Part shown: positions 1 to 64,000 of the stretch, one piece after another | Numbering within the stretch: position 1 is the first letter of the stretch | How the letters are laid out: the number at the start of each line of letters is the position of its first letter | Source: Bacteroidota bacterium | Lineage (GTDB): Bacteria; Bacteroidota; Bacteroidia; AKYH767-A; 2013-40CM-41-45 | Assembly: GCA_003151745.1 (NCBI GenBank) | Contig: PLYJ01000220.1 | Span: 86,630 to 150,629 of the forward strand | Direction: 5' to 3' | DNA length: 64,000 bases | Made by a program: the position numbers and the translations under genes | The notes under the pieces: generated by a model | What the model was told of the DNA's origin: nothing | What the model saw: the letters and a program-made list of their open reading frames with translations, nothing else | Databases searched by the model: none

Positions 1-16
1 GAAGATTGACAAAGTA

Positions 17-56
17 TAAAAAAATAGGCTACCCAAAAGGATAGCCTATTTTTTAT
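17..56. terminator. Bidirectional stem-loop terminator downstream of aceA
   Basis: ataggcta (24-31) pairs with tagcctat (42-49) across a 10-nt loop. A/T runs sit on both sides, immediately 3' of the minus-strand aceA stop. Confidence 0.6.
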
Positions 57-76
57 TTTTATAAACTCTATTTTGA

Positions 77-1360
77 CTAGTGAAATTGTTCAGCTTCAGT
101 AGAACCTGCCAATGCAGTAGTAGAAGATAAACCTTGTTGACACACTTGTTGAACAGCATCAAAGTAACCTGTACCAACAAATGATTGGTGTTTAATTGCT
201 TGGAATCCTTTAGACTCTAAAGCAAATTCTCTTTGTTGTAACTCAGAGTAACCAGCCATTCCTCTTTCCATGTATGCTTTACTTAATTCAAACATAACAG
301 TGTTGTTAGCATGGAAACCGGCTAATGTAATGAATTGGAATTTGTAACCCATTGCAGCTAAGTCTTCACGGAAAGAAGTCATTGCTTTAACATCCATATA
401 TTTAGCCCAGTTGAATGAAGGAGAACAGTTGTAAGCCAACATTTTACCGGGATATTTAGCGTGGATTCCCTGAGCAAATTCTTTTGCCATACCCAAATCA
501 GGATTACCTGTTTCCATCCAGATCAAATCAGCGTAAGGAGCGTAAGCTAAACCACGATCGATACCTTGCTCTAAACCATTTTTAACATAGTAAAAACCTT
601 CAGGAGCACGTTTTCCGGGGATAATAAATTTATGGTCACGAGCATCAATGTCAGTTGTAATTAAATTTGCAGCTTCAGCATCTGTACGTGCAATAACCAA
701 TGTAGATGTACCACAAACGTCAGCAGCTAAACGGGCAGCTGATAATTTATTGATCGCTTCTTGTGTAGGAACCAATACTTTTCCACCCAAGTGACCGCAT
801 TTTTTAGCAGATGCTAATTGATCTTCCCAATGCACACCGGATGCACCTGCTTCGATCATTTGTTTCATTAATTCGAAAGCGTTCAAATTACCACCAAAAC
901 CTGCTTCAGCATCAGCAATGATAGGCACCATCCAATCACGTGTCGGCTCACCTTCCATGTATTCGATTTGATCGCGACGCATCAATGCATTGTTGATACG
1001 TTTAACAACCATTGGTACAGAGTTAGCAGGATACAAACTTTGATCAGGATACATTTCTCCTGAAAGATTTGCATCTGCTGCCACTTGCCATCCTGAAAGA
1101 TAAATTGCTTTCATCCCTGCAGTAACTTCTTGTATCGCTTGATTTCCTGTAAGTGCACCTAAACCTGCAACCCAGTCATCAGTATGTAATTTTTTCCATA
1201 ATTTTTCAGCACCATTTTTAGCCAAAGTATATTCAACAGGTACGGAACCGCTGATATTAATTACTTCTTCGGCAGTGTAATCTCTTTTTACATCTTTCCA
1301 ACGTGGATTAGTTGCCCAATCTTTTTTTAAAGCTTCCGCTCTTTCTTTTTTTGTTGCCAT
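77..1360 (-). CDS. aceA: Isocitrate lyase
   Basis: 427-aa ORF with the isocitrate lyase signature KKCGHLGGK. The sequence looks ICL-like along its full length (…DAEAGFGG…, …ARTDA…). Confidence 0.95.
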
Positions 1361-1408
1361 CTTGTTTGTGGATTTTGGATTGTTTTATTATTTGTTTTTG
1401 TTGTATTA

Positions 1409-3037
1409 TTAGTTGATAAATCGGTATGCCGCTACAGTTAAAAATTCTTCGAATGAATCATTCACTACTAAACGGTTAAACAATGCTATTGCCTGAGGAA
1501 ACTTTCCGGCCATATATCTTTTTACACCTACGTATTCTTTGATATGTACAATTTCTTCATCTCTGAAATCCTCGTATAAACTGTGGTTGATCACTCTGCC
1601 ATCATCTAATTTTGCTCCTGCTTTCAACCATTGCCATACTTGGGTTCTAGAAATTTCCGCTGTAGCAGCATCTTCCATTAAATGGTGAAGAGCAACAGCA
1701 CCGTTTCCGCATAACCAGCTTTCCAAGTAAAGAATTCCTACATTGATATTCATTCTCAATCCGTCTTCAGTGATCGTTCCTTCCGGAACCTGCACCAAGT
1801 CTGCCTCTGAACAAACAAAATTCTCTAATTTTTTTGTTTCGATCTGATTAGCTGTTGGCATGTGTTGATTAAAAATACCCAAAGCAATTTGAACCAAGGC
1901 AGGATGCGCTACCCATGTACCATCATGTCCATCAGTAACTTCTCTTGTTTTATCAACGATCACTTTATCTATGGCTTTTTGGTTTGCTGCTTCGTCATCT
2001 TTGATCGGCACCTGTGCCGCCATTCCGCCTATTGCATGCGCTTTACGTTTGTGACACGTTTGAATTACCAATTGCGTATAACTACGAATGAAAGGAGAGG
2101 TCATTGTAACCTGACTTCTTTCAGGAAAAATAAATCCTTGTCTGTTTCTGAATTTTTTAATGAAAGAAAATATATAATCCCATCTTCCGCAATTGAATCC
2201 TGAACTGTGATGACGTAATTCGTATAAAATTTCATTCAATTGAAAAGAAGCCAATATCGTTTCTATCAATACTGTTGCTTTGATGCTTCCTTGCGGAATT
2301 TTACAGTAATCCTGAGAAAACACAAAGATGTCGTTCCATAAACGAGCCTCTAAATAACTTTCTAATTTTGGTAAATAGAAATATGGACCGCTACCATTGT
2401 CAAGTAAATATTTTGCATTGTGAAAAAAGTATAAAGCAAAATCAACAATACCACCGCTTACAGGCTCTCCATCAATAATAATATGTTTTTCCAATAAATG
2501 CCATCCTCTCGGACGAACCAATAAAGTAGCCACTTTCGGATTTAATTTATATTCTTTACCTCCTTTGTTGCTAAAAGTAATGGTTCTTCTGATAGCATCC
2601 TTAAGGTTGATCTGACCTTGAATATTGTTAGACCAGCTCGGAGAATTACTATCTTCAAAATCAGCCATGAACATCTTAGCCCCTGAATTCAATGCATTGA
2701 TGATCATTTTGCGATCAACAGGTCCTGTTATTTCAACACGTCTGTCTTGCAAGTCAGCAGGAACAGGGTCAACAGTCCAGTCTCCGTTACGGATATCAGC
2801 TGTTTCCGGTAAAAAATGCAAAGCTTTACCGCTATCAATATCTTCCTGAACCTTCTTTCGGTTTTCTAATAAGGTATATCTTGTTGCATTGAATTTTCTA
2901 TGCAATTCTCTTATAAATGTTAGGGCTTCCATCGTTAGGATAGCCTCAAACTCAGCCTTGTAAGGGCTTGTAATACTCATACCTTCAGGTGTACTGAATG
3001 TTTTCGGAGTTTCTTTGGTTGAAGTTGAGTTGCTCAT
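1409..3037 (-). CDS. aceB: Malate synthase A
   Basis: 542-aa ORF directly upstream of aceA on the same strand. It has the malate synthase A-type C-terminal motif LMEDAATAEISRTQVWQW and a typical length. Confidence 0.92.
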   Translation of the reverse strand: MSNSTSTKETPKTFSTPEGMSITSPYKAEFEAILTMEALTFIRELHRKFNATRYTLLENRKKVQEDIDSGKALHFLPETADIRNGDWTVDPVPADLQDRRVEITGPVDRKMIINALNSGAKMFMADFEDSNSPSWSNNIQGQINLKDAIRRTITFSNKGGKEYKLNPKVATLLVRPRGWHLLEKHIIIDGEPVSGGIVDFALYFFHNAKYLLDNGSGPYFYLPKLESYLEARLWNDIFVFSQDYCKIPQGSIKATVLIETILASFQLNEILYELRHHSSGFNCGRWDYIFSFIKKFRNRQGFIFPERSQVTMTSPFIRSYTQLVIQTCHKRKAHAIGGMAAQVPIKDDEAANQKAIDKVIVDKTREVTDGHDGTWVAHPALVQIALGIFNQHMPTANQIETKKLENFVCSEADLVQVPEGTITEDGLRMNINVGILYLESWLCGNGAVALHHLMEDAATAEISRTQVWQWLKAGAKLDDGRVINHSLYEDFRDEEIVHIKEYVGVKRYMAGKFPQAIALFNRLVVNDSFEEFLTVAAYRFIN

Positions 3038-3159
3038 AGATATTACTTTTTAGTAAGGCAAATATAGCAAATTTTATTTAACAGAGAAAATTTCGCTAAA
3101 AATTTTTATTTCTTTAAAAAATGCATTTTCATTCGATGTTAAATTCATACTTTTGAATT

Positions 3160-4647
3160 ATGATTTCGGATAGTGATGGAATACGTTTAATTTTCGGGCT
3201 AAAATTAAAAGCCCTCCGCCAACAGCAAGGTATGAATTACCAAGCTTTGTCGGAAGCTACAGGTATTGCTGTTTCTTACCTGCACGATATTGAGAACGGT
3301 AAAAAATATCCAAAAGGCGAGAAAATCATTGTTCTGGCAAAAGCCCTTCAGGTTGATTATGATTACCTGGTCTCACTTACCGCCAAAAAGCGTTTGCAGC
3401 CCATCATCGACTTTATGAATTCCGACTTTACTTCCACAGTGCCATGGGAACATTTTGGAATAACTCCTGCCTCGCTATTAAGCATGTTTGCTAATATGCC
3501 GGATAAAATAACTGCTTTTGTAAGTACTATTTTAAAACGAAGCCGCCGACTACAAACCAGCAACGATACTTTTTATACCTCTGCATTGCGCAGCTACCAA
3601 GACTTACACGATAATTATTTCGAAGATCTGGAAAAAGCCGTAACTGATTTTCGTGAAAAAATAAAATTGAAAATTCATTTACCGCTGGAAGTGGGTGTTC
3701 TGGAAAAACTGTTGTTGAAATTATACGGCATTAAGGTGGATCGCAAGGGCATGAGCGGGAAAGAAGAACTAAAATATTTACGTTCTTTTTATGCCGAACA
3801 CAAAAAGATATTATATGTTAACCAAGGCCTGACGATTGCTCAGGAAAAGTTTTTATTAGGCCGGGAGCTTGCTTTCCAGCACTTGAAATTAAGTCCGAGA
3901 CCTTACGAAACAAATGTTCAAAGCTTGGCATCATTCGAAATATTACTTCATAATTTTAATGCCTCTTATTTTTCCAATGCATTGTTGATGCCCGAAAAAA
4001 CGATCATTGAGGACATTCACAGTGTTTTTGCAGCCAACAAATGGAGCAGCCAAACATGGTTGGACCTAGTTGCTAAATATGAGGTAACACCCGAAATGCT
4101 GATGCAACGCCTCACCAATATATTGCCGAAACATTTTGGAATTGAACAACTTTTTTTCCTGCGAATGAGAGGCGAAGTGGAAAAAGATTATTTTGAAATT
4201 ACAAAAGAATTACACCTGTCCCAATTCCATAATCCTTATGCTAACGACCTGCAGGAGCACTATTGCAGAAGGTGGTTGGCAATTGATATTATGAAGGATG
4301 TTGACAAAAAAGTAAAAAGTAAAAAGTTTCGTCAGCCACTTATTCACGCACAAATTTCGGAATACTGGCAAACGGACAGCCGTTATTTTTGCATCACTTT
4401 TGCAAAACCACATTCCGCCGATTCCGACGTGATCATAAGCGTTACGCTTGGTTTACTCATCGATCAAAATTTACTGCAAAAAGTCGCCCTTTTAAACGAC
4501 CCTTCTATTCCAATAAAAACGGTGCATACCACTTGCGAACGTTGCGGTATCATGGATTGCAAGGAAAGAGCCGGAAAGCCTATCATTATTGACCAACAGG
4601 AGAAAATTAAAGCAATCGAGGAAACGTTGCAGAAGTTGGATCAGTAA
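3160..4647 (+). CDS. XRE-HTH regulator of the ScfR/RamB/PrpR (short-chain fatty acyl-CoA regulator) type
   Basis: The N-terminal XRE HTH reads LKALRQQQGMNYQALSEATGIAVSYLHDIENGKKYP. A long central region resembles ImmA/IrrE. The C-terminal Cys cluster HTTCERCGIMDCKERA is as in DUF2083 regulators. The gene is divergent from aceB-aceA. Confidence 0.7.
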   Translation: MISDSDGIRLIFGLKLKALRQQQGMNYQALSEATGIAVSYLHDIENGKKYPKGEKIIVLAKALQVDYDYLVSLTAKKRLQPIIDFMNSDFTSTVPWEHFGITPASLLSMFANMPDKITAFVSTILKRSRRLQTSNDTFYTSALRSYQDLHDNYFEDLEKAVTDFREKIKLKIHLPLEVGVLEKLLLKLYGIKVDRKGMSGKEELKYLRSFYAEHKKILYVNQGLTIAQEKFLLGRELAFQHLKLSPRPYETNVQSLASFEILLHNFNASYFSNALLMPEKTIIEDIHSVFAANKWSSQTWLDLVAKYEVTPEMLMQRLTNILPKHFGIEQLFFLRMRGEVEKDYFEITKELHLSQFHNPYANDLQEHYCRRWLAIDIMKDVDKKVKSKKFRQPLIHAQISEYWQTDSRYFCITFAKPHSADSDVIISVTLGLLIDQNLLQKVALLNDPSIPIKTVHTTCERCGIMDCKERAGKPIIIDQQEKIKAIEETLQKLDQ

Positions 4648-4698
4648 GGTAAACCCCAAAAGACCAATAAAATTGGATGAATAAAAGATTATTGTGAT

Positions 4699-6423
4699 AT
4701 GATAATGACCGAAAAAAAAGCAAAGAGTCCTTTATCAAATAGTTTTTTTTTGGTCGCATTATTGATATTGGTACTCGTCACTTCTGCCATTTACATGAAG
4801 TCTTTAAACAACCGGTTTACCTGTTGGGATGACCAACTTTATGTTGTGGACAACACGGACATCCGCACACTTCACGGAGATAGCGTTTATTACACCTTGA
4901 AAAAAACATTTACAACTTACTCCGTTGGAAATTATCATCCCCTTACCATGTTAAGTTATTGTTTGGAATATGATCTGTTCAAGCTTAGATCCAAACCCTA
5001 CCATGTTACCAATTTTGTATTACATACTTTAAATGTTTTATTGGTATTTGTATTTATTTGGTTACTCGCTAAGCGGCACTGGATAGCATTTATAACAGCA
5101 TTATTATTTGCCGTGCATCCCATGCATGTGGAATCTGTTGCCTGGATTTCGGAGCGGAAAGATGTGTTGTACGCTTTCTTTTTTTTATCCGCATTATGCA
5201 CTTATTTGCTGTATTTGCAAAAGGAAGAAAAAAAGAAAGTGTTTTATTGGCTAACCTTTTTGTTATTTACGTTCTCTTGTTTCTCAAAAGGAATGGCGAT
5301 CTGCTTTCCCTTTGTTTTATTTGCGATCGATCTTTTTTTATCGCGGGGGATCACTCGCAAAACTTTTGTAGAAAAGATCCCATTTTTAATACTCTCCATA
5401 ATCTTTGGCTATATTGCTATTCAGGCACAAAAAGCTCTGGGAGCCCTAGACAATATTCCTTCTACGTCGTTCATAGAAAAACTTTTGTTGGCTTGCTATG
5501 AGTTAATGATGTATGGTTGGAAATTTATTTTTCCCATTCATCTGTCCATGTTTTATAACTATCCGATTAAAATTAACGGCTGGTATCCTTCAGCCATTTA
5601 CATAAGCCCTTTCATATTAATACTGTTTGCCGGACTCATTTATAAATATCAAAAAAACAATAAAGAAGTATTGTTTGGTCTTGCCTTTTTTGTAATTAAT
5701 ATATTTATCGTTTTAAAAGTAGTACCGGTAGGTAATGCTATAATGGCCGACCGATATTCATACATGTCTTATATCGGTTTGTTTTTTATTCTTGGATACT
5801 TCATAAACAAAATAGCAGATCTGCCATCTACCCAACAAAAACAATTAAAAAACTTTGTTGTGATCGTGTTTTCTTTGTATTCTATTGTATGTTGTTATTT
5901 ATCATTTCAACGTACAAAAATTTGGAAAAACAGCATTAACTTATTTACGGATGCTATCGAAAAACAAGAAGGAAGTGCATTTACCTTCACCTACAGAGGG
6001 ATCTCTTATTTTTATGATCAGCAATACAGCAATGCCTTGAACGATTTTAACCAGGCCATTAAATTAGATAGTAACTATGCTGAAGCGTACCGTTCAAGGG
6101 GTTCTTTTTATTATATCATGCAAAATAATAATGCAGCTTTGATGGATTATAACAAAGTTCTAAAGCTTGATCCACATCAATTGGAATGTTTAATAAAAAG
6201 AGCTGAAATATTTTTAACACTTAAGCAGTACAACAATGCCATTGCCGACTATACCACTATTATCCAACTAAACCCTACTTACGCAGCAGCATACTACTTT
6301 CGGGGGGAAGCATATTTTAATTTGCACTTAAACAAATTTGCTTTAGATGACATCTTAAAAGCCAAAAAATTGGGTTATCCGGTTGACAAAAAAATGATAG
6401 AGTTGTTATCATCTTCCATATAA
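4699..6423 (+). CDS. Multi-pass membrane GT-C-like (TMTC/PMT-like) protein with C-terminal TPR repeats
   Basis: A WDDQ acidic motif follows TM1. There are about 10 hydrophobic segments with a conserved HPMHVESVAWISERKDVLY block. The C-terminal TPR repeats read AEAYRSRGSFYY… and AAAYYFRGEAYF. The start could be 4699 or 4705. Confidence 0.7.
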   Translation: MIMTEKKAKSPLSNSFFLVALLILVLVTSAIYMKSLNNRFTCWDDQLYVVDNTDIRTLHGDSVYYTLKKTFTTYSVGNYHPLTMLSYCLEYDLFKLRSKPYHVTNFVLHTLNVLLVFVFIWLLAKRHWIAFITALLFAVHPMHVESVAWISERKDVLYAFFFLSALCTYLLYLQKEEKKKVFYWLTFLLFTFSCFSKGMAICFPFVLFAIDLFLSRGITRKTFVEKIPFLILSIIFGYIAIQAQKALGALDNIPSTSFIEKLLLACYELMMYGWKFIFPIHLSMFYNYPIKINGWYPSAIYISPFILILFAGLIYKYQKNNKEVLFGLAFFVINIFIVLKVVPVGNAIMADRYSYMSYIGLFFILGYFINKIADLPSTQQKQLKNFVVIVFSLYSIVCCYLSFQRTKIWKNSINLFTDAIEKQEGSAFTFTYRGISYFYDQQYSNALNDFNQAIKLDSNYAEAYRSRGSFYYIMQNNNAALMDYNKVLKLDPHQLECLIKRAEIFLTLKQYNNAIADYTTIIQLNPTYAAAYYFRGEAYFNLHLNKFALDDILKAKKLGYPVDKKMIELLSSSI

Positions 6424-6527
6424 TATTCATTACTATTCTACTCGGCCCCTCATAGGAGAGAGGAAAAAATTCAGATAAAAATATTAGTTTTGTTAACTGC
6501 CCACAATTAAAACTCCAAAGAAGTAAG

Positions 6528-8675
6528 ATGGCTAAAAAGAATGAAAATAAAAAACTTCATCAATTACAATCGACTGCTATTGTTGATAAAAACAACCTTA
6601 ATAAATTCATACTATTTGCGCTAGTTGCAATCATTATTACAACCATCATTATCTATTTCAAGGCTATAAAATTCGATTTTATTTATAATTGGGATGATCA
6701 GGATTATATCATTGATAATGCTGATATAAAGCACTTAAATTTTGAAAATGTCAAGCGATTCTTTAGCAGCTTTTATAATAGCAATTACCAACCGGTAACC
6801 ATGTTGGTATATGCCATTGAGTATAAATCAGGCAATGGCAATCCGTCTGTTTTTCATTTACTCAATATTATTATTCATTTACTGAACACATTTCTGGTAT
6901 TCAAATTAATACGTAATATTTCGCCCAAAAATGCCATTGTTGCTTTAATTACCGCCACATTATTTGCCATTCATCCCATGCATATCGAATCAGTTGCCTG
7001 GGTTTCCGAATTAAAAGATGTTCTTTATTCCTTCTTCTTTTTAATTTCATTACTATTTTATACCCACTTTTTAAAAACTAAAAAAATTAAAGATTTAACT
7101 CTTGTCATGTGTTTCTTTTTGCTCTCTTGTTTAAGTAAGTCCGCGGCTGTGATATTACCATTCGTTTTATTGTCTATCGACTATTATTATGACAGGAAGC
7201 TAAGCTGGAAAATGGTTATAGAAAAGGTCCCTTTTTTTGCGATCTCTCTGCTTTTTGGTATTGTAGCGATACATTCTCAGGGGAGTGCAATTAAAGAAAT
7301 GGCCCCGGAAATGTCCATTCTTGAACACATGGCAATAATTTCTTTTTCCTTTTGCAGTTATCTTATTAAAGCTGTTTTACCATTCAAATTATCTGCCTTG
7401 TATCCATACCCGATTGAACTACAAGGCACCCTTTCAATGATTTATTATTTATCAATATTGTTATTAGTTGCGATTTTTATTGCTGTTTGGTTTTCAAAAA
7501 AATGGGGAAAAGATATACTGTTTGGCTTTATCTTTTTTATATTCACAATAATACTTGTTATTCAATTTGTCCCTGTCGGCGCAGCTTCTATGGCCGATAG
7601 ATATACCTATATCCCTTACATCGGATTGTTTTTTATACTTGGAAATTTTTTCGCTTTTATACAGGAGCGGTATCTTGCTTATAAAAACATTTTGTCGGGA
7701 ATTTTAGTAATATGTTTTATTGCATATTCTACATTTAGTTACAGCCGTGTGAATATTTGGAAAAATGATGAAACGTTGTTCACCGATGTGATCAACAAAT
7801 ATCCTTATTGTAGTATCGCTTATCTAAACAGAGGAACCTATTTTTTTAACTACCTAACTCCTTCTTCTGCCAATGTATCTGATAAGAACAGCTATATGCA
7901 AAAAGCAATAATTGATTTTGAAAATGCTTTGAAATATCCATTATCCGATGCTAATAAAGCAAGAGCTTATCTAGGCATAGGAAAAATCAATGGATCATTA
8001 AACAATTTTGATAGCGCCATTCAGTATTTGACAAAATGTATAGCAATTGATGCAAGCTACCGGCTAAACGCGTATATGGAACGAGGTAGTATTTATTTGA
8101 ACCATTACGCGGGAAAAGCATTTTTAAACGATACAGTAAAAAGGAATAACTATTTGCATAAATCCATCCAAGACTTTGAATCATCTTTAAAACTCCCAAG
8201 TAAAGACAACTTAAAAGGACTCATTTATTACAACTTAAGTATGGTGCAATCACAATTAGGCAATGTTAAAGATGCAATAACCAATATTGATTTTGCGATA
8301 AAATTTAACCCTAATGATTTGAACGGTTACTTCAGCAGATGCGGGTATAAGATTTCCATTGGTGATTACAATGGTGCTATTGCAGATTGCAATCTAATCA
8401 TTAAACTTGATCCTCAAAATGGCAAAGCATATTTCAGTCGTGCATATATTGAATATGAAATGGGCGATTTTAAGGCTACAATAAATGATATATCTTTAGT
8501 TTTAAATATCGACAAAAACAATTCAACAGCATATACGCTGAGAGCAAATGCATACAATAACTGCAAAAACTACAAAAATGCCATAGATGATTATAACAAG
8601 GCAATAGAACTAAATCCAAATGATTTGGTAGCTATTGATAATCGAAATAAAATTATTCTCTATTCAAAAAGATAG
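6528..8675 (+). CDS. Paralogous TMTC/PMT-like GT-C membrane protein with a longer TPR array
   Basis: Same architecture as the 4699 gene (NWDDQDY, HPMHIESVAWVSELKDVLY, MADRYTYIPYIGLFFILG), followed by about 6 TPR units. Confidence 0.7.
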   Translation: MAKKNENKKLHQLQSTAIVDKNNLNKFILFALVAIIITTIIIYFKAIKFDFIYNWDDQDYIIDNADIKHLNFENVKRFFSSFYNSNYQPVTMLVYAIEYKSGNGNPSVFHLLNIIIHLLNTFLVFKLIRNISPKNAIVALITATLFAIHPMHIESVAWVSELKDVLYSFFFLISLLFYTHFLKTKKIKDLTLVMCFFLLSCLSKSAAVILPFVLLSIDYYYDRKLSWKMVIEKVPFFAISLLFGIVAIHSQGSAIKEMAPEMSILEHMAIISFSFCSYLIKAVLPFKLSALYPYPIELQGTLSMIYYLSILLLVAIFIAVWFSKKWGKDILFGFIFFIFTIILVIQFVPVGAASMADRYTYIPYIGLFFILGNFFAFIQERYLAYKNILSGILVICFIAYSTFSYSRVNIWKNDETLFTDVINKYPYCSIAYLNRGTYFFNYLTPSSANVSDKNSYMQKAIIDFENALKYPLSDANKARAYLGIGKINGSLNNFDSAIQYLTKCIAIDASYRLNAYMERGSIYLNHYAGKAFLNDTVKRNNYLHKSIQDFESSLKLPSKDNLKGLIYYNLSMVQSQLGNVKDAITNIDFAIKFNPNDLNGYFSRCGYKISIGDYNGAIADCNLIIKLDPQNGKAYFSRAYIEYEMGDFKATINDISLVLNIDKNNSTAYTLRANAYNNCKNYKNAIDDYNKAIELNPNDLVAIDNRNKIILYSKR

Positions 8676-8704
8676 GTTCCAAATTGTTGTTTTATTTATC
8701 TCTT

Positions 8705-8768
8705 TCAAAACAATCTACACGTATCTTTAATAGATTGTCCAGCAGAAATAAATTTGAAATCAGGGAAA
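8705..8768 (-). pseudogene. Orphan remnant of the 3' end of the SDR epimerase gene
   Basis: The reverse complement reads …FPDFKFISAGQSIKDTCRLF*. This parallels …FPDFKFIPVEQSIKDTCRLFLKDG… at the end of the intact gene (9651-9719), with mostly matching bases by eye over about 68 nt. Confidence 0.6.
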
Positions 8769-8784
8769 CGTAATCCAAGGGTTA

Positions 8785-9606
8785 CTATTTTAACTTTTTG
8801 TTTTCTTGCAATACTTTTGCATTCTGTGAATTCACAATTTTCTTACCAGTTTTTGCTTCAATTTCTTTTCGTGTATTTCCAGCAATAGTACCACCTTGAT
8901 GAGCAATAATTTTATTTTCATTCAATGTATTCGGTTTCTTTTCTTTTGATATTTCCGCAGTAGTGGCTTCAGCAAGCATATTTAGGACTAACTCAAGGTT
9001 AGTCATATTATCACGAAGATTTTCTTTTTTCAGATTTTTATGTTTTTTGTATTGCTTTACTGTTTTGCCACTCCACGCTTGTGTAATAATGTCAGTTAGG
9101 GTTGCAAACTCCTGTCCTTTTTTTACTCCTCTGCTTTCCCACTCATCTGTAAGGTCTTTTCGTACTTCAATACTTTTTAATCGTTGATTAATCCATTCTT
9201 TGCTATATCCGAGAGTTAAATAATTTTCCATAGCCCTGTCTATGCTCAATTCAGGATTTTGTGATTCTTCTATCCGTTCATAACCGACTTTCGCTAACCA
9301 TTGTTTAAAAGGTTCGGCTTTAGGCGATGGAACTGACTGAATTAAACGAAGTATTTGTTCTGTATCCGCTACATCGGTAGCTCGAAGTTTTCCATCTTCT
9401 GCTTGCATTTTCAACTGTCCCAAATTATGGGACAGTTCACCCCCTTCCTCATTTAGCTTTGTTTTTAAAGCATTCCAATACTTCCTTGGCCGTGGACTAT
9501 CGGTTAAAACTTCGACAATATCAATTACGGAAAAATACCATTTTTCTTCTTCTTCGTTCCATGAAGAACGAATTTTTTTGCTTTCAAATAATTTTATGTT
9601 GTTCAT
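8785..9606 (-). CDS. Bro-N domain / DinD-like DNA-damage-inducible family protein
   Basis: 273 aa. The N-terminus FESKKIRSSWNEEEEKWYFSVIDIVEVLTDSPRPRKYW is typical of Bro-N. The C-terminal half resembles DinD-like proteins. Confidence 0.7.
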   Translation of the reverse strand: MNNIKLFESKKIRSSWNEEEEKWYFSVIDIVEVLTDSPRPRKYWNALKTKLNEEGGELSHNLGQLKMQAEDGKLRATDVADTEQILRLIQSVPSPKAEPFKQWLAKVGYERIEESQNPELSIDRAMENYLTLGYSKEWINQRLKSIEVRKDLTDEWESRGVKKGQEFATLTDIITQAWSGKTVKQYKKHKNLKKENLRDNMTNLELVLNMLAEATTAEISKEKKPNTLNENKIIAHQGGTIAGNTRKEIEAKTGKKIVNSQNAKVLQENKKLK

Positions 9607-9616
9607 TGAAATATTT

Positions 9617-10654
9617 TTATGTTGTCTTTAGCTTTGGTATGTTGTTTCCATCTTTCAAAAACAATCTACAAGTATCTTTAATAGATTGTTCAACCGGAAT
9701 AAATTTAAAATCAGGAAAAGTATTTAAAATTTTTTGGTTGGAATAACGATTTACTTTATGTGCCGAATTGGCTGTTTCTTTGGTGATCAAAGGAGCATCA
9801 CCGGATAAAAAACAACGAATTTTTTCTGCCCTCCAGGAAAAACTGCTCAGCATTTTTCCTGCCTTTATGTTTGGTATTGGCTTACCAAACTCCTGATGCA
9901 TCAAATCAAAAAAGTGCTGAAAAGATCTGTTTTCCGAACACAATAAAAAACGCTGATTCTTCATTTCACTTTTCATCAGCAAAATCATCAATGTCGAAAC
10001 ATCCCTCACATCAACAAAACCCGTTGCGCCGTTGGTATAATATTTAATGCCTTTATATCCTTTACTAAACATATTGGAACTGCTTTGTTGCCAGTTTCCT
10101 CCGCCAATAATTAAGGCAGGATTTACAATTATCATATCCAAACCTTCTGCAGAAGCCCGCCAAACTTCCCGTTCAGCAGCATATTTGCTGATGGAGTAAT
10201 TAGAATTTTCAGGTGATGATTTCCAATATGTTTCTTCATTGGCGAGTTCGCCTTTTTCGGCATTGCCAATTGTTGCGATGGAACTAATGTGACAGAATTT
10301 TTTTATCCCTTTTGCCAAAGCTGCATTTACCAGGTTGGCAGTACCTTCAGCGTTTATGGTCATCATCGCCTCTTCGTGTTTTGTTTCGAACGATACCATC
10401 GCAGCACAATGAAACACTTCGGTAACGCCTTCCATTGCATCCATCAAAGAATATACATCCAATAGATCCGCATCTATCCACTCAATATTTTTTAACAAAA
10501 CTTCCGAATCAGAAGTATAGTAATCAAACACTTTTTTAACATTTGCAACATTGCTTTTACTTCTTTTAATTGCACGAACCTTCTCACCCGATCTGCATAG
10601 ATCGAATAATAAATGTGTGCCAACTAGACCTGTACCGCCTGTAACTAAAATCAA
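9617..10654 (-). CDS. NAD-dependent epimerase/dehydratase (extended SDR) family protein
   Basis: Has the N-terminal Rossmann motif ILVTGGTGLVGTHL and the YSISK active-site motif (YxxxK). 345 aa. Confidence 0.85.
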   Translation of the reverse strand: MILVTGGTGLVGTHLLFDLCRSGEKVRAIKRSKSNVANVKKVFDYYTSDSEVLLKNIEWIDADLLDVYSLMDAMEGVTEVFHCAAMVSFETKHEEAMMTINAEGTANLVNAALAKGIKKFCHISSIATIGNAEKGELANEETYWKSSPENSNYSISKYAAEREVWRASAEGLDMIIVNPALIIGGGNWQQSSSNMFSKGYKGIKYYTNGATGFVDVRDVSTLMILLMKSEMKNQRFLLCSENRSFQHFFDLMHQEFGKPIPNIKAGKMLSSFSWRAEKIRCFLSGDAPLITKETANSAHKVNRYSNQKILNTFPDFKFIPVEQSIKDTCRLFLKDGNNIPKLKTT

Positions 10655-10692
10655 AATTGCTTTTTTAATACCTGCGAATTTACAAAAGAATA

Positions 10693-10811
10693 GAACGCAG
10701 ATGACGCTGATCTTTAATATAAAAAATGATTTTTTGTATTTATCATAAAACTAAAATTTTATAGGGTTTTTATCCGTTTTCTAATCATAACAATCTGCGT
10801 CATCTGCGTTC
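10693..10811. repeat. Word-type inverted repeat element
   Basis: gaacgcagatgacgc (10693-10707) is the exact reverse complement of gcgtcatctgcgttc (10797-10811). The arms are built from tandem 9-mers. It lies in the divergent SDR/tyrS intergenic region. Confidence 0.8.
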
Positions 10812-10896
10812 CATTTACCAGTGAACTGTCCAGTTCCATAACCTTTATTATCTTTGCAGGAAATGCGTGAAATTATTTATTTCTATACCGATAAAA

Positions 10897-12183
10897 ATGA
10901 AAAAGAATTTTGTTGAAGAATTGAAATGGCGCGGCATGTTGCACGATAGGATGCCTGGCACGGAAGAGTTATTGAATAAAGAAATGGTGACCGGTTACAT
11001 TGGTTTTGACCCAACTGCAGATTCCTTAGGTGTTGGCAACATGGTGCAAATAATGACCTTGCTGCATTTTCAACAGTCGGGACATAAACCCTTAGCATTG
11101 GTGGGAGGCGCAACAGGAATGGTGGGCGACCCTTCAGGAAAATCAGCTGAAAGAAATTTACTGGATGAAAAAACATTGAATTATAATTTAGCTTGTCAGC
11201 GCAAACAATTAGAGAAATTCCTGGATTTTAACTGTGGTGCTAATTCTGCTGAGATTGTCAATAATTACGATTGGTTTAAAGGGTTTAGCTTTTTGGAATT
11301 TATTCGCGATGTGGGTAAACATATCAGCGTAAACTATATGCTGGCAAAGGATTCGGTAAAAAGCAGATTAGAAAATGGGATGTCGTTCACTGAATTTTCT
11401 TACCAGTTGGTGCAGGGATACGACTTTTATTATTTGTGGAAGAACAAGGGTGTGAAGCTACAAATGGGCGGTTCCGACCAATGGGGAAATATAGTTACAG
11501 GAACTGAATTAATAAGACGCAAAGGTGCGGGTGAAGCTTTTGCGATCACGACTCCACTAATTAAAAAGGCTGATGGAAGTAAATTCGGTAAAAGTGAAAG
11601 TGGCAATGTTTGGCTGGATAGAGCTAAAACTTCACCTTATAAATTTTATCAATTTTGGTTGAATGCCAGCGATGAAGATGCTAAAACATACATTCGTATT
11701 TTCACTTTATTTACAAAAGAAGAAATAGAGGCTTTAGAAACAAATCATCTTGTATCTCCCCATTTAAGAGTCTTACAAAAGGCGTTGGCAGAAGATATTA
11801 CTATCAGAGTTCACTCCAAAGAAGATTATAAGAGAGCATTAGCAGCTACTGAAATTTTCTTCGGCAAGGGTACTTTAGAAGATTTGAAAACGGTTTCACG
11901 TATGGCGGAATTCCATGATATAATGGCTGATGTTCCAACTTTTGATGTTAATCGAAATGACATAGTAAATAAGGTTAATATTATTGATTTGCTTGCAGAA
12001 AAAACAAAAGTATTTTCCTCAAAGAGTGAAGCAAAAAAATTAATTCAAGGTGGCGGAATCTCTGTTAATATGAGCAAAATTACCGATATCGAACTTTTAA
12101 TTGACGAAAATTATCTTTTGCCCAATGAATATATTTTAATTAGGAAAGGGAAAAAGGAGTATATAAAATTAAATGTATTATAA
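10897..12183 (+). CDS. tyrS: Tyrosine--tRNA ligase
   Basis: Has the class I HIGH-region [13 protein letters not shown], the KFGKS (KMSKS-type) loop and a C-terminal S4-like domain. ATG 10897 is preferred over the GTG at 10867 listed in the ORF track. Confidence 0.92.
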
Positions 12184-12186
12184 AAG

Positions 12187-12383
12187 ATAGAACGCGGATT
12201 AGACGGATCAAACGAATTAACACGAATTTTTAATTAATTTTTATTTGCGAGAATTCGTCAAATCCACGTCATTCGTGTTCTATTCTGCTTAGCTAAAATT
12301 GAACGCATATATTGAATTAACAAAATTTTTCAAATATTTTTTATCCGTGAAAATCCGTCAAATCCGCGTCATCCGCGTTCTAT
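12187..12383. repeat. Nested word-type inverted repeats
   Basis: atagaacgcggattagacggatc… (12187) opposes gaattcgtcaaatccacgtcattcgtgttctat (12250-12284). It also opposes tccgtcaaatccgcgtcatccgcgttctat (12354-12383). All arms are tandem 9-10-mers related to acg(c/t)ggat or acgaat. Confidence 0.75.
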
Positions 12384-14521
12384 TTCTTTCCCTATTTGTT
12401 ACGCAAACAGCCTTTGCTCAGGGCAATTTACTGAGTATGCATGACGCTATTCTCAAGCAAAAAACAAGTCTTGCTCCTGCAAAACTGCAACAATTAATGT
12501 GGGTGAAAGGCACAAACAATTTCTCATACATTGACACCAACGATAATTCTGACATATTAATTATTGGTCTTGCTGAAAGCCGTAAACAGGTGAGGAAAAT
12601 TGGAACAACATTATCTCAAATAAATGATGCATTAGAACATGAACATTTTACTGCTTTGAAAACATTCCCAAAAATTCAATGGAAAAATGCCAACCAATTC
12701 ACATTCGAATGGGAAAAAAAATTATTTGCCTTTGATGTAAATGCAAAAACAATTGTTGTAGAGGCGAACCGAGATCTGGGTGAAGGAGCTGAAAATACGG
12801 ATATTGCAGACAAAACAAATTATGTAGCTTATACAATAAAAAATAATTTGTTTGTATCTGATGGCACAAACCAGCTGATCGTAACCAACGATGCCGATTC
12901 AAATATTGTGAATGGAAAATCAGTACACCGTGAAGAATTTGGCATTACCAAAGGAACATTCTGGTCGCCGAATGGTAATTTACTTGCCTTTTACAAGATG
13001 GATCAAACAATGGTAACCGATTATCCCATCATCGACTGGACCGTTCGTCCGGCGAAAGCCAACACCATTAAATATCCCATGGCCGGTGATACCAGCCACC
13101 AGGTGATAGTTGGCGTTTACAATGTGAATAGAGGCAAAACTATTTTTCTGAAAACGGGCGAACCCAAAGAACAATATTTAACCAACATTGCCTGGAGTCC
13201 GGATGAACAAAGCGTTTACATTGCTGTTTTAAATCGTGATCAGAATCATTTAAAACTGAATTCTTACAGTGCAATTACTGGTCTTTTTGAAAGAACATTG
13301 TTCGAAGAGACAGATAATAAATACGTTCAGCCCTTGCATCAAATGGTATTTGTACCCAACCATGCCGATCAATTTATCTGGCAATCGGAACGCGATGGAT
13401 ACAATCATTTGTATTTATATTCTACCAATGGAAATCTTCTTAAGCAACTCACCAAAGGCAACTGGACGGTAACTAATTTTATGGGCTTTGATGAAAAAGG
13501 GACAAAAGCTTTTTACACCTCAACGGCTGAAAGCCCAATTACACGTAATCTTTACAGTGTTGAATTTAAAAAAGGAAACAGTACAAAAATTACTTTAGGC
13601 GAAGGCACTCACACAGGTATGCTAAGTGGGAACGGAAATTATATTATTGACAATTTCCAAAGCATCACTGTTCCCAGAGAAATTGCTATATACACCACGA
13701 AAGGAAAAAAAATCCAGGTGATCAAACAATCTGAAAATCCTTTGAAAGATTATAAAACAGGAGAACTAAGCATCTTCAAATTAAAAAATTCAACTGCAGA
13801 TGATCTGTATTGCAGAATGTTTAAGCCCATTGATTTTGATTCAACAAAAAAATATCCTGTCATCGTTTATGTATATGGCGGACCGAATGTTCAGCTAATA
13901 AATAATACCTGGAATGGTGGTGGAGACCTTTGGTTTCAATACATGGCAGAGCGTGGCTTTGTTATATTTACATTGGATAGCAGAGGAAGTGAAAATCGCG
14001 GACAAGCATTTGAACAAGCTACCTTTCAGAATTTAGGGAAAGTTGAAATGCAGGATCAGATGGTGGGAATAAATTATCTGAAGAGTTTAAAATTTATTGA
14101 TGAGAAACGAATGGGTCTGATGGGATGGAGTTATGGTGGCTTCATGACCACATCCATCATGACACATTACCCCGATGTATTTAAAGCTGCTGTTGCAGGC
14201 GATCCGGTGATAGATTGGAGTTATTATGAAATAATGTATACCGAGCGCTATATGGACACACCACAAACAAATCCAATCGGATATAAAGAAACCAACGTTA
14301 TCAATTATGTGGATAGTTTAAAAGGTAAACTATTATTGATTCATGGTACTTCCGATGATATAGTTGTATGGCAACATAGTCTATTATTTTTAAAAGCATG
14401 CGTGGATAAAGGGAAGCAAGTAGATTATTTTGTTTATCCCGGACATGATCACAATGTGTTGGGCAAAGACAGGGTGCACTTATTCAATAAGATCACTGAT
14501 TATTTTATTGAGAATTTGTAG
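12347..14521 (+). CDS. Dipeptidyl-peptidase IV (S9B prolyl oligopeptidase family)
   Basis: Carries the GWSYGG nucleophile motif, HGTSDDIV and PGHDHN triad regions, and an N-terminal DPP-IV beta-propeller region. The proposed GTG start at 12347 gives the signal peptide (M)KIRQIRVIRVLFLSLFVTQTAFA/Q. The TTG start at 12299 in the track lies in repeat DNA. Confidence 0.85.
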   Translation: MKIRQIRVIRVLFLSLFVTQTAFAQGNLLSMHDAILKQKTSLAPAKLQQLMWVKGTNNFSYIDTNDNSDILIIGLAESRKQVRKIGTTLSQINDALEHEHFTALKTFPKIQWKNANQFTFEWEKKLFAFDVNAKTIVVEANRDLGEGAENTDIADKTNYVAYTIKNNLFVSDGTNQLIVTNDADSNIVNGKSVHREEFGITKGTFWSPNGNLLAFYKMDQTMVTDYPIIDWTVRPAKANTIKYPMAGDTSHQVIVGVYNVNRGKTIFLKTGEPKEQYLTNIAWSPDEQSVYIAVLNRDQNHLKLNSYSAITGLFERTLFEETDNKYVQPLHQMVFVPNHADQFIWQSERDGYNHLYLYSTNGNLLKQLTKGNWTVTNFMGFDEKGTKAFYTSTAESPITRNLYSVEFKKGNSTKITLGEGTHTGMLSGNGNYIIDNFQSITVPREIAIYTTKGKKIQVIKQSENPLKDYKTGELSIFKLKNSTADDLYCRMFKPIDFDSTKKYPVIVYVYGGPNVQLINNTWNGGGDLWFQYMAERGFVIFTLDSRGSENRGQAFEQATFQNLGKVEMQDQMVGINYLKSLKFIDEKRMGLMGWSYGGFMTTSIMTHYPDVFKAAVAGDPVIDWSYYEIMYTERYMDTPQTNPIGYKETNVINYVDSLKGKLLLIHGTSDDIVVWQHSLLFLKACVDKGKQVDYFVYPGHDHNVLGKDRVHLFNKITDYFIENL

Positions 14522-14546
14522 AATTATCAAAAGCCATCGCACATAT

Positions 14547-14596
14547 TTCGACAAGCTCAATATGACATCACGCACCGTCAGTCCGAGTTTGTCGAA
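14547..14596. repeat. Imperfect palindrome, possible terminator after the DPP-IV gene
   Basis: ttcgacaagctc (14547-14558) pairs with gagtttgtcgaa (14585-14596) with one G·T mismatch. Its translation produces the spurious ORF 14430..14615. Confidence 0.5.
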
Positions 14597-14669
14597 GACT
14601 TTGTGTTTTGTATAACAAACTATTAGATAAGTTTTCTCGAAAAGCCTACCTTTGCGGAATAAAATATTT

Positions 14670-14737
14670 GGTTTCGTAGTTCAATGGATACCCGCCCGAC
14701 TGAAAGACGTCAGTCGTTCGGGCGGGGAATAGAAGTT
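14670..14737 (+). pseudogene. Displaced 5' half of tRNA-Arg(CCU), nt 1-32, interrupted by a 36-nt hairpin in the D-loop
   Basis: ggtttcgtagttcaatggata + [36-nt insert] + gaatagaagtt is identical to nt 1-32 of the intact tRNA at 15006. The upstream flank cctacctttgcggaataaaatattt matches the flank of the 37178 copy. Confidence 0.8.
14691..14726. repeat. 36-nt GC-rich palindromic insert
   Basis: The sequence is cccgcccgactgaaagacgtcagtcgttcgggcggg, with outer arms cccgcccg/cgggcggg. It is the exact reverse complement of 37232-37267. Confidence 0.9.
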
Positions 14738-14745
14738 ACTGTATC

Positions 14746-15003
14746 ATGGAAGATAAACATTTCGTATATGTTCTTTGGAGCAAAGAATTCAGCAGAAAAT
14801 ATGTTGGTATGACTGAAGATACAGAGAATAGGTTGAAAGAACATAATTCTGGCAAGACAGTTTCCACTAAAGCATTTATTCCTTGGAAAATAATTTACAC
14901 AGAAAATTTTGAAACAAGAGCCCAAGCAAGAGTAAGAGAAAAGTATTTTAAAACTGCGGCAGGAAGAAAATTCTTAAAAGAAAAATTATCTTTACAAAAT
15001 TAA
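14746..15003 (+). CDS. GIY-YIG nuclease superfamily protein (small URI-domain, UPF0213-like)
   Basis: 85 aa. The sequence reads FVYVLWSKEFSRKYVGMTEDTENRLKEHNSG…, i.e. GIY-YIG-type (V)YVL…YVG plus the R..EH.. core. Confidence 0.85.
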   Translation: MEDKHFVYVLWSKEFSRKYVGMTEDTENRLKEHNSGKTVSTKAFIPWKIIYTENFETRAQARVREKYFKTAAGRKFLKEKLSLQN

Positions 15004-15005
15004 TT

Positions 15006-15077
15006 GGTTTCGTAGTTCAATGGATAGAATAGAAGTTTCCTAAACTTTTGATCCCAGTTCGATTCTGGGCGAGACCA
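15006..15077 (+). tRNA. tRNA-Arg (anticodon CCT), followed by an encoded CCA
   Basis: Hand-folded cloverleaf. The acceptor ggtttcg/cgagacc has one G·U. The D stem is gttc/gaat and the anticodon stem gaagt/acttt. The anticodon loop is ttCCTaa. The T arm is cccag-ttcgatt-ctggg, with discriminator A then cca. Confidence 0.9.
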
Positions 15078-15345
15078 CCACCTCTAAAACCATTGATATT
15101 AAAGGGCTTTGTTTTTCATCTCCACAGGAACATCGAACTTTTTTTATTGAAAAACAGACACATCCCTTTATATTCGCTATAAGAAGCATTTTATTACAAA
15201 ATAATAAACTGACCAATTTACACCAAAAAATATATTGTCAATTAGAGCCGAATTTGCATACTAAAAGCAGTTTTTTTATCTAATCTTGTAGTTACAATTT
15301 CGTTTTACAAATTTCATTATCTAAAAGAAACATCTTTAAAATCAC

Positions 15346-15423
15346 GTGAAAAGAGTAATAGAACATCTATATTTAATTTTTGTATTAATGGTTTCAACTA
15401 CTACATACAGCAAATACAATTGA
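15346..15423 (+). pseudogene. Orphan 5' fragment (leader plus signal peptide) of the T9SS cargo paralog family
   Basis: GTG…VKRVIEHLYLIFVLMVSTTTYSKYN* parallels (M)KTILIHLHLIFLLMLTTTTYSQ at 41876. The upstream sequence 15251-15345 aligns with the conserved leaders 40561-40717 and 41720-41875 (…acaatttcgttttacaaat…). Confidence 0.55.
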
Positions 15424-15508
15424 GATGTTAATCAACGTTAAAAAGTTCTACAAATATGCTTTGGCATACTTCTTGAAAAAGTAATAGTATTAACTAAAAA
15501 TAAATAAT

Positions 15509-15784
15509 ATGAAAAAGTTGTTGATAATAGCAATAGTAGGAATAGTTTCTCAGGTTGCTACAGTAAATGCTGCAAATCCTCACTGGAGAGGTTGTAGGTC
15601 AGGTCTTGTTATAAGTATTGGGGTGCCTCCAATAGGTTATTATGGAAATGGTTTTGCATATCCATATAATGGGTATCCAAATCAAGTAGCTTATAACAAT
15701 GGGTATAGAATTGCACCAAGAGGATATTGCAGAGATGGAAATAGAGGCGGTAGAGGATATTATGGACACGGAAACAGAAGGTAA
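15509..15784 (+). CDS. Small secreted Gly/Tyr/Asn/Arg-rich protein
   Basis: Has the signal peptide MKKLLIIAIVGIVSQVATVNA/A and a low-complexity GY-rich body. A stem-loop terminator follows. Confidence 0.5.
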   Translation: MKKLLIIAIVGIVSQVATVNAANPHWRGCRSGLVISIGVPPIGYYGNGFAYPYNGYPNQVAYNNGYRIAPRGYCRDGNRGGRGYYGHGNRR

Positions 15785-15842
15785 TATTCAGGTTATCGGA
15801 TTTTATTTAATTCCGTTTTAATAATAAAGTAAAATTAGAAAG

Positions 15843-15870
15843 GTCTCACATTGTGGGACTTTTTTATTTT
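15843..15870 (+). terminator. Rho-independent terminator
   Basis: gtctcac (15843-15849) pairs with gtgggac (15853-15859) with one G·U, followed by ttttttatttt. Confidence 0.6.
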
Positions 15871-16190
15871 TATAAAATCAATAAAATACTAATCGTTTAT
15901 ACCACTACCGCAATAATCTGAGTGCAAGAATATATGGAATTGAATCATATATCAAATTTGTATTCTGAAAATTGGAGACGAATTGAAGAGGAAAAAGAAC
16001 AAATCGTTCTAAATAAACATGGAGTCGAAACCATTAAGAAATGGGTTGAAAGAATTAAATATTTTAAAAACTCCAAGAATGAATTCGAGTGACGAAGGAA
16101 AACGGTTAGCGGTGTTAGAAAAAGAACTAAAGGATATTATCGATTTCTTTGAACATAACAAATAATTGATTGATGAAATCAAGTTATTCT

Positions 16191-16958
16191 TTAGAATTTT
16201 TCAAAAATACCCAAACCGAAAAGCGCAAAATCATACTTTACAGGGTCTTTTATATCTAATAGTCTAAGACTTGCATCTAACTCTGCTACTGCCCTAGCAT
16301 CATTTTGTGTTCTGTTTAATAAACCTAATTTTCTTGCAATGTTTCCAGAATGGACATCTAATGGACATGATAATTGTGATGGCTTAATTGATTTCCATAA
16401 ACCGAAATCAACACCTTGTTTATCTATTCTTACAAGCCATCTCAAATACATATTGATTTTTTTTGCTGCTGAACCACTAAAAGGGTCAGAAATGTGTTTA
16501 GTGGTTCTTAATGGATGAGGAATTTCAAAAAAAGTTTTTTTAAAATGGTGAATTGCTGATTGTAATGAATCTTCATTAGCATGTGTAGCAAATACCTTTT
16601 CTAAGCCTCCTTTTTTCTTGTAGATGTGTTTTAAAGCGGTAATAAAATAAATTAAATCAATCTCATTGAATGTGCGATGAACATAGCCTTCAAACCTACT
16701 TAGTTGAGTTTTTTTGTGAGACATTATAAAATCATAAGGAGATTCCCCTATTAAGTCCAACATACGGTGACCATTTTTAACAATCATCTTTCTATTGCCC
16801 CAAGATATTGTTGCAACTAATAAACCAGCAATTTCAATATCCTCTTTTCTTCTATACCTATGTGGAACACTTATTGGGTCAGATTCGATAAAATCAAATG
16901 TATTGTATTGATTGACTTTTTCATCTAAGAATTCCTTTAACTCCAATTTGCTTAACAT
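16191..16958 (-). CDS. TIGR02757 (DUF2400) family protein
   Basis: The pattern …FIESDPISVPHRYRRKEDIEIAGLLVATISWGNRKMI…PLDVHSGNIARKLGLL… is characteristic of this family. The ATG at 16958 (MLSKLELKEF) is preferred over 16985. Confidence 0.75.
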   Translation of the reverse strand: MLSKLELKEFLDEKVNQYNTFDFIESDPISVPHRYRRKEDIEIAGLLVATISWGNRKMIVKNGHRMLDLIGESPYDFIMSHKKTQLSRFEGYVHRTFNEIDLIYFITALKHIYKKKGGLEKVFATHANEDSLQSAIHHFKKTFFEIPHPLRTTKHISDPFSGSAAKKINMYLRWLVRIDKQGVDFGLWKSIKPSQLSCPLDVHSGNIARKLGLLNRTQNDARAVAELDASLRLLDIKDPVKYDFALFGLGIFEKF

Positions 16959-17613
16959 TGAACACCTATAATTTAGTTCTAACAAAAGTAGTTATTTGGG
17001 ATTATTAAGCTGCTATTATATACTCCCTTAATTAACTGTATAAATATATACATTATAATCTCAGGAGAGTTATCATGTATCAAGAGTGAGGAACTCTGTC
17101 ATATCAACTTTGAGTTCCACCGGTTTAGAATTTTGCAGGATTGAACATTTCTCATATTCTTCTTTCGACTCCAGATATAATAACATTTGATTTAACAAAT
17201 CGCTAATACCAATCTCTGTATAGTCCAATATTGTGATGGTTGATTTGCTTAGGTTTATGTTACACATGATAAGAAAAAATCAAATCATTGATTCTAAATC
17301 AACATGGTTTGAAACTTTTAAATCTTTAGCTGCTTAAAATAAATTTAGACTTGAATTTTTAACATTTATGTTAAACAAATGCGACAGAACCCAACTAAAC
17401 GCCTATACCTGAAAAATTAAATCAACCCAATGTTAAATATGAGATAAATCATTTCAAAAACTGACTAACATCATTAATGTAATGAATAATCAGAGATATA
17501 CTTGTATTGTTATTTTAGATAATAATAAGCTAACTATTACAGTTAAAGGCTTATTTAACGGGATTAAAAATCACCAAACAATAGTAATAGTATAAATCGA
17601 ATAAGAGTTTGGA

Positions 17614-17769
17614 ATGATTAAAAAACTAAAATCAGGTGAATATAGAATTTATTCTATTAAAATAAACCAAAAAACAAACAAGCGAAGGAATCTTGGCACT
17701 TTTAAAACCTTAGATGAAGCAAAAAATCACGAACGACAAATTGAATATTTCAAACAAATTAACCATTAA
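17614..17769 (+). CDS. Small conserved-looking basic protein (51 aa), below the ORF-track cutoff
   Basis: The sequence is MIKKLKSGEYRIYSIKINQKTNKRRNLGTFKTLDEAKNHERQIEYFKQINH. The KSGxYRxYS…RRNLGTF…A..HEr…F pattern recalls a widespread small-protein family, recognised from memory only. Confidence 0.4.
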   Translation: MIKKLKSGEYRIYSIKINQKTNKRRNLGTFKTLDEAKNHERQIEYFKQINH

Positions 17770-17807
17770 GCAAAAATTAAAATAGCAATTAATTTTTTAA
17801 TAAATAC

Positions 17808-18003
17808 ATGACAATATACATACAACTTCTTTGGCTATTTATACTGGCAATCCCTATTGCATGCATTACATGGACAATAACTAAAGAAGAAGTTTTTAAA
17901 GAACCACGCGAATATTGCACCGATAAATGTAAAACCGGTAAAACACTTTTAAAACGTAAATTCTTTTATTTGTTTACGTGCGAGTATTGTTTTAGTCATT
18001 ATG
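17808..18003 (+). pseudogene. 3'-truncated DUF1360-like membrane protein gene
   Basis: ITWTITKEEVFKEPRE…LFTCEYCFSHYV matches the DUF1360 pattern (…L.C.yC.s.W…). The protein-like sequence stops exactly where the 46-nt repeat begins, and the rest of the listed ORF runs antisense into the RR gene. Confidence 0.55.
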
Positions 18004-18049
18004 TGAGATCATCAATCAAAAAGTTCGAGATTTGGTTGGTGGACTCCAC
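18004..18049 (+). repeat. 46-nt exact direct repeat, copy A
   Basis: The sequence tgagatcatcaatcaaaaagttcgagatttggttggtggactccac is identical to 46864-46909. With a 1-nt indel the match extends 4 nt further (acct). Confidence 0.9.
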
Positions 18050-18116
18050 ACCTGAAAAAAGCATTCAGTTTTTATCCGGATGCTTTTGTATTCGAAAAGC
18101 AATGTTTCAAAATGTT

Positions 18117-18560
18117 TTACTTAATGGGTGGTTGATTCAATATCATCCAATACAATCCGAGTTCTTTGATTGCCTGAAAAAAATTATCGCTTTCAACAGG
18201 TTTTACGATATAACTGTTTGCACCAAGAGCGTAACATTTTTTTATGTCCGGATCTTCTTTAGATGAAGTAAGTATTACAATTGGAATAGATTTAAAGTCA
18301 GGATCGGATTTTATTTTTTCCAGCACTTCCATTCCCGATACTTTTGGCATCTTAAGGTCAAGTAAGATCAACTTCGGATGTTGTTGAATATCCCGTGAGG
18401 CATAAGCCCCTTTGCAATAAATAAAATCGAGTGCTTCGGCGCCATCTTTCACATGATGGAGTTTGTTTGTAAGTCCGCTTTTGGTAAGAGCGCGAATGGT
18501 AAGCATGGCATCATCCATACTATCTTCGGCAAATAAAATTTCAATGTCATTGTAATTCAT
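18117..18560 (-). CDS. Single-domain response regulator (REC)
   Basis: Has EDSMDD, the phospho-acceptor context LILLDLKMPKVSG, and SYIVKP (the conserved Lys). Confidence 0.9.
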   Translation of the reverse strand: MNYNDIEILFAEDSMDDAMLTIRALTKSGLTNKLHHVKDGAEALDFIYCKGAYASRDIQQHPKLILLDLKMPKVSGMEVLEKIKSDPDFKSIPIVILTSSKEDPDIKKCYALGANSYIVKPVESDNFFQAIKELGLYWMILNQPPIK

Positions 18561-18570
18561 AGTTTTTTAT

Positions 18571-19674
18571 TTAAGGATTAATTTTTGGTAAGCTGAAATA
18601 AAAACACGCTCCTTCGTTTAGTTTTGATTCTGCCCAAACTGTTCCGTTATGCCGATATATTATTTTTTGAACAATTGCGAGTCCCACGCCTGTTCCTTCA
18701 AATTCTTCCTGAGAATGTAATCGCTGAAAAACCCCAAAAAGCTTATTATAGTATTGCATATCAAACCCAACTCCGTTATCTTTTATATAATAAACAACAA
18801 AATTATCTTTATGATACGCGCCTATTTCGATTTTAGGTTTAGGTTTATATTTCGAATATTTAATGGCATTGGAAATTAAATTAACCCATACTTGTTTAAT
18901 GAGTGAGTGATCTCCTTTTGCAGGTGGCAGGATATTTATATCAAATTCTATTGTCCTTTCAACATCTTCTGCCACTATTTCTTCGCTAATCGATCTAACC
19001 AGAGTGGTTATATTTATTTCCGAAACTGTTACTTGTTTTCTTCCTAATCTTGAAAATGCAAGTAAATCGTCAATCAGCTCACCCATTCTTTTTGAATTAT
19101 ACATAATGGAATGAAGAGCCTTTGTTCCATTAGAATCAAATTTTTCGGTATAATCTTCTTCCAAAATTTTTGCATATCCGCCGATGGCTCTCAGCGGAGC
19201 CCGTAAATCGTGAGAAACAGAATAGCTGAATGATTCTAACTCTTTATTTGTATTTTTCAATTCCTTGTTTAATTCAAATAAGGCAATCTCCTGTTGATGC
19301 TTATCGATAAAAAACTTAACCTTGTTTATTAATATTTCAGGTTGGAAAGGTTTTGTTATAAAACTAAATGCTCCTTTTTCGTATCCTTTAAAAACATTCA
19401 AATTATCAGTATAAACAGCCGAGATAAATATAAAAGGCAGGTGTGCCGTTTTTTCTTCTTCACGCAATATACCGGCAAGTTCGTAACCATCCATTTCCGG
19501 CATTTGAATATCTAATAATGCCAAGGCAAAATCATGAACTAAAGTTGCTTTAAGCGCATCATTACCACTTGTTGCTTCTATAAGTTCAATATCCAGATCT
19601 TTAAGAACCTTTCTTAAAGCAAATAAATTTTCCGGCTTGTCATCTACAATTAATATTTTAGGTTTTCTATTCAT
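18571..19674 (-). CDS. REC-HisKA-HATPase hybrid histidine kinase
   Basis: The N-terminal REC has ILIVDDKPENL and LALLDIQMPEMDG. The H-box reads FSYSVSHDLRAPL. The G-boxes read DNGVGFD and GTGVGLAIV. Confidence 0.9.
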   Translation of the reverse strand: MNRKPKILIVDDKPENLFALRKVLKDLDIELIEATSGNDALKATLVHDFALALLDIQMPEMDGYELAGILREEEKTAHLPFIFISAVYTDNLNVFKGYEKGAFSFITKPFQPEILINKVKFFIDKHQQEIALFELNKELKNTNKELESFSYSVSHDLRAPLRAIGGYAKILEEDYTEKFDSNGTKALHSIMYNSKRMGELIDDLLAFSRLGRKQVTVSEINITTLVRSISEEIVAEDVERTIEFDINILPPAKGDHSLIKQVWVNLISNAIKYSKYKPKPKIEIGAYHKDNFVVYYIKDNGVGFDMQYYNKLFGVFQRLHSQEEFEGTGVGLAIVQKIIYRHNGTVWAESKLNEGACFYFSLPKINP

Positions 19675-19739
19675 GCATGATACTTTTTAAGTCAAAACTT
19701 TTATCACCTTTTCTGTCCATCCTTACTAATTTATAACTC

Positions 19740-22700
19740 TTACTTACTTAACCATACACGCATCAATGATAGTAGCCGTTCTATATCAACTGGTTTAGTG
19801 ATGTAATCATTGGCTCCTGCATCAATACATTTTTGTTTATCATCTTTCATAGCTTTTGCTGTGAGTGCAATTATGGGTAAGTTCTTAAACTTCCTCTGAG
19901 ATCGTATTCGTTTCATTGCTTCGTAACCGTCCATTTCCGGCATCATAATATCCATCAATACCAGATCAATGTCAGCATGTGTATCCAAGATATCCAATGC
20001 TTTTTGTCCATTTTCAGCCTTTACTATTTCCATTCCGCGTTCTTTTAATATTTTTGATAGTGCAAATAGATTTCGCATATCATCATCTACCAATAATATT
20101 TTTTTAGAATGAAACATCGCTTCTTTATCGTACAAATTATTGATGATTAATTGTTTTGACTCCGGTAAATTAGTAATCGTCCTGTGCAGGAAAAGAGCAG
20201 TTTCATCCAATAATCGTTCTTCCGATTTTACACCCTTTATGATAATACTCTCGGCATATTTTTGTAGTTCGTTGTTTTCTTCTTTGCTAAGTTCCTTACC
20301 TGTGTAAATAATAATAGGCGGAATGTTATGGTCTTTTATATTCTCTAGTTTATGGATAAGGTCAAACCCACTAATATCCGGCAAACCAATATCTAGAATA
20401 ATACAATCGATGTGATTCTGCTGATACATAGCCAAAGCATCTTTGCCCGTTCCTGCTTCAAAACATTTTACATCACCATTCCCAATAAGTTTACGCATAG
20501 CTTTCCTAGAATTTTCATCATCCTCAATGATGAGAAGATTTTTCATTTTTCTGCTGACAAAATTTTCAATTCTGTTAAATGCTTCTTCCAGATCTTTTTT
20601 ATTTACCGGTTTCATCAAATACTCAATTGCTCCTTCTTTGATTGGTTCCAGCGAACGTTCTTTTGCCGAAATAATATGTACGGGTATATGTCTTATAGAT
20701 GGATTTGCTTTTAGTTCAAGCAGTACTTGATGTCCGTTGATGCCCGGCAGACCCATATCAAGAATGATTGCTTGCGGTTTGTATTTTATAGCAAGTTGTA
20801 AACCGTCTTCTCCGGTTGCTGCCGACAAACATTTAAATCCTTTTTTGTTGGCTTGCTTTAAAAGTATAGAAGCAAATTTTAAATCATCCTCAATGATAAG
20901 TACTACTTTATCATCCTTGGTTATTGTATCTCTATCATCTTCCATCGAAGGGTAATTCAGATATTGGGTATCATTTTCAGATTTATATAAAACAGGTTCT
21001 TTTAATGCGTCTGTTCTAACAGATTCTTGTTCCTGATGTATTTCCAACGGAACAATTACTGAAAAAGTAGATCCTTCATTTAATTTACTCTTTAACTGAA
21101 TTTCAGCTCCTAATAATTTTGCGAGTTCGCGTGAAATAGAAAGACCTAAACCTGTACCGCCATACTTTCTAGATGTCCCTCCTTCAGCCTGTTGAAAAGC
21201 TTCAAATATTGCTATCTGTTTGTCTTCCGGTATCCCTATACCTGAATCGGCAACGGAAATAATTACCGTACTTTCTGTATATCGGTTGATACTTATATTT
21301 ATGCTTCCTTTTTTAGTAAATTTTATGGCATTGGATAAAAGATTTTTCAATATCTGGTTTAAACGTTGAGAATCAGTGTAAATAGATTCGGGCAATTCTT
21401 TATCCAATTTTGCATTTAGCTTCAATCCTTTTTGTTCAGCTTGATGTTTAAATTCACGAATGAGCTCATCTTTAAAATCTCTCAATGACACTCTTTCAAT
21501 ATTTATTGACATTTTTCCTGCTTCAATTTTGGAAAGATCAAGAACTTCATTTATTAATATAAGCAAATCGTGACCACTTTTATAAATTATTTCTGCACTT
21601 TCAACCTGGTCGCTATCTAAATTTTTATTTCTGTTTTCAGATAAATCTTTTGACAGGATAAGCAAACTGTTAAGTGGTGTCCTTAATTCGTGTGACATAT
21701 TTGCAAGAAATTCAGATTTATACTTGCTGCTTATTTCTAATTGTTTTGTTTTTTGTTCAATGTCATTTTTTGAAGCTTCGACTTCTTTGTTTTTTTCTTC
21801 CAATGATTGAGTTTGTTCTTCTAATTCTTCATTGGTCATTTGTAATTCCTCTTGTTGCTGTTTCAGGTTTTGTGTTTGCTCTTCAAGTTCTTCATTCATT
21901 TGTTTAAGTTCTTCCTGTTGTGATTGAAGTTCTTCACTCTGAACTTGTGTTTCTTCAAGCAACTCCTGAATTTTTTTTCTTGCAACAGCCGAGTTAACAC
22001 TTATTGCAATACTCTCCATTGAACCATTAATGAATTCTTTTTCTGTATCAGTAAATGGTTTTAATTTCCCCATCTCTATTACTCCAAGTGTTTTGCCTTC
22101 AAACAAAAAAGGGATAATCAGCAGATTTTTTGGTTTGGCATTTAATATAGAAGATGTAATGCGCATTTCTTCTTCCTGTATATTGGTAAGGGAAATGAGC
22201 TTTTGTTCACGGGCAACCTGACCAATCAGCCCTTCGCCTAAAGCAAATTTTTGTTTTCTATTTTCAGGAGATAAAAAAGCATATTCACCGGAAAGCACTA
22301 GCAAGTTTTCTTTTTCATTTAACAGATAAACAGCGCCTATATTAGCTTCCAGATAAGGAACTAAAAAACTAATTGTATTGTTTGCCAGTTCTTCAATACT
22401 TTGATCGCCTATTAATTTTTCATTGAGTTGGTTTTGTCCTGCAGTAAGCCAGTTATGTTTTTCATTTGCTTCCGTACTTTCTCGTAAGGAACTAGTCATC
22501 TTCCTTAACGAAACACCTAATGAGTCTTTATCAGACCGTGGAATAAAATCAACCGAATAATTACCTAAAGCAACACTGTTTGCGTTTTCAGTCACTTCCC
22601 TAAAACTTTCATTAATATTCACTAGAGAATTGAATACGGGTCTTAGTTCGTCTTTTGCATTATCTTCTAATTTGTTATTTGCAAATTCTCTACTTGCAAT

Positions 22701-23369
22701 TTTTTCTGCCTCAGCAGCAATAAACGAAATCCTTTTGGTAATGCCTGCAATAATTATATAAGATATAATTATTGCAAATAATATACTTGCAATAATTAGT
22801 GCAATAATCAGATACAAAGCAGAACGATAATCCACACCGTTCTGTATTTTATCATTCTGCATGCTTTTTTTATTTTTTTCAACAAGTTGACTTAACAAAT
22901 TGGTTATAAGATCCCTTGTTTTCAATCCTTTATTAAGCGATAACGCAGTTGCTCTTTCATTTTCATACTTTAATGTAAGTGCGATAATACTATCCAGATA
23001 CGGTTTATAACTGTTCCAGGCGATAGTAAATTGGCTTAATATTTTCTTTCCCTCTTCATCGGATAATGCTTCTAATTCATTGGTTTTTTTAGAAATGGAG
23101 TCTTGTGTTTTGTAAATTCGGTCTTTAAAATAAAGCATACGCGTCTGGTCTAACTCTAGAATAATGTTTTTTTCTTGCCTAGCAACTTCTAATATACATA
23201 TTGATATTTCATTAGAGAGATCTACTTTTCTGGATGATATATCTACCACCTTCAAAAATCTATCATTGGATTCAGAGAATTTAATTATCATAAAAAATGC
23301 CGTTGAAATAAGCATCAGTAAAATAAGAGTAAACCCCCCAAATAATTTATTTTTTATTGTTAAATTCAT
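19740..23369 (-). CDS. Large hybrid sensor kinase: 4HB-MCP-like sensor, TM, HAMP, GAF, coiled coil, HisKA, HATPase, three REC domains
   Basis: Two TM segments flank a helical periplasmic region. A GAF-like block reads VYLLNEKENLLVLSGEYAF. The coiled coil reads EELQSQQEELKQMNEELEEQTQ. The H-box is FLANMSHELRTPL. The REC acceptor sites are ILDMGLPGING, ILDIGLPDISG and LMDIMMPEMDG. Confidence 0.9.
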   Translation of the reverse strand: MNLTIKNKLFGGFTLILLMLISTAFFMIIKFSESNDRFLKVVDISSRKVDLSNEISICILEVARQEKNIILELDQTRMLYFKDRIYKTQDSISKKTNELEALSDEEGKKILSQFTIAWNSYKPYLDSIIALTLKYENERATALSLNKGLKTRDLITNLLSQLVEKNKKSMQNDKIQNGVDYRSALYLIIALIIASILFAIIISYIIIAGITKRISFIAAEAEKIASREFANNKLEDNAKDELRPVFNSLVNINESFREVTENANSVALGNYSVDFIPRSDKDSLGVSLRKMTSSLRESTEANEKHNWLTAGQNQLNEKLIGDQSIEELANNTISFLVPYLEANIGAVYLLNEKENLLVLSGEYAFLSPENRKQKFALGEGLIGQVAREQKLISLTNIQEEEMRITSSILNAKPKNLLIIPFLFEGKTLGVIEMGKLKPFTDTEKEFINGSMESIAISVNSAVARKKIQELLEETQVQSEELQSQQEELKQMNEELEEQTQNLKQQQEELQMTNEELEEQTQSLEEKNKEVEASKNDIEQKTKQLEISSKYKSEFLANMSHELRTPLNSLLILSKDLSENRNKNLDSDQVESAEIIYKSGHDLLILINEVLDLSKIEAGKMSINIERVSLRDFKDELIREFKHQAEQKGLKLNAKLDKELPESIYTDSQRLNQILKNLLSNAIKFTKKGSINISINRYTESTVIISVADSGIGIPEDKQIAIFEAFQQAEGGTSRKYGGTGLGLSISRELAKLLGAEIQLKSKLNEGSTFSVIVPLEIHQEQESVRTDALKEPVLYKSENDTQYLNYPSMEDDRDTITKDDKVVLIIEDDLKFASILLKQANKKGFKCLSAATGEDGLQLAIKYKPQAIILDMGLPGINGHQVLLELKANPSIRHIPVHIISAKERSLEPIKEGAIEYLMKPVNKKDLEEAFNRIENFVSRKMKNLLIIEDDENSRKAMRKLIGNGDVKCFEAGTGKDALAMYQQNHIDCIILDIGLPDISGFDLIHKLENIKDHNIPPIIIYTGKELSKEENNELQKYAESIIIKGVKSEERLLDETALFLHRTITNLPESKQLIINNLYDKEAMFHSKKILLVDDDMRNLFALSKILKERGMEIVKAENGQKALDILDTHADIDLVLMDIMMPEMDGYEAMKRIRSQRKFKNLPIIALTAKAMKDDKQKCIDAGANDYITKPVDIERLLSLMRVWLSK

Positions 23370-23380
23370 ATTGATATATT

Positions 23381-23593
23381 TTAATTTTTTTTGTTCCGTT
23401 TTATGAGTAAGTCTGTTATATCTTCCAAAGATAAAATATAATCCGGTTTAATAGCAGCAATAGTTGATGCAGGCATATAATCAGATTCAGCTGTTTTTGG
23501 ATTCTGAACAATTGCTAAACCACCACATTCTTTTATTCGTTTTATACCATTTGTTCCATCGCTGTTTGAGCCTGTAAGTATCACTCCAATCAA
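23381..23593 (-). pseudogene. C-terminal fragment of a CheB-type methylesterase
   Basis: …GVILTGSNSDGTNGIKRIKECGGLAIVQNPKTAESDYMPASTIA… covers only the last 70 or so residues of a CheB catalytic domain. There is no credible start; the listed start is a TTG at the junction. Confidence 0.7.
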
Positions 23594-23652
23594 ATTGTTT
23601 CTACATCCATACTATCCTCGGCAAATAAAATTTCAATATCATTGTAATTCAT
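23590..23652 (-). pseudogene. 20-codon remnant of a response-regulator gene, duplicate of the 18117..18560 start
   Basis: MNYNDIEILFAEDSMDVETI* compares with MNYNDIEILFAEDSMDDAML… at 18560. The spacer to the upstream HK stop is also conserved (compare 18561-18575 with 23653-23668). Confidence 0.7.
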
Positions 23653-23663
23653 GTTTTTTAAAT

Positions 23664-25202
23664 TTAGGAATTAATATTAGGTAAGCTGAAATAAAAACAC
23701 GCTCCTTCGTTTAGTTTTGATTCTGCCCAAACTGTTCCGTTGTGCCGGTGTATTATTTTTTGAACGATGGCTAATCCAACGCCTGTTCCTTCAAATTCTT
23801 CCTGAGAATGTAATCGCTGAAAAACCCCAAAAAGCTTATTATAGTATTGCATATCAAACCCAACTCCGTTATCTTTTATATAATAAACAACAAGATTGTC
23901 TTTATGGTATGCGCCTATTTCAATTTTAGGTTTATGTTTATGTTTCGAATATTTAATGGCATTGGAAATTAAATTAACCCATACTTGTTTAATCAATACC
24001 TGTCCGCCATTTGCAGACGGAAGTTCATGTATTACAAATTCAATTTCGTTTGAATTTCCATTCATTTCTTCTTCTCTCACTGATTTAACAAGAGCGGTCA
24101 TGTTTATTTCAGAAGTTGTTACTTCCGTTCTCCCTAATCTTGAAAATGCAAGTAAATCATCAATCAGCTCACCCATTCTTTTTGAATTGTACATAATGGA
24201 ATGAAGAGCTTTTGTTCCATCAGAATCAAATTTTCCGAAATAATCTTCTTCTAAAATTTTTGCATATCCACTGATTGCTCTCAATGGTGCTCGCAAGTCA
24301 TGTGAAACAGAATAGGAAAATGATTCTAATTCTTTATTCACTGCTTGTAATTGTTCTTCAGTTTTTTTTCTTTCGGTAATGTCATTAAAGAGAAGTGCGA
24401 CCTGCAAGTTCTTCGGTTTTCCTAAACGAAAGGCATATACATCATACCAACGGTGCAACTGTTCAGCACGATTCTCAAATCGAGCCGATTCACCTGTCAA
24501 CGCGATCTTTCCATAGATTTCAAACCAATATTCTTCGTGATCGGGAGCAAACTCACGCATGCGTTTGCCAACAGCATCACGAAGTCCGGTTTGCCTTTCA
24601 AACGATGCATTGATCTCCAGAAAACGATAGTCAACGGGTTTTTTCTGCTCGTTAAAAATCATCTCTATAATGCAATACCCTTCATCTATTGAATTGAAAA
24701 GCGAGCTATATTTTTCTTCACTTTCTTTTAATTGTTGAATATTGTTCTCTAACTGAGCAGTACGCTCAGTTACTCTTTTTTCCGAATCAACATTCAACTG
24801 TTTTATCTCCTTAATATTTTTTGCCTGTTCAATACTATAGCGGATTGATCTTTCTAACTGGCTTGCTGATATGTTTCCTTTCACAAGATAATCGGAAGCT
24901 CCAAATTTCATAGCTTGTTTATCAACTTCAATATCATTTTGGCCGGTGAGAAGAATAAGAGGAACGTCGCAACCGTTTTTTAACGCTTCACTTATCAATT
25001 CAAGGCCATTATCAGCACCAAGGCGGTAATCCACAAGATATACATCATGCGTTTTTTTCGAGATGTGCTTTAAACCATCATTATATGACTGTACCCAATC
25101 AATTGAATATTTATGATGGTGAATTTCTGCAAATAAATCTTTAGCAATGATAAAATCATCTTCATCATCGTCAATCATTAGTATATTAATTTCACTTTTC
25201 AT
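23664..25202 (-). CDS. REC-PAS-HisKA-HATPase hybrid histidine kinase
   Basis: The REC has ILMIDDDEDD and VYLVDYRLG. A PAS-like core reads IDEGYCIIEMIF…ERKKTEEQL. The transmitter module is nearly identical to that of 18571..19674. ATG 25202 (MKSEIN…) is preferred over 25268. Confidence 0.88.
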   Translation of the reverse strand: MKSEINILMIDDDEDDFIIAKDLFAEIHHHKYSIDWVQSYNDGLKHISKKTHDVYLVDYRLGADNGLELISEALKNGCDVPLILLTGQNDIEVDKQAMKFGASDYLVKGNISASQLERSIRYSIEQAKNIKEIKQLNVDSEKRVTERTAQLENNIQQLKESEEKYSSLFNSIDEGYCIIEMIFNEQKKPVDYRFLEINASFERQTGLRDAVGKRMREFAPDHEEYWFEIYGKIALTGESARFENRAEQLHRWYDVYAFRLGKPKNLQVALLFNDITERKKTEEQLQAVNKELESFSYSVSHDLRAPLRAISGYAKILEEDYFGKFDSDGTKALHSIMYNSKRMGELIDDLLAFSRLGRTEVTTSEINMTALVKSVREEEMNGNSNEIEFVIHELPSANGGQVLIKQVWVNLISNAIKYSKHKHKPKIEIGAYHKDNLVVYYIKDNGVGFDMQYYNKLFGVFQRLHSQEEFEGTGVGLAIVQKIIHRHNGTVWAESKLNEGACFYFSLPNINS

Positions 25203-25539
25203 TTCAATTTTTCTATCGGATTTATACAATTTCAAGCCAGTAACAATGGGCCGAAACTTAATCCACATTTGGATTAAAAAATTTTCAATTTAAAACATAA
25301 ATTGTATGGTGAAAGTAGTTTAAAAGTATTTGATTCAAAAAAATTTATTTTTGTGATGTAAGAAATTCGACCTCTTTTTTTTGCTCTTCCAAACATAAAT
25401 CTTGACAAAATTGTTAGCAAAACAATTGATAATATTATATTTTTAGTTTTACTAATGCTAAGAGTCAGAGATTAAGGCTAAAACAATTATAAAAAAATAA
25501 ATGTTTTTAGATGTAAGAAAAACAGGATTTTTGGTATTA

Positions 25540-25596
25540 TTTTCTAATTATAATTTGGCTATTTAATTATAATTTGGTTATTTAATTGTAATTTGG
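25540..25596 (+). promoter_or_regulatory. Three tandem 19-bp repeats upstream of the PAS-HK/LuxR operon
   Basis: The core taatt(a/g)taatttgg occurs at 25545, 25564 and 25583, an exact 19-nt period. The array ends 24 nt before the ATG at 25621. Confidence 0.5.
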
Positions 25597-25620
25597 GTAT
25601 TATTAAATGATTTTCTACAT

Positions 25621-27453
25621 ATGAAATATAAAATACTTCATCTTGAGGACTCAAGCAGTGACGCTGATTTAATTAAACGATCGTTGCAAAAAGCCGGTTT
25701 AAACTTTCAGTATTATTTCGCTGACAACGAAAAAAGTTTCAGAATGGGGATTTCAGAATTTAAACCAAATGTAATTCTTTGCGATCATTCTCTTCCTCAA
25801 TTTGATTCCTTGAAGGCTTTGGAAATTTATAAACAGACGAATCTGGAAATTGCCTTCATCCTTGTTACCGGTAGCGTATCTGAAGAATATGCTGTTGAAA
25901 TGATGAAAAAAGGAATTGATGATTATTTGCTAAAAAACAATATATTACGTCTTCCTCAGGCAATTGAAAATGCAACTAACAAAAGGGAAAAAGAAAGATT
26001 ACGTAAATTGGCAGAAGCCAAATTAGAACAAAGCGAATTGCTTTTAAACAAGGCGCAACAAATAGCTCATATTGGTAGCTGGGAATTAAATCTTCAAACC
26101 GATAAGAAGATTTGGTCAAACGAAATATTCAAAATTTTTGGCCTTTCATCAGAAGAAATAGAGCCTTCACAAGAAAAGTTTTTATCCTTTGTTCACCCGG
26201 AAGATCTTGGTTTTGTAAAAAACAACATAAAACTCGCTTTTAAAGAGTTGCGTAACATGTCTTTCTATAATCGAATTATTCCTAAAGATGGTACCATAAG
26301 GCATATTTATTATGAAAGTAAATTTGAATTCAACAAGCAGGAAAAACCAATATTATTACATGGAATTATTCAGGATATAACTGAAAAAGTATTAGCAGAA
26401 AAAGAAAAGGAGTTTGACGAGACAAATCTTTCAGCATTAATAAATAACACAACTGATTTGATCTGGAGTGTTGACAGAAATTTCAACCTAATTACTTCTA
26501 ACGAAGCTTTTGACAAGATGATTACACACGTTTCGGGGAAGTCAATTGCAAAAGGTAAAAACATTCTTGCCCCCGGGTTAAATGACGAACTATTAATTCG
26601 TTTTAAAGGCTTCTATGAACAGGCCTTCTTGGGAGAGATCTTCACGAAAACTGAACGTTATAATTCCTCCTGGTTGGAGATTTCTTTTTATCCGATTCGT
26701 GAAAGAGATAAAGTTGTTGGTACAGCTTGTTATTTACGAGATATTACCGAACGCAAAAAAGCAGAAGAGGAAATTTTACAAAAAAATGAGCAATTAAGAT
26801 ACCTTGCTTCCCATTTGCAATTCATTCGTGAGTTTGAACGCACCACTATATCACGGGAGATACATGATGAGCTTGGGCAACAACTTACCGCTTTAAAAAT
26901 GGATCTTGGTTGGATCCTGCACAAACAAAATAATGCAGAAAAAGTTGTTGTCGCAAAATTGAATGAGATGCTGAAGATGAGCGATGATATAATCAATACC
27001 ATACGAAGAATTTCATCTGATCTGAGACCAGCTATAATAGACGATTTAGGTCTTATCCCAGCTTTAGAATGGAAGTGCAATGACTTTGAAGAAAAGATGG
27101 GAATCGCTTGTAAATTTGTTTCAACCGTTAAAGAAAGAAGATTTGAAAATGATTTCGGTATTAATGTATATAGAATTTTACAGGAAACACTTACCAATGT
27201 GAGCAGACATGCAGAAGCTAAATCTGTCACGGTTTCGGTTAGTGAAAATGAATCCGAATTATTTTTAGAAATTACAGATGACGGAAAAGGGATCAGTAAT
27301 GAAAAAATACATACCGGAAAAACACTTGGTATTCTTGGAATGCAAGAAAGGGCTGCCTTGCTTGGAGGAAAATTAATTATTGAAGGAACAAAAAATAAGG
27401 GAACCCATACTAAATTAACATTACCTTTTAAAAATGAAAATATTAATAGCTGA
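25621..27453 (+). CDS. REC-PAS-PAS-HisKA_3-HATPase sensor kinase (NarL/LuxR-partner type)
   Basis: The N-terminal REC reads ILHLEDSSSD…ILCDHSLP. There are two PAS-like regions. The HisKA_3 H-box is REIHDELGQQLTALKMDL. The ATPase motifs are LQETLTNVSRHA and DDGKGI. Confidence 0.9.
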   Translation: MKYKILHLEDSSSDADLIKRSLQKAGLNFQYYFADNEKSFRMGISEFKPNVILCDHSLPQFDSLKALEIYKQTNLEIAFILVTGSVSEEYAVEMMKKGIDDYLLKNNILRLPQAIENATNKREKERLRKLAEAKLEQSELLLNKAQQIAHIGSWELNLQTDKKIWSNEIFKIFGLSSEEIEPSQEKFLSFVHPEDLGFVKNNIKLAFKELRNMSFYNRIIPKDGTIRHIYYESKFEFNKQEKPILLHGIIQDITEKVLAEKEKEFDETNLSALINNTTDLIWSVDRNFNLITSNEAFDKMITHVSGKSIAKGKNILAPGLNDELLIRFKGFYEQAFLGEIFTKTERYNSSWLEISFYPIRERDKVVGTACYLRDITERKKAEEEILQKNEQLRYLASHLQFIREFERTTISREIHDELGQQLTALKMDLGWILHKQNNAEKVVVAKLNEMLKMSDDIINTIRRISSDLRPAIIDDLGLIPALEWKCNDFEEKMGIACKFVSTVKERRFENDFGINVYRILQETLTNVSRHAEAKSVTVSVSENESELFLEITDDGKGISNEKIHTGKTLGILGMQERAALLGGKLIIEGTKNKGTHTKLTLPFKNENINS

Positions 27454-28060
27454 TGACCACGAATTGGTAAGGAGCGGTTTGGCGAGAATTATTGCAGAAG
27501 AGTTTTCTTCATGTACCATACACGAAGCTGAAAACGGATTACAAGCAGAGAAAATGGCAAGATCAGGGAAATGGGATCTCATTATCAGTGATATGTCTAT
27601 GCCCGATAAAACCGGATTAGACGTTTTAAAGCAATTAAGGTCAGAAGCAATTAAAATACCGGTACTTATTTTAAGTATTCATCCTGAAAATCAATATGCA
27701 TTAAGAGTGCTTAAGGCTGGAGGTAACGGGTATATTACAAAAGATTGTCCAAGAGCCGAATTTATAAATGCTGTAAAAATTATTCTTAGTGGTAAAAAAT
27801 ACATTTCAGCAAATGTAGCCGAAAAACTTGCCTCTCGATTTGATGATGAAATTAACAAAGAGCAACATGAGTTAATTTCTGATAGAGAATTACAGGTACT
27901 GAAATTAATTGCCTCCGGAAAAACTGTTTCTGAAATTGCCGATGAATTAGCATTGAGTATTGCTACTATAAGCACATACCGCCACCGACTTCTCGAAAAA
28001 ATGAATTTTAAAAATAATGCAGAACTCACGCATTATGCTATCACCAACCATTTAGTTTAA
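27434..28060 (+). CDS. NarL/LuxR-family response regulator
   Basis: The REC has ILIADDHELV and LIISDMSMPDKTG. The LuxR HTH reads SDRELQVLKLIASGKTVSEIADELALSIATISTYRHRLLEKM. The gene overlaps the kinase gene by 20 nt. Confidence 0.92.
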   Translation: MKILIADDHELVRSGLARIIAEEFSSCTIHEAENGLQAEKMARSGKWDLIISDMSMPDKTGLDVLKQLRSEAIKIPVLILSIHPENQYALRVLKAGGNGYITKDCPRAEFINAVKIILSGKKYISANVAEKLASRFDDEINKEQHELISDRELQVLKLIASGKTVSEIADELALSIATISTYRHRLLEKMNFKNNAELTHYAITNHLV

Positions 28061-28149
28061 TACTTTTTATTTTATTGTTTCAGTTCGTTAGTGCAAAACT
28101 ATGCACTTTCAGTACAAGACTTTTAGTTTCTACAAAATTTACGTGTTGC

Positions 28150-28225
28150 CGTCATTGCGAGGAACGAAGCAATCTCCGTCAGCGTAAAGTATTATTTAGA
28201 GATTGCTTCGTTCCTCGCAATGACG
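28150..28225. repeat. Perfect 27-bp inverted repeat with a 22-nt loop, likely a terminator
   Basis: cgtcattgcgaggaacgaagcaatctc (28150-28176) is the exact reverse complement of 28199-28225. It generates the spurious ORF 28075..28266. Confidence 0.85.
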
Positions 28226-28438
28226 TGGTAAATTATTATTTTTTAAATTCCTTGTCATTGTTTTAATGACGCAATTATCATTTGTCTGAATTACATCTTT
28301 ATCATCTTTCCAACTATTGTATGCCTTCTGAGCCCATTCTACATTTGTGCTGTAAATTTTTTGAATTTATTACAAAAAATAAAAAGGAAGCAATTCAATA
28401 TTCTCATTTCATAAATAAACCTTAAAAACAAGAAAGCC

Positions 28439-28828
28439 ATGGAAACAAAAAAAACAGTACTCGCAGGTATCACAAATACAATATTCCAAAAAGCAATTGT
28501 ATTGATAGTATTATTCAGTTTATCTTTTTTCTCTTTTGGACAACAATTTAAAAAGACTAAACTATTTTCTTTTCAAAATGATTGTGTAGATGAGTTGACA
28601 TCATTTCAATGTGAACAAAATGATAAAGAAGAACTTGTTGTTGTTTGTGATAGGATGGGAGAGGAAAGTTTCTCAAAAGTGATAATTATAAAAAATGCAC
28701 GCAAACGTATTTATGTATTAGATATCTCCGGAAAGTTGAAACCAGGGGTTTATAAACTTGTGGCAACATCAATGAAAATGAAAATGAAAGAAATTAGTTA
28801 TAAGCAGGTAGTTGTAAGAACATTTTAA
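28439..28828 (+). CDS. Small secreted or membrane-anchored protein, paralog 1
   Basis: The N-terminus METKKTVLAGITNTIFQKAIVLIVLFSLSFFSFGQQ parallels that of 29072. The upstream 170 nt is also duplicated. Confidence 0.5.
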   Translation: METKKTVLAGITNTIFQKAIVLIVLFSLSFFSFGQQFKKTKLFSFQNDCVDELTSFQCEQNDKEELVVVCDRMGEESFSKVIIIKNARKRIYVLDISGKLKPGVYKLVATSMKMKMKEISYKQVVVRTF

Positions 28829-29071
28829 ATCAATAATCTTTTGAAAATATTTTTATATCAGGTTTTAATTTTTATCAATAGTTTATGAATGATTTTGGAA
28901 CTTATCGATCCTCTCAGTTGCTTTTTGTCATTGTTTGTATTACACATTTATCATCTTTTCAACTATTGTATGCCTTCTGATGTGAATCTACTTTTGTTAT
29001 GTTAGTTTTTTGAATTTTAATAATAAATAGAAAAAATTATTCCATAGATAAACTTTAAAAACAAAAAAGCC

Positions 29072-29533
29072 ATGAAAACAAAAAAAACAATATTCGCAGG
29101 CATCACAATTACTACATTATTAAGGGAATTTGTTTTGATGATACTATTCAGTTTAGCTCTTTCTGCTTTTGGGCAAAGGATAAAAGAGAATGAGCAAAAT
29201 TCTTTTGGGAATGAGAATGTGGATGAATACGAACTGACTTCATTCAAATGTAAATACAGGGAAGGAAAAATCTATATTATGTGGACTGTATTGGAACCTT
29301 TGGAGGAATGCATCTATAGATTGGAACGATCTGCTGACGACAAAACATACAATACAGTATATGCAATAAAAGGTGCCAGATCTCCAAAAAATATAGAGTT
29401 GTTGAATTCATTTATTGATAAAGAACCTTTGACTGATAAGTCATATTATAGGATCAGACGATTTACGAAAGAAGAATCTATGCTTAGTTCTCCCTTTATT
29501 ATTAATGGATTTACAATGCTGGCTAATCAATAA
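29072..29533 (+). CDS. Small secreted or membrane-anchored protein, paralog 2
   Basis: The N-terminus reads MKTKKTIFAGITITTLLREFVLMILFSLALSAFGQR. The body is Fn3-like (YRLERSADDKTYNTVY…YYRIRRF). Confidence 0.55.
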   Translation: MKTKKTIFAGITITTLLREFVLMILFSLALSAFGQRIKENEQNSFGNENVDEYELTSFKCKYREGKIYIMWTVLEPLEECIYRLERSADDKTYNTVYAIKGARSPKNIELLNSFIDKEPLTDKSYYRIRRFTKEESMLSSPFIINGFTMLANQ

Positions 29534-29568
29534 TCAAAAAGTATTTCAAAAATTTAAAAACTCAACCA

Positions 29569-29937
29569 ATGATTCAATATATATTAATTATCGAGAACAA
29601 TCCGGTACTCCAAAAGCAAGCAGGCTTATTGTTGGAAAAGGAAGGCTTTATTGTAAGGTATGCAGAGGATGTTGAATCGGCTTTGACCATGTTGGTAAAA
29701 ACACGTCCACTTTTAATATTGTTGAGTTTGACTTTTCATAAAATGAATGGATTCACCTTAATAAAAATTCTGAAAAATGATGTCGATACGAGCACAATCA
29801 TTTGTGTTGGTCTTATCGATTTTATGAAAAATAATTTTCAGGATAAAATTATAGATTCAGGATTGGATGGATATATCAGCGTTCCAATTGACGAAACAAC
29901 ATTTGTAAAAGCAATAAAGTCCTATTTGAAAAAATAA
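29569..29937 (+). CDS. Receiver-like domain lacking the phospho-acceptor Asp (pseudo-receiver)
   Basis: REC-like length and pattern, but the acidic pocket DD is IIENNP and the acceptor position reads LILLSLTFHKMNG (D replaced by S). Confidence 0.65.
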   Translation: MIQYILIIENNPVLQKQAGLLLEKEGFIVRYAEDVESALTMLVKTRPLLILLSLTFHKMNGFTLIKILKNDVDTSTIICVGLIDFMKNNFQDKIIDSGLDGYISVPIDETTFVKAIKSYLKK

Positions 29938-29955
29938 TATTTAATACACACGAAC

Positions 29956-30468
29956 ATGGAAACATCAACAATAAAAGTTAACACAGGCAAAGGCAAATTG
30001 TCTAAATTTTTTCGCTTGAAAAATCGCTCATTCAAAGTTATGTTAATCTTTATCATGCTACTTTCTATGACAAATGCAATTGCACAAAATAACGCCAAAA
30101 GCAAATATCGCATAACAGCTTATCAGAAAGGGAAAAATGAGGTAGTTAGTTTATCCAATGAAGTTGAAATAATTCCTGCTGCAACTTTTTATATACCCAG
30201 TGCTTTCACTCCTAATGGTGACGGGCTGAATGAAACTTTTGGCCCTAAAGGTGAAGGAATAACAGAATTTAACATGCAAGTTTTTGATCGTTGGGGCAAT
30301 TTGATCTTTGAATCGAATAATCTAAAAATTCAATGGGATGGCTATCATCACGAAGAAAAGGCACCCACCGGCACTTATGTTTATAAAATAACTGCAAAGG
30401 GTCAAGGTTATAATGGTGGGAGCCAAAAACTGATCAATGAAACAGGCACTGTAACGTTAGTTTTATAG
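29956..30468 (+). CDS. Mini-protein consisting of a signal/TM segment plus a T9SS type B (gliding-motility CHU_C) C-terminal domain
   Basis: The domain reads IPSAFTPNGDGLNETF…FNMQVFDRWGNLIFES…WDGY…GTYVYKI…G.VTLV. Confidence 0.8.
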   Translation: METSTIKVNTGKGKLSKFFRLKNRSFKVMLIFIMLLSMTNAIAQNNAKSKYRITAYQKGKNEVVSLSNEVEIIPAATFYIPSAFTPNGDGLNETFGPKGEGITEFNMQVFDRWGNLIFESNNLKIQWDGYHHEEKAPTGTYVYKITAKGQGYNGGSQKLINETGTVTLVL

Positions 30469-30541
30469 CATCAGTTAGTGAAATTGAGAAAAAGAACAAT
30501 CATAAAAAATCCTTAATAATAAAATTTAATCTTAAAATAAA

Positions 30542-33500
30542 ATGACAAAAAAAATATACAAAAGAATAATAGGAACAGTTCTTTTAAATCTGATTTCAAT
30601 TTTTTCAAATGCGCAAGGTCCGGCAGCATCTTTCAAAACAGATCAAACCATAGGTTCTTCGCCACTTACGATCCAATTTACAAATACATCAGTAAATGCA
30701 TCTTCGTATTATTGGGATTTTGGGAATGGAAATATTTCTGTTTTAACGAATCCTACAAATGTGTATTCCAATACAGGAACTTATATAGTAAAACTCATTG
30801 CCATATCAGCAAATGGTCAAAAGGACTCGGTAATATCAAGCAATTTGATAACAGTTTCAGCGAATGCTATTTCTAATTTTTATGCTGTGAATACGAGTTC
30901 TTGTCTTGATGGAAACAGTTTTTCCTTTGTAAATACAAGTTTAAATTCAACGACTTGCCTTTGGGATTTTGGTGATGGAAATACTTCTACACTTCACAAT
31001 GCAACTCATAGTTATTCATCACAAGGCAATTATACCATCAAACTGATTTCCTATAATAGCTTTGGATACGCAGATTTAAAAATCATGACGAATTACATTC
31101 ATGTGACTCCGAAACCTGCTAATACTTTCACTGTTAATACTACAACCTCCTGTAACTTAAATCAAATTTTTAATTTTACTTCTACTGCTCCTTCTGCCAA
31201 TTCATGGCTTTGGAACTTCGGTGATGGAACTATTTCAACACTTTCAAATCCACAACATTCATATAATAATGCTGGAATATACTCCGTTTCACTGATTACA
31301 AGTAATGGAGGCGGTTGTGTCGACTCACTTATTAAAAATAATTATATTTCAATATCTGATAATCAAATACCTTCATTTACAGCAAGTACAACAAGCGAAT
31401 GTACCCTATTACCAATTTCATTTACAAATACTTCAGATGATACTAAAAGTTGTTTATGGGATTTCGGTGACAGTGGTACTTCTACGCTACAAAATCCTTC
31501 TCATATTTATAAAAATAGCGGCAATTATAATATCAGTTTAACAGTAACTACTAACAGCAATTGTACTTATACAACCACCTTAAAGAATAAAATAAGCATA
31601 CAGAATAATGCTGTTTCAAATTTTTCTTTAAATAACAAAACCGGATGCGCTCCTTTAAATGTTCAATTTACTAATTTGTCGAAAAATGATTCAAGCCGGC
31701 TATGGGAATTTGGTGATGGAACTACTTCAACACTTCAAAACCCATCGCACATTTATACTGAAAATGATAAGTATACAGTTATATTGCATTCATACAGTGC
31801 TTCTGGGTGTTCATCTGTTTATACGCAAACAAATGCGGTTATAATTTCGCCACCTGTTGCTGATTTTAGTGCCAATATTGGGTCGAGCTGTGGCCCAATA
31901 AAAGCTAGTTTCAAAAACTCTTCTACCAATTCGGATCAGTGGTTATGGAATTTTGGTGATAGTACAACTTCTACTCTTAAAAACCCTGTCCATACTTATA
32001 ATTCTGCCGGTGATTATGATGTTACTTTGATTGCTTATGATGTACAAGGTTGTAGTGATACACTAACGCGTAATTCATTTGTTGAAGTAAATAATTCTGT
32101 TGACAATTATGTGCCACCGCCAACAATTACCGGTTGTGTTCCTTTGAATGTTTCATTTGAAAAGGCAACACAAGGTGCTATTTCGTGGCTGTGGGATTTT
32201 GGTGATGGTACTACATCCAAATTAAAAAATCCATCGCACACATTTATTACAAGTGGCTCTTTTACGGTTTCCTTAACAATACAATTGAATAGTGGATGTA
32301 CTCAGGTTTACCCGAAGTTCGAAACATTTGAAGTGCAAGGAGGTTCGGCTGAATTTACATTTACCCGAACAGCATGCTCTCCTTATGTTGTAAATTTCAA
32401 GGATAGTACAAATGCTAAAGCGACTTCTTGGTTTTGGGATTTCGGAGATAATTCCACTTCTATACTTCAAAACCCAACACACACCTATCCTACAACAGAA
32501 TTTTATACTGTTATTCATAAAACTATAACACCTATAGGTTGTAAAAGCGAAATAATTCAAAGCAACTTAATCCATTTTACAGCTTGCGCTCCACCTGCTA
32601 TTTCAAGTACTCCTCCTCCCCCGTTTTTAAAAGGAGGTAGTTCGCCTGTCAATATTATACAGAACGGCGTGATAACTGGTGCTATTCACCCATTAAGTGG
32701 CTGCATCCCTCTATTAGTCAACTTTCACAATATTATACCAAACACAATATCATGGTTTTGGAATTTTGGAGATGGGACGACAAGCACCTTGGAAAATCCT
32801 ATACATAGTTATATTAAGGATGGGAATTTTGATGTAATGATGATTGCGAAAAATGCTATTGGAAAAAGAGATACAATAATTTATTCCAAATACATACACG
32901 CCTCCGGTGTTACAACTAATTTCAGTTTTACTCAAAATAGCAATTGTGTGAATACTACATTGGCATTCACTGATTCATCAAAAAATGCAATCTCGTGGTT
33001 ATGGAATTTTGGTGATGGAGCAACCGACACACTAAAAAACCCGACTCATGTTTATTCAGGTTCAGGGAAAAATTACACGATACAATTAACAACATCTAAT
33101 GCGGATGGATGTTTAGCTTCTATGTCAAGTAATTTTTCTAATGTTCTTGATAATCCTGTTGTAAAGGCAAATAAATATGTGGTGTGTAACAATCAATCTG
33201 TAAATTTTACTTGCTCTTCCTCAAATTCGGGATCTTACCAATGGGATTTCGGTGATGGTACAACTTCAACGCTTAAAAATCCAAGTCATATATACCTGAC
33301 CGATGGTAGTTTTCAGGTTATCTTAAAACTCACTAATAGTAATGGTTGTACTCGTAATTTTTCTTTACCACATCCAATAGTTTCACAGAATCCTATTGCC
33401 GATTTCACATCCATATTAAAAAGCGGATGCAATTCAACAGCTGTGAATTTTTCAAATTTATCCATAGGAAGTGCTCTTCCACTTTCGTCCCATAGCAGAT

Positions 33501-36124
33501 GGGATTTCGGGGATGCATCTCCAACACAATGGATAGAAAATCCAATGCATACTTATACTCAACCGGGAACATATCATGTTAAACTTTTAGTTAATAATGA
33601 TAAAAAATGCATAAATAACACTATGAAAATAGTTAATGTATATCCAACAACTGTTGCTGATTTTTCAAGTTCACAAAATACTACTTGCTTTCCGATCACA
33701 GTAACATATAACGATTCAAGCACTAAAGCTGTTTCTTGGTTATGGGATTTTGGTGATGGCACTACTTCTATTTTACAAAATCCTATTCACATATTTACTG
33801 TATCACCTACATCTGGTGTAAAACTTATAATCACTGATGCTAACGGTTGTCAAGCTAATATAACAAAACCGAACATTTCTATTTTTAACACTGATTTTTC
33901 CATATCTAAAACAAAAGGTTGTGCTCCAATGAATGTAACCTTTTCCGACCTATCTATAAATGCGAGTGAGTGGCTGTGGAATTTTGGTGATGGAACTATT
34001 TCAACAATCCAAAACCCAAGTCATATTTACTTGAACGAAGGAATTTATCCGATAATTTTAATCTCTAAAACCGTCACCGGCTGTTTGGATACAATGACCT
34101 TTAATTCTCTCAATCTAAACAAGCCGACGGCAAATTTTATATCTAAAAATCCAACGAACTGTTCACCCACAGTTGTTTCATTCACAGATCTGTCAACAGA
34201 AGCTACTTCGTGGCTATGGGATTTTGGAGATGGTAGCTCTTCTGTAAATCAACACCCGGCACATATTTATAATATCCCCGGATTATATACTATAAAATTA
34301 ATTGTCAAAAATAGCGAAGGTTGCACCGATACTTTAACCCGTATTGATTATATTAAAGTACCGGGGACTATAGCTAATTTCGGTACTTCAGCACAACAAT
34401 TTTGCGCACAATCAGTCATTCAATTTACTGATTCTTCCATCAATGCATCAAGTTGGAATTGGAATTTTGGAGATGGTAATTCATCTTCACTACAACACCC
34501 CGCTAACCACTATCAAAATCCGGGACAATATTCCGTTTCACTTATTGTGCGTGATTCATTCGGATGTACATCAAGTTTCACTTTAGCAAATCCTATTATA
34601 GTAAATCCTTTGCCTACTTCAAATTTCACCATTTCAGATACAGTATTTTGTTCACCTTTTTCTGTGTCTTTTTACAATCATTCACAAAATAGTTTCACTT
34701 ATTTATGGGATTTCGGAGATGGCGATACTTCAACTTTATATAATCCTTCCCATACATATTTGAACTCAGGAACATACACTGCTTCTTTGATTGCTACAAA
34801 TGAATTTGGATGTTCCGACACGAGCAGATATCATTCTATTACTGCAAACAAGGTTCCTGTTATTGATTTTACAGCAAATGTAACAGAAGGATGTTCCGAA
34901 ATGAGTATTTCTTTTATTGATGCATCCAGTTCTATTTCCAATGGAAATTATTTTTGGGACTTCGGTAATGGTAAAACCTCAATAAAACAGAACGATAGTA
35001 CTACATTCATTAATCCTGGTAATTACACTGTTTCTTTAATAGTTTCAGATAATAAGGGATGTAGAGATACAGCTATAAAATCTTCATTTATAGAAATCGC
35101 TGATTTTAATCCTCCGGCTGAATCAAACATATTGTGTGCTACAGTAATATCGGATAACACTACCTATCTGATATGGGAACCCAGCAATGCAAGCGATTTT
35201 GCATATTATAAAATTTACAGAAAAGATATTCTGACAGGAGATTATTTTTCTATCGGAATAATAAATGATATTTCTATTGTGAGCATTTCTGATACGAATT
35301 TGAATACACTGGCTAATTCATATTGCTATAAGGTTCGAACTTTCGACAAGTGTGGTTATGCGCTTCCTTTAGATAGTTTGCTGGAGCATTGTACTATCAA
35401 TATAACTGCCAAGGGCGTGAATGATCATATTAAAGTAAGTTGGACTCCATATGTTGGGGCAAGTCTGGGAACTTATTCAATTTATCGAATGGAAACAGCT
35501 GAAGCCACTCCTGAATTGATCGCCATAGTTCCTTCTAATGTTTTAACCGTTATAGATACTACAATGTATTGTCCCACTGATTTTTCATATCGCATTAAAG
35601 CAAATAAACTTAATGGAAATTTTATTTGTTCGAACAGTGATACTTCTATTGCAAAACCGGTTTTTAATATTTTGTCTCAACAAAAAGTTGAAATTGTAAG
35701 ATCGACAGTAATTAACAATAGTGGGATTTTAACAGAATGGAACACACCAGCTATTGCGCCCAAAGCGGTTACAGAATATAGCATTTACAGATCAACTGAT
35801 AATATAAATTTTTCTTTTTTAACAACTGTTACTTCTTTGGTACATGAATATATCGACAATGATGTAGATGTAAATGCAAAAAATTATTACTATAAAATTG
35901 AAGCAAAAAACTCATGTGGTATTGTCACTTTGGGCAGCAATAAAAGCTCATCTATACTTTTAAAGGCGGAGTTAATCAATGGTGATGTTATGTTAAATTG
36001 GACAAAATATGAAGAGTGGAATACCGGTGTGGATCATTTTATAATTGAAAAAATGAACGAACAAGAAGAATGGAAAATTGTTAAAACCGTTGATGGAAAC
36101 CAATTGATTTCCGAAGTTGAATAA
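30542..36124 (+). CDS. Giant secreted PKD-repeat protein (18 PKD units) with Fn3-like C-terminal repeats and no sorting domain at its end
   Basis: Has a signal peptide. I counted 18 occurrences of the W(D/N/E)FG(D/N)G…S.L.NP.H.Y core. The C-terminal repeats read YYKIYRK…YCYKVRTFDKCG. The ORF stops inside the last such repeat. Confidence 0.9.
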   Translation: MTKKIYKRIIGTVLLNLISIFSNAQGPAASFKTDQTIGSSPLTIQFTNTSVNASSYYWDFGNGNISVLTNPTNVYSNTGTYIVKLIAISANGQKDSVISSNLITVSANAISNFYAVNTSSCLDGNSFSFVNTSLNSTTCLWDFGDGNTSTLHNATHSYSSQGNYTIKLISYNSFGYADLKIMTNYIHVTPKPANTFTVNTTTSCNLNQIFNFTSTAPSANSWLWNFGDGTISTLSNPQHSYNNAGIYSVSLITSNGGGCVDSLIKNNYISISDNQIPSFTASTTSECTLLPISFTNTSDDTKSCLWDFGDSGTSTLQNPSHIYKNSGNYNISLTVTTNSNCTYTTTLKNKISIQNNAVSNFSLNNKTGCAPLNVQFTNLSKNDSSRLWEFGDGTTSTLQNPSHIYTENDKYTVILHSYSASGCSSVYTQTNAVIISPPVADFSANIGSSCGPIKASFKNSSTNSDQWLWNFGDSTTSTLKNPVHTYNSAGDYDVTLIAYDVQGCSDTLTRNSFVEVNNSVDNYVPPPTITGCVPLNVSFEKATQGAISWLWDFGDGTTSKLKNPSHTFITSGSFTVSLTIQLNSGCTQVYPKFETFEVQGGSAEFTFTRTACSPYVVNFKDSTNAKATSWFWDFGDNSTSILQNPTHTYPTTEFYTVIHKTITPIGCKSEIIQSNLIHFTACAPPAISSTPPPPFLKGGSSPVNIIQNGVITGAIHPLSGCIPLLVNFHNIIPNTISWFWNFGDGTTSTLENPIHSYIKDGNFDVMMIAKNAIGKRDTIIYSKYIHASGVTTNFSFTQNSNCVNTTLAFTDSSKNAISWLWNFGDGATDTLKNPTHVYSGSGKNYTIQLTTSNADGCLASMSSNFSNVLDNPVVKANKYVVCNNQSVNFTCSSSNSGSYQWDFGDGTTSTLKNPSHIYLTDGSFQVILKLTNSNGCTRNFSLPHPIVSQNPIADFTSILKSGCNSTAVNFSNLSIGSALPLSSHSRWDFGDASPTQWIENPMHTYTQPGTYHVKLLVNNDKKCINNTMKIVNVYPTTVADFSSSQNTTCFPITVTYNDSSTKAVSWLWDFGDGTTSILQNPIHIFTVSPTSGVKLIITDANGCQANITKPNISIFNTDFSISKTKGCAPMNVTFSDLSINASEWLWNFGDGTISTIQNPSHIYLNEGIYPIILISKTVTGCLDTMTFNSLNLNKPTANFISKNPTNCSPTVVSFTDLSTEATSWLWDFGDGSSSVNQHPAHIYNIPGLYTIKLIVKNSEGCTDTLTRIDYIKVPGTIANFGTSAQQFCAQSVIQFTDSSINASSWNWNFGDGNSSSLQHPANHYQNPGQYSVSLIVRDSFGCTSSFTLANPIIVNPLPTSNFTISDTVFCSPFSVSFYNHSQNSFTYLWDFGDGDTSTLYNPSHTYLNSGTYTASLIATNEFGCSDTSRYHSITANKVPVIDFTANVTEGCSEMSISFIDASSSISNGNYFWDFGNGKTSIKQNDSTTFINPGNYTVSLIVSDNKGCRDTAIKSSFIEIADFNPPAESNILCATVISDNTTYLIWEPSNASDFAYYKIYRKDILTGDYFSIGIINDISIVSISDTNLNTLANSYCYKVRTFDKCGYALPLDSLLEHCTINITAKGVNDHIKVSWTPYVGASLGTYSIYRMETAEATPELIAIVPSNVLTVIDTTMYCPTDFSYRIKANKLNGNFICSNSDTSIAKPVFNILSQQKVEIVRSTVINNSGILTEWNTPAIAPKAVTEYSIYRSTDNINFSFLTTVTSLVHEYIDNDVDVNAKNYYYKIEAKNSCGIVTLGSNKSSSILLKAELINGDVMLNWTKYEEWNTGVDHFIIEKMNEQEEWKIVKTVDGNQLISEVE

Positions 36125-36289
36125 TTGCTTATAAGATCTTATTTGGTGATTGCAAAAATGATTTGAGTTTTCAAATAAATTTTTTGTTAACATCTGGTTT
36201 GAGTTTATTTATTATTCTATAAATTGCAGTTCATTTGATTGCCAATATTAAGTTTAATAATTTATTGAACCCACAAAAAAATAAAAATC

Positions 36290-37150
36290 ATGACCAACGC
36301 CATCGCCCACGAATACATTGAAGTAAATGGCATTAAACTGCACATTGCCAAACAAGGTACCGGAGAAAAATTAGTTGTTCTCCTTCATGGTTGGCCCGAA
36401 TTCTGGTATACCTGGCGATTGCAGATCCCTGTGTTGGCTGAAAAATATACTGTGGTTGCACCCGATCTAAGAGGATTTAATTTAAGTGATAAACCAAAAG
36501 GGATCAAAAATTATAAATTGGATGTTGTAGCAAGTGATATTGCTGAACTCATTCCAAAATTAGGTTTTAAAAAAGCCTACATTGTTGGTCATGATTTTGG
36601 TGGCGCCACGGCTTGGGCGTTTGCTGCCTTGTATCCCGAACTAACAGAAAAACTTGTTATATTAAACTGTCCGCATCCTAAAGAAATGTTCATTGGTATG
36701 AAAACCCTGAAACAAATGCGGAAGAGTTGGTACATTTTTATGCACCAAATACCTTTCTTACCAGAATTATTGTACAAACTATCGTTGCCCTGGTTTTTCA
36801 AAACATTTTTAAGAGGATGGATGTACAACAAAAAGAATTTTACCGATGAAGACCTAAATGCCTTTGTTACCGCCTATAAACAAAAAGGCGCGATGACAGG
36901 CTCTTTAAATTATTACAGGGCAATGATTCAATGTAAACCAAATAAAAATGTATTCAGGAATAAAATTAAGGCTCCTACGCTATTGTTGTGGGGAGAAGGT
37001 GATAAAGCGCTCGGGAAGGAATTAAGCTATAATACCGGAAAATATATTGATGCATCGTATGAAGTGAAATACATTCCTAAGTGTTCACATTGGATACAAA
37101 ACGATTGTCCGAAAGAAGTGAATGAATATTTGTTAGGTTTTCTTGATTAA
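36290..37150 (+). CDS. Alpha/beta hydrolase, epoxide-hydrolase/haloalkane-dehalogenase-like
   Basis: Has the HGWPEFWYTWR oxyanion motif (HGxP), the GHDFGG motif (Asp nucleophile) and a C-terminal CSHWIQ (His). Confidence 0.88.
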   Translation: MTNAIAHEYIEVNGIKLHIAKQGTGEKLVVLLHGWPEFWYTWRLQIPVLAEKYTVVAPDLRGFNLSDKPKGIKNYKLDVVASDIAELIPKLGFKKAYIVGHDFGGATAWAFAALYPELTEKLVILNCPHPKEMFIGMKTLKQMRKSWYIFMHQIPFLPELLYKLSLPWFFKTFLRGWMYNKKNFTDEDLNAFVTAYKQKGAMTGSLNYYRAMIQCKPNKNVFRNKIKAPTLLLWGEGDKALGKELSYNTGKYIDASYEVKYIPKCSHWIQNDCPKEVNEYLLGFLD

Positions 37151-37177
37151 ACCTACCTTTGCAGAATAATAATATTT

Positions 37178-37319
37178 GGTTTCGTAGTTCAACGCCCGCC
37201 CGAACGTACCTTTTCGATACGGGCGGGGATACCCGCCCGAACGACTGACGTCTTTCAGTCGGGCGGGGAATATGAAGTTTCCTAAACTTTTGATCCCAGT
37301 TCATTTCTGGGCGAGACCA
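37178..37319 (+). pseudogene. Decayed second copy of tRNA-Arg(CCU) with two 36-nt GC-rich hairpin inserts in the D-loop
   Basis: The structure is ggtttcgtagttcaa[37193-37228]ata[37232-37267]gaatatgaagtttCCTaaacttt…cccagttcatttctgggcgagacca. There is a 1-nt insertion before the anticodon stem. The T-loop is ttcattt instead of ttcgatt, and there is no CCA. The upstream flank is shared with 14645-14669. Confidence 0.8.
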
Positions 37320-37700
37320 CTTTTAAACCTAAATAGCTTGATCCTATTGATGTTTGGAAACAAAATTTATCATTTACAATCTTGTTTTTGCTCTTCTTAC
37401 AACTCAAATAATAATCAAACGTGTCATCATTATACACTCGCAAGATCCACCAACATCTGCCGGACTTTAAATAACTAACCATTACCAAATTATCATCAAT
37501 AGGGTCTTTCATAGAAATAGTTTTTGTTTTATATATCTATGGAAAATAACAGAAAGAATTGTTTGAATTGTATAAAAGATTGTCAATCGACCACTCCTAT
37601 TGTGCTTTAGGAGTGTTTTCGTGTATTGGAAGTGTAGTATTTGAGTTGAAAATAAATGAAACTCCTGATTGCACCTGAATGGATTTAATAATAAAAACTA

Positions 37701-40031
37701 CTATCTGAGCAGTTGTACAAATCCTTTTTTTACATTGTTTGTTCCCTTTGAATTTTTATATTCCACTATCCAATAATAAACACCGCTTACACATTGCAGC
37801 CCACTTGTTGTATTTCCTTCCCAGCCTTCATTTACTTTTGTTAGTTCACCAACTAAAATGCCCCAACGGTTAAATATTTTACAATTAAGTTCTATTATAT
37901 TTTTTGTCGTAATTGTAAATACATCATTTAAACCATCATTGTTTGGAGTAAATACATTCGGCGCTTCAACTTCTATTTCACAATCGGAAAGAGAAACAGA
38001 AAGAGAGTCTCTGGCTAAGCATTGTTCGTTGTTTGCTTTCATCCAATAAATTCCGGCAGCATTCACATTGATTGAAGAAGTTGTGGAGCCGTTTGACCAG
38101 AGGTATCTAGTAGCAACTCCCCCGCTTAAAGTAACAGTTTGTCCTTCGCAAATTATTACGTCATTGCCGAGATTTATTTTCGGAGTTTGAATAACGGTAA
38201 TATTTATGGAATCTTTATTGGAGCATTGTTGGGAATTATCCTGAACCCAAAAATTCCCTGAATTCAAAACAGTGATCACAGAAGTTGTTGATCCGTTTGA
38301 CCATAGATAAGATAAAGCACCTGTTCCGGTAAGTGTAACCGAAGTGCCGGAACACACAGTTGTGGCTGATGCTATTAAACCTATTGTTGTTACTACTAAA
38401 GGAATTACTGTAATTGTCGTTGTATCTCGGTTAGAACAATTGTTTCCATCTGTGCCTGTTACCGTATAGGTTTTAGTAGAAGCAGGAACAAAACCTACTC
38501 CATCCGTTACTCCATTTGTCCATGAATAAGTAGTTTGGTTACTGAGCGGAGTCGAAGTGCCAGTGAGCGTAGCCGAACCGCCGGCACACACAGTTGTAAC
38601 ACTTGAGTTAGCAGTAACGATTGGTAAGTTATTTACCTTGATATTTATTGTGTCTGTATTAGAACAATTATTTCCATCTGTTCCCATAACGGTGTAAGTT
38701 TTAGTAGATGAAGGAACAAAACTAACTCCACTCATTACTCCGTCTGTCCATGAATAGGAATTTGCACCACTACCAGTTAGCGTAACTGAACTGCCCTTAC
38801 ATAATGTGGTTGCGCTTGCGTTAGCAGTAATAGTAAGTGTATTAACCTTAACAGACACTGTTGCTCTGCTTGAACTTCCGGTGGAGTTACTATCTTCAAC
38901 ATAATAAGTTGCGTCATTTGTTAAAATAGGCGTTGTAAAATTTGAACCCCCACCCAAGTAAGAGTAGATGCCGCTTTGTGTACCTTTGTACCAACTGAGT
39001 GTGCCTGTTCCTGTTGCTGATAAACTTGCAGTATGATTTGAGCATATAGTATCATTTGCAGCTATTGGAGGAGGTGGCGTAGTACCTGAAGATGCTAAGG
39101 GACCCCAATGTAAAGCATATAAATTGCCTGTATTGTCATCATACTTTGTTTCTACAAGATTATAAGGATTAACAAATACAGGTAAAAACGGATTTGAAAC
39201 AATATGTCCGTTTGTAGCATCAATAGTACATAAATGACTGTTACTACTACTATCACTTAGTTCACAAGTATATTGTTTGTTAATTTCATCAAATGTATAG
39301 TACCCTCCTCCAAAATATAAAGCGTAAAAATTATTGATTGAATTAATGATAGTTCGATTACCTGTTGCAATATTAACAGAAACAAATTGAACACCGCCAT
39401 TGAAACCCAACAATGCATAAAGATTACCAGAAGTATTATCGTACTGAAATCCTAAAATATTATTGCCTATGGAGGAGTGCTTTGAAATAATCTTTCCAGT
39501 TACCATGTCTAAGTTGAATAGGCATATACTTCCAACACTATCAACAGCAGAGAAAATATACCTGTGATTAATATCATCAGATGTTACAGAATAACTCGTT
39601 GAAGTTATATTTAAATGACTTATAATCGTAAAAGCAGCAGTAGTCGGGTTTATTGATACGAAATCTGCACCTGCCGTTGAAATTGAACTACCATAATGTA
39701 TTCCATATAAAATACCTGTAGAATTGTCGAATTTTAGACCTCCGAAATTACCAGTAATTTGTGGAATAGAAACAGTGCTTCCGGTTGTTGCATTAATACT
39801 ACATAAATAATAATTAGTCTTACTACTATCTAGACCAACAAAAATATATCTTCTGTTTTTTTTATCAAAAGTAGATGTTACGGTTTCAATCCATTTAACA
39901 ATTGGAATACTGTCGAGTATAGTATAACTGCAAGTTGCAGGGTTTACCTGAACAAAATATTCTTCTTGTGCAAAAAGAATATTATTTGCAAAAAGGAGAG
40001 AAGCCAATATTTTTACACTCTTCTTTTTCAT
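37701..40031 (-). CDS. T9SS type B cargo adhesin with a beta-propeller-like N-terminal region and Ig-like repeats
   Basis: The signal peptide MKKKSVKILASLLFANNILFAQ follows the ATG at 40031; the track start at 40079 is a TTG. The Ig-like repeats read …TTVC.G.S.TLTG…YSWT.GV… The C-terminal CHU_C domain reads NVFTPNNDGLNDVF…FNRWGILV…GVYYWIVEY…GFVQLLR. Confidence 0.85.
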   Translation of the reverse strand: MKKKSVKILASLLFANNILFAQEEYFVQVNPATCSYTILDSIPIVKWIETVTSTFDKKNRRYIFVGLDSSKTNYYLCSINATTGSTVSIPQITGNFGGLKFDNSTGILYGIHYGSSISTAGADFVSINPTTAAFTIISHLNITSTSYSVTSDDINHRYIFSAVDSVGSICLFNLDMVTGKIISKHSSIGNNILGFQYDNTSGNLYALLGFNGGVQFVSVNIATGNRTIINSINNFYALYFGGGYYTFDEINKQYTCELSDSSSNSHLCTIDATNGHIVSNPFLPVFVNPYNLVETKYDDNTGNLYALHWGPLASSGTTPPPPIAANDTICSNHTASLSATGTGTLSWYKGTQSGIYSYLGGGSNFTTPILTNDATYYVEDSNSTGSSSRATVSVKVNTLTITANASATTLCKGSSVTLTGSGANSYSWTDGVMSGVSFVPSSTKTYTVMGTDGNNCSNTDTINIKVNNLPIVTANSSVTTVCAGGSATLTGTSTPLSNQTTYSWTNGVTDGVGFVPASTKTYTVTGTDGNNCSNRDTTTITVIPLVVTTIGLIASATTVCSGTSVTLTGTGALSYLWSNGSTTSVITVLNSGNFWVQDNSQQCSNKDSINITVIQTPKINLGNDVIICEGQTVTLSGGVATRYLWSNGSTTSSINVNAAGIYWMKANNEQCLARDSLSVSLSDCEIEVEAPNVFTPNNDGLNDVFTITTKNIIELNCKIFNRWGILVGELTKVNEGWEGNTTSGLQCVSGVYYWIVEYKNSKGTNNVKKGFVQLLR

Positions 40032-40175
40032 TGGTGTTGTCATTTTCGAACTGTTTTCGCTACTACAAATGTAAATCAAATGCGATGGACTTTATTGCAA
40101 AAATTTATACCGATGAAACATAAAATAAACCTTTTCCAAAGTTTTTAACTTTGAAAACGGTAAAAAGCAGAAAAC

Positions 40176-40211
40176 AAAAACCTTTCCAAATAATTATTTG
40201 GAAAGGTTTTT
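40176..40211. terminator. Perfect palindromic terminator
   Basis: aaaaacctttccaaata (40176-40192) is the exact reverse complement of tatttggaaaggttttt (40195-40211). Confidence 0.7.
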
Positions 40212-40233
40212 GTTTTCATTAATGGATTTATAA

Positions 40234-40380
40234 TTATTGTTTCACCATTTTTTTAGATTCAATAATTTGACCGTCCACCACAAGTGTATAAGTATAAATA
40301 CCATTTGTTAAATCATTGGCAAATACATTCAACGCACCTTTGCCTTTTTGAATCAAATCAACCGATTGTATTAACACTGC
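40234..40380 (-). pseudogene. 5'-truncated relic encoding only a T9SS type A C-terminal sorting domain tail
   Basis: The reverse strand reads …VLIQSVDLIQKGKGALNVFANDLTNGIYTYTLVVDGQIIESKKMVKQ*. The end of 42826..46356 reads …INSVDLIQKGKGSLNVFAQDLTNGIYTYTLVVDGNIIETKKMVKQ*. Confidence 0.7.
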
Positions 40381-40383
40381 AAA

Positions 40384-40566
40384 ATATATACCCGTTGGGG
40401 AATATTGATTTATGAAAGCAATACTGCTTCAATAGGCTGGGATGGGACTACACAAGCAGGAATTAAATTACCAGATGGTACTTATTATTATGTACTTAAA
40501 GCAATTGGGAAAGAAGGAAAAGACTATGATAATAAAGGATTTATTCAATTAATGAAGTCATATTAA
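40384..40566 (+). pseudogene. 5'-truncated relic encoding only a T9SS type B (CHU_C) domain tail
   Basis: The sequence is IYTRWGILIYESNTASIGWDGTTQAGIKLPDGTYYYVLKAIGKEGKDYDNKGFIQLMKSY*. There is no start or N-terminal part. It is followed by the same conserved spacer as the two downstream paralogs. Confidence 0.7.
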
Positions 40567-40717
40567 AATACTTTCTCTTTCTTTTTTCATTAAATATTCT
40601 ACACCATTAATTGTAATAAAAGTTTGCATTTTGTAGGTTAATAAAAAACTGTAACCTTGTAAATACAATTTCGTTTTACAAGTTTTTATTAACCAAAAGA
40701 AACACCTTTTAAATTCC
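40561..40717 (+). repeat. Conserved inter-paralog spacer/leader, copy 1
   Basis: Near-identical to 41720-41875 (tattaaaatactttctctttc…ctgtaaccttgtaaatacaatttcgttttacaa…cgtg). A partial third copy lies at 15251-15345. Confidence 0.85.
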
Positions 40718-41719
40718 GTGAAAACAATATTAATACAGCTATATCTAATTTTTTTATTGATGCTAACAACTACTGCATACAGCCAAACAAATTTAGTTCC
40801 TAACCCAAGTTTTGAAATATATACTACTTGTCCTGATGGGGGTGGGGGGGAATTAAATTATGCGCCACCTTGGTATCCCCCTACAGCAGGTTCTCCAGAC
40901 TATTTTAATCAATGTAATAATAGTTCATCAACATTTGGAGCTAATGCAAGTGTACCAGCTAATAGTAATGGTTATCAATATGCAAGAACGGGTGTTGCAT
41001 ACGCCGGCTTCAGTCCATCCATTCCGGATATTGAATATCGAGAATACATTCAAGCTCCTTTATTATCACCTCTTATTGTAGGTAAAATGTATTGTGTTGA
41101 ATTTTATGTGTCTTTAGCAGATAGTATAAAATATGCGATAACGGAAATAGGAGCTTACTTTTCAAACGGTCCCATTATAAATATGGGCATTGCTTCCAAT
41201 TTACCATACAATCCCCAAGTACGTAGCCCTGTCGGAGTTTTTTTGTCTGATAAAAATAACTGGATGAAGATCTCAGGTAGTTTTATTGCAAATGGTGGAG
41301 AAAATTACATCACTATTGGTAATTTTAAGAATGATATTAATACTGACACACTAAGTACAAACATTTGGAGTGCAAATGGCGAAACTCAGTCCTATTATTA
41401 TATTGACGATATTTCGGTAATTTATGAATGCGATACAGTAAGTAATGTTATAAATATCGCTAATATTTTCACACCTAATGGAGATAACAATAATGACCAA
41501 TTTGTAATTCAAGATAAAAGCCATCAAATTAAATTAATAACTATTTATGACCGTTGGGGAATTAAAGTATTTGAAACAAATAATATAAATGAACCGTGGG
41601 ATGGACGAACAACATCAGGTATTCCATGCACTGAAGGAATTTATTATTACATATTGGAACTACATGATATTGCACAGAACAATCTAAAAACAAAAGGATT
41701 TATTCAATTAATGAAGTAA
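40718..41719 (+). CDS. T9SS type B cargo protein, paralog A (GTG start)
   Basis: The signal peptide is (M)KTILIQLYLIFLLMLTTTAYSQ. The N-terminal domain of about 230 aa ends …YYYIDDISV. The C-terminal CHU_C domain reads NIFTPNGDNNNDQF…YDRWGIKVFE…WDGRT…GIYYYILE…GFIQLMK. Confidence 0.85.
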   Translation: MKTILIQLYLIFLLMLTTTAYSQTNLVPNPSFEIYTTCPDGGGGELNYAPPWYPPTAGSPDYFNQCNNSSSTFGANASVPANSNGYQYARTGVAYAGFSPSIPDIEYREYIQAPLLSPLIVGKMYCVEFYVSLADSIKYAITEIGAYFSNGPIINMGIASNLPYNPQVRSPVGVFLSDKNNWMKISGSFIANGGENYITIGNFKNDINTDTLSTNIWSANGETQSYYYIDDISVIYECDTVSNVINIANIFTPNGDNNNDQFVIQDKSHQIKLITIYDRWGIKVFETNNINEPWDGRTTSGIPCTEGIYYYILELHDIAQNNLKTKGFIQLMK

Positions 41720-41875
41720 TATTAAAATACTTTCTCTTTCTTTTTCCATTAAACATTCTACACAATTAATTGTAATAAAAATTTGCATTTTATAGGTTAA
41801 TAAAAAACTGTAACCTTGTAAATACAATTTCGTTTTACAAATTTTATTAACCAAAACAAACACCTTTTTAATTAC
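41720..41875 (+). repeat. Conserved inter-paralog spacer/leader, copy 2
   Basis: See the 40561-40717 feature. Confidence 0.85.
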
Positions 41876-42808
41876 GTGAAAACAATATTAATACATCTAC
41901 ATCTAATTTTTTTATTGATGCTAACAACTACTACATACAGCCAGCAAAATTTAATTCCTAATGGCAGTTTTGAAGTATATTCTACCTGTCCTGATAACCA
42001 AGGAGAAGTTTATTTAGCTTACCCATGGTTTGACCCAACTAATGAATCATCTGATTATTTCAATTCATGTTGTAATAATGGTATTGCAGGTGTTCCAAAC
42101 AATTTTTATGGATACAAATATTCTTTTGAAGGAAATGGATACGCAGCATTCGCAACATATGAGGGAAACGGAATAGGAGCTAATTACAGGGAATATATTG
42201 CCATAAAACTTAATGAAAGCCTTTTACCAACACATGAATATTGTTTTACAGCATACGTTTCTCCGTCAAATAATTTCAAATATTATTCGAATAATATCGG
42301 AATATTATTGTCAAAAGATACTGTCGGTTTAAGTAGGTTTTATGGTAATTATATAGCAATCAAACCAACCGCAAATAATGATACGATTATAGCAGATACA
42401 AACAAGTGGACGCAAATAGATTTAAAATTTAAAGCAACTGGAAACGAAATTTTTTTAATAATTGGAAATTTTTTTAATGATGTAAACACAAAATATATTA
42501 TATCAAACCCAAATGGTTATGAAGGTGCATATTATTATATAGACAAGGTTAGCTTGACTGATTGTTCTGAATTAAACATTCCGAACATCTTTACACCGAA
42601 TAATGATAATGTAAATGATTTTTTTGCAATTAATTTTTTACCCGAAAACAGTAAACTAACCATATATAACCGTTGGGGGGATAAGATTTATTACTCATCT
42701 AACTATAAAAATGATTGGGATGGAAAAAACATAACCGATGGTGTTTATTATTATTTGTTAGAAACTAACGAAAAAGTTTACAAAGGTTATATTCAATTAA
42801 TTAACTAA
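41876..42808 (+). CDS. T9SS type B cargo protein, paralog B (GTG start)
   Basis: Same signal peptide and architecture as paralog A, with the CHU_C tail NIFTPNNDNVNDFF…YNRWGDKIY…WDGKN…GVYYYLLE…GYIQLIN. Confidence 0.85.
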   Translation: MKTILIHLHLIFLLMLTTTTYSQQNLIPNGSFEVYSTCPDNQGEVYLAYPWFDPTNESSDYFNSCCNNGIAGVPNNFYGYKYSFEGNGYAAFATYEGNGIGANYREYIAIKLNESLLPTHEYCFTAYVSPSNNFKYYSNNIGILLSKDTVGLSRFYGNYIAIKPTANNDTIIADTNKWTQIDLKFKATGNEIFLIIGNFFNDVNTKYIISNPNGYEGAYYYIDKVSLTDCSELNIPNIFTPNNDNVNDFFAINFLPENSKLTIYNRWGDKIYYSSNYKNDWDGKNITDGVYYYLLETNEKVYKGYIQLIN

Positions 42809-42825
42809 CCCTTAATCCAAAAAAT

Positions 42826-45800
42826 ATGAAACTAAAAATACTATTAAGTACAATTTGTTTATTAACATTTTTACTTGTAAAATCTCAAGTAGTTCCATAT
42901 TGGAAACTAGGAGGAAATGCAGCACCACCACTTATAAGAGTAGATAATGTAAATGCTACCAACAATTTTTTCGGCACCGCCGTCGCAAATAACATCGCTG
43001 TACGTATGGGTACAGCAGGTATAAGCAGAATGTTTATGCAAAACAATACAGGTGCTACGGCTGGTTTTATCGGTATAGGTCCAAGTTTCACAGCGCCACA
43101 ATCCTTGCTGCATCTTAATCTTCCAACTAATAATGAAGTTTGTTCCCAATACACGAACCTTTCTACAGGATCCGCTTTTGGCGATGGTTTAAAAGTTGGT
43201 GTTGTGAGTGGATTTTTTCCTGGTTGGGCAATAATCGACCAACAAGGGACTAAACCATTGTGGTTTCTTACTTCAGGAGTATCGCGTATGATTATAAATG
43301 GTAGCAGTTCAGGAGCAACTGAAGGGTTTGTAGGAATAGGTAATTTTCTTAATCCGGGTAATTCTTTAGAGATAAAATCCATTATTGCATCGTCAGGAAC
43401 AGCTAATAATCACCCCGCATCAACTTTCGGGGCTCCCACAGGTACTTCAGGGCTTCGCTTTACAAACTTAAATTCAAATTCCGTTCCGGAAGCAAATCCC
43501 GGTAAAGGTGTACTTTCACTAAATGCAACTGGTGATGTAATTATCGTGCCAGGCGGAGGTGCCGGAGGTGTTACCTCCTGTAACACAATTGCATTAAATT
43601 TTTTACCCAAATGGTCGAACATTCCAAACAAAGAACTTTGCCAAAGCATCGTTTATGATGATGGAACACGTGTAGGTATTAGTACCACTGCACCCCAATC
43701 ATTATTGCATATAAATGATGGAGCTAACGCTGTTTACACACAAGTAACAAATACAGCAACAGGCGCTACAGCCGCAGATGGATTAAAAATAGGTTTGGCA
43801 GCAACAGCAGGAGTTGCGGAAATCCGTCAACAAGAAAATGCTGATTTAAATTTTTTTACTAATAATTTCCAACATGTAACCATGTATTCCAACGAAGCAA
43901 CAAACTTTGTTAATGGTGGTGGTGTGGGTATTCATCTTAATCCGGCAGCTCCGATAACAATTCCACGTGCATTGCTTCATATTGGTGAGGATATTGGCAT
44001 ACACGGTTTTGGTGGAGGGCAACGCCCTTGGATGCGAGTAGGTGTTTTTTGTGGGGTACAAAGCGACAATATGTATGTTGGGATTAAAGAAGAAAATGAT
44101 GCCGCTGGTTTTCAAAATAATGATGCAATTATTAATTGGGCAGATGATGGTTTAAACCCTAGTTCTAAGGATTACATGCGTTTTATATTTACCACTTCAA
44201 GTAATATACCATTTGCAAATGGATCTGAAGGTTTAGAAATAGCAAGATTATCACCCACTTCGCACATGGGAATAGGTAATTTTGTTAATAATCCGCTTTT
44301 TCTATTAACAAAGGAACCCGCCAGAAGGCTGGAAATATTATCAGATAAAACGGCGGCAAATATTAATGGTGCGCCACAAGTTCGTTTGACCCATTCACAA
44401 GAAGACCCTGCAAATATAGGTAGTACAGGAAAATTTACTGAAATGGAAACAACACACTTTGGTGATCTGGCAATTACAACTTTTGATAACACACAAGTAA
44501 ATACTGCTACAAGAACACTTAAACAACGTTTTGTAGGTATCAACACAAACATTCCCGGCAATACCTTAGAAGTTAATTCTCAATTTTTATTATCCACAAC
44601 ACTCAATGGAGCCCCTCCTGCACCCGGCTTTGGAGCATCAACAGGTGCATCAGGTCTCAGATTTACTGATTTAATAAATACTTCTATTCCGCAAGCTAAT
44701 CCTGGTTCAGGAGTACTTTCTGTTAATGCAAATGGTGATGTGATTTATGTACCTGTTGGTGGTGCCACAGGAGCAACTGGCCCTCAAGGTCTCCCGGGTG
44801 CCACAGGAGCAACAGGAGCTGCAGGTACTTCCAATGCACATAACGGAGCTTCAATCAGTACGATAACGCCAAATTACGTTGCTTGGGGGCAAGATGTTAA
44901 TGCAACCGCTACTCCGGGACAATTGGCAAATCCTGGACAATTATTAAGTGATAGAGAAATCCCTTTGAACGGGAAAAATATTTTTTTTACAGGACAGGAT
45001 GCCGGTTATACTTATAAGAATGATATATTTATTGGTTATGATGCCCCACTAACTGTTCTTCCCCCGGAATCTAAATTCTCTGTTATTGAAAATGTAGGCA
45101 ATGTTAATGCAACTACTTATGCAGGGCATTTTAGAAATATTGATGTTGGAGCGGAATTTCCAATAATCGGTTTAGCTGGAATTAGTGATGCAACGCAAGC
45201 CATAGGAGGAAATACTGGAGGATACTTCGCAGCTTCAGGATCATCAAGTTTGAATTTAGGGGTGGATGTAGAGGTTAATGCTGGAACTGGAAGTGGAACT
45301 GGAATATCAGTTAATGTTACTGGCACTGGTGGGTCTAGCAATAATGTTGGATTTAATTCAACTGCTTCGGGTAGTTCTAATGCAAATTGGGGAGCTATAT
45401 TTACCGGTTCCCTTGGGCAATATGCTTATGGTGTAAGTGCAAAAGCAGCAGGTGGTACTGTTTTAAATCGAGCTATATGGGGCATTGCTTCCCCTACCGA
45501 TCCAAATAGTTACGCAGGTTATTTTGATGGAAATGTTAATATAAACGGAACGGCTACATGTAGTTCTGGACAATGGACTTCTGACAAGCAATTCAAAACA
45601 AATATTGATTCCATTACTAATGCCTTAGGAATTATAAAACAAATGCAGCCAAAAACATTTAATTTTGATACTGCTAACGTTTATGGGATGAATTTCTCAA
45701 GCCAAAAACAATATGGCTTAATTGCCCAACAAGTAGAAACAGTATTGCCCGAATTAATTTCAAACATGAATAAGTCTGCTGATCTTGATAGCGCAGGAAA

Positions 45801-46356
45801 TGTTATTCATCAGGCAATAACTTATAAAACCTTAAACTATAATGCCTTCATCGCTATTTTAATGAAAGGTATACAAGAGCAACAAAAAACAATAGACAGT
45901 TTAAGAGCAATTACAAACTTAACAAGCAAAACAACAAAGCAAGATTCAATCAATGCTGCGGTGCAAAATCAATTAACTCAACTATCTAATTCAATTAATG
46001 CTTGTTGCAATGCTCCAAAACTTCCTATAATTGGGCTTTTGAAAAGTCTTTCTGATAGTAGTAGCAACCAAACCAATGTGAACTTAAATAATTCGCAAAC
46101 AATTGTATTGGCGCAAAATGTTCCAAATCCTTTTGCGGAGCAAACAACTATTAATTATTTTTTACCGGATAATATCGTTAAAGCTCAAATGTTGTTCTAT
46201 GATGCGAAAGGGATGTTAATAAATTCTGTTGATCTTATCCAAAAGGGAAAAGGTTCTTTAAATGTATTTGCACAGGATTTAACAAACGGCATTTATACCT
46301 ATACTCTTGTGGTTGATGGTAACATTATTGAAACGAAAAAGATGGTGAAACAATAA
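42826..46356 (+). CDS. Tail-fibre-like secreted protein: repeated fibre modules, short collagen-like tract, S74-type intramolecular chaperone domain, coiled coil, T9SS type A sorting domain
   Basis: An internal duplication reads …TGTSGLRFTNLNSNSVPEANPGKGVLSLNATGDVIIVPGGG and …TGASGLRFTDLINTSIPQANPGSGVLSVNANGDVIYVPVGG. The GXY tract is GATGATGPQGLPGATGATGAAG. The endosialidase-chaperone-like block reads SDKQFKTNIDSITNALGIIKQMQPKTFNF…YGLIAQQVETVLPELI. The C-terminus reads NVPNPFAEQTTINYFLP…GIYTYTLVVDG…. Confidence 0.85.
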   Translation: MKLKILLSTICLLTFLLVKSQVVPYWKLGGNAAPPLIRVDNVNATNNFFGTAVANNIAVRMGTAGISRMFMQNNTGATAGFIGIGPSFTAPQSLLHLNLPTNNEVCSQYTNLSTGSAFGDGLKVGVVSGFFPGWAIIDQQGTKPLWFLTSGVSRMIINGSSSGATEGFVGIGNFLNPGNSLEIKSIIASSGTANNHPASTFGAPTGTSGLRFTNLNSNSVPEANPGKGVLSLNATGDVIIVPGGGAGGVTSCNTIALNFLPKWSNIPNKELCQSIVYDDGTRVGISTTAPQSLLHINDGANAVYTQVTNTATGATAADGLKIGLAATAGVAEIRQQENADLNFFTNNFQHVTMYSNEATNFVNGGGVGIHLNPAAPITIPRALLHIGEDIGIHGFGGGQRPWMRVGVFCGVQSDNMYVGIKEENDAAGFQNNDAIINWADDGLNPSSKDYMRFIFTTSSNIPFANGSEGLEIARLSPTSHMGIGNFVNNPLFLLTKEPARRLEILSDKTAANINGAPQVRLTHSQEDPANIGSTGKFTEMETTHFGDLAITTFDNTQVNTATRTLKQRFVGINTNIPGNTLEVNSQFLLSTTLNGAPPAPGFGASTGASGLRFTDLINTSIPQANPGSGVLSVNANGDVIYVPVGGATGATGPQGLPGATGATGAAGTSNAHNGASISTITPNYVAWGQDVNATATPGQLANPGQLLSDREIPLNGKNIFFTGQDAGYTYKNDIFIGYDAPLTVLPPESKFSVIENVGNVNATTYAGHFRNIDVGAEFPIIGLAGISDATQAIGGNTGGYFAASGSSSLNLGVDVEVNAGTGSGTGISVNVTGTGGSSNNVGFNSTASGSSNANWGAIFTGSLGQYAYGVSAKAAGGTVLNRAIWGIASPTDPNSYAGYFDGNVNINGTATCSSGQWTSDKQFKTNIDSITNALGIIKQMQPKTFNFDTANVYGMNFSSQKQYGLIAQQVETVLPELISNMNKSADLDSAGNVIHQAITYKTLNYNAFIAILMKGIQEQQKTIDSLRAITNLTSKTTKQDSINAAVQNQLTQLSNSINACCNAPKLPIIGLLKSLSDSSSNQTNVNLNNSQTIVLAQNVPNPFAEQTTINYFLPDNIVKAQMLFYDAKGMLINSVDLIQKGKGSLNVFAQDLTNGIYTYTLVVDGNIIETKKMVKQ

Positions 46357-46532
46357 TTTGCAAATTCAGAAAGATAATTGCAAAAAAGCTAAATCTTACT
46401 TCATAAAATTAAATCTAAAGTTAATATGAAAACACAGTAGAAGCACTGTGAGGATATAATAGTGGGCATGATTCTATTGACGTAGCTCCTGTAAAATAAA
46501 TCGAACAAGACTGTAAAAGTAAAAAATAAAAT

Positions 46533-46841
46533 ATGTATAGAGGATTTAATTTGAAATTTCCGGAAGGCAAAAACTTATTTACTCATTCTTTGGTCGAGGG
46601 AAAAAAATTGTATGAGCAAAAGGAATCTTTGGTAAAAAGCTTTCTCGACAATTTCAAAAACATTAATGGAAGGCTTGATGGATCAAAGCTTCAGGCAAAT
46701 TGGTTTCCTCCGGTTAAATCCGATATTTTTTTATCGCATACGCATAAAGATAAAGATCAGGCTATTGCTTTAAGTGGATTGTTCCCGAAAATTTATTTTT
46801 CCTTAAAATTGGAAGTGTTGGCTGAAATGCCCTTTAGATAG
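46533..46841 (+). pseudogene. 3'-truncated TIR-domain protein gene
   Basis: …WFPPVKSDIFLSHTHKDKDQAIALSG… resembles the start of a bacterial TIR domain (D[VI]F[IL]SH..KD). The ORF ends about 35 residues into the domain. The 46-nt repeat copy B follows 22 nt later. Confidence 0.5.
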
Positions 46842-46863
46842 TCGTTTAACTGAACTAAAACAT

Positions 46864-46909
46864 TGAGATCATCAATCAAAAAGTTCGAGATTTGGTTGGT
46901 GGACTCCAC
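46864..46909 (+). repeat. 46-nt exact direct repeat, copy B
   Basis: Identical to 18004-18049. Confidence 0.9.
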
Positions 46910-47125
46910 TACCTCTACACAATAACAATTGAAAGCATTTCTTTCACAAAGGTTTTTGTTTTTATTGGATACTGAAAATGTATCAGGACTTTAGATTGCT
47001 AAAAGCTTTTTAAATCGGATAACTCACATGATATAAAAAGATAATTTAAATCCTCAGGATATTTCATTTTTGTATTTGCTGAAAAAAGAATCAGAGGTTT
47101 GTTCTAAAAAAGGAAAAGCTTGAAT

Positions 47126-47971
47126 TTATATCCTTGCTTCTATAATCCTGACCAGGTTGGCACCGTTTTTTTCACACGATCTTATTTTGTCTGCCCACTC
47201 ACTTGGTTTGTGCAGCTTCGCAATTTTAAATCCACATTCAATAAGCGCTTTTTCAGCTTCTTCCCGATTTTGAAAATGCAGGTAAACGCCACCTCTCACA
47301 AAAATGGAAAGGATCTTAGAAAATATATTGGCAATCCTTCCTTTATTTTGTTTCTTCAGGTGAATGTCTGATAGGTAAAGTCCATTTGGAAATTGAGAAA
47401 GTGTTTGAGAAAATCTTTTCCATATTCCTCTTACATTATTTTCGTCAAAATAATTTACTAATCCTTCGGTAATAATTGCCACCCCGCTTTGATGAGATAA
47501 TTTTTTTGCCAGTTCTGCAAGCGAATCGGGACCATTATCCGCTAAGGCATCAATGGTTACTATTTGATGATGCACAGAATCGATGCTGCTTCCTATTAAT
47601 TGTTTTTTTTGTTTGGCCATACTTTCCAGATCTGCTTCGATGTATGTTATTTTGTCGCCATATTTTTTTGCAAATCGTAAACCCCTTGGAGAGAGGCCTG
47701 CAGCAATTTCAATTATTTGTGTTATGGTTCCTGACTCAATCGCTTCCTGCAAATGAAAGTCGATGAGTTGATGACGTGCCATTAAAAAATCTTCTAATAC
47801 CGGGCCTTTTCTTGCAGATGAATACTTCATTAGGGGCTGCAATAACTTGTATAAAACAGCGCCTTGTGTAGTACGAAGACGCGCGTCTGACAATCCGTTC
47901 TTAAACCAAATGTAACCGGTATAATGTGCGGTTGGACTTATTTTAGTGCTATTGCTTGCAGGTTTACTCAT
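47126..47971 (-). CDS. Class I SAM-dependent methyltransferase (LCMT/TcmP-like O-methyltransferase)
   Basis: Motif I-like IIEIAAGLSPRG, then ITYIEADL and ITEGLVNYF. 281 aa. Confidence 0.75.
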   Translation of the reverse strand: MSKPASNSTKISPTAHYTGYIWFKNGLSDARLRTTQGAVLYKLLQPLMKYSSARKGPVLEDFLMARHQLIDFHLQEAIESGTITQIIEIAAGLSPRGLRFAKKYGDKITYIEADLESMAKQKKQLIGSSIDSVHHQIVTIDALADNGPDSLAELAKKLSHQSGVAIITEGLVNYFDENNVRGIWKRFSQTLSQFPNGLYLSDIHLKKQNKGRIANIFSKILSIFVRGGVYLHFQNREEAEKALIECGFKIAKLHKPSEWADKIRSCEKNGANLVRIIEARI

Positions 47972-48224
47972 GTTAATATTTAGGTTTCAAATTAAAACAT
48001 TGAATACTTTTTATCAAGGGAATTCAAAGGTATGAAATTTCTATATTAGATTTTTTCGGAAAAATTATCTGATACCAAGTTTTACATGCTCCTGTATTTT
48101 TTATACTTTTTTCTAAAACTAATAACGATCATCTGAATGCCTGATGCAAATCATTTATTCATATAAATGAGCATCCTACTTTTGAATCAATAGACTAAAT
48201 CAAAAATAACTCGAAAAATAAATC

Positions 48225-48535
48225 CATTGGTAATTGGTTCCTTTGTTGGTTCTGTAACCGGACTATTAAGCAGTTTAGGGGTTTTTTTGATTCCGGGGTT
48301 CGGCTTTTTTGTATGGTGCAGAAGCTATTATTGGCATCATTGCAGGCTTTGATCTGGTTTGGTAAGAGGAGGTATCCTAACATTATTGGCCACTTTAGGT
48401 ATTAAAAAAGAATCTGTGATCCGATATGAAAAAAAATCTCAGAAGGAAATTTTTTAGTGGTCGTGCAGGGAAATCCGAAAGAGATAGAACAGGCTGAACA
48501 CATACCGCATACGGAAGTGGTACTGCTTAATTAAG
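48225..48535 (+). pseudogene. Multiply frameshifted relic of a small glycine-zipper membrane / general-stress-type protein
   Basis: The pieces lie in three frames: IGSFVGSVTGLLSSLGVFLIPGFGFF, GAEAIIGIIAGFDLVW, GGILTLLATLGIKKESVIRYEKKSQKEIF and LVVVQGNPKEIEQAEHI. Joined, they resemble …LGIP.e….Ye..l..g.flv.V.g…e.e.A..IL proteins. The family assignment is from memory only. Confidence 0.35.
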
Positions 48536-48664
48536 AGATCTCATAAATCGGATTGTACAATGTGTGAATTATGTAAATATTCTGCGAAATATGTAATAAT
48601 TTTCATTTAAAATGAGGTTACATTTGCTTTGGAATTTGGCTATGAAAATTATAGATAAGAACAA

Positions 48665-49519
48665 GTGGATAATATTAAAAATACAGTAACGCTTCTGAGG
48701 TTTCCGTTTTCAATATTTTTATTGCCTGTATCCCTATTTTCTTTTTTTTATATTCAACCTCCTATTAATTTTCAGTTATTTCTTGTGCTTGCAATTTGGC
48801 ATCTATTGGTATTCCCATCCAGTAATGGATACAACAGCTATAATGATATGGATGAAGGACCTATCGGCGGATTGGCCTCACCACCAAAACCGACCAAGCT
48901 ACTCCTGCATTTATCAAACTTCATGGATATAGCAGCGATATCGCTTTCGTTTTTGATCAACAATTATTTTGCTTTTTTTGTTGTCCTTTACATCATCACT
49001 TCGCGTTTATACAGCAATAGAAATATCCGGCTCAAAAAATTTCCGATCATTGGTTTTTTAGTTGTTTTTATTTTTCAGGGTGCATGGATATTTTGCGCTA
49101 ATATATTTGCTCTTTCTTCCATTCATTTATTTTCAAACCGGTCCGTTATTTTTTCTGCGATCGCATCTTCCTTTTTTATCGGAACCATCTATCCTCTGAC
49201 TCAAATTTACCAACATGAAGCCGATCGTAAAGATGGCGTACAAACTCTGAGTATGCTGCTGGGCATAAAAGGGACATTCATTTTTTCTACGCTTTTTTTT
49301 GCTATTGCCACCCTCTTTGTTTATTTATCATTTTCAAACACATTAAATAATTTTTGGCTCTTTAATATTGTGATGCTGCCATCTACTCTATATTTTATAT
49401 TCTGGACATTCAGATCATTTAAAAATGCCGAGCAGGTCAATTTTAAAAACACCATGGTGATGCTTGTACTTTCATCATTGCTGAACAATCTCTATTTTTT
49501 AATTTTACTTTTAAAATAA
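48665..49519 (+). CDS. UbiA-family aromatic prenyltransferase (membrane)
   Basis: About 8 hydrophobic helices. The first Asp-rich motif is NGYNSYNDMDEGPIGG and the second acidic motif is QIYQHEADRKDG. GTG start. Confidence 0.85.
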   Translation: MDNIKNTVTLLRFPFSIFLLPVSLFSFFYIQPPINFQLFLVLAIWHLLVFPSSNGYNSYNDMDEGPIGGLASPPKPTKLLLHLSNFMDIAAISLSFLINNYFAFFVVLYIITSRLYSNRNIRLKKFPIIGFLVVFIFQGAWIFCANIFALSSIHLFSNRSVIFSAIASSFFIGTIYPLTQIYQHEADRKDGVQTLSMLLGIKGTFIFSTLFFAIATLFVYLSFSNTLNNFWLFNIVMLPSTLYFIFWTFRSFKNAEQVNFKNTMVMLVLSSLLNNLYFLILLLK

Positions 49520-49524
49520 TTCCG

Positions 49525-50675
49525 ATGTCATTCATCCTCCACATATCAACAGCCGTTCCTGAATTCCGCATTGAAAAGGAAGACATGGCGCGTTTTTATT
49601 CCGAGGCATTTGCATCCGATGAAAAAAGCCGCTTCATAAAAAAGTTGAATTTCTTAAACAAAAAAACAAAGATAGATCCCGTTACAGTTGTATTCCAGAC
49701 TATAATGGAAATGCTTACGAATTATATACTGATGGGGATTTTAAGCAGCCGATTGAAAAAAGAATGCAGGTATACAGAAATAAAATTATACCTCTTGCTG
49801 TAAATGCTATCAATAAATTATTGATGGAAACATCTGTTAAACCTAGTGAAATTACACACCTCATCACCGTAAGTTGCACCGAATTATTTGCCCCGGGTTT
49901 AGAATTTTTGATCGCTGAACAATTCGGACTTCAGCATACAGAAAAGTCGGCGCTGAATTTTTTAGGCTGTTATGCAGCTATGAAAGCGCTTAAGCAGGCG
50001 CATTATATCGCGCAGTCGAACCCGAATGCCTGCATCATGATCGTTAGCGCAGAACTTTGTTCTTTGCATTTTTATCCTTCAGATGTGGATGAAGATATTA
50101 TTGCCAATTTATTATTTGGAGACGGAGCTGCAGCGGTAATTGTTTGCGGAGATAAAAACAAGCATGTTGAAAATAAAGTGGTTTTACAAATTGACGATAT
50201 CGGTAGCGATTTCATTCCAAATACTGCCGACTTGATGACATGGAAAATTACCTCTTCTGCTTTCAGGATGCATTTGAGTTCTGACGTTGTTTCAGCCATC
50301 AAAGAAAATATTCACGATGCTATAAGTAGTTTTATTGGAAATAATAAATCGGAAATAGACTATTGGGCGATCCATCCCGGAGGTGTTAAAATTGTAGAAG
50401 CTGTTCAGGAAAAAATGCTTCTAAGTGAAGAGAATGTCGCCGATTCAATGAACATTTTGCAACAATATGGAAATATGTCATCGCCAACTATCCTCTTCAT
50501 TTTAAATAGTATCTTCAACAAAATAAAAGAGACCGGACATTCTGAAAGTAAAAAAATATTTTCTTGCGCTTTCGGTCCGGGACTTAACATTGAGATGATT
50601 CGTTTTTCCTCGGTAGACAAAAATCCTGAGAATAAGTTTAACCATTCCTTTCAAGAATATGCTATTGAAATATAG
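49525..50675 (+). pseudogene. Type III polyketide synthase (chalcone/stilbene synthase superfamily) split by a single frameshift
   Basis: The track ORFs 49525..49803 and 49764..50675 are one gene. Frame 1 reads …FLNKKTKID. The protein continues in the other frame as RSRYSCIPDYNGNAYELYTDG…. The catalytic Cys (ITVSCTELFAPG), His (WAIHPGG) and Asn (GNMSSPT) are intact. Confidence 0.85.
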
Positions 50676-51354
50676 ATCAAACGAGAAGGAATATCTCGAC
50701 AATAGTAATATTGAAACCAAGGACCTATATCGAAATTTACTCGAATTAGATATCATCAATAAACGATTAGGAGGATATAACGCTTCCAGAAAAGGATTGA
50801 CTTCAATTTTAAATTCAACAAGATCGGTTCAAACAATTTTGGATATCGGGTTTGGCGGAGGTGATTCCATTAAACAGCTTGCAAAATTCTCTGATAAGAA
50901 TACTAAATTATTTTTCTACGGTGTTGATTTGAAGAATGACTGTGTAACATACGCACAAGGCAATTTGAAGGGCTTAAATAACAAACAACTTATTTGCGAT
51001 GACTACCGGAATATTTCAAAAGAACTTCTTGAGAAGATAGATGTGATTCATTGCAGTTTGTTTTTGCATCATCTTACGGATGAAGAAATAATTGATCTAT
51101 TCAAATTCGGAAAAGCCAATCAATGTATTATTCTTGCCAATGACCTACATCGCAATTGGTTTGCATATTACAGTATTAAATTTCTTACTTCTATCTTCTC
51201 AAGATCCTATTTGGTAAAGAACGATGCGCCACTTTCAGTAAGGAGAGGATTTAAAAGAAATGAACTGATATCATTACTTGAAAAAGCAGGATTCAAAAAT
51301 TATTCTGTAAAATGGAATTTTGCATTCAGGTATATTTTAATCGCAAAGGAATGA
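50659..51354 (+). CDS. SAM-dependent methyltransferase
   Basis: Motif I is ILDIGFGGGDS, followed by the post-I motif FFYGVDL. It overlaps the PKS stop and shares an ATGA junction with the next gene. Confidence 0.8.
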   Translation: MLLKYRSNEKEYLDNSNIETKDLYRNLLELDIINKRLGGYNASRKGLTSILNSTRSVQTILDIGFGGGDSIKQLAKFSDKNTKLFFYGVDLKNDCVTYAQGNLKGLNNKQLICDDYRNISKELLEKIDVIHCSLFLHHLTDEEIIDLFKFGKANQCIILANDLHRNWFAYYSIKFLTSIFSRSYLVKNDAPLSVRRGFKRNELISLLEKAGFKNYSVKWNFAFRYILIAKE

Positions 51355-52463
51355 AATACGATGTTGCAATAATTGGCGGTGGCATTGCCGGTCTTTCTTT
51401 ATCGATAGATCTGAAAAAGCGCGGTTATGATATTATTGTTATTGAAAAAGGCAATTACCCTCGGCATAAAGTGTGCGGCGAATATATATCCATGGAATCG
51501 CAAAATTATTTACAAAAAATTTGTCCGGCTTTAATAAATCTTAACCTTCCGGTGATAAACAATTTCAAATTGACGGCAGGTAACAATAAGGAATTTACTA
51601 CAAAGCTCGACTTGGGAGGCTTTGGAATCAGCCGTTACTTGTTGGAAGAAATGTTATTTAAAGAAGCTGAAAAACAGGGTGTGAAATTTATGCTTGATTG
51701 TAAAGCAAAGGATGTTAATAGTGATGATAATAATAGTTACGTTATTAAAACAAACTCCGGCAATATAATGGCATCACTTGTTTGCAATTCAACAGGAAGA
51801 AATTCAAATTTTAAAACTACTGAAAAGACATCAGCCAATAGCACCAATTATGTGGGAATTAAATATCATATAAAACTTTCAAGAGATCCTAAACTGATCG
51901 AGATCCATAATTTCCCTGGAGGCTATTGTGGCATTTCCAATATAGAAGAAGGGTTATCCTGCTTATGTTACATCGTTAATTCAAAAAATCTCAACGAGGT
52001 AAATAACTCTATTCCTGAATTGGAAAAGACCTTTTTATTTAAAAATAGTAACCTCGAAAAAATATTTACTACTGCTGAATTTATTTTTAAAGAACCTGTT
52101 ACTGTTAGCGGGATCAATTTTCTGATCAGAGAGCCCGTTACAGACAATTCATTTTTCTTGGGCGATGCTGCCGGAAGCATGGCACCCATTACAGGCAATG
52201 GTATGAGTATGGGACTTCGATCGGCATCTGTATTAGCAGATAACATAGATCAATACTTTTCTAAAAAAATTACGAAACAACAATTAGTATTTAATTACAG
52301 TGGTTTTTGGAACAAAGAATTCTCAACACGGATAAAATTAAGCCGCTATTTGCAAAAACTTTCCGAATATCCTTTTTTAACCAAAAGGACGATCGGATTA
52401 TTTAATTTATTTCCCACATTAGCGAATGGCATTATCAAGCAAACACATGGAAACCCGTTCTGA
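51351..52463 (+). CDS. FAD-dependent oxidoreductase/monooxygenase (geranylgeranyl-reductase-like fold)
   Basis: Has the dinucleotide-binding motif YDVAIIGGGIAGLSL and GDAAGSMAPITGNGM. ATG 51351 is preferred over 51312. Confidence 0.85.
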   Translation: MKYDVAIIGGGIAGLSLSIDLKKRGYDIIVIEKGNYPRHKVCGEYISMESQNYLQKICPALINLNLPVINNFKLTAGNNKEFTTKLDLGGFGISRYLLEEMLFKEAEKQGVKFMLDCKAKDVNSDDNNSYVIKTNSGNIMASLVCNSTGRNSNFKTTEKTSANSTNYVGIKYHIKLSRDPKLIEIHNFPGGYCGISNIEEGLSCLCYIVNSKNLNEVNNSIPELEKTFLFKNSNLEKIFTTAEFIFKEPVTVSGINFLIREPVTDNSFFLGDAAGSMAPITGNGMSMGLRSASVLADNIDQYFSKKITKQQLVFNYSGFWNKEFSTRIKLSRYLQKLSEYPFLTKRTIGLFNLFPTLANGIIKQTHGNPF

Positions 52464-52836
52464 GCGATCAAATTTTTTATTCTGGCAAAAATGGCTTTTC
52501 TATACCAGTTTACTTTTTGCCTTTTACGGAATTGTCTTTGCATTCTATGGAAACAATATATTATTCCTACCGTATGATAAAATGCTTACCAGTATTTTTT
52601 GGCATAGTTCTCAATTTCCATCTGAAGTAGAACCATTCCGTGCTTTTATTTATGGACCTTTGGGTGGAACTATTGCTTGCTGCTATATTTTACTAGCCTT
52701 TATTGCCCGGTATCCTTTCAAAGAAAAACAACGATGGGCCAGAAATGCAATTGTTTTGTCGTTCAGCATCTGGTTTATCATTGATTCTTCTGTGTGCCTG
52801 TATTTTGGAGTGTATCCGCAGATATTATATCATTAA
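52447..52836 (+). CDS. Small 3-4 TM membrane protein, last gene of the PKS cluster
   Basis: The hydrophobic segments read WLFYTSLLFAFYGIVFAFYG, GGTIACCYILLAFIA and AIVLSFSIWFIIDSSV. It overlaps the upstream gene. The function is unknown. Confidence 0.5.
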   Translation: METRSERSNFLFWQKWLFYTSLLFAFYGIVFAFYGNNILFLPYDKMLTSIFWHSSQFPSEVEPFRAFIYGPLGGTIACCYILLAFIARYPFKEKQRWARNAIVLSFSIWFIIDSSVCLYFGVYPQILYH

Positions 52837-53053
52837 CGCTTTTTCCATAACTGTAAAGGCTCTTCCAATAATTTTTACATGGAAGGACTTTTCAAAAGAG
52901 AAAAAAAATCACTAAATAAAATATTTGTAATACTTTTTTTTTAATAATCGAATTTTTAATTTAAATTTATACAACTAAGTTGTTAACTTTTTTCGAAACT
53001 CTATGGCTTGGCGGGCTAAAAAAAGTCGCTACCTTCGCTATAAGATTTTGCCT

Positions 53054-54616
53054 ATGAAGAAACTACTGCTATATCTATGTTGTGCCTTTTTGGTCGTTAA
53101 AATTCAAGCTCAGGTTGCAAATTCTGTACTTGCACCTCCTAATATTAAAATTTCCCAACCAAAGAATGACAGTGTCAAGGCAAATAGCGATGCCTCTATT
53201 GCTAAACCTACAACACAAGCAGCAACGATACCTGCTCCCGATCTTAAAAATTCTCCACCCAAAAAAGATAGCATCAATACCTTTAATGCTGTCCCGGTTG
53301 CTATAATTCAAACAGCTTTTGTTAATATACCTGATGTTAATTTTAGAAATTATCTTCTAAAAAATGACAGCATCAATACTAATCATGACTCTTTAATTAC
53401 TTTCATCGAAGCCAGATCGGTTAAACATTTGAGCATAGATTCTCTTGCAATAGCTGATCTCACAGGAATTGAAGCTTTCAGCTCCCTGACTTATTTAAAT
53501 TGTGAAAGCAATAAACTCAGCACTTTAAATGTAAGTGCTAACAGTAAGCTGAATTGGCTGATATGCTCACACAACGTGCTTTCAACGTTAGACGTGAGCA
53601 AAAATATGGACCTTACTGATCTGAATTGCGATTTTAACGCACTACCCATTTTAGATGTAAGTAATGATACCGCTTTAACTTCTTTACATTGCTCCCATAA
53701 CATGCTTACTGCTTTAAACACAAGCGCCAACACTAAACTAGCAGATCTGGATTGTGACGGCAACCAACTCAAAGAATTAAATTTAAAAACGAATACCGCG
53801 CTCAAAAAATTAATATGCTCTCATAACTCGCTTGCTGCCTTAAATGTAAGCAACAATGAAGCATTGGTCGAATTAGATTGCTCCAGGAATCAAATCGCCA
53901 AGCTAAATGTTAGCGCCAGTACCATGTTAACTGTATTATACTGCAATAATAACCTCATAAATATATTGGCGGTGAATATGAATGCAGCACTGACAGACCT
54001 ATGGTGTCATAACAATCAACTTACAACATTAAATTTGCGGGGAACAATAGGGCTAATGCGATTGTCCTGCTCTGATAATAAAATATCACTGTTAAATTTA
54101 AATACGAATAAAGCATTGACTTCACTATATTGCAACAATAATCAACTCACTGCTTTAACTGTAATCAGTAATGTAGATTTAAAAGATTTAGGTTGCTCCA
54201 GAAACCAATTCACATCATTAGATGTCAGTACAAATACTGCTTTAAATGAATTATGGTGCGATAATGCACAACTCAAATCATTGGATCTGAGCAACCATAA
54301 AATGTTAACCGGATTATGGTGTTACAATAACCAACTCTCATCGCTCAATATAAGCAATGATAGCGCTTTAATTAGCTTAAGCTGTCTTAATAACCAACTC
54401 TCATTTTTAGACCTTAGAACAAATGCAGCATTGATTTATTTATGGTGCTACAACAACCCTAATTTAAAAATGGTTTGTTTAAATTCCATTCAAATGAAAT
54501 TAACAAATAATGTGAAAAGTGTTTTGGAAAAAGACGCTTCTTGTTCTTGGAGTACCACCGAATGCAGCCCTATTCAGGCTGAAGCCGATAAATCGTCAAA
54601 TAAATCTAAAAAATAA
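53054..54616 (+). CDS. Secreted leucine-rich repeat (LRR) protein
   Basis: The signal peptide is MKKLLLYLCCAFLVVKIQAQ. An Ala/Pro/Lys-rich linker follows, then about 17 units of a 23-aa repeat L(T/N)xLxCxxNxLxxL(N/D)(V/L)SxNxx. Confidence 0.8.
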   Translation: MKKLLLYLCCAFLVVKIQAQVANSVLAPPNIKISQPKNDSVKANSDASIAKPTTQAATIPAPDLKNSPPKKDSINTFNAVPVAIIQTAFVNIPDVNFRNYLLKNDSINTNHDSLITFIEARSVKHLSIDSLAIADLTGIEAFSSLTYLNCESNKLSTLNVSANSKLNWLICSHNVLSTLDVSKNMDLTDLNCDFNALPILDVSNDTALTSLHCSHNMLTALNTSANTKLADLDCDGNQLKELNLKTNTALKKLICSHNSLAALNVSNNEALVELDCSRNQIAKLNVSASTMLTVLYCNNNLINILAVNMNAALTDLWCHNNQLTTLNLRGTIGLMRLSCSDNKISLLNLNTNKALTSLYCNNNQLTALTVISNVDLKDLGCSRNQFTSLDVSTNTALNELWCDNAQLKSLDLSNHKMLTGLWCYNNQLSSLNISNDSALISLSCLNNQLSFLDLRTNAALIYLWCYNNPNLKMVCLNSIQMKLTNNVKSVLEKDASCSWSTTECSPIQAEADKSSNKSKK

Positions 54617-54744
54617 ATAAGCCTGCAGCAGAGTTGCAGAGTTATTTATTTTCTCACAAATGTCAGTTTGTGAAAGATGGAAATGTTTTATTTTTACCTG
54701 AAAAATTATCATATAAAATTATATTTTAAAAAATTAATATTCGC

Positions 54745-55653
54745 ATGAAAAAATTTACTTTATTTCTAAGTATCGCTTTAACTACTTTAAACATACAAGC
54801 GCAAAATGTAACCATACCTGATGCTAATTTTAAAAAACACCTTGTTGGCAATAGCAGCATCAATACAAATAGTGATACTGAAATACAAGTAAGCGAAGCT
54901 TTAGTAGTAACCAGAATATCTGTACGCGGAGATACCATCTCTAACTTAACCGGCATCGAGGCTTTTACGAATTTAACCTTATTAGAATGTGACACCAATA
55001 ATATTACAATTCTGGATTTACATGCTAACATTCATTTAGATTCTTTATCATGCGCGCAGATTTTAATTACAAGTCTGGATGTTAGTATGCTTACTTCATT
55101 GGTTTATTTATATTGCCCATATAATACTTCTCTTAACAGTTGCACTGCAGGTTCCAATACTTCCTTAAAATGGATTGATATCGGGGATACAAAAATCACT
55201 TCCCTTGATTTAAGTGGGTACTCCACATTAGTCCATTTGGATATTGTATATTGTACATTACTTGCATCAATAAATTTAAGTAAAAATACAAACCTTACTA
55301 CTTTGCTTGCTCTGCAAACCAGCAACCTTATTAATTTAGATGTCAGCTTGGACACCGCTTTAACTTCTTTGAATGTTACAAATATTTTTGGAACCTCGGC
55401 AGCCAAAACAATATGCGTAAATGCCAAGCAATTGGCTTCACATGCCGGCTGGTCAAAAAAATCAAACGATATTTATAGCACTACTAATTGCCTGGTTGGT
55501 ATTGATGAATTATCCTTTCCTGCAATCCCCAAAAAACTACTGCATATTTATAATTCAGTTGGACAGGAAATAACCATAGATGAAGTTTCTGAAGGTGTAT
55601 ATATTTATCAATATAATGACGGAAGCGTTAAGAAAATAGCTAAGCTTTTTTGA
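54745..55653 (+). CDS. Secreted LRR protein with a short T9SS type A-like tail
   Basis: The signal peptide is MKKFTLFLSIALTTLNIQAQ. It shares the IPDANFKKHLV… opening with the previous gene. LRR units are present. The C-terminus reads LLHIYNSVGQEITIDEVSEGVYIYQY. Confidence 0.7.
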   Translation: MKKFTLFLSIALTTLNIQAQNVTIPDANFKKHLVGNSSINTNSDTEIQVSEALVVTRISVRGDTISNLTGIEAFTNLTLLECDTNNITILDLHANIHLDSLSCAQILITSLDVSMLTSLVYLYCPYNTSLNSCTAGSNTSLKWIDIGDTKITSLDLSGYSTLVHLDIVYCTLLASINLSKNTNLTTLLALQTSNLINLDVSLDTALTSLNVTNIFGTSAAKTICVNAKQLASHAGWSKKSNDIYSTTNCLVGIDELSFPAIPKKLLHIYNSVGQEITIDEVSEGVYIYQYNDGSVKKIAKLF

Positions 55654-55701
55654 TAAATAAGTTTCTGAATAGGTCAGTTCTATTATTACATCAAGCCAAA
55701 A

Positions 55702-56040
55702 TCATAACTCCAATTCCTTCATCGGGTCCCAATAAAATTTATCAAAATTTTTGATCGTATCCTTTGTAACTTTTATTCCTTCTTTCTCCAGTAATTCCTT
55801 CATTAAAAAAGGTGTTGAAAAATGATGTTTACCGGTGAGCTCACCATTGCGATTTACTACGCGATGCGCAGGAACATATTTTTTTTGTGAGTGCGCTGCA
55901 TTCATTGCCCATCCTACCATGCGCGATGAACGGGCAGCTCCCAGGTACTTTGCAATTGCACCATAACTTGTAACGCGTCCTTTCGGAATAAGTCGGACTA
56001 CTTGATATACATTTTGAAAAAAATCTTCGTGTTTTTTCAT
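55702..56040 (-). CDS. MGMT-family DNA-binding protein lacking the acceptor Cys (alkyltransferase-like, ATL)
   Basis: The sequence VYQVVRLIPKGRVTSYGAIA…VPAHRVVNRNG has PAHRV where O6-alkylguanine transferases have PCHRV. Confidence 0.8.
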   Translation of the reverse strand: MKKHEDFFQNVYQVVRLIPKGRVTSYGAIAKYLGAARSSRMVGWAMNAAHSQKKYVPAHRVVNRNGELTGKHHFSTPFLMKELLEKEGIKVTKDTIKNFDKFYWDPMKELEL

Positions 56041-56147
56041 CTGAAAATATAGCTGACACTAATTTCACGAATTGAACACGAAAAAAAATCAGTGTAATTC
56101 GTGTCTAAAACTTTTTAACTCCTTTTGTGTTTTCTAAATTAAAATTA

Positions 56148-56819
56148 TTAAATCTTAAACTTCAAATAACAGATCTTGAATCCCTTTTCCGAAAACTTTT
56201 TTTCATAATATGTTTTAATAGATGTTAATGCTTCGTCGCGTTGAGTAGTATCAGCATAAAGATCATTTGTTGCATCTAATAATTCTAATTTGTTTTCTGT
56301 TATTACCTCTGAAGTATATTCATAAAACGATGCGCTATCCGTTTTCAAATTAATGATACCATCATCACTCAATATTTTTTTATATCTGTTCAGAAATATC
56401 ATGTTCGTTAACCGATTGCGGATACGGGATAATTGAGGCTGAGGATCAGGGAATGTGATCCAAATTTCAGATACTTCACCGGCAATAAAACAGACATCAA
56501 TAAAATCAATTCGGGTACGAATAAAAGCAACATTATTCATTTTGTTTTCGACCGCTGCTTTTGCACCTGTCCAGATGCGATTGCCTTTTATATCTACACC
56601 GATAAAATTTTTATCCGGATAACGCTTTGCCAAACCCACAGTATATTCACCTTTCCCGCAACCAAGCTCTAATATGATAGGATTGTTATTCTTAAAATAA
56701 TCTTTATGCCATTTGCCTTTCAGGGGTAATCCTTCTGCTCGTGAATCTTCGAACGACAAGAAAAAACAATTGTCGAATGAACGCACCTCTGCAAATTTTT
56801 TTAATTTTCGTTTAGCCAT
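56148..56819 (-). CDS. trmB: tRNA (guanine46-N7)-methyltransferase
   Basis: Has the SAM motif ILELGCGKGEYTVGLA and the FPDPQP block. 223 aa. Confidence 0.85.
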   Translation of the reverse strand: MAKRKLKKFAEVRSFDNCFFLSFEDSRAEGLPLKGKWHKDYFKNNNPIILELGCGKGEYTVGLAKRYPDKNFIGVDIKGNRIWTGAKAAVENKMNNVAFIRTRIDFIDVCFIAGEVSEIWITFPDPQPQLSRIRNRLTNMIFLNRYKKILSDDGIINLKTDSASFYEYTSEVITENKLELLDATNDLYADTTQRDEALTSIKTYYEKKFSEKGFKICYLKFKI

Positions 56820-56831
56820 GCATTTAGTTTA

Positions 56832-56992
56832 AAGTTCAAAGTTAGAAAGTTTAAAGTTGGGAACTGATAAAAACAACATTGTTAGTAAAACAAATAACTC
56901 TGAATTTTCATTAGCTATTTTAAACTTAAAAAAGTTGATTGGAAAATTAACACATTTAACTTTCTAACTTTAAACTTTCTAACTTTGAACTT
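56832..56992. repeat. Word-type inverted repeat element
   Basis: aagttcaaagttagaaagtttaaagtt (56832-56858) is the exact reverse complement of 56966-56992. The arms are 27 bp and the spacer is 107 nt. Confidence 0.85.
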
Positions 56993-56997
56993 AATAA

Positions 56998-58059
56998 ATG
57001 AAACGAATACTCATTTGTCCGCTTAACTGGGGCTTGGGGCACGCCACACGCTGCATCCCGATCATTCGTTTATTGATAAAAAAAAATGCGGAAATAATCA
57101 TTGCGACCGATGGCAGACCACTGGAACTTTTAAAACAGGAATTTCCGGATCTGGAATTCATTCAATTAAAAGGTGTTGATATCACTTATCCAGATGAAAA
57201 TTCCATGATATGGAAAATGATTTTTTCTATCCCTAAAATTATTAATGGAATTTATAAGGAACATGAATCTCTAAAAAAAATCATTGAAGAAAAAAAGATC
57301 GATATTGTCATTTCTGATAACCGATTCGGTATGTGGAATAAGAAAATAAAAAGCATTTTTATTACGCATCAGCTAATGATAAAAATACCCTTCGCTGAAA
57401 AATTGTTGCATCACATGAACATATATTTCATAAAAAAATATGATGAATGTTGGATTCCGGATATGGAAGACGCGACTAATCTATCCGGTGATCTGGCACA
57501 TAAATATTCATTGCCAACGAATGCTTTTTTTATTGGATCGTTATCGAGATTCAACAAAACCAGTATTTCCATACCGTCTGCTATTACTTACGATATAATG
57601 GTAATCGTATCCGGACCGGAACCTCAACGAAGTATTTTTGAAAAATTAGCTATTGAACAAGTGAGACAAAGTAAATTAAAAGCATTAATTGTATGTGGCA
57701 AAACAGAGATTCAACATAAAAGAGAAACAATAAATAACATGGAAATAGTATCACATTTAAAAACCGATGAGATGGAAAAAGCGATACTCCAATCAAAAAT
57801 TATTATTTCTCGTTCAGGGTATTCAACAGTTATGGATCTGGCAATACTTGGTAAAAAGGCCATTTTTATTCCAACCACCGGACAAACTGAGCAAGAATAT
57901 CTGGCAGAAATATTTATGAAAAAAAAGATCGCTTATTGCCAAAAACAATCGGAATTTGATCTGCAAAAAGCTTTAAAAGAAGTTGAAAATTATAGGGGTT
58001 TTGAAAATGTTGAAAATGAGAATCTGCTGGAAAAAAGAATTGAAACTTTGATAAATTAA
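56998..58059 (+). CDS. Glycosyltransferase (GT28/MurG-like C-terminal domain family)
   Basis: Has ILICPLNWGLGHATRCIPIIRLL at the N-terminus and …ISRSGYSTVMDL… in the C-terminal half. Confidence 0.75.
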   Translation: MKRILICPLNWGLGHATRCIPIIRLLIKKNAEIIIATDGRPLELLKQEFPDLEFIQLKGVDITYPDENSMIWKMIFSIPKIINGIYKEHESLKKIIEEKKIDIVISDNRFGMWNKKIKSIFITHQLMIKIPFAEKLLHHMNIYFIKKYDECWIPDMEDATNLSGDLAHKYSLPTNAFFIGSLSRFNKTSISIPSAITYDIMVIVSGPEPQRSIFEKLAIEQVRQSKLKALIVCGKTEIQHKRETINNMEIVSHLKTDEMEKAILQSKIIISRSGYSTVMDLAILGKKAIFIPTTGQTEQEYLAEIFMKKKIAYCQKQSEFDLQKALKEVENYRGFENVENENLLEKRIETLIN

Positions 58060-58163
58060 CCACGGAGGCACAGAGAAACACAGAGAAGGCTAATGAAGTA
58101 TCTAAATAAAAATTTGTTTGAAACTGAACTCCGTGAACCTCTGTGCTCTCCGTGTCTCTGTGG
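58060..58163. repeat. Word-type imperfect inverted repeat element
   Basis: ccacggaggcacagagaaacacagagaagg (58060-58089) opposes ctccgtgaacctctgtgctctccgtgtctctgtgg (58129-58163). Confidence 0.7.
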
Positions 58164-58170
58164 TAATTTT

Positions 58171-59211
58171 TTATCCCTTTTTCAAAGTAAATGAAAACAC
58201 AGTTCCTATCTCCTCCGTACTTGCTACTTTAATCGTTTGACTGTGTGCTTCAATAATGTGCTTTACAATCGCTAAACCCAAACCGGTGCCTCCTTGCTCA
58301 CGTGATCTGCTTTTATCAACACGGTAAAAACGTTCAAACAAACGCGACAAATGTTCTTTCGCAATGCCTATTCCGTTATCTGCAATTTCAACAGAAATGT
58401 TATCACCTGAATCATAAAAACGAATCTGGGTTTCACCATATTCCTTGCCATATTTAACAGAGTTAACGATTAAATTTACAATCACTTGCCGTATTCTGAA
58501 TCTATCGGCAACAACAAAAATGGGCTTGATATCTTCAGGTAAAGAAAGCATAATCCCTTTTGTTGTAGCTTTCAATTCTTGAGCATCCACTACATCTTTC
58601 GTCAAGGCGGTGATATCAAATCGCTCCGGTTCTATATGCAATTCACCTGTTTCAAGTTGTGAAATAGCTTCCAAATCATCAATAATGGTAATCATACGAT
58701 CTACACTTTTTTCAGCCCGCCCCAAATAATTTCTGTTAATCGATGCGTCTTCTAATCCGCCATCTAAAAGGGTTAACACGTAACCCTGAATATTAAATAT
58801 GGGCGTTTTTAATTCGTGAGACACATTTCCTAAAAATTCTTTCCGATACACTTCCAGTTTTTTCAGACGTTCAATTTCGTTTTTACGATCATCTGCCCAA
58901 GCTAAAATTTCAAGATCAAGGTTGTAAATGGAATTACTACTATATTCTATATTTGGATGAGGGATATCACTTTGCAAACGAAAATTTTTAACGGTTGTCA
59001 GCAACTGATCTACCTTTTTAAATAGAAAAATATTAACAAAGAGCAATAACGTTCCTGAAGTTATGAATGAAATAATTAATCCGGCAACCACCCAATTCCA
59101 TTGAATATGTGACATTACTACTTGCATATAAATAACAATGCCGGTCGAAACGATCAAGGCAAGCATGACGGCTGCAATTAATAATAAAACTTTAGGTGAA
59201 ATCGATTTCAT
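58171..59211 (-). CDS. Membrane sensor histidine kinase (PhoR/EnvZ-like class)
   Basis: Two TM segments. The H-box is FLGNVSHELKTPI. The ATPase motifs are NLIVNSVKYG, DNGIGI and GGTGLGLAIV. Confidence 0.9.
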   Translation of the reverse strand: MKSISPKVLLLIAAVMLALIVSTGIVIYMQVVMSHIQWNWVVAGLIISFITSGTLLLFVNIFLFKKVDQLLTTVKNFRLQSDIPHPNIEYSSNSIYNLDLEILAWADDRKNEIERLKKLEVYRKEFLGNVSHELKTPIFNIQGYVLTLLDGGLEDASINRNYLGRAEKSVDRMITIIDDLEAISQLETGELHIEPERFDITALTKDVVDAQELKATTKGIMLSLPEDIKPIFVVADRFRIRQVIVNLIVNSVKYGKEYGETQIRFYDSGDNISVEIADNGIGIAKEHLSRLFERFYRVDKSRSREQGGTGLGLAIVKHIIEAHSQTIKVASTEEIGTVFSFTLKKG

Positions 59212-59332
59212 TGGATTGAATTATAATGCTAATGTAGAAAATAATTCATCAATAATGATTAATCCCCCTAGCCCCCTTTGAAAGGGGGAATCAGAACAAG
59301 CCCTTTGAAAGGGGAATAAAACAATACCAATT

Positions 59333-60016
59333 CTAAAATTCAAATGTATAACCAATCCCCTTAACCGTCCTGATAAAATCCTCGCCTAACTTTTCACGCA
59401 ATTTACGAATGTGAACATCAATGGTTCTGTCGCCCACCACTACATCACCTCCCCATACTTTATCCAAGATCACTTCGCGCGTAAATACTTTACCGGGTTT
59501 AGAAGCAAGCAGATCCAGCAACTCAAACTCTTTTTTCGGCAAATTAATTTCGACCCCGTCTTGTATCACCAAATAACGCTCACGATCAATTCTAATTCCG
59601 CCCATATCCACTTTATCACTTGAAACGCTTTCGGTTGTTCCGCTACGTCTTAACAGGGCTTTTATACGACTGGTTAAAACACGCGGTTTAATGGGTTTAT
59701 TGATATAATCATCCGCACCTACATCAAAACCTGCAATTTGCGAATAATCTTCGTTGCGGGCAGTCAAAAATGCGATCATTACATTTTTTAATCCCGGTAT
59801 CTCACGTATTTCTCTGCATGTTTCAATGCCATCCATATCAGGCATCATCACATCCAATATTATTAAGTGTGGATTTTCAACTTTCGCAATCGCCAAAGCT
59901 TCTTTTCCATTACCTGCGGTATATACATTGTAGCCTTCTTTTTTTAGATTGTAACTCAAGAATTCCAAAATATCCGGCTCATCATCCACTAATAAAATCT
60001 TGTATTTACTATTCAT
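59333..60016 (-). CDS. OmpR/PhoB-family response regulator
   Basis: The REC has ILLVDDEPDILEF and LIILDVMMPDMDG. The winged-helix domain reads …REVILDKVWGGDVVVGDRTIDVHIRKLREKLG…VKGIGYTF. Confidence 0.92.
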   Translation of the reverse strand: MNSKYKILLVDDEPDILEFLSYNLKKEGYNVYTAGNGKEALAIAKVENPHLIILDVMMPDMDGIETCREIREIPGLKNVMIAFLTARNEDYSQIAGFDVGADDYINKPIKPRVLTSRIKALLRRSGTTESVSSDKVDMGGIRIDRERYLVIQDGVEINLPKKEFELLDLLASKPGKVFTREVILDKVWGGDVVVGDRTIDVHIRKLREKLGEDFIRTVKGIGYTFEF

Positions 60017-60344
60017 ATTGTTTGTTTTTAAATTTCAGTATAAAATTATCGATAACTAATAAACACATTGTTAATTCAATATTACCAAATAATTAACAAC
60101 AGTCGTACCTTTTTTAGAATTTTTCCGGCAAACTATTCAAAATAAATAATGCTTTAATACATTTTTGAATTTTTTTTAAATGTACTATAGTGACTATTTA
60201 TAACAATACAATTATTGCTTTTTTACAAATTAACATTTTTTAAAAACTCGCCGTTGTAATTATCTGAGCAATCTAAAATTAACGATAAGGTAACAATTCT
60301 TGCATATTCAGATTGTAAACAGCCAATATCTTTGTAATAAAAAA

Positions 60345-60728
60345 ATGGAACCCCAACAAAAAATATTACTGATTGATGACGAACCGGATATTCTGGAATT
60401 TCTCTCCTATAATTTTCGTAAAAATGAATTCAAGGTAATAACTGCTAATAATGGTTTGGAAGGCATTCAAAAAGCGGAATCCGAACTTCCACAAGTTATT
60501 ATTTCAGATATCTTAATGCCCGAAATGAATGGTATAGATATGTGTAAAATTATTCGGAAAAATTCCGAAATGAATTCAACACCTTTTATATTTCTTACTG
60601 CTTTATGCGATGATTATAAGGTGTTACACGCCATGCTATCCGGAGCCGATGAGTTTGTAACAAAGCCTATCCGGTTTGAATATCTTTTAGCAATAGTCAA
60701 TCGGGTGATGGCTGAAAAAGAAAATTAA
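60345..60728 (+). CDS. Single-domain response regulator (REC)
   Basis: Has ILLIDDEPDILEF, VIISDILMPEMNG and EFVTKP. ATG 60345 is preferred over the TTG at 60300. Confidence 0.85.
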   Translation: MEPQQKILLIDDEPDILEFLSYNFRKNEFKVITANNGLEGIQKAESELPQVIISDILMPEMNGIDMCKIIRKNSEMNSTPFIFLTALCDDYKVLHAMLSGADEFVTKPIRFEYLLAIVNRVMAEKEN

Positions 60729-60799
60729 ATTGCTTTTTAATGGTCGAACGATCATAATTGAATACCTGTTTACGATTTATACAATAATTCTATCGAGCA

Positions 60800-61192
60800 A
60801 TGAAAACGATGAAACGTATTTTATTAGTGTTTGATGACGAAAGAGAAATGGAATTTATGGAAGCCAATTTAATTGAAAATGGTTTCGAAATTTTTAAATC
60901 CAATAGCCTGAAAGAGGTGTTGGAACTAGCCATAAAAACAAGTCCTGATTTGATCGTATTAAATACGCTTAATATGGAATCTGCGGTAGAACTCTTTAAT
61001 AAAGATTTTAAAAAAGAGCAATTAAAAAACACAAGTATACTTAGTTTAATAGAACTAAAAGATTATTTGTATGTATCAAGTGAAGAATATTTCATTGTAA
61101 AACCTATCCGCCCAAAACTCTTATTAAGCCTGATAAGAGGACTCATGAATCACGAAGAAGTAAGTTGGTTGCCCAGAATGACTCATATATAA
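60800..61192 (+). CDS. Receiver-like protein with Asn at the phospho-acceptor position (pseudo-receiver)
   Basis: Has ILLVFDDERE, but the acceptor context reads LIVLNTLNMES (D replaced by N). The conserved Lys context is FIVKP. Confidence 0.6.
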   Translation: MKTMKRILLVFDDEREMEFMEANLIENGFEIFKSNSLKEVLELAIKTSPDLIVLNTLNMESAVELFNKDFKKEQLKNTSILSLIELKDYLYVSSEEYFIVKPIRPKLLLSLIRGLMNHEEVSWLPRMTHI

Positions 61193-61243
61193 AAAACATA
61201 GTATATTTACTGATGCATAAAAACATATATTTATGCAAAATAT

Positions 61244-61744
61244 ATGAAAACACTCTATCTCGTTCGTCACGCAAAATCCGATTGGGGCACAAATGGTTTA
61301 GCCGACATTGACAGACCGCTTAATTCACGTGGCTACCGTGATGCCTATTCGATGAGTAATATCCTGAAAGAAAAAAAATTGATGCCCGATCTGATTATTT
61401 CCAGTCCGGCCATCCGCGCTATTTCAACAGCCCTTATTTTTTGTCGGATTTTTAAACTAAAAACATCGGAAGTTATTATCAACGAGAACTTGTATGAAAC
61501 TTCGGTCAATCAATATATCGATATTATAAAACATATTGATGATCAATTTAAAAGCATTATGCTGTTTGGGCACAATCCAATAATCAGTGATCTGGCTTCC
61601 GGCTTGATCACGCCATTAACTGAAAATTTGCCTACCTGCGCTACTGTTGGAATTCAATTTCCAGCCGATTTTAAAGAATGGGGAAAAATTGACAATACCA
61701 ACGGAAAGCTTATCCTGTATGATTTTCCTAAGAATCATATTTAA
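61244..61744 (+). CDS. Histidine phosphatase superfamily protein, SixA-like
   Basis: Has LYLVRHAKSDW (the RHA/G motif) and LFGHNPIISDL. 166 aa. Confidence 0.8.
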   Translation: MKTLYLVRHAKSDWGTNGLADIDRPLNSRGYRDAYSMSNILKEKKLMPDLIISSPAIRAISTALIFCRIFKLKTSEVIINENLYETSVNQYIDIIKHIDDQFKSIMLFGHNPIISDLASGLITPLTENLPTCATVGIQFPADFKEWGKIDNTNGKLILYDFPKNHI

Positions 61745-61886
61745 AAAACTATTCGTTAAATAATTGTTAAGGTTTTTATTTTATGATTAATGCCATTGTA
61801 TTTTTACGAATTTTAAGCCATAATTAGGGTCATAAATTCAATGTTCGTTCATTCAATATTAATTTATACTATTAAATCTACATCAA

Positions 61887-62153
61887 ATGAGTAATAAAAT
61901 TTTACGTAAAGAACTTGAATTAACATTGGTAAAAACCATTGAAGATGTTTTGACTAAAGCCAATCCTTTAGCCACAAAAAAAATAAAAAAAGCTACTCAA
62001 GAAGCTGCAAAATCAGTAGCCAAGAAGTTTTTTAAAACGATTAAATTAGAAGCTAAAATTAAAAAAGCTCCCTCTAAAATCGTTGCACAAAAAACGACTC
62101 TCATTCCCAAAAAGGTTGTTAAAGCCCCCATTAAAAGGATCGCACAAAAATAA
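61887..62153 (+). CDS. Small Lys/Ala-rich basic protein
   Basis: 88 aa with a C-terminal K/A/P-rich low-complexity region (KKAPSKIVAQK…KKVVKAPIKRIAQK). The function is unknown. Confidence 0.45.
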   Translation: MSNKILRKELELTLVKTIEDVLTKANPLATKKIKKATQEAAKSVAKKFFKTIKLEAKIKKAPSKIVAQKTTLIPKKVVKAPIKRIAQK

Positions 62154-62247
62154 AAATCGAAGAATATTTTTTCCGACCTTTGCTATCCTATTTTATGAAT
62201 AGCTCATTCTGAATTTATTTGAGTTCGATTGAGTCCTTTTTGCTACT

Positions 62248-64000
62248 ATGAAAAAAATTAGTGTATTAAATAATCGGGAATTAAGTTGGCTATCCTTCAA
62301 TGAACGGGTTTTGCAGGAAGCAGAAGATAAAACTGTCCCCTTAATTGAACGTATAAAATTTCTAGGAATTTTTTCTAATAATCGCGATGAATTTTTTCGT
62401 GTACGCGTTGCCGCATTAAAGCGTGCAGTAAAATATCCTAAAAAAGCGGAAGGAATAATCGGAGAAAATCCTGAACTGCTTTTAAATAAAATTCAGAAAG
62501 TTGTTATTGAGCAGCAAATAAAGTTTGAAAATGTTTATCAAAATATTCTTAAAGAATTAGGGCGCAATAATATTTTTATAATAAACGAAAAGCATATTTC
62601 CATTCAGCAAAGCGTATTTATTAAAAAGTTTTTTCGGGAAAATATAATGCCATCGCTTTTCCCAATAATGCTCGACAACTCCTCTCAATTTCCCTATTTG
62701 AAAGATCGATCAGGCTATCTGATTGTAAAGTTGGGAAGTAATATCAAAACGAAAAAAAATAAATATTCAATAATAGAAGTACCAACCGATAATATCTCCC
62801 GTTTTGTAGTATTGCCTAAAGAAAAAGATAAAAATTTTGTTATTCTTTTGGATGATGTAATTCGTTTTTGCTTAGAAGATGTATTTAATAATTTCGGACA
62901 TGATTACATCGAGGCATATAATATTAAATTAACCAGAGATGCCGAGATTGATATAGATAATGATCTGTCAAAGAGTTTTGTTGAAAAAATATCAAGAGGT
63001 TTAAAAGCCAGAAAAAAGGGTCAGCCGGTGCGATTGGTTTACGATAGCGAAATTGCGCCTGATATGCTGGCTTTAATTATGAAAAAAATTAAACTACGCA
63101 AAGGTGATAATCTTATCCCGGGCGGGCGCTATCATAATTTTAAAGATTTTATTTCCTTCCCGAATATTGGTGGCACCAATTTAAAATATCCACCAACACC
63201 GGCTCTTAAGCATCCCGAACTACCCACTTCTCAGTCGAGGCCGAAAGATCAGCCAAGTTTTTTTAAAATTTTAAAACAAAAAGATGTACTGCTCACTTTT
63301 CCATACCAATCGTTTGATCATATCATCGACCTGTTACGTGAAGCTTCTATTGACCCAAAAGTACAGAGCATATATATTACATTGTATCGCGTTGCAAAAA
63401 ACTCCAATGTTGTTCTAGCACTTATTAACGCTCTTAAAAATGGCAAACAGGTAATAGCAGTAATTGAACTGCAAGCGCGATTTGATGAAGAAGCCAATAT
63501 ATACTGGGCAAACAAACTGCAGGAAGAGGGAGCGAAAGTAATTTATGGTGTACCCGGATTAAAAGTGCATTCAAAATTATTTTTGATATCACGCAAAGAG
63601 AGCGGGAAAATTTTTAATTACGGGTATCTCGGTACCGGAAATTTTAATGGAGATACTGCACGTGTTTATACCGACCACAGTTTGCTTACAGCAGATAAAC
63701 GAATTACTGATGAGATCGTAAAAGTGTTTACCTTTTATTTAGATAATTTAAAATCGGGCACCTTTAAACATTTATTAGTGTCTCCTTTTTTTATGCGTAA
63801 ACGTATCATACAGCTCATCGATACAGAAATAAAGAATGCTATCAATAATAAACCTGCTTCTATTTTTTTAAAATTGAATAACCTGGTCGATACGCAAATG
63901 ATCAATAAATTTTACGAGGCAAGTGCTGCAGGTGTAAAAATTAAATTGATCGTTCGAGGAATGTGCTCATTGGTTGCAGGAGTTAAAGGCGTAAGTGAGA
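62248..64000 (+). CDS. ppk1: Polyphosphate kinase 1 (3' end beyond the window)
   Basis: Not in the ORF track because it has no stop in the window. My manual translation gives MKKISVLNNRELSWLSFNERVLQEAEDKTVPLIERIKFLGIFSNNRDEFFRVRVAALKR… and …GGRYHNFKDF…LTFPYQSFDHIIDLLREASIDPKVQSIYITLYRV…IELQARFDEEANIYWANKLQEEGAKVIYGVPGLKVHSK…. Confidence 0.9.
   Translation, partial: MKKISVLNNRELSWLSFNERVLQEAEDKTVPLIERIKFLGIFSNNRDEFFRVRVAALKRAVKYPKKAEGIIGENPELLLNKIQKVVIEQQIKFENVYQNILKELGRNNIFIINEKHISIQQSVFIKKFFRENIMPSLFPIMLDNSSQFPYLKDRSGYLIVKLGSNIKTKKNKYSIIEVPTDNISRFVVLPKEKDKNFVILLDDVIRFCLEDVFNNFGHDYIEAYNIKLTRDAEIDIDNDLSKSFVEKISRGLKARKKGQPVRLVYDSEIAPDMLALIMKKIKLRKGDNLIPGGRYHNFKDFISFPNIGGTNLKYPPTPALKHPELPTSQSRPKDQPSFFKILKQKDVLLTFPYQSFDHIIDLLREASIDPKVQSIYITLYRVAKNSNVVLALINALKNGKQVIAVIELQARFDEEANIYWANKLQEEGAKVIYGVPGLKVHSKLFLISRKESGKIFNYGYLGTGNFNGDTARVYTDHSLLTADKRITDEIVKVFTFYLDNLKSGTFKHLLVSPFFMRKRIIQLIDTEIKNAINNKPASIFLKLNNLVDTQMINKFYEASAAGVKIKLIVRGMCSLVAGVKGVSE

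Follow-up and report, generated by a model that had tools for sequence, protein, structure and literature searches.

The gene for an 85-residue GIY-YIG nuclease, in the 64,000-nucleotide stretch of Bacteroidota DNA analysed here (the window), lies between an intact tRNA-Arg(CCU) gene and a displaced copy of the 5′ part of the same tRNA that is interrupted by a GC-rich hairpin. We propose, with a probability of roughly 0.55, that a widespread selfish unit, made of two parts and resident inside tRNA transcription units, is present here in one copy. We hold with about equal confidence that the two parts are a minimal (~80–90 aa) GIY-YIG nuclease of the Slx1/UPF0213 type and a short GC-rich palindrome that is its cognate structure. 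The locus is composed as follows.

14647–14654, + strand: Bacteroidota-type −7 box TACCTTTG (motif match), a putative promoter 16 nt 5′ of the displaced tRNA copy
14670–14690, + strand: displaced copy, tRNA-Arg(CCU) nt 1–21, identical to 15006–15026
14691–14726, no strand assigned: GC-rich hairpin of 36 nt, CCCGCCCGA-loop-TCGGGCGGG, which splits the copy between tRNA nt 21 and 22; candidate cognate DNA structure for the nuclease
14727–14737, + strand: displaced copy, tRNA nt 22–32; the decaying rest of a longer duplicate, which reaches ~nt 39 in L001 and L002
14738–14745, + strand: 8-nt leader ahead of the start codon (sequence reading)
14746–15003, + strand: gene for a single-domain GIY-YIG nuclease, 85 aa, Slx1/UPF0213-like branch (ORF, Pfam, AlphaFold2, dN/dS)
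15006–15080, + strand: intact, presumably functional tRNA-Arg(CCU) (ARAGORN; Rfam, 63 bits), 2 nt past the stop codon of the ORF

Displaced tRNA copy, leader, GIY-YIG ORF and intact tRNA-Arg(CCU) thus follow one another in a unit of ~340 nt. The original prediction had described a duplication of tRNA nt 1–32 around an 8-nt leader and an 85-aa ORF, and every statement on the sequence that it made in this respect was borne out. Nucleotides 1–32 recur at 14670–14737, split by the 36-nt GC hairpin, and ARAGORN and Rfam both call the intact tRNA-Arg(CCU) at 15006–15080. The 21-mer GGTTTCGTAGTTCAATGGATA occurs exactly twice in the window, at 14670 and 15006, and a second match arose in none of 100 shuffles. 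The hairpin at 14691–14726 has a predicted DNA fold of −13.9 kcal/mol (z = −4.8).

This layout recurs across genomes. A same-strand tRNA adjoins the ORF in 74 of 81 homologous loci, 67 of the 74 being tRNA-Arg with all five anticodons represented, and a partial tRNA duplicate lies beyond the ORF, on the far side from the tRNA, in 72 of the 74. Other tRNA genes with a like duplication had been suggested as a check, and the linkage of the nuclease gene to tRNAs, with a tRNA segment duplicated around the ORF, is indeed systematic; stable synteny with no partial copy and homologues never linked to tRNAs, which would have spoken against the earlier proposal, is clearly not what was found. Beyond tRNA-Arg, residence was seen in Met, Glu, Tyr, Lys, Gly, Leu and Val tRNAs, and outside the Bacteroidota the layout is seen at a WWE3 tRNA-Lys and also at tRNA-Gly, tRNA-Leu and tRNA-Val loci. 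Many of the loci come from metagenome-assembled genomes, and isolates have the same layout (for example L008, L016 and L062). The live tRNA and the dead copy always lie on opposite sides of the ORF, and the dead copy retains the end distal to the ORF, which in this window is the promoter end. The suggestion that the layout is a 5′ mirror image of islands that restore tRNA 3′ ends fits the window, where the 5′ part is duplicated, but not the 19 loci with the reverse order, in which tRNA and ORF are followed by a duplicate that retains the 3′ part. Tandem arrays of the unit were also seen. Full-text searches of the literature, including searches with the exact palindrome sequence, gave no description of this architecture; the original prediction likewise knew of no described GIY-YIG element that has it.

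Across the loci it is the hairpin, at D-loop position 21/22, that forms the conserved landmark, and not the junction at 32/33. The hairpin had been taken as incidental, yet a GC-rich palindrome interrupts 71 of the 72 duplicates, in the D-loop or less often the T-loop of the dead tRNA copy. It mostly follows D-loop nt 21/22, the insert sites being nt 21/22 or 22/23 in 58/82 and nt 55/56 in 8/82. The end point of the displaced copy, which the original prediction read as a defined insertion point at 32/33, ranges from nt 28 to nt 74 across loci and lies at ~nt 39 in the syntenic L001 and L002, and the duplicate often takes in 2–30 nt of the tRNA leader. The break at 32/33 is decay specific to this lineage, not a site of insertion. 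Each displaced copy resembles its own local tRNA, with 99.3% identity at nt 1–22 and 90% at nt 36–55, and where species differ between T16 and C16 both tRNA copies co-vary, as read from the sequences.

Conservation of the hairpin equals that of the tRNA. In L002 the hairpin is identical at 36/36 positions, loop included, against 68% identity in the upstream flank and 79% in the ORF. Whatever the host taxon or tRNA type, the type of hairpin goes with the ORF clade, and the ORF tree is out of step with host taxonomy. Hairpin motifs concentrate within ~500 nt of the ORF, and in the window's orientation the 20-mer palindrome begins 29–124 nt (mostly 37–50 nt) ahead of the ORF match; either polarity is present, as read from the copies at 14691 and 37232. 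The 20-mer is also dispersed through many phyla in unrelated, often non-transcribed-looking contexts. Among 120 stretches carrying it, 17 lie in tRNA genes and 5 next to a nuclease gene, so that confinement to tRNA genes or nuclease surroundings was rejected; since the other 115 do not adjoin a GIY-YIG gene, action in trans is assumed. Removal of the palindrome at dispersed sites restored a tRNA call in 1/125. Loops of pre-existing inverted repeats are over-represented among these sites (11% vs 2%, stems ≥6 bp), and so is the vicinity of short direct repeats. Homology-driven jumping between Arg isoacceptors is a weak candidate, because the D-stems differ and have only GGATAG in common.

The ORF at 14746–15003 belongs to the GIY-YIG superfamily by its match to Pfam PF01541 (53.6 bits against a gathering cut-off of 22.6, E = 2.8e-14). 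In 48 sequences, residues Y8, Y19, G21, R29, H33, N34, E65 and K69 do not vary. The AlphaFold2 model (pLDDT 93) has the strand-strand-helix-helix-strand-helix-helix order of the GIY-YIG fold, and the best PDB matches in Foldseek are the UPF0213 protein BH0048 and the Slx1 nuclease domain, I-TevI giving only a weak structural match (E = 0.6). Similarity to founding members of UPF0213/COG2827 (1YWL, E = 2.1e-7; 1ZG2, E = 1.1e-5) and ~39% identity to Bacillus subtilis YazA agree with this placement; NCBIfam, a library that may hold no model for UPF0213/COG2827, gave no match at E ≤ 0.01. The 85 residues are fully taken up by the catalytic domain, and there is no DNA-binding domain. The ORF has been retained at the same locus across dS ~0.7–0.9 under purifying selection (dN/dS 0.11–0.13 at dS 0.7–0.9). 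Invariant catalytic residues, the Slx1/UPF0213-like model and the low dN/dS together predict an active nuclease. The family is large, with 7,656 cluster representatives at E ≤ 1e-10. Membership of a defence system or a phage family was dropped after marginal matches only in PADLOC (best E 3.6e-4, 17.7 bits) and none in PHROGs, as was a plasmid or phage origin: there were 1 plasmid match and 5 weak phage matches, and only 5 relatives were found in 2.9 million viral contigs.

A second tRNA-Arg(CCU) locus in the window carries hairpins of the same kind.

37154–37161, + strand: −7 box TACCTTTG, 5′ of the second tRNA-Arg(CCU) locus (motif match)
37178–37320, + strand: full-length tRNA-Arg(CCU) pseudogene with two D-loop hairpin inserts and point changes in the T-loop and anticodon stem
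37195–37227, no strand assigned: first of the two hairpin inserts, following nt 15 within the D-loop; stem family common to the other hairpins, loop different
37232–37267, no strand assigned: second hairpin insert, after nt 21; exact reverse complement of 14691–14726

The original prediction counted this locus as a second tRNA copy, but it is a pseudogene with two hairpins: neither ARAGORN nor Rfam calls a tRNA there, and once both hairpins are taken out ARAGORN again calls tRNA-Arg(cct). The L002 hairpin, identical to 14691–14726, accordingly matches 37267–37232 on the opposite strand. In the closest relative (L321) the orthologue of the 37178 gene is an intact, hairpin-free tRNA-Arg(CCT). 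The spare tRNA-Arg(CCU) gene of the source genome is disabled by hairpins. No second GIY-YIG gene or remnant was found near 37178. The claim that one native flank precedes both loci holds in so far as the flanks at 14645 and 37178 are similar, but they differ by one substitution and an indel; a search for the 14645 flank at up to 3 mismatches did not match that of 37178, and the likeness was read directly.

Retention of the native promoter with the displaced copy, another element of the earlier proposal, is seen in other loci too. Of 53 loci, 24 have a −7 box (TAnnTTTG) in the 60 nt ahead of the displaced copy, and 4 have one in the 60 nt ahead of the intact tRNA. There is no + strand −7 box between 14655 and 15006, and no terminator-like site was found in 14450–15350. 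Since the promoter box stays with the displaced copy and none follows before the tRNA, the likeliest reading is that displaced copy, ORF and tRNA are co-transcribed from the tRNA promoter. In 34 of the 55 loci of the window's orientation the stop codon of the ORF falls inside the tRNA (TAG at nt 8–10 or 21–23), so that RNase P cleavage and translation must compete.

Relatives with an intact tRNA directly behind the native flank had been proposed as a further check. No pristine empty site was found for the 14670 locus: L001 and L002 are occupied, the syntenic L387 is an ORF-less remnant in which the tRNA is retained and the hairpin has decayed, and the others have no tRNA at that place. The insert site in L387 is equivalent to that of the hairpin at 37195–37227. 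The ORF was absent from 80 metagenomic relatives of the flanking gene.

We suggest the following mechanism for a selfish unit of this kind. The tRNA promoter at 14647 would drive a single transcript, from which RNase P would free the tRNA. The protein may recognise its own hairpin in single-stranded or extruded DNA and nick beside it, as Ssn nucleases do at their NTS repeats, and such nicks could provoke recombination between the tRNA repeats. Recombination would then homogenise nt 1–22, make tandem arrays and copy the hairpin, and sometimes the gene, into other tRNA copies, and in this way the unit would persist and spread selfishly, by travelling with an essential gene that is highly transcribed. 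Whether the loci together form an unrecognised class of selfish element, ranging from Bacteroidota to the candidate phyla radiation, is a more tentative matter that we place somewhat short of even odds. Such elements would consist of a minimal Slx1-like GIY-YIG nuclease and a palindrome of roughly 20–40 nt, be hairpin-guided, colonise the tRNA D- or T-loop, duplicate their target so that the tRNA survives, ride the tRNA promoter and knock out spare tRNAs by hairpin seeding.

Several points weigh against the selfish unit. Vertical inheritance and strong purifying selection fit a host-useful gene equally well, and the strong preference for tRNA-Arg is unaccounted for. An 85-aa hydrolase cannot itself insert DNA, so that how the tRNA duplicate and further hairpin copies arise is left without an account. 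A bona fide NTS-flanked Ssn protein is only distant kin (25% identity), and the SRM motif of that family is absent. The lack of a pristine empty site for the 14670 locus and the 115 dispersed palindrome copies away from any GIY-YIG gene count on the same side.

It is unlikely, though worth weighing, that the protein is a domesticated host nuclease that, for example, resolves hairpins, R-loops or stalled forks at heavily transcribed tRNA genes, or restricts incoming ssDNA as SsnA does, with the duplicates and hairpins as by-products. The dN/dS of ~0.1 with same-locus retention, the very large family, and closest solved structures that are the structure-specific Slx1 and conserved UPF0213 proteins would all suit such a function, and a host role in transformation has been proposed for Ssn (PMC11893778). 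A host function sits poorly with loss of the ORF in L387 while the tRNA was kept, with its absence from the 80 relatives of the flanking gene, with amplification of the unit in tandem, with the many different tRNA genes occupied and an ORF tree discordant with host taxonomy, and with destruction of a spare tRNA gene by hairpins.

The original prediction itself, a homing-type endonuclease element that entered once and site-specifically at 32/33, the 5′ edge of the anticodon loop, with its own tRNA-Arg(CCU) 5′ half, we regard as improbable. It would explain the exact duplication of nt 1–32 around the ORF and the tRNA linkage of the homologues, and it has a precedent in T4 SegB, whose free-standing GIY-YIG homing gene lies within a cluster of tRNA genes beside tRNA-Arg (PMC2988022). 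However, the variable end of the duplicate and the inclusion of tRNA leader sequence in it speak against the model, any target within the tRNA is still present in the intact tRNA, the single-domain protein has no DNA-binding module, and the model leaves out the conserved hairpin. A carried replacement half would moreover misfit the acceptor stems of the at least 8 tRNA species occupied; it cannot explain residence in five Arg isoacceptors plus seven other tRNA types, each with a displaced copy that matches the local tRNA.

Still less probable is an RNA-level device, in which truncated tRNA and hairpin form a structured 5′ leader (or 3′ trailer) controlling stability, processing or translation of the nuclease mRNA or the tRNA precursor. 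Conservation of the hairpin would follow from such a role, the usual spacing of 37–50 nt ahead of the ORF and the stop codons inside the tRNA are consistent with it, and T4 homing-endonuclease genes are regulated by RNA hairpins (PMC2988022). The hairpin is, however, downstream of the ORF in 19 loci, occurs in either polarity and shares its 20-mer with scattered sites that often do not look transcribed; having no U-run behind it, it does not qualify as an intrinsic terminator. That the duplication is local and one-off, or the resemblance due to chance, can be dismissed as next to impossible given the 100 shuffles and the layout in 72 independent loci, and a group I intron or other RNA family was rejected because Rfam finds only tRNA in the window and the intact tRNA is uninterrupted.

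If the selfish-unit reading is correct, it adds a new one to the ways in which selfish DNA inhabits bacterial genomes. Such a unit would not be placed beside a tRNA gene by an integrase but would occupy the transcription unit of the tRNA itself, and its built-in duplicate would leave the tRNA functional. The reading would place thousands of unannotated ‘GIY-YIG nuclease family’ mini-proteins in a genomic context and offer a candidate DNA substrate for them, account for hairpin-interrupted tRNA pseudogenes that tRNA finders overlook, and call for an explanation of how a 20-mer palindrome common to several phyla has spread. Each nuclease-hairpin pair would also be a candidate programmable structure- or ssDNA-specific nuclease, as proposed for the Ssn enzymes.

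Among known systems, genomic islands and prophages likewise reside at tRNA genes with a partial tRNA duplication beside the insert. They are kilobases long and duplicate the 3′ end through an integrase att site, whereas the unit in the window is far shorter and repeats the 5′ part; between the tRNA copies no ORF other than the 85-aa GIY-YIG gene exceeds 71 aa, and an integrase-type island was rejected on these grounds. REP/RAYT and IS200/IS605 elements also combine a small nuclease gene with dispersed palindromic hairpins recognised in ssDNA, and their insertion adjoins specific short targets. Their enzymes are HUH (Y1) tyrosine transposases with covalent intermediates; here the only gene of the unit encodes a hydrolytic GIY-YIG protein, and the hairpin lies inside tRNA duplicates.

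The closest solved sequences and folds are those of UPF0213/COG2827 (YhbQ, YazA; PDB 1YWL, 1ZG2) and the Slx1 domain, with which the catalytic residues are shared. Slx1 differs in its extra RING domain and its partner, Slx4, and no link of UPF0213 or Slx1 proteins to tRNA duplicates or palindromes is known. The T4 segB gene, between tRNA-Arg and tRNA-Ile (PMC2988022), is a selfish GIY-YIG gene in a tRNA region that is expressed with its neighbours, as is proposed for the present gene. Seg proteins differ in having DNA-binding domains and cleaving the duplex of the gene-less allele, with neither target duplication nor hairpin, and are encoded by phage genes, whereas the present family is almost absent from phage records. 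The separate DNA-binding domain of Seg and I-TevI enzymes is missing from the 85-aa protein. As to their sporadic presence, with gene-free alleles in relatives, the syntenic L387 is an ORF-less remnant here and no pristine empty site was found.

In the Ssn systems (Chenal et al. 2025, PMC11893778) the nuclease binds hairpin repeats that flank its gene and cleaves ssDNA immediately upstream of them; the paper does not mention tRNA. The protein falls within the size of the Ssn family (cd10448, single domain, <150 aa), but the SRM/NTS motif HGTCWY..RNCYNB has no match in the window or in 80 loci, and Ssn membership by this motif was dropped. A proxy NTS-ORF-NTS locus (L253) matches the family profile at E = 1e-9 and pairwise at 25% identity (E = 1e-3), UPF0213 being closer. 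The hairpin here is one-sided and inside a duplicated tRNA. In both systems, however, a small single-domain GIY-YIG protein (94 aa for Ssn, 85 aa here) is encoded beside a GC-rich hairpin repeat that is also dispersed in genomes, and hairpin and protein appear to co-evolve. The unit resembles the Ssn/NTS systems without qualifying as one of them by the SRM motif.

Reading the sequence from 14400 to 15300 recovered the layout of the original prediction base for base, with the following features.

14670–14690, + strand: displaced tRNA-Arg(CCU), nt 1–21, from sequence reading
14691–14726: 36-nt insert CCCGCCCGACTGAAAGACGTCAGTCGTTCGGGCGGG, a hairpin splitting tRNA nt 21 from nt 22
14727–14737, + strand: displaced tRNA, nt 22–32, then an 8-nt leader
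14746–15003, + strand: 85-aa ORF with a GIY-YIG domain, then two bases before the tRNA
15006–15080, + strand: intact tRNA-Arg(CCU) (ARAGORN; Rfam, 63 bits)

The tRNA 21-mer occurs exactly twice where chance predicts no occurrence, and when folded as single-stranded DNA the 36-nt insert forms a hairpin with a folding energy of −13.9 kcal/mol (z = −4.8). Only three hairpins of this type are present in the 64 kb, one at 14691 and two in a further tRNA-Arg(CCU) copy at 37178. The ORF is the sole GIY-YIG gene in the window (Pfam, 53.6 bits), and its stop codon falls 2 nt ahead of the tRNA. The observation holds up and lies well beyond chance.

A scan for relatives of the ORF, limited to one genome per species, yielded 80 loci (49–81% identity), mostly from Bacteroidota with a few from Ignavibacteriota and other phyla; with the window included this gives 81. 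A same-strand tRNA adjoins the ORF in 74 of the 81: tRNA-Arg at 67 loci (tcg 20, cct 17, tct 11, acg 11, ccg 8), tRNA-Glu at 3, tRNA-Met at 2, and tRNA-Tyr and tRNA-Lys at 1 each. Across the ORF from the tRNA lies a partial tRNA duplicate in 72/74 loci. The original prediction dismissed the hairpin, yet a GC-rich palindrome splits 71 of these 72 duplicates. The commonest is the perfect 20-mer CCTGCCTGCCGGCAGGCAGG, and in the window's clade the palindrome takes the form CCCGCCCG-loop-CGGGCGGG. It follows nt 21 or 22, structurally equivalent positions at the D-loop 3′ end, in 58 of 82 inserts, and lies in the T-loop at nt 55/56 in 8 of 82. Duplicates with two hairpins have the additional one 4–14 nt upstream of the main one.

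The gene order is duplicate–ORF–tRNA, as in the window, in 55 loci and tRNA–ORF–duplicate in 19. Every duplicate retains the ORF-distal end of the tRNA: those of the window type begin at nt 1 (53/53 loci) and those in the opposite orientation extend to the final tRNA nucleotide (16/19), with the ORF-proximal end falling anywhere between nt 28 and nt 74. At 46 of 55 loci the ORF stops no more than 10 nt from tRNA nt 1, or within the tRNA. The architecture extends to tRNA-Lys in a WWE3 genome and, in other phyla, to tRNA-Gly, tRNA-Leu and tRNA-Val loci. At some loci the hairpin, tRNA fragment and ORF are arrayed in tandem (1779–3290 of the fetched stretch L055, and likewise in L007, L018, L047 and L062), with up to 4–5 copies at a period of ~363 nt; two-domain fusions in the protein database probably derive from such arrays.

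The break at nt 32/33 had been proposed as the point of insertion. Two Bacteroidota stretches, L001 and L002, are syntenic upstream (S9 peptidase gene, 75–76% nucleotide identity) and both carry the tRNA–ORF–hairpin unit, with a displaced copy that extends to ~nt 39. This contradicts the proposal, and the break in the window is therefore the product of erosion rather than an insertion junction. Between the window and L002 the hairpin is identical at 36/36 positions, including the loop, compared with 99% identity for the tRNA, 95% for displaced nt 1–21, 79% for the ORF, 68% for the upstream flank and 65% for the leader. Direct reading shows that the tRNA copies change in concert, position 16 being T in both copies in the window and C in both in L001. 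At loci of the window orientation, the displaced (dead) and intact (live) copies are 99.3% identical over nt 1–22, 96% over nt 23–35 and 90% over nt 36–55.

A metagenomic contig (L387) is syntenic with the locus on both sides, its positions 3981–4136 corresponding to 14645–15080, and contains in order a promoter box, mutated nt 1–15, a decayed hairpin, nt 19–31, ~10–11 bases matching the 3′ end of the ORF, and an intact tRNA; it is an ORF-less remnant. The ORF is missing from the peptidase-linked site in all 80 metagenomic relatives of the peptidase. In two further stretches (L384, 3175–3247; L388, 2494–2566) the S9 peptidase gene is closely followed by a tRNA-Arg(CCT) encoded on the opposite strand, with ORF and hairpin absent; the tRNA neighbourhood has been rearranged in this lineage.

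The copy at 37178, initially counted as a second tRNA, is a nonfunctional gene with point changes and two hairpins in its D-loop. Both hairpins belong to the stem family of the 14691 hairpin, and on direct reading the second is its reverse complement; the L002 hairpin, identical to that at 14691, matches this second hairpin on the opposite strand. Excising the hairpins in silico restored the tRNA-Arg(cct) call. In the closest relative (L321), whose flanking hydrolase is 90% identical, the orthologous tRNA-Arg(CCT) at 3455–3527 is intact and free of hairpins, with ~75 additional nt between promoter box and tRNA, and the two loci form a before-and-after pair for hairpin insertion. Since the upstream flanks of the two window loci (14645–14669 and 37152–37177) are closer to each other than to their own orthologues, gene conversion between these loci is suggested, which may also have transferred a hairpin.

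A Bacteroidota −7 box, TAnnTTTG, is located 16 nt upstream of both window tRNA-Arg(CCU) loci, and the + strand from 14655 to 15006 lacks one. The motif is not enriched within the window, so a single occurrence is weak as proof. Across loci, the 60 nt preceding the dead copy contain it at 24/53, versus 4/53 for those preceding the live tRNA. No terminator-like site was detected in 14450–15350, which covers the stretch between the copies. The likeliest scenario is a single transcript from the tRNA promoter, from which RNase P would free the tRNA. In 34 of the 55 duplicate–ORF–tRNA loci the ORF runs into the tRNA and terminates at a tRNA TAG (nt 8–10 or 21–23; for example L001, 3261–3270). RNase P processing would remove such a stop codon and leave a non-stop mRNA, and this may couple nuclease expression to tRNA maturation.

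Residues Y8, Y19, G21, R29, H33, N34, E65 and K69 of the protein are invariant in 48 sequences. In the PDB, the confident AlphaFold2 model (pLDDT 93) best matches UPF0213 BH0048 and the nuclease domain of the structure-specific endonuclease Slx1 (TM 0.63–0.72), with I-TevI and UvrC far weaker; the nearest solved proteins by sequence are UPF0213 EF2693 and BH0048. A profile search placed 7,656 cluster representatives in the family at E ≤ 1e-10. There was no significant match to defence systems or phage families, and plasmid and phage records hold almost no relatives.

Hairpin motifs cluster around the ORF in the 80 loci, with almost none more than ~500 nt away. In a neighbour-joining ORF tree the CCCGCCCG/CCTGCCCG long-loop and CCTGCCTG short types correspond to separate ORF clades, and this match persists across host taxa and tRNA identities, the pattern expected of a co-evolving protein–DNA pair. 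A genome scan found the exact 20-mer in at least 120 stretches (L081–L200), the matches listed coming from Patescibacteria, Omnitrophota, Planctomycetota, Proteobacteria, Nitrospirota and Bacteroidota and including candidate-phyla-radiation lineages. Most of the 120 listed are solo, a GIY-YIG gene adjoining 5 and a tRNA being nearby in 17. Among the matches listed, solo 20-mers lie in the loop of a pre-existing inverted repeat (stems ≥6 bp) in 11% of cases versus 2% of random positions, and beside short direct repeats (words ≥7 nt) in 15% versus 5%. A 29-kb viral-catalogue contig, IMGVR_UViG_3300037242_000417 (L485, L492, L493), has at least six copies of the palindrome; no GIY-YIG gene was detected within its fetched stretches.

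We favour, with a probability of roughly 0.55, a selfish two-part unit in which a minimal Slx1/UPF0213-like nuclease is paired with its cognate hairpin. Such a unit would persist within tRNA transcription units, with putative nicking by the nuclease driving recombination among tRNA repeats. The original interpretation survives in describing a tRNA-resident gene with a duplicated target, probably expressed from the tRNA promoter, and fails over the insertion point and the hairpin. The main alternative, a domesticated nuclease serving the host, seems to us unlikely; it draws on vertical inheritance and on strong purifying selection on the ORF (dN/dS 0.11–0.13 at dS 0.74–0.94; adjacent peptidase, 0.09 at dS 1.6).

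A full-text literature search that included the palindrome sequence and covered few subscription-journal papers found no account of the architecture; an earlier description is possible. The nearest published system to the tRNA-linked unit is the Ssn family, single-domain GIY-YIG proteins of the 94-aa class that bind NTS/SRM hairpin repeats flanking their own genes and cleave exclusively ssDNA, the cut falling a few nucleotides upstream of the hairpin; tRNA is not mentioned in that work (PMC11893778). A Sphingorhabdus MAG (L253, 4362–4882) contains a textbook NTS–ssn–NTS locus whose ORF matches the window family by profile (E 1e-9) with just 25% pairwise identity. Neither the window nor any of the 80 loci contains the published SRM motif, and membership of the window protein in Ssn is not established. 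The canonical Neisseria NTS hairpin itself occurs in at least 120 stretches from many phyla. A further comparison is T4 segB, a free-standing GIY-YIG homing gene in the tRNA-Arg/tRNA-Ile interval (PMC2988022); unlike the tRNA-linked unit, Seg proteins carry DNA-binding domains and come without a hairpin or target duplication.

Follow-up and report, generated by a model that had tools for sequence, protein, structure and literature searches.

GC-rich hairpins in redundant tRNA-Arg(CCU) copies and their possible origin in a tRNA-targeting GIY-YIG cassette

Within the stretch of Bacteroidota DNA analysed here (the window, 64 kb), two tRNA-Arg(CCU) sequences are interrupted by the same GC-rich palindrome, in opposite orientations. 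How did one palindrome come to lie at the same point of two tRNA sequences, and is it connected with the GIY-YIG gene found next to one of them? The best explanation as a whole, with a probability of roughly 0.6, is a selfish GIY-YIG cassette that targets tRNA genes, with mobile palindromic mini-elements disabling the spare copy of its tRNA. The hairpins of the window would then mark two dead tRNA-Arg(CCU) copies left by such a cassette.

Hairpins and tRNA copies in the window

The 36-mer CCCGCCCGAACGACTGACGTCTTTCAGTCGGGCGGG at 37232-37267 is the exact reverse complement of 14691-14726, as the original prediction had claimed. Both 36-mers follow tRNA nucleotide 21, with ...ggata on one side and gaata... 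on the other, and the claim that they share one D-loop site is thereby borne out. The second, related hairpin predicted at the 37178 locus is present; it occupies 37195-37227 (33 nt) instead of 37193-37228, and four bases (gata) separate it from the 36-mer instead of the predicted three. The pattern CCCGCCCG-N10-30-CGGGCGGG has three matches in the window versus none in 100 dinucleotide-preserving shuffles. All three lie within about 130 nt of tRNA copy and none in the remaining intergenic DNA of the 64 kb, so that the motif is indeed confined to the tRNA copies. The sole other exact CCCGCCCG 8-mer (63119-63126) is without a partner arm and falls within a coding sequence. The surrounding DNA is AT-rich, as described earlier, with a window G+C of about 34%. 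For the hairpin at 14691-14726, DNA folding gave -12.9 kcal/mol (z-score -4.2), and a stem-loop is predicted in either orientation. An assembly artefact was ruled out: two independent assemblies (ENA ERZ28653421 and JGI 3300037222) hold the identical sequence, and isolate genomes bear the same hairpins.

The first locus, locus A (14645-15080), is a complete GIY-YIG tRNA cassette, the edges of which are not base-exact:

14645..14669, + strand: upstream segment of 25 nt common to locus B; promoter-like leader of the tRNA copy
14670..14690, + strand: redundant tRNA-Arg(CCU) 5' fragment, nucleotides 1-21, 100% identical to the intact tRNA
14691..14726, + strand: 36-nt GC-rich hairpin insert, T2 type, with the bulge strand on the minus strand; clean insertion after nucleotide 21
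14727..14737, + strand: redundant tRNA fragment, nucleotides 22-32, 100% identical to the intact tRNA
14746..15003, + strand: gene of the putative 85-aa GIY-YIG nuclease, catalytic domain alone (Pfam PF01541)
15006..15080, + strand: intact tRNA-Arg(CCU), the only one (ARAGORN; Rfam RF00005, 63.3 bits)

This structure differs from the earlier reading, which took the sequence at 14670 for a tRNA-Arg(CCU) copy and passed over the working tRNA at 15006-15080. The sequence at 14670 is a 5' fragment that holds nucleotides 1-32 only (1-21, hairpin, 22-32), its tRNA homology stopping in the anticodon loop, and it was produced by the cassette. Between the two tRNA copies lies the 85-aa GIY-YIG ORF only, with no tyrosine or serine recombinase, and the intact tRNA begins 2 nt past the GIY-YIG stop codon. 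A weak sigma-70-like match (14637-14665) ends 4 nt before the start of the tRNA fragment. The segment 14645-14669 and the first 15 nt of the tRNA match locus B at 39 of 41 aligned positions.

Locus B (37152-37320) is a pseudo-tRNA with two hairpins:

37152..37177, + strand: upstream segment homologous to 14645-14669
37178..37194, + strand: pseudo-tRNA-Arg(CCU), nucleotides 1-17, with T16 changed to C
37195..37227, + strand: 33-nt hairpin insert, degenerate T1 type, between two D-loop G residues, after nucleotide 17
37228..37231, + strand: tRNA nucleotides 18-21 (gata), separating the two hairpins
37232..37267, + strand: 36-nt hairpin insert, T2 type, with the bulge strand on the plus strand
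37268..37320, + strand: rest of the pseudo-tRNA, nucleotides 22-73, with an extra T, the T loop ttcattt and no CCA

The 3' part of locus B still holds 47 nt that are 95.7% identical to nucleotides 27-73 of the intact tRNA, and a weak promoter-like match (37143-37170) lies upstream of the copy. The judgement that this tRNA looks dead agrees with all that was seen: an extra T follows gaata, the T loop reads ttcattt versus ttcgatt with loss of the conserved T-loop A, and the CCA is absent. ARAGORN calls locus B a tRNA-Arg(CCT) once both hairpins are deleted; with the hairpins in place, it was not called as a tRNA by ARAGORN (default settings) or Rfam. The two hairpins of locus B differ in type, one being T1-like (T1 consensus, CCCGCCCGAACGTACCGTTCGGTACGGGCGGG) and the other T2; thus they are not tandem duplicates, and tandem duplication was rejected as their source. 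Insertions after nucleotide 17 or 18 are also present at other loci. Both 36-mers of the window read GTCTTT at a point where the family consensus has GTCGTT; this private variant points to a common origin within this genome.

Recurrence in other genomes

The hairpin pattern was scanned for in 185,579 species genomes, and at least 120 loci were found, mostly in low-GC Bacteroidota and Patescibacteria. A genome-wide search of this kind, with insertion contexts, had been proposed as a check of the original prediction. The predicted association with tRNA and GIY-YIG genes was recovered, whereas an element restricted to tRNAs was not: most pattern copies lie elsewhere, including in frame within protein genes, and about 85% of the pattern hairpins among the matches listed are not near a GIY-YIG gene or a tRNA. 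The idea of a tiny palindromic element at defined tRNA sites found support in that hairpins of this and related families occupy the same D-loop junction of many different tRNAs in other genomes, and do so in both orientations (24 forward and 29 reverse in tRNA copies). The layout of a partial tRNA copy with hairpin, a GIY-YIG gene and an intact tRNA recurs in Bacteroidota, Patescibacteria and other phyla. Complete genomes with the module include Flavobacterium sp. SUN052, Muricauda sp. CAU 1633, Zeaxanthinibacter enoshimensis DSM 18435 and Lacibacter CP051137. When every ORF lying up to 2.5 kb from a hairpin was clustered, GIY-YIG emerged as the sole protein family enriched among the matches listed; the link between hairpin and nuclease, at first offered as speculation, is statistically strong. 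Among these matches, 18 are clean insertions into a partial tRNA copy, and for most of them the locus also contains the intact paralogue. With the hairpins taken out, none of the 130 sites among the matches listed falls in an intact tRNA.

A second sample, picked by protein similarity alone, comprised 80 metagenome loci with 85 GIY-YIG ORFs. An intact tRNA abuts 66 of these 85 homologues; by position, it lies downstream in 56 (as a rule within about 15 nt) and just upstream in 11. Nearly all of the nearby hairpins (63 of 65) are clean insertions, with no target duplication, into a second copy of the adjoining tRNA. The insertion points follow nucleotides 21-23 (36 hairpins), 9-12 (14), 54-57 (9) and, in tRNA-Leu, 67-68 (2). 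Motif-free chaining of tRNA fragments agrees with this result, the copies spanning full length to short stubs, and nearly every GIY-YIG/tRNA cassette has a hairpin in its redundant tRNA copy. Further homologues were picked without regard to the hairpin; all four adjoin a tRNA and three of the four have a hairpin. The hairpin is always found on the side of the ORF that faces away from the intact tRNA, in both arrangements, and close GIY-YIG relatives have a hairpin family in common in 16 of 16 pairs. One of these four loci (L123) adjoins an S9 peptidase gene, as in the window, and carries another hairpin type at the identical ggata/gaata site.

The GIY-YIG ORF has a Ks of 0.20-0.23, versus 1.2-1.9 for the syntenic flanking genes. 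Judged by these values, the cassette is much more recent than the genes around it and appears to be mobile. A plain tRNA-Arg(CCU) without a cassette was found in one relative, which is partly syntenic with the window. Among 19 viral matches, about 2-5 are genuine hairpins and the others are GC-rich chance matches. A phage vehicle was rejected on the basis of these few genuine viral hairpins and of the 85-aa protein, which had no match in PHROGs.

The hairpin family and the GIY-YIG protein

The 36-mer and the 33-mer of the window are members of a cross-phylum family of 20-40-nt GC-rich bulged hairpins, which is apparently widespread and undescribed. The hairpins end in CCCGCCCG...CGGGCGGG, and their flanks have no conserved tetranucleotide. 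The inner stem covaries: four of its five pairs are changed on both sides, and the observed score was reached in none of 500 shuffles. As far as this covariation can tell, the hairpin is under selection as a fold; it does not maintain an alternative register in which CGAACG pairs with CGTTCG. In Rfam, no known RNA family matched the hairpins at the gathering score or at E ≤ 1. An intrinsic terminator was also rejected, there being no T tract by the hairpins.

Hairpins of 30, 33 or 36 nt lie in frame within SecA, Dus, a RecG-like gene and PolA. Long ORFs hold 13 of 46 copies of in-frame length versus 1 of 62 copies of frameshift length, and SecA of one metagenome-assembled genome, compared with every solved SecA structure, has an insert of exactly 12 residues. 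The in-frame lengths indicate that these hairpins are translated, not spliced. Together with the even orientation in tRNA copies, the translated in-frame copies argue that the hairpin acts at the DNA level.

The 85-aa protein is assigned by sequence to the PF01541 superfamily and its UPF0213/YhbQ-like branch, and is a predicted nuclease. Pfam PF01541 covers residues 4-73 (E = 2.8e-14; 53.6 bits vs a cut-off of 22.6), and the nearest solved structures are the UPF0213 proteins 1ywl (E = 2e-7) and 1zg2 (E = 1e-5). The protein consists of the catalytic domain only and has no sequence-specific DNA-binding module. Residues Y8, Y19, G21, R29, H33 and E65, which include the tyrosines of GIY and YIG and the catalytic Arg, His and Glu, are invariant across 18 diverse homologues, and the family, which counts 892 clusters at 50% identity (E ≤ 1e-10), has a Ka/Ks of about 0.15. 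This ratio and the invariant catalytic residues argue that the putative nuclease is maintained. A defence system was rejected, since PADLOC gave merely marginal matches, to GIY-YIG domains only, and a defence check against NCBIfam found no match.

Competing explanations and known systems

In the explanation favoured here, the cassette would be a bare putative nuclease ORF set tight against a tRNA gene; the ORF has no room for separate signals, and presumably one transcript spans it and the intact tRNA. The nuclease would break naive tRNA genes, and repair templated by tRNA homology would copy the cassette in, leaving the target tRNA in two copies on either side of the ORF; the duplication may come about at this insertion or by recombination with a circular intermediate. 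One copy (15006-15080 in the window) would be kept intact and functional, and the spare copy would erode, with hairpins breaking into the loops or junctions of its cloverleaf (behind nucleotides 9-10, 17-18 and 21-22, and within the T loop). The same nuclease probably helps to insert or spread the hairpins, which at the DNA level may disrupt the direct repeat, or the nuclease site, in the spare copy. By logic, they could also act against deletion: loss of the cassette would then tend to give a dead tRNA. Locus B could be a full-length hairpin-bearing copy that is now without an adjacent ORF, the outcome expected from recombination downstream of the hairpin; deletion of the ORF would be tolerable there because locus A supplies the tRNA. 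The two 36-mers would face opposite ways because insertion is indifferent to orientation, or because the asymmetric core has flipped between the 9-bp inverted arms that enclose it. Several points speak against this model. The intact tRNA copy should stay a target of a tRNA-specific nuclease; the spare copy is disrupted by the hairpin, yet the intact copy remains beside the ORF. Most hairpins are far from GIY-YIG and tRNA genes, so hairpin mobility may be independent of the nuclease. Characterised GIY-YIG homing enzymes make staggered cuts, and the lack of target duplication at the hairpin insertions, unlike what such cuts would give, counts against the model. So do the lack of a DNA-binding domain in the 85-aa protein and the fact that a single cassette-free relative, with partial synteny, was found.

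A more far-reaching version, which we consider possible but on balance doubtful, is a two-part selfish system in which a minimal structure-selective GIY-YIG nuclease homes into tRNA genes and the hairpins are its non-autonomous passengers. The nuclease would cut at the loop junctions of the cloverleaf, with the tRNA's own sequence as the only homology arms, and this would permit the crossing of phylum boundaries. Hairpins would enter at these cuts and at other places too, among them in-frame positions in essential genes of Patescibacteria. They would serve as locks, such that loss of the cassette would cost the cell its tRNA.

The orientation of the two 36-mers has an explanation of its own, to which we give nearly even odds: one ancestral hairpin was copied when the tRNA was duplicated, and in one of the copies the asymmetric 18-nt core later flipped where it stood, through recombination or a template switch involving the 9-bp inverted arms, with no need for a second insertion. 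Small hairpin-flanked inversions in chloroplast DNA arise by such flipping. The private GTCTTT variant in both copies and the homology of the flanks of loci A and B from 25 nt upstream fit this course. So does another locus (L177), where one of several tandem copies has an inverted core between the same asymmetric arms (CCTGCCCG...CGGGCGGG), which hints at flipping in place. Against it, the hairpins are identical at 36 of 36 positions whereas the aligned flanks differ at about 1 in 10, suggesting a younger event, and the other hairpin type at L123, beside the same S9 peptidase neighbour, indicates that turnover or re-insertion occurs. The even orientation across unrelated loci fits either model.

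Three further explanations concern the presence of the hairpins as such. They may be autonomous selfish palindromes, comparable to Rickettsia palindromic elements or yeast mitochondrial GC clusters, with no functional tie to the nuclease, accumulating passively in spare copies that are neutral DNA with preferred loop-like targets; insertions in working tRNAs would be lethal and hence never observed. This agrees with the many pattern matches away from GIY-YIG genes and tRNAs and with the in-frame copies in SecA, Dus, the RecG-like gene and PolA. It also agrees with two findings on the tRNA copies, namely that several unrelated hairpin families occupy the same tRNA sites and that multiple hairpins can accumulate in one dead copy. 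We nevertheless regard it as unlikely in view of the hairpin in nearly every redundant tRNA copy, the clustering of all three window hairpins in tRNA copy, the enrichment of GIY-YIG alone as a neighbour and the sharing of a hairpin family within each of the 16 pairs of close GIY-YIG relatives. A different role, which seems improbable, is protection of RNA ends: the hairpin would be kept as a stable stem-loop on whichever end of the GIY-YIG messenger is free (the 5' end if the tRNA fragment is upstream, the 3' end if it is downstream), with the tRNA capping the other end. REP sequences are known to stabilise upstream mRNA. The constant position of the hairpin opposite the intact tRNA, the compensatory changes that keep its pairing, the stem-loop in either orientation and the promoter-like sequence just upstream of both tRNA copies would suit such a role. 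It does not account for insertion at exact points of the tRNA loops, for copies with more than one hairpin, for hairpin-bearing copies without an ORF (locus B, for example) or for the hairpins inside protein genes; moreover, the conserved asymmetric AACG bulge would differ in RNA between orientations, and the hairpins are not terminator-like. Least credible is an intron of the tRNA (of the bacterial group I or archaeal bulge-helix-bulge type), removed from the RNA of working tRNA genes. Locus B is indeed recognisable as tRNA-Arg(CCU) without both hairpins, but it lacks the T-loop A and the CCA and has an extra nucleotide. Not one of the 130 sites among the matches listed interrupts a tRNA that is intact apart from the hairpin, truncated fragments make up most of the hosts, both orientations occur, the in-gene lengths mean that RNA keeps the hairpin, and no Rfam family matches; an RNA intron was rejected on these grounds.

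If the cassette model is true, it may represent a new class of mobile element that is very small (an ORF of about 250 nt and a hairpin of 20-40 nt) and very widespread. It would account for many tRNA gene fragments and pseudo-tRNAs that confuse annotation, and for odd inserts of 10-12 residues, for example PARPDESGRSGG, in essential proteins of reduced-genome bacteria. The movement of short palindromic elements has been a long-standing question since the Rickettsia elements and the yeast GC clusters were described; with a candidate enzyme beside the hairpins, the question becomes directly testable. A putative nuclease of about 85 aa acting on defined DNA structures could also serve as a laboratory tool. 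No description of the module was found in the literature searched, which is no proof of absence.

Rickettsia palindromic elements and the GC clusters of yeast mitochondria are short selfish palindromes that are inserted in frame and translated. The window family resembles both in that its short palindromes lie at many unrelated sites and have translated in-frame copies, and its hairpins, like GC clusters, are GC-rich islands in AT-rich genomes. The hairpins are much shorter (20-40 nt) than the Rickettsia elements. They differ from both groups in being nearly identical across phyla, in having precise hot spots in tRNA loops and in being coupled to a nuclease gene. With REP/RAYT systems, the hairpins share the combination of imperfect palindromes and a dedicated enzyme gene. 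Unlike REP sequences, they have no GT[AG]G tetranucleotide beside them and are found inside tRNA copies and genes, not solely in intergenic DNA. The REP/RAYT-type pairing suggested in the original prediction was not upheld: among the matches listed, the ORFs lying up to 2.5 kb from the hairpins show no enrichment of an HUH/Y1 transposase. A REP/RAYT or other transposase was thus rejected, the ORF clustering showing none enriched. At one locus (L101), a lone IS200-like ORF is present, seemingly incidental.

The closest proteins to that of the cassette by sequence are the URI-domain proteins of the UPF0213/YhbQ/YazA/Slx1 type. YhbQ and YazA belong to the family of Slx1, a structure-selective nuclease (PMC7017083). 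By analogy, selectivity of the Slx1 kind would be apt for an enzyme whose substrates were hairpins or cloverleaf DNA; the papers searched held no link of UPF0213/Slx1-type proteins to tRNA duplicates or hairpins. Phage T4 SegB is a free-standing GIY-YIG homing endonuclease gene in a tRNA gene cluster (PMC2330249). Homing endonuclease genes (SegB, I-TevI) share with the cassette a GIY-YIG gene at a conserved target, the tRNA association and horizontal spread to the same site in diverged genomes (here, Ks 0.2 vs 1.2-1.9). The cassette protein, at 85 aa, is without the DNA-binding domain of the Seg and Tev enzymes. Also in contrast to homing genes, the cassette has its target gene duplicated and not merely flanked, with a spare copy that is nearly always interrupted by a hairpin, and its hosts are cellular genomes of several phyla, unlike those of phage homing genes.

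At the ends of integrase-borne islands, a tRNA gene is partly duplicated (PMC9897764). The cassette differs from such islands in its insert of about 250 nt without a recombinase, and in its duplicated part, which is usually the 5' half and bears a hairpin. A classical integrase island does occur at the tRNA-Arg(CCU) of one relative (L232), and is quite unlike the cassette.

Two tRNA-derived loci in the window

The window is AT-rich (G+C of about 34%), and the pattern CCCGCCCG-N10-30-CGGGCGGG has exactly three matches in it, which agrees with the original prediction that the GC-rich motif is confined to these places; 100 dinucleotide-preserving shuffles of the window gave none. One match lies at locus A (14645-15080) and two lie at locus B (37152-37320).

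Features of the two loci and their surroundings
14691-14726: pattern-matching hairpin, 36-mer, locus A
14746-15003: GIY-YIG ORF, 85 aa, beginning eight bases past the tRNA fragment at 14670
30542-36124: 1860-aa repeat protein, just upstream
36290-37150: alpha/beta-hydrolase gene, on one side of locus B
37178-37320: tRNA copy of locus B, full-length, decayed, with two hairpins
37195-37227: pattern-matching hairpin, 33-mer, locus B
37232-37267: pattern-matching hairpin, 36-mer, locus B
37701-40079, minus strand: gene for a 792-aa cell-surface protein with repeats and a gliding-type C-terminal domain, on the other side of locus B

The locus sequence is identical in two independent assemblies. As predicted, the two 36-mers are in opposite orientation, 14691-14726 being the exact reverse complement of 37232-37267, and share a D-loop site, between ggata and gaata after nucleotide 21 of tRNA-Arg(CCU). 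The sole tRNA found in the window by ARAGORN (default settings) and Rfam is at 15006-15080. The proposed tRNA-Arg copy at 14670 proved to be a fragment, consisting only of nucleotides 1-21 of this tRNA, the hairpin, and nucleotides 22-32. The GIY-YIG stop codon lies 2 nt upstream of the intact tRNA; the positions of fragment, ORF, and tRNA thus give locus A the layout [5' tRNA fragment with hairpin][GIY-YIG][intact tRNA]. Only after removal of both hairpins can locus B be recognized as a tRNA, and the 25 nt upstream of the tRNA start are common to both loci. The damage ascribed to the 37178 copy is present: an extra T, the T loop ttcattt, and no CCA. The 1860-aa and 792-aa proteins near locus B are typical Bacteroidota surface proteins with no evident tie to the hairpins.

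The GIY-YIG/tRNA/hairpin module at homologous loci

Homologs were chosen on protein similarity alone. L123 has an S9 peptidase neighbor, as locus A does, and the locus-A layout at tRNA-Arg(CCU), with a hairpin of type T1 (defined below) at the identical ggata|gaata site; L124 (Muricauda) has this layout at tRNA-Arg(ACG). In L125 (Flavobacterium sp. SUN052) the order is [intact tRNA][GIY-YIG][full-length copy carrying CCTGCCTGCCGGCAGGCAGG at the D loop], and in L126 (Salibacteraceae) the ORF follows tRNA-Phe and no hairpin is present. A metagenome scan added the best 80 loci of more than 531 relatives, with 85 ORFs. Among these best 80, an intact tRNA starts -4 to +116 nt from the ORF end for 56 of 85 ORFs, mostly within 15 nt, and ends 7-106 nt before the ORF start for 11 of 85. 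Most of these tRNAs are Arg, covering all five anticodons; the others are Gln, Ala, Val, Leu, Asn, and Ser.

Of the nearby GC-rich hairpins at the best 80 loci, 63/65 interrupt a second copy of the neighboring tRNA as clean insertions. The association of nuclease gene and hairpins, raised earlier as speculation, recurs at these homologs, which were chosen without any hairpin criterion. Insertion occurred after tRNA nucleotide 21-23 (36 cases), 9-12 (14 cases), 54-57 (9 cases), 67-68 in the T loop of tRNA-Leu (2 cases), 17 (1 case), or 32 (1 case). The hairpin insertions are precise and duplication-free, at loop and junction positions. When tRNA fragments were chained without use of the motif, these sites were confirmed and more hairpin families came to light. 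Some spare copies are full length and others are short stubs, which looks like the erosion of a once complete duplicate. In L033:3180-3740, L144, L149, L162, L169, L195, and L177:1350-2120, two or more [tRNA fragment with hairpin][GIY-YIG] units are arrayed in tandem upstream of a single intact tRNA. The module architecture is recurrent.

Hairpin types, fold, sites and orientation

The proposed pattern search was run with CCCGCCCGAACG-N8-24-CGGGCGGG on 185,579 species, each represented by one genome, and gave at least 120 loci. The matches listed include Bacteroidota (Flavobacteriaceae, Chitinophagaceae, Saprospiraceae, and Bacteroidales), many Patescibacteria, Bdellovibrionales, Scalindua, and one gammaproteobacterial MAG; some matches in high-GC genomes are chance hits. 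The hairpin interior is strikingly conserved although the pattern left it unconstrained.

Main hairpin types
T1: 32 nt, consensus CCCGCCCGAACGTACCGTTCGGTACGGGCGGG
T2: 36 nt, consensus CCCGCCCGAACGACTGAnnTCGTTCAGTCGGGCGGG
T3: 29 nt, consensus CCCGCCCGAACGACGTTCAGTCGGGCGGG

In the window, the 36-mer belongs to T2 and carries a private G-to-T change, and the 33-mer is of a degenerate T1 type. Twenty-two distinct sequences support a T2 structure in which the outer stem has 8 bp, the bulge is AACG (4 nt), the inner stem has 5 bp, and the loop has 6 nt. Since the search pattern fixed the outer stem and bulge, the evidence comes from the inner stem only; here both sides changed at 4/5 pairs, and 0/500 shuffles reached the observed score. 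The hairpin fold is under selection. An alternative pairing register of T2 is not maintained and was rejected. Folded as DNA, the hairpins reach -11 to -13 kcal/mol.

A second family, the 20-nt perfect palindrome CCTGCCTGCCGGCAGGCAGG (L125:3277-3296, L135, L137, L140, and many other metagenome loci), lies beside GIY-YIG genes at the same tRNA positions (9, 22, and the T loop), as do a 28-nt family (CCTGCCCGACTGAAGTCATTCAGGCGGG) and, at tRNA-Gln, the CCCGCCTCGACGAGC... family. In L136:1440-1470, compared with L135, the palindrome carries two substitutions (CCTGTCTGCCGACAGGCAGG) that recreate a perfect hairpin of 6 bp with the register shifted, a hint that pairing is under selection in this family too. 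In several Bacteroidota loci (L058:6200-6520, L118:340-630, L100, L102, L012, L087, and L070), short tandem 7-8-nt repeats (ccgtatca..., aaatcta...) or a recurring gtggactg|hairpin|ccgact context enclose the hairpins, suggesting larger composite repeats.

Among the matches listed, 18/130 sites are clean insertions, with neither duplication nor deletion, into a partial tRNA copy, mostly with an intact paralog in the same locus; removal of the hairpin left an intact tRNA at 0/130. GIY-YIG is the only protein family recurring near these listed hairpins. Genes of Patescibacteria and Bacteroidota also contain in-frame hairpins, 30, 33, or 36 nt long (L071:2495-2917, a Saccharibacteria MAG; L004, L007, L086, L097, L106, L111, L117, and L119); the genes include SecA, Dus (twice), RecG-like helicase, PheS-like, PolA, LysS-like, PIF1/RecD-like, and aldehyde dehydrogenase. 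The hairpins add peptides such as PARPDESGRSGG to essential or conserved proteins; in SecA the addition is exactly 12 residues when set against all solved structures of this protein. Among the matches listed, 13/46 hairpins of in-frame length lie within long ORFs, and removal would restore an ORF for 1/62 of frameshift length. The in-frame lengths indicate that the hairpins are translated rather than spliced out, which argues that hairpin-bearing tRNAs, including the 37178 copy suspected of being dead, are indeed dead.

Asymmetric hairpins show no orientation preference relative to the tRNA (24 forward, 29 reverse). For the opposed 36-mers, independent insertion and a flip in place had been offered. 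The private variant common to both indicates one origin within the window genome, and the evidence points in both directions. The opposite orientation may be a younger, separate event, since the hairpins are identical (36/36) and the aligned flanks differ at about one position in ten. Sites may be re-used or hairpins replaced: L123, beside the same S9 peptidase gene, has a hairpin of another type at this site. The core may also flip in place: among several tandem copies in L177, one keeps the same asymmetric arms around an inverted core.

Mobility, proposed mechanism and known systems

The cassette moves horizontally: between L135 and the syntenic L140 or L151, Ks is 0.20-0.23 for the ORF and 1.2-1.9 for flanking genes. 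The putative nuclease is under purifying selection (Ka/Ks of about 0.15; invariant Y8, Y19, G21, R29, H33, and E65), and its family comprises 892 cluster representatives at E ≤ 1e-10. The 85-aa product consists of the GIY-YIG catalytic domain only. Among solved structures, UPF0213 proteins are its closest matches; these are members of the YhbQ/YazA/Slx1 group of URI nucleases (PMC7017083). The GIY-YIG enzyme may also insert the hairpins: close ORF relatives share a hairpin family in 16/16 pairs, but several families occur on each tRNA type, and at other sites most hairpins lack a nuclease gene in their vicinity.

The nuclease may break tRNA genes; repair guided by homology to the tRNA sequence would then install the ORF between two tRNA copies, of which one would have to remain intact and the other could decay. 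In the spare copy, hairpins may work at the DNA level by interrupting either the direct repeat or the site of the nuclease. Recombination that occurred downstream of a hairpin and removed the ORF would then yield a hairpin-disrupted tRNA. Locus B has exactly the structure expected of such a product, and may have survived because locus A supplies the tRNA.

Short selfish palindromes insert in frame into genes in Rickettsia, and the hairpins resemble them in this. The module combines this behavior with two other known ones, a free-standing GIY-YIG homing gene and partial tRNA duplication. Characterized homing enzymes have their own DNA-binding module, whereas the window-type protein has none. 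Target-restoring partial tRNA duplication is typical of integrase islands (PMC9897764); the module shares the duplication but fails the defining test, and an integrase island was rejected. A tRNA intron and a REP/RAYT system were likewise rejected on their defining tests, and the comparison with REP/RAYT-type pairs was not sustained. An IS200/RAYT-like ORF (motif YCLMPNHFHLL) at L101:101-868 is separated from a hairpin by about 670 nt, and is probably incidental because such ORFs were found in just two loci. No description of the module was found in the literature searched or in Rfam, which is absence of evidence only; there is a fair chance that the nuclease-hairpin coupling is categorically new. 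A relative with an 80%-identical S9 peptidase has a plain tRNA-Arg(CCU) without fragment, hairpin, or ORF. In another relative (L232:4770-6414), tRNA-Arg(CCU) is cut off at about 44 nt and a tyrosine-integrase gene comes next, the arrangement of a classical integrative island with tRNA-Arg(CCU) as its attachment site.
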